28,069 nucleotides of DNA from a virus (lineage: Duplodnaviria; Heunggongvirae; Uroviricota; Caudoviricetes), in the IMG/VR virus record IMGVR_UViG_2874920711_000005, one strand, 5' to 3'. This document shows positions 1-28,069 of this stretch, one piece after another. Both the position numbers and the translations under genes were made by a program. The notes below the pieces were generated by a model. That model was given only the letters and a program-made list of their open reading frames with translations. It was not told the origin of the DNA and ran no database searches. Within the stretch, counting starts at the first letter, position 1, and each line of letters starts with the position of its first letter.

Positions 1-10195: not shown

Positions 10196-10805
10196 TGAAT
10201 CACCTTTACCAATATTGTATGAAAAAACACGCACGTCTAATTGACAATAATTTTCATTTCCATTAAAAAAGATCGCGTAGCATTCTTAATTCATGAGGAA
10301 CTTTACCCGCCAGCAATCTGAGTAGCGAAAGCTGTTCATCCCCAATGTTTTTGCTGGCGGGTCCTTTTTTCTACGGTCCTCCTCCCGGAGGGGCATTTCA
10401 TTATTTTTCTAATCATTACTGGTGAGAAGGCGGAAGAAAAAGCCAGTTCTTCGCCCCTAAATAACAGCATGATTCCAGTCCATGCAAAATCTGATTTCCA
10501 GCTCACACATACCGAGCACTGTACAAAAAACCGCCAGCCAAGGCAGTTAAGAGTGTGTTCCCGGGTTTGCTTAGAATATTTTGTAAGTTGTCCGAAGAGA
10601 TATTTACAACACCAGAATGATGCATTATCAGTCCCCTGCCAGAGGTTCACTACGTAACCTGACCGACAATGCACCATTCTGGTGCTGAAAAAAGAGCACT
10701 GGAACTGCAACAAAACAACATCACAGAACAGGAGATGGTAAGGAGTCAGACATTCCCACACAATATTGTGTCAGTGCAAATAACAACCTTCGTCTCAAAT
10801 CTCGC

Positions 10806-10880
<75 letters not shown>

Positions 10881-10883
10881 ATA

Positions 10884-10959
<76 letters not shown>

Positions 10960-10961
10960 GC

Positions 10962-11038
10962 TGGCCCACCACCGAGGACTCGAACCTCGCACCGTCAACT
11001 TAGAAGGTTGATGCTCTATCCGGATGAGCTAGTGGTGG
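10962..11038 (-). tRNA. tRNA-Arg (anticodon UCU, reads rare AGA)
   Basis: Acceptor CCACCAC/GTGGTGG, anticodon stem TCAAC/GTTGA with loop CTTCTAA, T-stem CGAGG/CCTCG, CCA end. Confidence 0.75.
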
Positions 11039-11039
11039 T

Positions 11040-11116
11040 TGGTGGCCCTTGCTGGACTTGAACCAGCGACCTGGCGATTATGAGTCGCTCGCTCTGACCA
11101 ACTGAGCTAAAGGGCC
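11040..11116 (-). tRNA. tRNA with CAU anticodon, most similar to tRNA-Ile2 (ileX-like, lysidine, reads AUA); elongator Met not excluded
   Basis: GGCCCTTTAGCTCAG...GCGACTCATAATCGC...GGTTCAAGTCCAGCAAGGGCCACCA; resembles E. coli ileX from memory. Confidence 0.7.
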
Positions 11117-11202
11117 GGAGGCAGAATAATAACCATATGTCATCACATCTGCAAACTCATCTGACCACCAGCACGTTTAACGTCCTGTGCCGTTTTTCAG
11201 GT

Positions 11203-11226
11203 ATAAAAAAACCCGCATAAAGCGGG
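11203..11226 (-). terminator. Rho-independent terminator (tR'-like) downstream of the Q-like gene
   Basis: Hairpin CCCGC-ataaa-GCGGG followed on the minus strand by a U7 run. Confidence 0.55.
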
Positions 11227-11466
11227 CTCTTTCAAATGTCCATGTCTGCTATTCGCCTCGCGGTACAGCTTTGCGAAGCGTACAAGAATTGAAGCAGTTT
11301 TTACGTCAAAAAGCAATAACTTTTTTCTCTATACCAAAAGCCATAACCATTGGTTTGTACAAAATAAATTCTGCCACCTTTAGCCAATGCTCAATGCGTC
11401 TTTCACAGGTTCTTAAACTCCATTTCGGGTGTGCATCATTCAGCAGTTCAGCCATTTTGCGTTTGG

Positions 11467-11859
11467 TCATCCCCCGCCCTCATACCGTTGCCGAAGGACG
11501 CTAATCAATCCTGGATGCTCTGCCAGCACCTCACTTATGACCCGATCAATACATAACGCCTCTGCATCAGTACAATGCGCCAGCCAGCTCTTTTGCTTAC
11601 CGTTAATCATATCCCGCAAAAAAGCCTCAAGTTCAGACTTGTTCAGACCTGCTTTTTTCATCCTCCGGAGCGCCTCGTTAATTGCCGTTTTTGTCAGCTT
11701 TTTAGAGGTCAACATCAGGTTAAACATATTCCCCGTCTTACCGCCACCAATATACGACCAGCGCCCCCACATACGTAGTTTTCCCTGAATCCAGACACTT
11801 TCCAGCGTGGTGAGACGAAGGTGTTCTCCGCTTTTTCCTGTATTCGTTGGGTAAATCAT
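11467..11859 (-). CDS. Putative late-gene antitermination protein Q (130 aa; start at the ATG with GAAAGGAGGG SD; track ORF extends to 11979)
   Basis: Position immediately upstream of tR'-like terminator, tRNAs and lysis cassette; sequence resembles small Q-family antiterminators from memory; ATGA overlap with the upstream gene. Confidence 0.5.
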   Translation of the reverse strand: MIYPTNTGKSGEHLRLTTLESVWIQGKLRMWGRWSYIGGGKTGNMFNLMLTSKKLTKTAINEALRRMKKAGLNKSELEAFLRDMINGKQKSWLAHCTDAEALCIDRVISEVLAEHPGLISVLRQRYEGGG

Positions 11860-12146
11860 AAATATCCCTCCTTTCTCCAGATTTCTTGTGTGCGAAAAAC
11901 ACCTTCTGCATGCATCAGGCGTAATTCTTCTTTGGTGTAATCGCTGGTTTTTACCCGCCCGTCGATTAAATCGTGGCACGAGCTACAGGCAATCGCTGCC
12001 TGCATATCGTGTGGCTTTATCGCTGTTCCGCACGTTCCCGCCAGTCGGTAATGCGCCAGCACAGACGTTTCCGGATCGTGATTGCAGTAGCCAGGAATTC
12101 TGACGGTGCACATCTGCCCCCGCGCCGCTTTAAGTAAATCCACCAT
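11856..12146 (-). CDS. YbcO-like nin-region protein (DUF1364-type, Cys-rich, putative nuclease)
   Basis: MVDLLKAARGQMCTVRIPGYCNHDPETSVLAHYRLAGTCGTAIKPHDMQAAIACSSCHDLIDGR... resembles DLP12 YbcO. Confidence 0.6.
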   Translation of the reverse strand: MVDLLKAARGQMCTVRIPGYCNHDPETSVLAHYRLAGTCGTAIKPHDMQAAIACSSCHDLIDGRVKTSDYTKEELRLMHAEGVFRTQEIWRKEGYL

Positions 12147-12745
12147 TACGCAAACTCCAGCAGCTGCGCGGCCACATTTTCGACTTGTTCCGGAGAGGAA
12201 AATTTACGGAACAGAATCCAGTTCCACAGCACATTCAGTACAGATTTATAAACCTGCTGAAACTCGGTTTCGTCCATATTCGCAAACGCGATAGATTTCG
12301 CCCGACACCCACGGCTACCGTCCGGATAAAAATGCTCGGTGTAAAATCCGGCCTGAATGGCTACCCACTCGCGGAAAGCCTCAAACGACTTTAGCAATGC
12401 CGTATCACGGGTTCTGCGTGTCGCAACTGTATTCAGATATTGCTCTGCGGCTTCGCTCAGAGCTGGCGTATGTTCCCGGCCTACTAATTCACACAGGTAA
12501 TCAACGAAACCGGACACCAGTTTTCGTTCGCGAGGCGTGATCGCCCCACCGACCGGAGTCCAGTAATCGAAACCCAGTTGCAGGAGTTTGAAAAAACGCT
12601 TGTGGAATGCGTAGTTACGCACACGCTTAAAGTCTGCGTGTATCCACTCACCTATTTTGATTTGATGCAGAAAATCGCAACTCTCCGGCGTCGCCGGGAG
12701 AAGTAATCCGGAAGAGGTTTGTTTGACCAGTTGTATATGTGCCAT
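12146..12745 (-). CDS. Conserved lambdoid nin-region protein of unknown function (DUF1367-like); start at ATG 12745 with GGAGAA SD
   Basis: 199-aa ORF MAHIQLVKQTSSGLLLPATPESCDFLHQIKIGEWIHADFKRVRNYAFHKRFFKLLQLGFDYW...; family assignment from memory only. Confidence 0.45.
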   Translation of the reverse strand: MAHIQLVKQTSSGLLLPATPESCDFLHQIKIGEWIHADFKRVRNYAFHKRFFKLLQLGFDYWTPVGGAITPRERKLVSGFVDYLCELVGREHTPALSEAAEQYLNTVATRRTRDTALLKSFEAFREWVAIQAGFYTEHFYPDGSRGCRAKSIAFANMDETEFQQVYKSVLNVLWNWILFRKFSSPEQVENVAAQLLEFA

Positions 12746-12783
12746 CGGCTTTCTCCGGTGGCACGGTGTTACACAGCAGGAGT

Positions 12784-13071
12784 TCAATCCTGCTCAAGAT
12801 TGTAGATGAGTTTATTCTTCAGCAAAAGCAGAAAACCAGCCTTAAAACCAATCTCTTTCAAAACCCGTAATGATGTGACAAATTCGTCCTCACGCAAAAT
12901 AAAACCGTCCGTCAGAAGTCCATTACAAAAATAAAATAACACAGCACCGCTCTTCCTTTGTTGAGATTGCAAACATCTAATGCGGCAATGGCTGACAATC
13001 GCTCCATTCTCAACGCGCACAGCATAGAGGCCATTTTCACTAAAAATTTCACGCAATTCTTCGATTTTCAT
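12784..13071 (-). CDS. Hypothetical small protein (95 aa), AT-rich
   Basis: ORF with GGAAGGA SD upstream of ATG 13071; no recognisable family. Confidence 0.3.
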   Translation of the reverse strand: MKIEELREIFSENGLYAVRVENGAIVSHCRIRCLQSQQRKSGAVLFYFCNGLLTDGFILREDEFVTSLRVLKEIGFKAGFLLLLKNKLIYNLEQD

Positions 13072-13319
13072 CTTCAGAATCCTTCCAGATAAATAGCTCT
13101 CCCCTGTTCGGGTCCATCCCTCTTCTCCCTGCGCGCTACTTAAGTGAGTCGATTCTATCTGCGAAGGTGCGCGAATCAAATTCACCGGAAATAAACAACA
13201 AAAAACCCGCCGAAACGCTGAGAGATCACAGCGATGGGCGGGTTAAGTGCGGGTGCGTTGAGGATGCCTGACACATCAGAGGTGGGCGGGGATGGGATCA
13301 GCTCCCCGCCCGGTCACTC

Positions 13320-13475
13320 TTACTTCCTGGATTCGTAGTCTACGAAGACAGCGACCTCCGTCTGGCCGGTTCGGATTCGTACCTCACAGAGGTCTTTCCT
13401 CGTTACCAGTGCCGTCACTATGACGGTTAAACAGATGACGATCAGGGCGATTAACATCGCCTTTTGCTGCTTCAT
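13320..13475 (-). CDS. hok: Hok-family type I toxin (51 aa); the upstream regulatory region probably carries mok/sok elements (not resolved)
   Basis: MKQQKAMLIALIVICLTVIVTALVTRKDLCEVRIRTGQTEVAVF... is near-identical to HokD/Hok; GC-rich hairpins plus terminator-like structure downstream (13197..13311). Confidence 0.85.
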   Translation of the reverse strand: MKQQKAMLIALIVICLTVIVTALVTRKDLCEVRIRTGQTEVAVFVDYESRK

Positions 13476-13702
13476 AGCCTGCTTCTCCTTGCCTTTCGGC
13501 ATGTAAGAGGCTAACCTACATGTGCAAAGCATGAAATTGGCCTCAGATTAATGTTAAGCGTCTTGCCGGACGCGTAATGTTAACTGGGGCTTTTCTCTAT
13601 CTGCCTTTTGGTGTTCATGCCTGAAGCAGATAGCCTCAAGCACCCGCAGTCATTCTACTTACCTCGCCAATATGAAATCAATCAGAAAGGTGCCCCATAA
13701 AA

Positions 13703-14389
13703 TCACTCCTTCTCTTCTTTACCGTAGTGGAGTTGACCAATTTTGATAAGAGGGCGTCCCTGAGATTTGCGGTGTAGATTGGTATCGCGCAGAGAATACA
13801 CACAGCCACAATATTCCTGCTGATAGAATTTTTCGCGCTTGCTGATTTCAATCATACGGGACGAGCCGCCCTGCTTGCGCCAGTTATAATCCCAGTACAC
13901 CATGCCCGGATAATGCGCGACGGCTCGCCGCCCACAGTCGTTAACCTGCTGCATATTTTTCCAGCGTGAAATGCCCAGTGAACTGCTGATCACACTGAAA
14001 CCATTTTCAGCGGCGTACAGCGCTGTCCGCTCAAAACGCATGTCAAAACACATGGTGCAACGGATCCCTCGTTCGGGCTCCCATTCCATTCCTTTGGCTC
14101 GTTCAAACCAGTTGTCTGTGTCGTAATCAGCATCAATAAACGGCACGCCGTGTTGTTCAGCAAAGCGAATATTCTCATCCTTACGAATTAAATACTCTTT
14201 CTGAGGATGAATGTTCGGGTTGTAGAAAAAGATGGTGTAGTCGATTCCCGAGGCCTGAAGCGCCTCCATCACCTCACCGGAACATGGAGCACAGCAAGAG
14301 TGCAGTAGTAGTTTGTTTGCCCCGTTTGGGAGCTCCAATTTGGGCCGTTTGAAATCAGCAACTGTCATAAATATGTTTATTGGGGTCAT
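13703..14389 (-). CDS. queH: QueH-like epoxyqueuosine reductase (DUF208 family)
   Basis: Conserved Cys motifs [29 protein letters not shown] and overall resemblance to Thermotoga-type QueH. Confidence 0.75.
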
Positions 14390-14536
14390 AAAAATATCAA
14401 AGAGTGTAGCATTAGAACGGGGCTATCGGAAACAGATGTGTGACTGCTCCCCGCCCTTTCGGGCGGTCTCCTGATGATTTGAGGGTGCAGAAATCCCTCC
14501 GGTTAAGGATTAAATTTTTAACAGTGCTAAATTTAA

Positions 14537-14893
14537 TTATTCAGTTCTGGATTTTGTCGCCCTGCGTATCCGCGCTTTCGCGTTACGCTCAATCTGTATC
14601 AGCTTTTCTATATTTCTCCGCCTTTCCTGTTCCTCCTGGCGCAATAGCCTTACATCATCTGCCAGTCTGGTTTCTCTTTTTGCCACAGAGAGCATCCAGT
14701 CAAACGGCTCCACAACCGCACCGCAGATTTTACAGCGGACCTGACGCTCTTTTTCGTCAACCCGTACAGAGGCGTGATGGCAATATGGTCTTTCCGATGG
14801 CTCATAAAGAAAATTAACCTGATTACGAGGGCCATCCTCTTTTATCGGAAATAAAACGATATTGCTTAACTCATCTTCTGGGTTTATTTCCAT
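14537..14893 (-). CDS. Hypothetical protein with zinc-ribbon-like CHH...CKIC motif and Arg/Glu-rich C-terminal helix (118 aa from ATG 14893; track ORF starts 14950)
   Basis: Strong SD GGAGAGGAG before ATG 14893; no recognisable family. Confidence 0.4.
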   Translation of the reverse strand: MEINPEDELSNIVLFPIKEDGPRNQVNFLYEPSERPYCHHASVRVDEKERQVRCKICGAVVEPFDWMLSVAKRETRLADDVRLLRQEEQERRRNIEKLIQIERNAKARIRRATKSRTE

Positions 14894-14950
14894 GCTCCTC
14901 TCCTTTGATGCGAATGCCAGCGGTAATTGAAGCCTGATAGCTAATTTCAT

Positions 14951-15373
14951 TCACAGTATCGCCTCCTGAAAATTACCCTGATAGAAAGCCAGTACACGCT
15001 GCATAGCTTCGCTCTTCCGGCACTCGCGACAGATTATATTCAGGCGCCTGTCGTAGCGACGTATTTCTCCGTCAGGTAATGACCAGATAAGGTCCGGATC
15101 AACCACAGATGGTTTCCTCACCTTTACTCTCGAGAGTTTTTTGCGGGCGCTTTGCCAGTCCTTGCGAGCCTGTTCAGACGGGAATAAGCCGTAGCCAGAA
15201 TTATATACATCACCACTTGCGACCAGTTCTATGCATAAGCGACCGACAGACGCACGACTGATACCTGTTTCATCGGACAACTGCCGAATCGTGACCCGAC
15301 CGTCCTGATGCACGAGTTCCACAATTCGCGTCTTCAGTTCTTCCCGCTGTTCGGGAGTAAAAGGTTTCGCCAT
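14951..15373 (-). CDS. Hypothetical phage protein with N-terminal winged-HTH-like region (140 aa)
   Basis: AGGAGG SD; N-terminal ...RVTIRQLSDETGISRASVGRLCIELVASGDV... looks like an HTH. Confidence 0.45.
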   Translation of the reverse strand: MAKPFTPEQREELKTRIVELVHQDGRVTIRQLSDETGISRASVGRLCIELVASGDVYNSGYGLFPSEQARKDWQSARKKLSRVKVRKPSVVDPDLIWSLPDGEIRRYDRRLNIICRECRKSEAMQRVLAFYQGNFQEAIL

Positions 15374-15387
15374 AAATCCTCCTGAAA

Positions 15388-16134
15388 CTACTTAACAACC
15401 CTCGAATGGCTAACATTCGGACGCCAGCTCTCCCAGTTAAAATTCACCCAGCGCCCGCCGTTCATGACCATGCGATCCATCACCCGCTCGCCGAGCAATG
15501 TTTTCATCACCTCATAGTTCAGGTTTGTCAGCATCCCCACGCTGCGCATCGACGCTGTCCGGCGATCAACAATCTGGTGCAGCACCACCTGCTCGTTTTT
15601 CGTCTCGCGCTGAATGCCAATTTCATCAAGAACCAGCAGATCCACTTCGCACAGCTCCCGCAAAAATTTTTCGCCTGACTGCCCGTCGTCATAGCTGGCG
15701 TGCAGGGCGCTCATAACATCAGCCACGGTAACCACAATCACTGTCTGACCGTCTTTCAGCAGGCGATTCCCGATAGCTGCCGCTAAGTGATTCTTCCCGG
15801 TACCAGGTTTTCCGCTGAACGCAAAATTTGTACACCCGGTCATCAGTTCATCGGCGATGGATTTCGCCTGGCTTAACGCGTATCGCTGGCCGTCGTTCTG
15901 CACCTGGTAATTCGCAAACGAGCATTTACGGTGCAACGGCTGGATGCCTGAGCGATTCAGAATTTTTTCCACCCGCAACTGGCGATTCAGGCGGTTGATC
16001 TCCTCGCTACGTTTCTGGCCTTCAGCAAGTTGCCACTCGCGCCACTCCGCTACCGTTCTGAATGGGGCGGTTACATGTGGCGGGGTCAGTCGGCGGATGC
16101 GTTCCAGAACGCCGCCTGTCGCAATATTTTTCAT
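15388..16134 (-). CDS. DnaC-like helicase loader (IstB-type AAA+ ATPase; Rac YdaV-like)
   Basis: Walker A FSGKPGTGKNHLAAAIG, Walker B DLLVLDEIG; follows the replication initiator with a 4-bp overlap. Confidence 0.85.
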   Translation of the reverse strand: MKNIATGGVLERIRRLTPPHVTAPFRTVAEWREWQLAEGQKRSEEINRLNRQLRVEKILNRSGIQPLHRKCSFANYQVQNDGQRYALSQAKSIADELMTGCTNFAFSGKPGTGKNHLAAAIGNRLLKDGQTVIVVTVADVMSALHASYDDGQSGEKFLRELCEVDLLVLDEIGIQRETKNEQVVLHQIVDRRTASMRSVGMLTNLNYEVMKTLLGERVMDRMVMNGGRWVNFNWESWRPNVSHSRVVK

Positions 16135-16916
16135 GGTCCGTTACCCCTGAAGCCTGGCGGGATCGCACTGTCCGGCAACGAGACGGTGTTAACCTGTCGG
16201 AGCAACGTCTCAGGCCGAACACCTTTCGGCGCGAACAGGCCCTGGTATTCATTGGCGATGCTGTGTCGAATCACCTGCTCAGGTGTAAAACCCTGCTGAC
16301 GGAATTTTTCCAGTTCCCGTATCGCCCCGTTAGCGCCCTGCTCCGTTCGAATCGGTTTTCGCAATGCCTGTCTGAACCGGACCCACTCATGCCAGAGTGT
16401 TTCCGGCAACCAATCGGGCAGCTCAATAGCCTCCGGCTCGAATTTTTTAGACGCTCGTTTTTGGCGAGGGGGATTTAGGGGGAGATCAGTATTTAGATCT
16501 TCCTCTGGTAACGCTTTTTGATCCGTTTGTGTAACGCTGGCAGCGTTACCTTTTCGTTTCAGTTCGCGTATTTTTGTTACTCGCTCGTTTGTAACCGCCC
16601 GTTTTTTAGAGCTTTTTCCGTTATGACGTTCAAAGTTAGGTAGAGAAAGCCCACCGTCATTTTCGACCAGCCATCCAACCTGAATTAACGCATCAGCAAA
16701 ACCAGACATAAAAGTGATGCGATCTATTGCACTTTTTGTAACGCCGCGAGCGTTACAATCTGCATTACCGTCTATCATTTGTTGATCCGCCCATGCCCAG
16801 AAGCGAATAACCTTCCCTAATGCGGCATCTGGATCAATATTCAGAATCTCAGCAAGCCTGAATATTTCCGGCTTATCCGGCGTAATAACCTCGAGCTTTA
16901 TCCAGTTTGAAGCCAT
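16131..16916 (-). CDS. Replication initiation/replisome organiser protein (Rac YdaU-like)
   Basis: 261-aa ORF upstream of the DnaC-like gene; contains palindromic iteron-like repeats; AAGGTGA SD. Confidence 0.6.
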   Translation of the reverse strand: MASNWIKLEVITPDKPEIFRLAEILNIDPDAALGKVIRFWAWADQQMIDGNADCNARGVTKSAIDRITFMSGFADALIQVGWLVENDGGLSLPNFERHNGKSSKKRAVTNERVTKIRELKRKGNAASVTQTDQKALPEEDLNTDLPLNPPRQKRASKKFEPEAIELPDWLPETLWHEWVRFRQALRKPIRTEQGANGAIRELEKFRQQGFTPEQVIRHSIANEYQGLFAPKGVRPETLLRQVNTVSLPDSAIPPGFRGNGP

Positions 16917-16949
16917 TTGTTTTCACCTTGTAACGCTCGCAGCGTTACA
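16531..16949. repeat. Three copies of palindrome TGTAACGC-N(1-5)-GCGTTACA (16531..16549, 16737..16757, 16929..16949) plus half-sites: candidate origin iterons/operator
   Basis: 7-mer GTAACGC or its complement occurs at least 7 times within 450 bp; one copy sits 12 nt upstream of the initiator start codon. Confidence 0.55.
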
Positions 16950-16993
16950 TTTAACTGATACCGAACAAAACAATCCGGCACGATTAATTTCAA

Positions 16994-17416
16994 TCAATGC
17001 ACTACGACAGAATCGCCGGGCGACCCACCACCGCTGAAATGTGCTTTCCGGTAAACGGCCTGGACAGCATCATCATGCGCATCAATTGCCGTACTCAACG
17101 CTTCCTGCGCCGCCAGTAATGCACGGCGTTCCAGGGTATCGAAGATACAGAGTCGGTGACGCAGCTCACGCGGAAGAATTGCCAGAACCGCAGGGATCAG
17201 TTTCTGAATTTTTTCCCTTTGCGCTTTCGTTTCACCTTTCAACCAACGGTGATAGATATTCTGCTGATTGTTCCAGTCCTTGCCTGGTACCAGAGACAAT
17301 TCGCCGCCCCCCTGCCGCAGATATTCTTCAGTAATTGCGTTAGCGACCCACGCCTGCCCTTTTTCGGCTGCCAGGGCTAACAGCACTGATTCGATGTGCT
17401 CATGCCTGATTTTCAT
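16994..17416 (-). CDS. YdaT-like protein (Rac immunity region homolog)
   Basis: MKIRHEHIESVLLALAAEKGQAWVANAITEEYLRQGGGELSLVPGKDWNNQQNIYHRWLKG... resembles Rac YdaT from memory. Confidence 0.6.
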   Translation of the reverse strand: MKIRHEHIESVLLALAAEKGQAWVANAITEEYLRQGGGELSLVPGKDWNNQQNIYHRWLKGETKAQREKIQKLIPAVLAILPRELRHRLCIFDTLERRALLAAQEALSTAIDAHDDAVQAVYRKAHFSGGGSPGDSVVVH

Positions 17417-17627
17417 GAATCACCTTCCCAGGTCGTTTTGCCTTACGATATTCGTCATAAACTTTGGGGTCGTACTGAAGTTCCCCGCCAGATGCCTCTT
17501 GCAGGCGCATCGCGCGACCTTCAGGAACCAGTTCCCCCCATGCAGCAATGCTTGCCAGCCTAACTCCTGCGGCATTGGCAAGCTTTGTTTTGCTGCCAAA
17601 AAACGCTATAGCATCAATTTTCAACAT
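17400..17627 (-). CDS. Cro-like HTH regulator (Rac YdaS-like)
   Basis: 75-aa ORF divergent from the repressor; strong SD TAAGGAG; HTH ...AIAFFGSKTKLANAAGVRLASIAAW... Confidence 0.65.
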   Translation of the reverse strand: MLKIDAIAFFGSKTKLANAAGVRLASIAAWGELVPEGRAMRLQEASGGELQYDPKVYDEYRKAKRPGKVIHENQA

Positions 17628-17703
17628 ATCGAGCTCCTTAGATTTTCCTAAGGAAACCAGATCGTAGAGAAACCTAAGTCAAGAAAAATTAGAATTCCCT
17701 AAT
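17628..17703. promoter_or_regulatory. Divergent promoter/operator region between Cro-like and repressor genes with ACCTAAG-type sites (palindrome TTCCTAAGGAA at 17645..17655; ACCTAAGT at 17672..17679)
   Basis: Perfect 11-bp palindrome and related half-site in the 76-bp intergenic region; the same motif recurs at 18186 and 18221. Confidence 0.5.
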
Positions 17704-18111
17704 ATGAAAAACGAAACCTTCGGTGCTCGCCTCTTACATAGGCGTAAAAAATTAAAACTGTCTCAGGCCGCATTAGGTAAGCTGGTCAAAGTGGCTCACG
17801 TAACAATTTCTCAATGGGAAAGAGATGAAACACAGCCGGCGGGGAAAAGATTATTCGCACTGAGCCAAGCGCTTCAGTGCTCACCGACTTGGCTTCTTTT
17901 TGGGGATGAAGATAAACAACCAGGCGAACCGATCCCGGATAATCAGCCAGCCATTCTGACAGAAGATCAAAAAGAGTTACTTCAACTGTTCGACGCACTG
18001 CCTGAGTCAGAGCAAAAGGCCCTGTTGTCAGAGATGCGTGCTCGAGTTGAAAATTTCAACAAACTTTTTGAAGAACTACTCAAAGCTCGCAAAAGAAGCG
18101 CAAACAAATAA
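17704..18111 (+). CDS. Prophage repressor, XRE-family HTH (RacR-like)
   Basis: ...KLKLSQAALGKLVKVAHVTISQWERDETQPAGKRLFALSQALQCSPTWLLFGDEDKQP... resembles RacR. Confidence 0.8.
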   Translation: MKNETFGARLLHRRKKLKLSQAALGKLVKVAHVTISQWERDETQPAGKRLFALSQALQCSPTWLLFGDEDKQPGEPIPDNQPAILTEDQKELLQLFDALPESEQKALLSEMRARVENFNKLFEELLKARKRSANK

Positions 18112-18179
18112 TCCCCTTTTTTCTCCACACCCTGTAATAAAAAGCACAAACTTTCAAACACTTGTGTTTTTTACATCAA

Positions 18180-18240
18180 AAAACTTAGGTTTTTCTACAT
18201 AAAAATCTTGACCACCCACCTTAGGTTATTCTAAATTTCA
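18180..18240 (+). promoter_or_regulatory. Putative early-left (pL-like) promoter with two CTTAGGT operator-like sites flanking a TTGACC -35
   Basis: aaaCTTAGGTttttctacataaaaatcTTGACCacccacCTTAGGTtattctaaat downstream of the repressor gene. Confidence 0.4.
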
Positions 18241-18313
18241 TTCATCAAGACACCGCACGGTGTTCTCAGCAAACAGTTCCGCTACCCCGGCGTTAAGGGG
18301 AAATGGGGTCAAC

Positions 18314-18469
18314 ATGAATACTATCGATCTTGGCAACAACGAATCTCTGGTGTACGGCGTGTTCCCCAACCAGAACGGCACATTCACCGCCATGACGTAT
18401 ACCAAAAGCAAAACGTTTAAAACCGAAGCTGGCGCACGTCGTTGGTTGGGAAGACATTCAGGTGAGTAA
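18314..18469 (+). CDS. Small protein, YdaF-like (51 aa)
   Basis: MNTIDLGNNESLVYGVFPNQNGTFTAMTYTKSKTFKTEAGARRWLGRHSGE. Confidence 0.5.
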   Translation: MNTIDLGNNESLVYGVFPNQNGTFTAMTYTKSKTFKTEAGARRWLGRHSGE

Positions 18470-18470
18470 A

Positions 18471-18674
18471 ATGAACGAGACAGAATTAAAACACGTTATC
18501 GCTCTACTCCCAGAAGATGCAAAACGCCTCCAGCAACTGGAGCCAAATGCAGGCACTGGGGCACGCATCTGGCTGGCTAAAGAAGCGCTGGAATCTGGCG
18601 ATTATGATAGCGAAGAAGCCTTCTACAAAGCAGAAGGCCGTGCAGGATATTCACCGGGTCTTGGCGGGGTATAA
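18471..18674 (+). CDS. Small hypothetical protein (67 aa), translationally coupled to the upstream gene
   Basis: AGGTGAG SD overlapping the upstream stop; MNETELKHVIALLPEDAKRLQQLEPNAGTGARIWLAKEALESGDYDSEEAF... Confidence 0.45.
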   Translation: MNETELKHVIALLPEDAKRLQQLEPNAGTGARIWLAKEALESGDYDSEEAFYKAEGRAGYSPGLGGV

Positions 18675-18859
18675 ATACCATGCGCATTGACTGAATTCGC
18701 AAACAAAAACAGACGCGCGATACCCGGATAGTCGGTCTGCATAGTCAGATATCTGGCTGCGAATTTGATAAATATCACCGCCCTTTTCGGAAACATAAGT
18801 TCCGTCCGGGAGTTGATTATACGAACCATCTCCATGGGGGATCGTTCTCCTGAATCCTA

Positions 18860-28069: not shown

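Follow-up and report, generated by a model that had tools for sequence, protein, structure and literature searches.

A queH gene carried with hok/sok in Rac/Qin-type prophages of Escherichia coli: captured origin, wide carriage and a predicted role in B12-independent queuosine completion

Why does a lambdoid prophage carry a gene for queuosine (Q) synthesis when all E. coli strains that carry this gene already possess the B12-dependent isoenzyme QueG? We addressed this question for a stretch of DNA of 28,069 nucleotides from a tailed-phage record (Caudoviricetes; IMG/VR record IMGVR_UViG_2874920711_000005), referred to here as the window, in which a queH-like gene lies beside a hok toxin gene.

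The element that carries the two genes is a Rac/Qin-type lambdoid prophage with a minus-strand reading direction. E. coli FDAARGOS_944 is 99.9% identical across the queH-hok region, and its prophage adjoins ybhA/modC. Transcription on the minus strand runs from a cro-like gene, ydaT, replication genes, ydaV (DnaC-like), a DUF977/Ren-like gene and a 137-aa zinc-ribbon ORF, through queH, hok/sok, a 133-aa ORF, a NinB-like DUF1367 gene, a YbcO/DUF1364 nuclease gene and a DUF1133 Q-like antiterminator gene, to four tRNAs, followed by lysis and structural genes. An initial sequence-only reading had placed queH in the nin region, and this placement is correct, with queH flanked by the ydaV/DUF977 replication genes on one side and by the NinB-like, YbcO and Q-like genes on the other. 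The features referred to below are as follows:

14951..15373, minus strand: DUF977/Ren-like gene (Pfam and PHROG), upstream of queH in all contexts examined
14537..14950, minus strand: 137-aa zinc-ribbon gene, an insertion in this prophage lineage only
14441..14466, minus strand: G+C-rich hairpin without a U-tract (-22.6 kcal/mol, z=-3.2), 3' of the 137-aa gene
14369..14439, minus strand: conserved 5' leader of the queH cassette, 71 nt (block boundaries and alignment)
13703..14368, minus strand: queH coding sequence, 221 aa (Pfam PF02677, E=1.9e-65; PDB match; AF2 fold; dN/dS)
13652..13681, minus strand: promoter-like site TTGATT-18-TAGAAT (promoter scan), 22 nt past the queH stop codon
13200..13645, minus strand: predicted full-length hok mRNA (fold and Rfam RF01794)
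13634..13645, minus strand: tac (5'), pairing with fbi at about 13251..13269 (3'; nucleotides 1-12 with the 3' end in the MFE structure)
13539..13592, plus strand: hairpin followed by CUUUUCUCU, putative Sok terminator (-30.2 kcal/mol, z=-6.8), antisense to the hok leader
13320..13532, minus strand: mok frame, 70 aa (PF01848; NCBIfam Hok family; PHROG 251, 'MokW-like host killing')
13320..13475, minus strand: hok, 51 aa, in frame within mok, an intact ORF
13191..13244, minus strand: intrinsic terminator (AACCCGCC...GGCGGGUU and U6GUUGUUU; -24.2 kcal/mol, z=-5.7), closing the queH-hok cassette
10806..11116, minus strand: tRNA cluster with anticodons CAT, TCT (Arg), TGT (Thr) and TCC (Gly)

The gene had been read from the letters as a QueH (DUF208) member with the characteristic cysteine motifs, and both points were confirmed. 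The Pfam QueH profile matched at 220.6 bits (cutoff 23.5) over profile positions 1-174 of 175, and the protein also matched the solved Thermotoga maritima QueH 7lc5/7lc7 in sequence (E=5e-22). The ORF at 13703..14389 is real. Its start at 14389, which would give 228 aa, is probably unused in favour of the ATG at 14368, because one relative has a stop among the seven upstream codons and other relatives show free variation there. Orthologue N-termini align at M8 of the 228-aa ORF, and the coding start is almost certainly ATG 14368, giving the same 221 aa as RefSeq WP_012421537.1.

In the 221-aa numbering, C25/C26/C29, C104/C107 and C187/C189 are all present. C25, C26, C104, C107, C187 and C189 correspond to C9, C10, C87, C90, C169 and C171 of T. 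maritima, and the CCxP, CxxC and CxC cysteines, which are metal-cluster ligands in T. maritima QueH, are invariant across 14 orthologues. We predicted the structure with AF2 from 14 orthologues (pLDDT 73.5, pTM 0.75), and the best PDB match of the model was QueH 7lc7/7lc5 (TM 0.79, target-normalised). The five top fold matches were all QueH (TM 0.77-0.80, target-normalised; best E=3e-9), while the next ones, the TtuA and LarE sulfurtransferases, were far weaker. The prophage protein has the same six Cys ligands and the same predicted adenine-nucleotide-alpha-hydrolase-like fold as T. maritima QueH (PDB 7LC5/7LC7). It differs at the position of Asp13, a residue mutated by the crystallographers of T. 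maritima QueH (D13N structure 9dco), where prophage and proteobacterial QueH have a cysteine (Cys29; CCAPC, not CCAPD). Cys29 was found in every chromosomal proteobacterial orthologue aligned, indicating that it is a clade trait and not a sign of decay. No NCBIfam model matched the protein, and in PHROGs the family is phrog_3217, of 'unknown function'. Judged by profile, motifs and structure model, the gene is a bona fide, full-length member of the QueH family, and its product is predicted by family to be an iron-sulfur, cobalamin-independent epoxyqueuosine reductase.

To trace its origin, we compared the gene with its chromosomal relatives. Outside Escherichia, the nearest orthologues, at 79-92% identity, come from Scandinavium, Kluyvera, Enterobacter, Erwinia, Providencia, Photorhabdus, Serratia and others, and the prophage copy has the same length as the chromosomal QueH of Providencia, Erwinia and Enterobacter. 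Wherever the neighbours were inspected, the surroundings were ordinary chromosomal ones: tmcA adjoins the gene in Providencia, purL in Erwinia and icd/rluE in Enterobacter, and Photorhabdus and Scandinavium gave the same picture. Neighbouring phage-module genes were seen only in E. albertii among the 80 species-representative loci scanned. On this comparison, prophage queH is a captured Enterobacteriaceae chromosomal housekeeping gene. In contrast to the T. maritima and chromosomal genes, it sits in a lambdoid early region, in a host that already has QueG. In Enterobacter sp. ECC-175 (906..4669), icd and rluE precede the chromosomal queH (89% identity) by about 1 kb. In E. coli, icd is a classic lambdoid prophage integration site, and the proximity in Enterobacter could bear on the route of capture.

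Among seven prophage and phage queH alleles, dN/dS was 0.02-0.06 with dS up to 0.47. Such a low ratio despite high dS indicates strong protein-level constraint over a long stay in the prophage pool, and this purifying selection argues against a decaying passenger. More broadly, members of this QueH clade share 75-92% identity in alpha-, beta- and gammaproteobacteria (Sphingomonas, Pseudomonas, Stenotrophomonas, Enterobacterales), but identity to T. maritima QueH is only 31%. This unusually high conservation suggests extreme constraint, broad horizontal transfer, or both.

We then examined whether queH and the toxin locus form a unit. In 5/6 independent prophage contexts the upstream homology border of the cassette is at 14439; the sixth and most divergent context has it at 14416. 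The downstream border is at 13238. The hairpin at 14441..14466 is missing from other contexts, being lineage-specific and outside the conserved cassette. A conserved TCTGATGCTACAC box lies in the leader, as does TGnTATTTT, a weak candidate for an extended -10 that was picked by eye. No Shine-Dalgarno sequence was found in the leader. The consensus promoter scan gave no sigma-70 site upstream of queH on its strand, so that promoter function of the leader is only a suggestion. In most contexts examined, no terminator separates queH from the early-right operon.

The neighbouring Hok gene, also named in the sequence-only reading, is well supported (HOK_GEF PF01848, E=9.8e-23), and directly downstream of queH there is a complete-looking hok/sok locus, for which the near-identical genome carries the RefSeq name hokD. 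Rfam RF01794 (sok/hok-leader) scored 117 bits against a cutoff of 59 over 13470..13645, with model position 1 at 13645, and the promoter-like site at 13652..13681 is placed for a hok mRNA start at about 13645. The MFE fold of 13238..13645 (408 nt) joins the 5' end to the 3' end by pairing, at -166.8 kcal/mol (z=-7.65). On the plus strand, no Sok promoter emerged from the consensus promoter scan. By these sequence features the locus looks complete, and it resembles the hok/sok loci of plasmid R1, chromosomal hokA-E and Qin hokD/relF in its Hok peptide, in-frame mok, sok-model leader, tac-fbi end pairing and antisense terminator hairpin. Unlike those loci, this one is fused to a tRNA-modification gene 22 nt upstream of it; the Qin hokD of K-12 follows relBE. 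The addiction or abortive-infection function proposed for hok is a reasonable reading. The cassette is also comparable to phage morons and auxiliary metabolic genes: a metabolic gene of host origin sits in a temperate phage, at an accessory position whose content varies, and has a terminator downstream. In this comparison queH has the terminator at 13191..13244 but upstream only the weak extended -10 candidate and no consensus promoter.

The sequence-only reading had also held that queH is not standard lambdoid cargo, and here the survey gave the opposite result: about 1000 complete E. coli genomes and at least 191 IMG/VR viral contigs carry the gene in one fixed position, and it has its own PHROG (3217). 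Its DNA was found in 995 of 5426 complete E. coli genomes (18%), almost always single and chromosomal, and RefSeq annotates it as 'epoxyqueuosine reductase QueH'. The full queH-hok/sok block (13238..14439) was present in 731/5426. The gene is not a common chromosomal core gene of E. coli, being non-core, prophage-borne and limited to 18% of genomes. Carriers include APEC O1, an O7:K1 strain, an ST95 strain and some O157:H7. In the best 80 of at least 191 IMG/VR viral contigs with queH, the gene was intact in all 80, in five protein variants. The adjacency to hok was equally constant in these best 80 contigs, with the queH-to-hok-leader junction in 80/80 and the leader beginning 52-64 nt past queH, while the 51-aa hok ORF was intact in 64/80.

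A full hok/sok locus accompanies about 74-80% of queH copies; elsewhere a restriction-modification (R-M) system or Kiwa interrupts or replaces it. In O157:H7 Z1832 and E110019, an NgoMIV-type R-M system replaces most of hok/sok, so that no more than ~110 nt from the start of the hok leader remain. CREC_5 has Kiwa KwaAB between queH and hokD, and APEC O1 has a Doc toxin pair after hok. The slot downstream of queH is a prophage defence-system hotspot.

Among isolated phages (50,697 INPHARED records), Escherichia phage HannyBb is the sole genuine queH carrier; its gene occupies the same genomic slot and is annotated 'hypothetical'. Two records named 'Acinetobacter phage MD-2021a', with queH at 78% identity, were rejected as phages, the gene having soxR, cynX, tadA and further cellular genes as neighbours. 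These accessions (CAKLQH020000001.1 and CAKLQF020000001.1; 328-379 kb) look like mislabelled bacterial chromosome contigs. The gene also occurs on IncF plasmids, namely Salmonella pCFSAN024441_02 and Klebsiella pneumoniae pHNGS471-3 (84-91% nucleotide identity), beside fecCDE iron-dicitrate transport genes (Salmonella) or a TonB-family gene, plus IS elements. Plasmids are a second, non-phage mobility route for queH, possibly tied to iron supply.

Several other features of the prophages were recorded. A full-length RalA sRNA lies at 25493..25671 on the minus strand (Rfam RF02694, 216 bits), a match that indicates a RalR/RalA type I toxin-antitoxin pair, the second type I system of the element; RalR/RalA is typical of Rac-type prophages. 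At 20560..20747 on the plus strand, isrK (RF01394, 54 bits) is followed by a C4 antisense RNA (RF01695, 76 bits), directly upstream of a Rha-family regulator gene, and by these matches the three are a P1/P7-style c4-antirepressor immunity module in a lambdoid prophage. A DedA-family membrane protein gene at about 8345..8857 on the plus strand (position converted from L001 9246..9758) lies between the genes for terminase and lysis but in the opposite orientation, and looks like an independent moron.

What, then, does the captured gene do? We compared it with QueG, which shares both its cell and its predicted reaction (oQ34-tRNA to Q34-tRNA). We searched 5426 complete E. coli genomes for queG and found it in all 5426, indicating that QueH is redundant in principle. 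E. coli cannot make B12 de novo. QueG needs this cofactor to be imported and is unrelated to QueH in fold and cofactor, whereas QueH works without it, according to passages in PMC4646009 and PMC5615194. Passages in PMC6850298 and PMC4646009 likewise state that E. coli and Salmonella require cobamide for the final step towards Q and, citing Frey 1988, that their tRNA keeps oQ34 in B12-free glucose-salts medium. QueG and QueH coexist in Staphylococcus aureus with different expression, which was read as cofactor hedging (PMC13443448).

Based on these results, we propose that queH was taken from an Enterobacteriaceae chromosome into the accessory slot after the replication module of Rac/Qin-type Escherichia prophages, and that it moves with the hok/sok post-segregational-killing locus as one cassette. 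The enzyme would reduce oQ to Q at position 34 of host Asp, Asn, His and Tyr tRNAs. Because QueG depends on B12 and E. coli has no de novo B12 synthesis, prophage QueH would free the last Q step from external corrinoid supply. Such a change in how host tRNAs are modified would be a lysogenic-conversion trait. The hok/sok locus would stabilise the cassette or the prophage and may add phage exclusion. We give this reading, a functional QueH captured into a prophage slot with hok/sok and acting on host tRNAs without B12, a probability of about 0.6, and B12-independent queuosine completion on host Asp/Asn/His/Tyr tRNAs is the likeliest role. The activity of QueH in E. coli, its expression in lysogens and a B12-sparing fitness benefit are predictions of this reading. 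A stronger version, in which queH is expressed in lysogens and switches ~18% of E. coli to B12-independent queuosine formation, is put forward more tentatively, as somewhat less probable than its opposite. To our knowledge, no phenotypic difference between oQ- and Q-tRNA has been established in E. coli.

The phage tRNAs do not enter into this proposal. The sequence-only reading had noted a tRNA cluster about 2.6 kb from queH and hinted at a link; the distance is right, but the functional link fell away. Queuosine is formed solely on tRNAs with GUN anticodons (PMC5372724), and the four anticodons of the cluster (CAT, TCT, TGT, TCC) include none, which rules out the phage tRNAs as QueH substrates and indicates that their proximity to queH is coincidental. 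The CAT tRNA was called Met by ARAGORN and Ile in RefSeq. In related prophages (APEC O1, strain 200177), only Thr and Gly tRNA genes are annotated at the cluster position, and the cluster appears variable between prophages.

The strongest alternative, which we regard as unlikely though worth weighing, is that queH serves the phage: it would be transcribed only with the early-right (PR-type) operon after induction, and the higher Q level that it brings to host tRNAs in the lytic cycle would aid translation of NAU-rich phage or stress-response genes. The gene is co-oriented and in line with the replication, nin and Q genes and has no recognisable promoter of its own, and the viable isolated phage HannyBb has it in the same slot. 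According to a 2026 preprint, Q goes up in Shewanella when infection by phage induces queG, and the conversion of oQ to Q is treated there as the regulated step (10.64898/2026.03.05.709803). Our codon-usage comparison, however, showed no NAU enrichment in early or late prophage genes, the NAT fraction being 0.52 both overall and in late genes, compared with 0.50-0.63 for a few host genes. Turnover of tRNA within one lytic cycle is probably limited, and queH is also found on conjugative IncF plasmids, which favours a host benefit over a phage-only function.

A still less probable explanation is that queH brings no benefit and has persisted as a selfish hitch-hiker, through the hok/sok addiction module and a successful prophage backbone. 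The invariant queH-to-hok-leader junction in those best 80 IMG/VR contigs would fit this, as would the redundancy of QueH activity beside queG in every E. coli, and in many carriers the Rac/Qin-type prophage looks partly decayed, recE being truncated and genes frameshifted. A neutral passenger, though, should gain non-synonymous changes and frameshifts, whereas queH shows dN/dS of 0.02-0.06 and is intact in each of the best 80 copies; moreover, it persists at loci where R-M or Kiwa insertions have truncated or displaced hok.

A role outside tRNA, on 7-deazaguanine bases of DNA or in defence or anti-defence, is very improbable: the slot after queH does hold R-M, Kiwa, Doc and hok modules in different prophages, and passages in PMC13639016 describe the recruitment of QueC-like proteins to defence systems, but PADLOC gave no defence-family match for QueH, Hok or neighbours, the protein shares 79-92% identity and every catalytic motif with housekeeping orthologues, and a 2019 survey of viral 7-deazaguanine genes found no QueA, QueG or QueH among the viruses analysed (PMC6884629). 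The idea of DNA modification, raised in the sequence-only reading, also finds no partner genes, with no DpdA/TGT, FolE or QueC/D/E among the 48 annotated features of the near-identical prophage. Compared with phage Dpd/ArcS/QueC-type sets, queH belongs instead to the tRNA-specific late Q branch and has no DNA transglycosylase partner.

At the molecular level, QueH and hok/sok are both well-characterised families, and the exact protein is already QueH in RefSeq. In the literature we searched, no discussion of phage-borne QueH was found. The under-appreciated point is its carriage as strongly conserved lambdoid cargo in nearly a fifth of E. coli genomes. Prophage queH is common rather than unusual and is a case of horizontally transferred tRNA-modification capacity. 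If the gene is active in lysogens, a universal tRNA modification would be decoupled from vitamin B12 supply in a strain-specific and horizontally transferable manner, which would offer a tractable handle on whether oQ and Q differ functionally. If B12-independent completion by prophage QueH is true, carriers would have Q and non-carriers oQ in corrinoid-poor niches, a lysogenic conversion of the tRNA modification state, and E. coli would provide a natural isogenic system for asking how oQ and Q differ in decoding.

Follow-up and report, generated by a model that had tools for sequence, protein, structure and literature searches.

A long-form Ren homologue and a member of a widespread zinc-ribbon family downstream of the replication genes of a Rac-like lambdoid prophage

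Introduction

The Ren protein of bacteriophage lambda (NP_040633, 96 aa, PHROG 142) is said to shield the phage from Rex exclusion, and other phages are reportedly not excluded by Ren. The ren gene lies immediately after the helicase-loader gene, in the order O, P, ren, and is transcribed from pR together with O and P; its product has been described as 'likely involved in DNA replication', and in two-hybrid assays the Rex proteins interact with O and with Ren (bioRxiv 10.1101/2021.04.19.439022). In lambda, ren is dispensable (PMC10695390). For the DUF977 proteins, which are known as YdaW in the Rac prophage and as LygF in Salmonella and E. coli phages, the sole experimental mention that we found comes from an overexpression screen in which the Rac DUF977 gene, ydaW, emerged as a blocker of retron-Sen2 RcaT toxicity (bioRxiv 10.1101/2020.06.22.160242). 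A literature search for LygF, DUF977, and the accessions and PHROG identifiers used here found no functional study. The closest relatives of the second gene described below are members of PHROGs 1621, 8538 and 4865, among them ArgO145 gp17, Tyrion gp50 and QBP28234 of Klebsiella phage ST15-VIM1phi2.1, to which it matches over its full length and with which it shares a CxH...CxxC ribbon, a DPFD turn, a long helix and an ERNAKARIR end.

The window analysed here is a stretch of 28,069 nucleotides (IMG/VR record IMGVR_UViG_2874920711_000005) from a Rac-like, lambda-like lambdoid prophage of E. coli/Shigella. The original prediction singled out two small genes located directly downstream of the replication genes, here called gene 1 and gene 2 in operon order. 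They were described as a tightly packed pair of no nameable family, occupying a variable accessory slot, and were proposed to form, with queH and hok, an island that could encode an exclusion or defence function. In this study, we have compared both genes with known families, folds, genomic contexts and defence systems.

Results

The locus and its neighbours

Positions 14537..15373 are occupied by two minus-strand ORFs, both of which are real genes, and both are annotated in a 99.7% identical E. coli prophage in RefSeq. They belong to the early-right, minus-strand operon of the prophage, in which the order is cro, ydaT, an O-like gene, a DnaC-like gene, gene 1, gene 2, queH and hok. Immediately upstream of gene 1 is a DnaC/IstB-type helicase loader, ydaV (15388-16134, minus strand; NCBIfam PRK12377, E 8e-154; phrog_50). 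Downstream of gene 2 is the prophage queH (13703-14389, minus strand), identified by PF02677 (E 1.9e-65) and by its RefSeq annotation, and hok is nearby (PF01848, E 1e-22). A Q-like protein is encoded further along, at 11467-11979. This prophage has a DnaC-type loader and no rexAB-like genes beside its repressor, as judged from the ORF list and Pfam scans, whereas the loader of lambda is P.

A crude scan detected no sigma-70-like promoter on the coding strand before gene 1 or gene 2 and, because of this, neither gene would be expected to be active while the lysogen is repressed. Between gene 2 and queH, a gap of 147 nt folds with a z of -2.2 and contains a GC-rich hairpin, CCGCCC-TTTC-GGGCGG (14451..14466), with no coding-strand U-run. 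We considered this hairpin as a terminator and rejected it, given the missing U-run and the failure of a terminator scan to report it.

Gene 1 is a full-length member of the Ren/DUF977 family

Gene 1 (14951..15373, minus strand) encodes 140 aa, and a Shine-Dalgarno AGGAGG (15378..15383, minus strand) can be read off the sequence 4 nt ahead of its ATG. Its RefSeq counterpart is WP_001118169.1, a 'DUF977 family protein', and it is 75-99% identical to hundreds of E. coli/Shigella prophage proteins annotated as DUF977, YdaW or LygF, from which we could discern no structural difference. The Pfam DUF977 model (PF06163; 134 positions) matches residues 1-136, that is, the full length of the protein, with E 1.1e-33 and 116.6 bits against a cut-off of 22.1. 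Furthermore, gene 1 and lambda Ren fall in the same PHROG, phrog_142 'Ren-like', with E 2.7e-44 and 1.6e-41, respectively. Lambda Ren alone, unlike gene 1, yields no match reaching the Pfam DUF977 model.

The two proteins share an N-terminal winged helix and a C-terminal motif of the form N-x-I-x2-ECRxSxxMxRxL..Y. In gene 1, the winged helix-turn-helix comprises residues 7-64 (15182..15355, minus strand); it matches Pfam HTH_24, HTH_IclR and MarR_2, and is modelled by AlphaFold2 with a pLDDT of about 90. The top Foldseek matches of the gene 1 model in the PDB are mostly winged-helix domains, chiefly from GntR, IclR, MntR and MarR regulators. The C-terminal motif, NIICRECRKSEAMQRVLAFY (residues 112-131; 14981..15040, minus strand), has low pLDDT in the monomer model and was recognized in lambda Ren by BLASTP and alignment (12 of 20 residues identical, E 3e-7). 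Overall identity between gene 1 and lambda Ren is only about 25%, and their alignment is collinear from end to end, with 14 invariant columns in the combined DUF977 and Ren alignment that include N112, I114, E117, C118, R119, S121, M124, R126, L128 and Y131. Gene 1 is 44 residues longer than lambda Ren, owing to an N-terminal extension of about 10 residues and an insert of about 30 residues with a basic helix.

As in lambda, gene 1 immediately follows the helicase-loader gene, and across the Ren family this position is kept whether the loader is of the DnaC type or the lambda-P type. By family membership and syntenic position, gene 1 can be identified as a long form of ren, the one that this phage carries. 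The original prediction had likened the slot after the replication genes to that of ren, and this proved correct in the literal sense that gene 1 is a homologue of lambda ren. The slot is also variable, as had been proposed: in E. coli APEC O1, it holds a DUF1627 gene followed by a DUF977 gene. The statement that no family could be named does not hold for gene 1 (DUF977/PF06163; Ren PHROG 142). Gene 2 falls in PHROG 1621, which is unnamed, and the sequence and fold searches led to no function for it.

A profile built from Ren and DUF977 sequences had its best PDB sequence matches among the Z-alpha and Z-beta domains of ADAR1 and PKZ (E 5e-5 to 3e-3). With the single sequence of gene 1, these domains scored E 0.09, and nothing in the PDB scored below this value. 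Residue W73 is invariant across the gene 1 family and may be the equivalent of the Trp in the wing of Z-alpha domains. Of the two recognition residues in helix 3, the tyrosine that defines Z-DNA recognition (ADAR1 Y177) appears, in a hand alignment, not to be kept in Ren or gene 1, and the asparagine appears to be absent in gene 1. The likeness of gene 1 to Z-alpha domains may serve as a lead, and does not amount to membership.

Start site of gene 2

Gene 2 (14537..14893, minus strand) encodes a 118-aa protein with a zinc ribbon and a long helix, which belongs to PHROG 1621. The 57-nt spacer that separates it from gene 1 (14894..14950, minus strand) is open in frame in this prophage, such that a longer ORF of 137 aa opens at the ATG at 14950, which abuts the stop codon of gene 1. 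The original prediction placed stop and start side by side; this applies to the long ORF, whereas the conserved gene 2 most probably begins 57 nt away, at 14893. In every homologue, the first residue corresponds to M20 of the long ORF (MxTETE..ELSNVV), and the PHROG 1621 match to the long ORF likewise begins at residue 20. The 357-nt form of gene 2 is the one annotated by RefSeq and in phage ArgO145. When 233 related loci are compared, the shared sequence before the ATG at 14893 extends for only about 30 nt and contains AAAGGAGAGGAG; beyond this, the sequence varies with the genomic context. The spacer region carries in-frame stops in Ea22 contexts, and in most DUF977 contexts the upstream ATG is replaced by GTG. 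Because the homologue starts, the PHROG match, the annotations and the upstream divergence agree, the start of gene 2 is most likely at 14893, which would give a 118-aa product and a 57-nt spacer.

It is improbable that the true gene 2 is the ORF at 14537-14950 and that the TGAATG junction couples its translation to that of gene 1, which would fix the proportion of the two products. This arrangement would make use of the open frame and of an AGGAGG located 11 nt upstream of the ATG at 14950, and a 414-nt form is annotated in one phage record. However, the M20 start of the homologues, the PHROG profile and the RefSeq annotation contradict it, as do the stops or GTG codons found in the extension in most other contexts and the restriction of conservation to the last 30 nt or so before 14893. 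A strong Shine-Dalgarno within the spacer, GGAGAGGAG (14895-14903, minus strand), also speaks against a start at 14950.

Family and anatomy of gene 2

The RefSeq counterpart of gene 2, WP_001343130.1, is a 'hypothetical protein', and the match of gene 2 to phrog_1621 covers residues 1-117, the full length, with E 1e-54. No Pfam family scored above its cut-off, the NCBIfam scan gave nothing specific, and neither Pfam, NCBIfam nor PADLOC supplied a name. Nevertheless, the family is large: at E<=1e-3 we found 1,557 cluster representatives (50% identity) and, in a second database, 144 homologues. Of the 5,426 complete E. coli genomes searched, 1,680 (~31%) carry gene 2, and its E. coli copies are annotated as hypothetical in all 30 matches listed.

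Three elements can be distinguished in the protein. The first is an acidic N-terminal motif, E-x-E-L-x-N-(V/I)-V-x-F-P (residues 6-16; 14846..14878, minus strand), defined from homologue alignments: E6, L9, N11, F15 and P16 are invariant among 24 enterobacterial homologues, and NVxxFP remains the consensus among 54 distant ones. This region is modelled with low confidence and little regular structure. The second, recognized from conservation and the model, is a zinc ribbon (residues 36-62; 14708..14788, minus strand) with putative ligands C38, H40, C54 and C57, followed by (D/E)PFD. It is a two-stranded hairpin in the model, and in the 54 distant homologues C54 and C57 are invariant and C38 and H40 are kept in 98% and 96%, respectively. 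The third, seen in the AlphaFold2 model and in the conservation, is a single long helix (residues 63-117; 14543..14707, minus strand; pLDDT up to 93) that ends in the basic, near-invariant IEKLIQIERNAKARIRR. The conserved C-terminal helix pattern L-x-R-x-E-R-N-A-K-A-R-I-R is present, with L98, E102, N104 and R108 each kept in 93% or more of the distant homologues. Net charge is -5 over residues 1-35 and +6 over residues 85-118; the monomer model as a whole has a pTM of 0.38.

The nearest known fold is the small, two-stranded, four-ligand ribbon of TFIIB and S27e (PF08271, PF01667). The likeness is weak: gene 2 scores 21.1-21.5 bits against the TFIIB-type model PF08271 (Zn_Ribbon_TF), below the cut-off of 29, and Foldseek gives E 0.2 for the TFIIB ribbon 1PFT, this being the best value against the PDB and BFVD, where the matches were the TFIIB ribbon and uncharacterised phage proteins. 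Furthermore, the first ligand pair is CxH in gene 2 but CxxC in the TFIIB and S27e ribbons, and the rest of the protein is unrelated. The resemblance is thus one of common fold only, and not of membership. A PDB search with the single gene 2 sequence returned nothing below E 0.09, a profile of 54 relatives found only generic coiled coils among PDB sequences (E>=0.026), and a Pfam scan of these 54 relatives, made in the hope that an extra domain would give a clue to function, returned only weak ribbon and coiled-coil matches.

Several specific candidates were considered and rejected. A bZIP-like basic region in ERNAKARIRR fails the PROSITE-type pattern when checked by hand, and its basic part lies C-terminal to the coil. 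The order of residues in NVVxFP is unsuitable for a mimic of a beta-clamp motif, an SSB tip or an FtsZ tail. Finally, restriction alleviation of the Lar/Ral type and a zinc anti-sigma motif were set aside because gene 2 shows no profile match to either and has the wrong ligand pattern.

Gene 2 occurs in many contexts

Our survey counted 145 unique gene 2 contexts, drawn from a sample of loci strongly biased to near-identical E. coli copies. For these near-identical copies, the upstream neighbour was Ren-like in 51 unique contexts, Ea22-like in 42 and something else in 28, which does not support the tightly packed pair of the original prediction. Of the 83 loci whose upstream sequence reached 3 kb or more, 18 had no Ren-like gene, and in six non-E. 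coli genomes none was found within 6 kb of gene 2. Among E. coli contigs, gene 2 may follow DUF977, follow Ea22-like genes or occur without any DUF977. In ArgO145, within an exo-xis/Ea22 early region, and in Enterobacter phage Tyrion it follows an Ea22-like gene; in the Klebsiella phage it lies between ninG and ylcG-Q; and a relative is found in Serratia phage Parlo, where no lysogeny context is obvious in the part that was examined. In contrast to its position after ren in this window, the family lies directly upstream of the antiterminator gene Q in other genera, for example in Klebsiella and Erwinia prophages: divergent copies are immediately upstream of a Q-like gene in 17 of 19 contexts, with no Ren-like gene close by, and these Q-like neighbours belong to six different PHROG families. 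Chimeric ORFs (Ea22::gene 2, gene 2::DUF977 C-terminus and gene 2::Q-like) were also encountered, which indicates active recombination at these joints.

Context counts across genomes therefore revealed no conserved co-occurrence or adjacency of gene 1 and gene 2. The largest single E. coli class, however, is the one seen here (51 of 121), with an identical 57-nt spacer, and for this reason some functional cooperation between the two genes may exist. Nonetheless, they are not an obligate pair, and the conserved position of gene 2 before Q is a small new point.

Comparison with known defence systems

The original prediction had called for a comparison with defence catalogues, and this lent it no support: against PADLOC-DB 2.0, neither gene gave a significant match. 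Gene 2 had no match, and gene 1 had weak matches to CRISPR-associated regulators that contain an HTH, namely Csa3, CasR and CARF (E 5.7e-4 and 17.8 bits at best), which we attribute to its generic winged helix.

Discussion

Taken together, the most likely explanation, and one in which we have reasonable confidence, is that the rightward, pR-type operon of this Rac-like lambdoid prophage carries gene 1 and gene 2 as separate delayed-early genes, and not as a two-gene system. They are ordinary mosaic phage genes, and the family of gene 1 is already known. As ordinary early genes that are shuffled independently, they do not constitute a new defence system, and their adjacency here would be one product of modular recombination among early-operon genes.

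By homology, gene 1 is expected to work on behalf of its phage in lytic growth, where it would associate with the replication complex and, by extrapolation from lambda, it may guard the development of its own phage from Rex-type abortion. It would probably act through protein-protein contact, and not by operator-specific repression. Gene 2 is a member of a widespread nin-region family, placed between the replication genes and Q. From its sequence features and position, we tentatively propose a small oligomeric adaptor: its helix may pair as a coiled coil, with the basic end binding nucleic acid and the N-terminal peptide docking onto a partner protein. As the family is almost always directly upstream of Q outside E. 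coli, gene 2 may act around the early-to-late transition.

A different role for gene 2, for which we see only an outside chance, is in counter-defence or host takeover, in which the NVVxFP peptide and the ribbon would bind to a conserved protein of the host and block it, while the helix provides an oligomerisation scaffold; the target could be an immune sensor, or a hub of replication or transcription. A small and highly conserved protein that moves among early-gene slots of temperate and other phages, in which a short and invariant linear motif lies where the model has little regular structure, and whose gene often adjoins Ren-like or Ea22-like accessory genes, could behave in this way. However, the sequence and fold searches found no similarity to known inhibitors, no nameable binding motif fits NVVxFP, and the position upstream of Q indicates a regulatory or DNA-metabolism role at least equally well.

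For gene 1, the alternative to a Ren-like role is that it encodes an ordinary transcription factor of the MarR/IclR type, which would regulate the downstream gene 2, queH and hok from a specific operator and have no link to replication or to Rex. The winged helix is confidently modelled and matches the HTH_24, IclR and MarR profiles, and YdaW has been listed as a predicted transcription factor of E. coli with no known function (PMC9308461). We nonetheless find this reading unlikely: Ren-family genes stay after the loader gene regardless of what lies downstream, conservation in the family peaks at the C-terminal motif and not at the recognition helix, and gene 1 has no ligand-binding or dimerisation domain of the kind typical of MarR and IclR proteins.

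Least tenable of all, and in our judgement very unlikely, is the original proposal that gene 1 and gene 2, perhaps joined by queH and hok, make up an island through which the lysogen is protected, superinfecting phages being excluded or aborted: the slot is indeed variable and carries morons, a hok/sok type I toxin-antitoxin is close by, gene 2 has no known function, and the PHROG label of the gene 1 family is 'Ren-like exclusion protein', but the catalogue matches are absent or generic, the two genes occur independently of each other, of queH and of hok, and relatives of gene 2 are found both in other types of phage and within early or nin operons. The absence of a promoter-like site, together with the relative in phage Parlo, makes a poor fit to a self-defence gene expressed in a lysogen, and the defence reading of gene 1 fails by the original prediction's own standard, since gene 1 is clearly homologous to an accessory protein known to be associated with replication. 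The label 'exclusion protein' is a misnomer, as Ren makes lambda resistant to Rex exclusion.

These findings are of use mainly for annotation. DUF977, YdaW and LygF proteins can be labelled long-form Ren homologues, and the PHROG label 'exclusion protein' would be better read as 'protects the phage from Rex-type exclusion'. Our understanding of phage defence is unchanged, and this region should not count as a candidate defence island. Gene 2 can be marked as belonging to a nin-region family that is very common but unstudied. One speculative prospect, to which we attach a low probability, is that this family is an unrecognised player in the early-to-late switch, for example a zinc-ribbon/coiled-coil factor working with or on Q or the Q transcript, or else a novel anti-defence protein whose spread has taken it into the ren and Ea22 slots of E. 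coli; the former role would explain its site immediately upstream of six unrelated Q families. The fixed place before Q in other genera is a starting point for determining the function of the gene 2 family.

Layout of the two genes and the prophage

As the original prediction had it, two small genes fill the interval 14537-15373 (both ORFs lie on the minus strand), but the stop-start adjacency it described did not hold. Gene 1 (14951-15373, 140 aa) carries AGGAGG 4 nt ahead of its ATG, and the longest gene 2 ORF begins at ATG 14950, abutting the gene 1 stop. Four lines of evidence instead point to ATG 14893 as the conserved gene 2 start (14537-14893, 118 aa). All gene 2 homologues begin at its equivalent, with MxTETE..ELSNVV; the PHROG profile aligns to the long ORF only from residue 20; and the 357-nt form is the one annotated in RefSeq and in phage ArgO145. 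Finally, across 233 related loci the sequence shared before ATG 14893 is only about 30 nt, including AAAGGAGAGGAG; farther 5' it depends on context, with in-frame stops where an Ea22-like gene precedes and GTG replacing the ATG at 14950 in most DUF977 contexts. With the start predicted at 14893, 57 nt would therefore separate the two genes.

The window is a lambdoid prophage of the Rac type, from E. coli or Shigella. Over the 3-kb stretch round the two genes it shares 99.7% identity with E. coli FDAARGOS_944, and RefSeq has these genes annotated there as well. The early-right operon lies on the minus strand and runs from a cro-like gene (17400-17627) through ydaT (16994-17416), an O-like initiator gene (16131-16916) and a DnaC/IstB-type helicase loader gene (15388-16134) to genes 1 and 2. 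Still on the minus strand, the accessory slot after gene 2 holds queH, for an epoxyqueuosine reductase (13703-14389; PF02677, E 2e-65), and is followed by a hok toxin ORF with a full-length sok antisense RNA (13320-13645; PF01848; Rfam RF01794, 117 bits), by genes for a DUF1367 protein and then a YbcO-like nuclease, and by a Q-like antiterminator gene (DUF1133, 11467-11979). The DUF1133 protein matches the Q-like phrog_753 (E 1.5e-55) and is therefore probably the late-gene activator of the prophage. The queH-hok arrangement is repeated in many E. coli prophages; as QueG is the usual enzyme of E. coli, the prophage queH looks like a metabolic moron.

Four minus-strand tRNA genes (10806-11116), for Gly-TCC, Thr-TGT, Arg-TCT and a CAT-anticodon tRNA called Met by ARAGORN and Ile in RefSeq, separate the Q-like gene from the lysis genes, a layout like that of Stx-type lambdoid phages. 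The immunity-left region contains a plus-strand gene (18961-20160) for a 399-aa transposase that combines HTH and DDE_3 domains (PF13358, E 4e-23), a pair that we take to be IS630-like; the FDAARGOS_944 prophage annotation has no transposase at this place, and so the window may derive from another strain, possibly of Shigella. Rfam also identified isrK and C4 antisense RNA side by side, together with RalA (20560-20747, plus strand, and 25493-25671, minus strand). The isrK/C4 pair is tied to anti-repressor control in P1/P7-type and some lambdoid elements, and RalA is the sRNA antitoxin in RalR/RalA, a type I toxin-antitoxin system of Rac. The 147 nt from gene 2 to queH contain a perfect 6-bp GC hairpin (CCGCCC TTTC GGGCGG, 14451-14466), which has no U-run on the coding strand and accompanies gene 2 in some phages (vB_EcoS-640R1) and not in ArgO145.

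Gene 1 is a Ren-family protein

The original prediction rightly located the slot after the replication genes and rightly thought of ren, and the gene found there proved to be a Ren homologue. Contrary to what had been supposed, neither of the two genes lacks a family: gene 1 belongs to DUF977/PHROG 142 and gene 2 to PHROG 1621. Gene 1 matches Pfam DUF977 along its entire length (E 1.1e-33; 116.6 bits, cut-off 22.1), PHROG 142 recovers both gene 1 (E 2.7e-44) and lambda Ren (E 1.6e-41), and BLASTP aligns NIICRECRKSEAMQRVLAFY of gene 1 with NLVFKECRQSAAMKRVLAVY of lambda Ren (12/20 identities, E 3e-7). In a multiple alignment, DUF977 and Ren proteins are collinear, sharing a winged helix at the N-terminus, invariant Gly and Trp residues, and a C-terminal block, N-x-I-x2-ECRxSxxMxRxL..Y; relative to lambda Ren, DUF977 has an added N-terminal segment and an insert of about 30 residues. 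By every membership test that could be applied, gene 1 is a Ren/DUF977 protein. Like lambda ren it comes straight after the loader gene, a place that Ren-family genes hold with DnaC-type and lambda-P-type loaders alike.

AlphaFold2 modelled the winged helix (residues 7-64) at pLDDT ~90 and the next, basic helix also with confidence; the C-terminal part was poor. Foldseek matched the model for the most part to generic winged-helix domains. A profile built from the Ren and DUF977 alignment (gene 1, 15182-15355; alignment A2) found the Z-alpha/Z-beta domains of ADAR1 and PKZ best among PDB sequences (E 5e-5 to 3e-3); the Z-DNA-specific tyrosine appears not to be conserved, and therefore this match is probably just general winged-helix similarity. 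Alternative annotations in the family are YdaW (Rac) and LygF, the latter apparently a name without a function, encountered only in two Salmonella genome announcements in the literature searched. A DUF1627 protein often sits between the loader and DUF977 genes (4252-5013 of locus L004, E. coli APEC O1; also loci L009 and L015-L019), and its weak Ren-like winged-helix match to phrog_142 (E 1.3e-4) suggests that related winged-helix proteins contend for the ren slot.

The family of gene 2 is catalogued but unstudied

Gene 2 is a member of PHROG 1621 (E 1e-54), with weaker matches to PHROGs 8538 and 4865, all three without known function. No Pfam family exceeded threshold (Zn_Ribbon_TF reached 21 bits against 29), and NCBIfam and PADLOC gave no match. 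One database held 144 homologues, spread over Escherichia, Shigella, Salmonella, Klebsiella, Kluyvera, Serratia, Erwinia, Yersinia, Pluralibacter and Morganella. When 1.84 billion cluster representatives were searched with a profile, 1,557 matched at E<=1e-3, 243 of them at E<=1e-10. The gene 2 DNA occurs in 1,680 of 5,426 complete E. coli genomes and carries the label 'hypothetical' in all of the matches listed.

The N-terminal tail of the protein is acidic and includes an invariant E-x-E-L-x-N-V-V-x-F-P (an NVxxFP consensus persists in distant members). After it come a ribbon, whose ligands C38-x-H40 and C54-x-x-C57 precede (D/E)PFD, and a long helix with the near-invariant end L-x-R-x-E-R-N-A-K-A-R-I-R; net charge is -5 over residues 1-35 and +6 over residues 85-118. 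AlphaFold2 (mean pLDDT 75) gave a hairpin ribbon and a single helix, 63-117. Searches with gene 2 yielded only generic ribbons and coiled coils, both in PDB and viral structure libraries and in the profile search of PDB sequences.

The two genes are not a unit

The co-occurrence test for a two-gene system failed. We analysed 264 gene 2 loci, collapsing to 145 unique contexts. The gene directly upstream of E. coli-type gene 2 (at least 90% identity) was Ren-like in 51 contexts, Ea22-like in 42 and of another kind in 28. The tight coupling proposed originally found no support. Among the 83 loci whose upstream sequence extended to 3 kb or more, 18 had no Ren-like gene; in six genomes of other genera, the 6 kb around gene 2 held none. 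In the Stx2a phage ArgO145, a near-identical gene 2 lies between two Ea22-like genes of the exo-xis/Ea22 early region; in Enterobacter phage Tyrion it follows an Ea22-like gene, in a Klebsiella phage it lies between ninG and ylcG-Q, and in Serratia phage Parlo it adjoins an HTH-domain protein gene among genes mostly of unknown function. In E. coli contigs it follows DUF977 (again at a distance of 57 nt), follows DUF4406 and an Ea22-like gene, or lies in a prophage lacking DUF977.

Chimeric database ORFs join an Ea22 N-terminus to gene 2, a gene 2 N-terminus to a DUF977 C-terminus, or gene 2 to a Q-like protein, and mark the gene 2 joints as recombination points. Four of these ORFs (P0041, P0043, P0060 and P0003), which combine the N-terminal half of gene 2 with the C-terminal half of DUF977 or the Ea22 N-terminal coiled coil with the whole of gene 2, look like deletion or recombination products of neighbouring modules; in P0021 the gene 2 N-terminus is fused to a DUF1133 C-terminus. 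The gene 2::DUF977 fusions imply prophages with gene 2 upstream of the DUF977 gene. As Ren-like genes are very common in the ren slot, their frequent adjacency in E. coli is to be expected without a functional link; functional cooperation of the two genes there is possible.

Divergent copies from Klebsiella, Kluyvera, Erwinia, Pantoea, Photorhabdus and Serratia had a Q-like antiterminator gene directly downstream in 17 of 19 unique contexts, at times with stop-start overlap and at times with a tiny ylcG-like ORF between, and had NinG, HNH nuclease or RusA genes upstream. The Q genes came from six PHROG families (304, 943, 79, 753, 127 and that of the annotated Q of a Klebsiella phage). Of the more distant relatives, one is flanked by a small winged-helix gene and rusA within the nin region of a lambdoid element. 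Another precedes an unannotated 599-aa ORF and a portal gene, with a few small genes in between, a setting that suggests the border of the late region. From these contexts the family is therefore a nin-region gene, located after the replication genes and ahead of Q. It normally occupies the final place before Q, from which it has shifted in E. coli to the ren and Ea22 slots; E. coli-type gene 2 adjoined Q in none of 113 cases.

Functional implications

In 1980, Toothman and Herskowitz reportedly found that ren-minus lambda is sensitive to exclusion by rex+ lysogens, the phenotype behind the gene name. More recently, ren, transcribed from pR together with O and P, has been considered 'likely involved in DNA replication', and two-hybrid assays showed Rex proteins contacting O and Ren (bioRxiv 10.1101/2021.04.19.439022). 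Plaques can form without ren (PMC10695390), and the retron-Sen2 toxin RcaT is blocked by overexpressed prophage genes including the Rac homologue ydaW (bioRxiv 10.1101/2020.06.22.160242). Taken together, these observations point to a phage-serving protein, whether for counter-exclusion or as a replication accessory, rather than to a defender of the lysogen, and on this point the PHROG label 'Ren-like exclusion protein' misleads. Beside the repressor of this prophage, no genes resembling rexAB were evident.

The proposal of an exclusion or defence function also found no support in the PADLOC defence catalogue, where neither gene showed the features of a known system. Furthermore, a simple scan of the coding strand revealed no promoter-like site belonging to gene 1 or gene 2; their expression would therefore have to await derepression, which is ill suited to protecting a lysogen. 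We suggest that gene 1 serves the phage at or close to the replication complex, where it may prevent Rex-type abortive exclusion, probably through protein-protein contacts made by its C-terminal motif. More tentatively, gene 2 might be an oligomeric coiled-coil adaptor that binds nucleic acid with its basic helix end, docks a partner through its N-terminal peptide and acts around the early-to-late transition.

The finding is an ordinary one, since both proteins are already in RefSeq and in thousands of genomes. Only two points are mildly new: DUF977 can be read as a long form of Ren, and the zinc-ribbon family has a fixed place before Q outside E. coli.

Follow-up and report, generated by a model that had tools for sequence, protein, structure and literature searches.

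Three copies of one inverted repeat, GTAACGC-N5-GCGTTAC, lie within and just upstream of the replication initiator gene of a Rac-type prophage. We consider it probable, at odds of roughly two in three, that these dyads are sites for the initiator's own winged-helix N-terminal domain (N-domain) and that together they form the replication origin of the prophage. The sites are under selection at the nucleic acid level, are specific to the N-domain family and co-vary with it, whereas we infer from sequence that the initiator binds them and that replication fires there. Literature searches returned no description of the element (matches to the motif string were incidental primers) and no report of binding or origin cloning for the initiator and its repeats.

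An initiator gene in a Rac-type early module

The window, by which we mean the whole 28,069-nucleotide stretch of viral DNA analysed, carries a Rac-type early module that spans 15388-18111 and includes the following genes.

15388-16134, minus strand: YdaV/DnaC-like helicase loader gene, overlapping the stop codon of the initiator gene
16131-16916, minus strand: initiator gene, 261 aa, matching phrog_2509 'replication initiation protein' at 1e-84
16994-17416, minus strand: YdaT/CII-like gene
17400-17627, minus strand: Cro/DicC-like gene
17704-18111, plus strand: cI-like repressor gene

Both E. coli chromosomes and records named 'Escherichia phage Rac' contain DNA that is nearly identical. The initiator gene is intact in the window; nearly identical copies from Shigella and E. 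coli (L006 and L007) are truncated at 210 codons. We class the gene as a replication initiator from its PHROG match and its context, with DnaC-like, lambda-P-like or DnaB-like genes downstream. The encoded protein is a mosaic. Its C-terminal half matches phrog_678 ('replication initiation O-like') at 2.8e-25, and residues 138-258 share 83% identity with the DUF1376-type YdaU protein of K-12-type Rac, to which residues 1-137 are unrelated. Some relatives have a DnaT-like C-domain. Sequence searches of Pfam, NCBIfam and the PDB gave no family for the N-domain, and none of 21 family members matched Pfam at E≤1. A model of the N-terminal module (residues 1-137) predicts a winged helix followed by a basic helix, and by this model the N-domain falls in the winged-helix fold class (helix-turn-helix, then beta-hairpin wing).

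Repeated dyads in and ahead of the initiator gene

The repeats and associated features of the window are listed below in the direction of the gene.

16930-16948: P1, dyad GTAACGCTCGCAGCGTTAC, within a 21-bp perfect palindrome at 16929-16949; between ydaT and the initiator gene
16762-16768: degenerate half-site, GTAATGC on the gene strand, 12 bp before P2 and within the enterobacterial insert NADC
16738-16756: P2, dyad GTAACGCCGCGAGCGTTAC, in the part coding for the N-domain, codons 54-60 (CNARGVT)
16576-16595: two 5-bp partial half-sites, GTTAC at 16576 and GTAAC at 16591, between P3 and P2
16531-16549: P3, dyad GTAACGCTGGCAGCGTTAC, in the linker-coding part, codons 123-129 (GNAASVT)
16508-16514: extra exact half-site, GCGTTAC on the gene strand, 23 bp past the right arm of P3 in the direction of the gene
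16498-16507, minus strand: residual polypurine tract CAGAGGAAGA, a contracted form of the (GAGAA)n/(GAGGAA)n tract of relatives
16484-16523: three GATC (Dam) sites within 40 bp, adjacent to P3 and to the remnant of the purine tract

The window holds exactly three GTAACGC-N5-GCGTTAC dyads, and these are still the sole matches in 28 kb when up to two mismatches are allowed. Only 0.07 would be expected, and none of 100 shuffles reached three. Start-to-start spacings of 207 and 192 bp agree with a first-pass annotation of this DNA, which had noticed three near-identical palindromes about 200 bp apart, two of them inside coding sequence, and had proposed enrichment statistics over the window as a check. 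It had also counted seven heptamers in 450 bp, and this count holds: GTAACGC is seen 10 times in the window against 2.57 expected, and seven of the ten fall inside 16508-16948 (441 bp). The isolated heptamers elsewhere in the window, at 3204, 6736 and 14580, are at chance level. For TGTAACGC, the window has seven occurrences where 0.73 would be expected.

P1 is intergenic and adjoins the AAGGTG ribosome-binding site, 12 nt ahead of the ATG. The codons of P3 lie between the N-domain, which extends to about residue 122, and the C-domain, which starts at about residue 138, and we propose P3 as the candidate core of the origin. The half-site at 16508-16514 has counterparts in relatives at 11-12 or 23-25 bp past P3, right before the purine tract. 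The partial half-sites at 16576-16595 are weak and could be of chance origin. The GATC triple beside P3 is the tightest in the window, at 36 bp, and the next tightest is 73 bp.

Selection on the DNA rather than the peptide

In the window, P2 and P3 share a reading frame and both encode x-N-A-x-x-V-T, and residues N55, A56, V59 and T60 are nearly invariant in the family. The dyads might thus simply reflect repetition of a peptide motif, N-A-x-x-V-T, or have arisen by chance. We scored synonymous constraint by how far one codon outnumbers what the codon usage of each gene predicts. Of 112 aligned codon columns, the top five by this measure are those of P2; it is this ranking that serves as evidence, as absolute z-scores are inflated because the homologues are related to each other. 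Gly50 is encoded by GGT in 45 of 58 cases, Asn55 by AAC in 56 of 56, Ser58 by AGC in 34 of 34, and Val59 by GTT in 55 and GTG in six. The six genomes with GTG at Val59 are the same six that have CAC (His) at position 55, so that where one arm has changed non-synonymously, the opposite arm has changed with it through the synonymous substitution GTT to GTG. A repeated peptide would not fix synonymous positions in this way. Nor would it account for P1, which is non-coding, or for P3, which stands in a hypervariable linker where the same DNA is found in three reading frames relative to P2 (25, 12 and 4 genomes). Chance repetition is opposed by the expectation of 0.07 dyads. The enrichment, the synonymous constraint and the frame shifts of P3 refute the peptide and chance explanations, which retain practically negligible probability.

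Conservation across prophages of several phyla

A protein-anchored scan with one genome per species gave 72 loci, 68 of them non-redundant, from Enterobacterales, Pseudomonas, Burkholderiales, Planctomycetes, Verrucomicrobia (including Akkermansia) and others. Nearly all loci have the two intragenic dyads, at about +148/+160 (P2) and at +337 to +391 (P3), and the pair is found in at least five bacterial lineages. In viruses the homologues number more than 488. Across the 68 loci, 257 of 402 GTAACG/CGTTAC matches fall within +100 to +450 of the gene, and the density elsewhere is about 0.43 per kb. When viral contigs were scanned by DNA pattern alone for a pair of dyads separated by 189-219 bp, at least 120 loci were recovered; among the matches listed, 120 of 120 overlap an N-domain ORF and have their dyads at the canonical offsets. 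The first-pass annotation had held that its reading would suffer if the palindrome were as dense elsewhere or were not conserved in homologous replication modules. We find no similar density elsewhere, all of the listed viral loci belong to the gene family, and the dyads are conserved across phyla at homologous offsets. P1 has a narrower distribution: it is present at -32 to -44 in some Enterobacterales only (L006-L009, L011 and L013) and, among the viral matches listed, in 30 of 120 loci.

Mosaic genes show which half of the initiator the sites accompany. TL-2011b, Klebsiella ST11-OXA245phi3.2 and Enterobacter BUCT554 have only the N-terminal half of the gene in common with the window, at about 68% DNA identity. 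Both P2 and P3 are kept there at homologous positions, where the centres vary and the arms do not. In vB_EcoS-683R6, which has only the C-terminal half in common, there is no GTAACGC-type palindrome. Serratia and Pantoea relatives carry an exact GTAACG at both +148 and +160, and on this basis the enterobacterial four-residue insert NADC, next to P2, is a duplication of a 12-bp half-site. The complete element is carried by two circular phage-like episomes; when use by plasmid replicons was considered, the sole two 'plasmids' with the element proved to be phage-like episomes. Strict helical phasing of P2 and P3 was also considered and was rejected, as their spacings vary almost continuously from 189 to 231 bp.

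Double-stranded sites or hairpins

Inverted repeats could also act as hairpins in single-stranded nucleic acid, either as mRNA stem-loops that govern translation or processing of the initiator message, or as ssDNA signals for priming or primosome assembly. Each site folds into an 8-10-bp stem, the contexts of P2 and P3 exceed shuffles in stability (z of -3.5 and -4.0), the arm variants preserve complementarity, and the presence of a DnaT-like C-domain in some relatives would be in keeping with such a role. The P1 context, however, is no more stable than shuffles (z of -0.8). No Rfam covariance model matched over the sites at E≤1, and the only terminator-like match was P3 itself, on the antisense strand, and it did not rise above shuffles.

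The pattern of variation points away from hairpins. The AACG/CGTT core of P2 and P3 does not vary among 48 genomes, and the five central bases carry almost no information. A stem whose sequence is invariant across phyla, around a loop that is free to vary, is the opposite of an element recognized by structure only or through its loop. The recurrent arm variants are only two, GTCACGC..GCGTGAC and CTAACGC..GCGTTAG; both are symmetric and are found at P2 and P3 of the same genome. At position 3 of the arm, P2 and P3 are A and A in 42 genomes and C and C in five, and no genome is mixed. Such concerted change points to a shared trans-acting reader. Most departures from the consensus break pairing and are not compensated: positions 7 and 13 of P3 do not pair in 20 of 48 genomes, positions 1 and 19 are G-G in 6 of 48, and in Akkermansia P2 and P3 share one asymmetric arm, CCGTTAC. 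In addition, many relatives have extra half-sites at 11-12 bp steps around P3, in the pattern >>>><<<, that lack the partner arm a hairpin needs, and some have 5-7 half-sites at a 12-bp period. We therefore judge a hairpin function to be distinctly unlikely. These features of the sites fit a dimeric binder of double-stranded DNA that is also able to extend along the DNA.

The putative binding protein

The N-domain is the only component common to all loci compared. Across phyla, the genes upstream of the initiator gene are unrelated (methylases, ParB-like, antirepressor), and those downstream encode a DnaB-type helicase or a lambda-P-type or DnaC-type loader. Five of 124 alignment columns separate the proteins of GTAAC-type loci from those of GTCAC-type loci, and one of the five is residue 113, in the basic helix, which is Val in 36 of 37 GTAAC-type proteins and Lys or Gln in 6 of 6 GTCAC-type proteins. 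The GTCAC-type protein of L037 is 60-66% identical to GTAAC-type proteins and 39-49% identical to other GTCAC-type proteins, so the change from GTAAC to GTCAC seems to have arisen in two protein lineages. With two events only, the association of residue 113 with base 3 is suggestive.

Alternatively, the dyads could be bound by YdaT, by a prophage DNA-binding protein such as DUF977, or by a host transcription factor. The gene for YdaT, a regulator that binds DNA at sites within the Rac locus, directly precedes the initiator gene, and a sequence like the YdaT box, with one mismatch, lies 32 bp from P1. The YdaT box footprinted in Rac and CP-933P is (A/T)TGATT-N6-AATCAA. An exact copy stands at the ydaT start codon of the window (17407-17422) and is unlike GTAACGC-N5-GCGTTAC; YdaT therefore has its own, different site, and we rejected it as the dyad binder because its footprinted box differs and stands elsewhere in the window. 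Moreover, phages of the TL-2011b type and non-enterobacterial loci that have neither ydaT nor DUF977 as a neighbour retain the dyads, and a common host factor is unlikely because the hosts are as diverse as E. coli, Akkermansia and Planctomycetes. A binder other than the initiator is thus very improbable.

Origin and operator readings

We propose that a dimer of the N-domain binds the dyads as double-stranded DNA, within the very gene that encodes it. P3, its flanking half-site and the adjoining purine tract would be the core at which the initiator oligomerises and the DNA opens, with the purine tract as a candidate unwinding element. The C-terminal domain would then recruit the DnaC-like loader encoded next door. 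P2, some 200 bp upstream, and P1, at the ribosome-binding site, would be auxiliary sites; they may help to build a larger nucleoprotein complex or a DNA loop, and P1 may also damp expression of the initiator gene. As the sites lie within the N-module, specificity and target would stay together when phage modules recombine.

The surroundings of P3 in relatives are consistent with a core at this position. The 24-mer richest in purines on either strand of the approximately 5.8-kb locus lies on the sense strand, 0-60 nt past P3, in 37 of 45 genomes. This tract comes directly after the last half-site, reads C(A/T)AGAGAAGAGAAGAGAAGA, and consists of 24 purines out of 24 in 15 genomes; in its (GAGAA)n form it is 20-35 nt long. 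TL-2011b and the Pusillimonas episome are among the relatives in which the long tract is retained. The window itself has its most purine-rich 24-mer elsewhere, and beside P3 it has only CAGAGGAAGA, with a local AT content of 55-58%. The type of repeat also tracks the type of N-domain, because the DUF1376-type YdaU protein, which has another N-domain, has another repeat; this is as expected for an initiator and its origin.

The dyads could instead be autoregulatory operators only, with the origin elsewhere. The initiator or another repressor would then block transcription or translation of the gene, perhaps through a DNA loop that joins sites some 200 bp from each other. Operators typically have dyad symmetry, P1 adjoins the ribosome-binding site, spacings of 192 and 207 bp would permit looping, and the window is without a long purine- or AT-rich tract beside P3. 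However, P1 is absent from most lineages and it is the intragenic sites, P2 and P3, that form the conserved pair. A consensus scan detected no sigma-70-like promoter in 16100-17750. The first-pass annotation had placed one palindrome over the promoter and ribosome-binding region of the gene; P1 does adjoin AAGGTG, and the promoter part of that statement is not borne out in 16100-17750. In most relatives, P3 is accompanied by a conserved purine tract and by half-site arrays of 12-bp period, which an operator does not need, and in mosaics the sites travel with the N-module, as lambda-type origins do. We thus regard a purely regulatory function as unlikely. An operator role for P1 is compatible with an origin role and may form part of the best explanation, in which we include it. 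The earlier suggestion that the palindromes mark the prophage origin, autoregulatory operators or both is supported by their conservation, by their exclusive association with the N-domain and by an origin-like layout.

A broader reading is that these loci represent an undescribed and ancient origin-initiator module. In proteobacterial, planctomycete and verrucomicrobial prophages, a winged helix outside Pfam would read the half-site GTAACG; the residues Gly50, Asn55, Ala56, Val59 and Thr60 and the linker peptides GNAxxVT and EEKRRE would be set by DNA function and not by protein function; (GAGAA)n would be an unwinding element of a new type; and residue 113 would set base 3. As a joint proposition this is tentative, and we place it somewhat short of even odds.

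Comparison with known systems

The closest parallel in layout is the lambda origin in gene O, with its Stx-phage variants P27 and 933W. There too, repeats with dyad symmetry lie inside the initiator gene, in the linker between domains; a purine-rich tract follows the repeats on the sense strand, as it does in 37 of 45 related genomes; and the helicase loader is the next gene. In the lambda record, the middle of O contains four iterons with dyad symmetry, and ACAAAAGAAAAAAGAAAAGA comes after them on the sense strand. In lambda, the iterons and the adjacent tract constitute the origin, and extra iterons lengthen the O protein. Repeat number alters protein length in both systems: two extra iterons in the Stx O protein add 13 residues, and the 12-bp half-site described here adds four. 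The N-module and its sites are likewise swapped between phages as a unit.

The likeness to iterons inside O that the first-pass annotation had pointed out thus holds for the layout and fails for homology and for the tight four-iteron array. Between the N-domain and lambda O, hhalign gave a probability of 0.1% and BLASTP an E-value of 0.7, and the N-domain had no match to Pfam Phage_rep_O. The half-site, GTAACGC, differs from the lambda iteron. The lambda array packs four 18-bp iterons into 85 bp, and the repeats described here are two or three dyads at intervals of about 200 bp; the window has three dyads and one exact extra half-site, not a compact array of at least four iterons about 20 bp apart. 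Unlike in lambda, one dyad lies in the part of the gene coding for the DNA-binding domain itself and another lies upstream of the gene. The tract of relatives is a repeat of the G/A pentamer, (GAGAA)n, whereas the lambda tract is A-rich AT.

What is most likely new here is an initiator-embedded origin with an unrelated initiator domain, another site code and another geometry, conserved across phyla. If so, a large and unannotated family of prophage initiators would gain an origin defined by sequence. The family is represented in Rac-type prophages of E. coli and Shigella, the Stx-associated TL-2011b, phages of Klebsiella and Enterobacter, and prophages of Akkermansia and Planctomycetes. The DNA signature, paired GTAACGC dyads about 200 bp apart with a purine tract, would find such origins without protein annotation. 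The system would be an unusually clear case of a cis-element that constrains the protein that reads it, and the contrast of GTAAC with Val113 against GTCAC with Lys or Gln113 would offer a natural specificity switch in which to follow the co-evolution of initiator and origin. Practical uses could include the building of phage-derived replicons and the reading of prophage mosaicism.

The initiators of iteron plasmids, namely RepE of F, RepA of pPS10 and pi of R6K, are winged-helix proteins that bind repeated sites. In these systems, an inverted pair of half-sites at the start of the rep gene is the operator for dimers, and direct repeats at the origin are bound by monomers. The dyads described here, with P1 at the start of the gene, and the same-orientation half-site arrays of 12-bp period in relatives may parallel this arrangement. 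The differences are that our sites lie within coding sequence and that the setting is a phage module with a helicase loader, not a plasmid replicon. There is also no sequence match and no specific structural match.

Two further comparisons lie within Rac-type prophages themselves. The box of YdaT, the CII-like regulator of Rac and CP-933P, is an inverted repeat in the same prophage module and overlaps a start codon; it differs in its sequence, TGATT-N6-AATCA, in its position at the start of ydaT, and in having a known other binder. The K-12 Rac-type YdaU protein occupies the same slot in the order ydaS-ydaT-ydaU-ydaV, shares the C-terminal 121 residues at 83% identity, and has repeats within the N-terminal half and linker of its gene. 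Its N-domain differs in being DUF1376, and its repeat, (C/G)AGATGTTCAA, is present five to six times in the equivalent region, mostly in direct orientation. Rac has been reported to have an active origin, oriJ, and the K-12 Rac-type YdaU is presumed to be its initiator. The K-12-type protein in L005 matches DUF1376 at 8.7e-26, whereas the protein of the window is without DUF1376. NCBI annotation calls some genes near-identical to that of the window 'YdaU family', though the defining DUF1376 is absent here.

The initiator gene and its repeats

The predicted replication initiator (261 aa; window 16131-16916, minus strand) is a mosaic. Comparison with the YdaU gene of L005 (2542-3399), a locus that carries the K-12-type, DUF1376-containing protein, places the junction near window 16505. 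The C-terminal 121 aa of the initiator are 83% identical to DUF1376-type YdaU; its N-terminal 137 aa are unrelated to that protein, and a Pfam family was not found for them. Some genes near-identical to the initiator carry the RefSeq label 'YdaU family' despite the absence of a DUF1376 domain.

The DUF1376-type (K-12 Rac-like) initiator gene of L005 contains five or six copies of a (C/G)AGATGTTCAA repeat, with a cluster of three or four in the linker-coding region. The repeats may serve as iterons of oriJ, the classical Rac origin, for which they are candidates. The copies lie at:

L005 2941-3012, (C/G)AGATGTTCAA repeats
L005 3160-3171, (C/G)AGATGTTCAA repeat
L005 3245-3256, (C/G)AGATGTTCAA repeat

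Dyads in the window and in relatives

Three GTAACGC-N5-GCGTTAC dyads mark the initiator region, P1 before the gene start and P2 and P3 within the gene. Around P2 (window 16737-16757; residues 50-60 of the initiator), G50, N55, A56, V59 and T60 are nearly invariant, and the model places them in a loop of low confidence, with pLDDT about 60. It may be the DNA site, and not the function of the protein, that keeps these residues conserved. Genes nearly identical to the initiator in Shigella flexneri and E. coli (L006 and L007; gene start 2501) are truncated at 210 codons while all three dyads are retained, which suggests that the protein has decayed in some cryptic prophages.

The layout of sites in the Verrucomicrobia lineage (L044-L068) is unlike that of other lineages: the left arm of P2 is degenerate, a GTAACGC half-site lies at -57..-69, and more partial sites occur at about +526 and +708. 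The Pusillimonas sp. T7-7 'plasmid' (L280, 2390-3163) bears a plasmid annotation but is a circular, phage-like episome of 41 kb. Around its P3 stands an array of five half-sites, and a (GAGAA)n tract of 30 nt comes next. Because it has both elements, this episome is a good candidate for an experimental test of the proposed origin.

Sites flanking the dyads

Three GATC (Dam) sites fall within 40 bp (window 16484-16523), adjoining the residual purine tract and P3. No other GATC triple in the window is as tight (36 bp here, 73 bp for the next), and GATC is rarer than expected in the window overall (85 observed, 113 expected).

On the P1 side, a scan of the window for YdaT boxes with at most one mismatch returned four matches against 1.35 expected. 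Two of them lie at the ends of ydaT, the CII-like regulator gene directly upstream of the initiator:

17407-17422, exact YdaT box TGATTTTCATGAATCA, overlapping the ydaT start codon
16981-16996, YdaT box with one mismatch CGATTAATTTCAATCA, overlapping the stop codon of ydaT at a distance of 32 bp from P1

In the published Rac arrangement a YdaT box likewise lies over the ydaT start codon. The one-mismatch copy at the ydaT/initiator junction might mark a YdaT-controlled promoter there.

Other genes in the window

Two genes lie downstream of the replication module, and a transposase gene of the insertion-sequence type lies just outside the immunity region, on its repressor side:

13320-13532, minus strand, Hok/Gef-family toxin ORF (Pfam, 1e-22)
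13703-14389, minus strand, QueH epoxyqueuosine reductase gene (2e-65)
18961-20160, plus strand, DDE_3 transposase of 399 aa with N-terminal HTH domains
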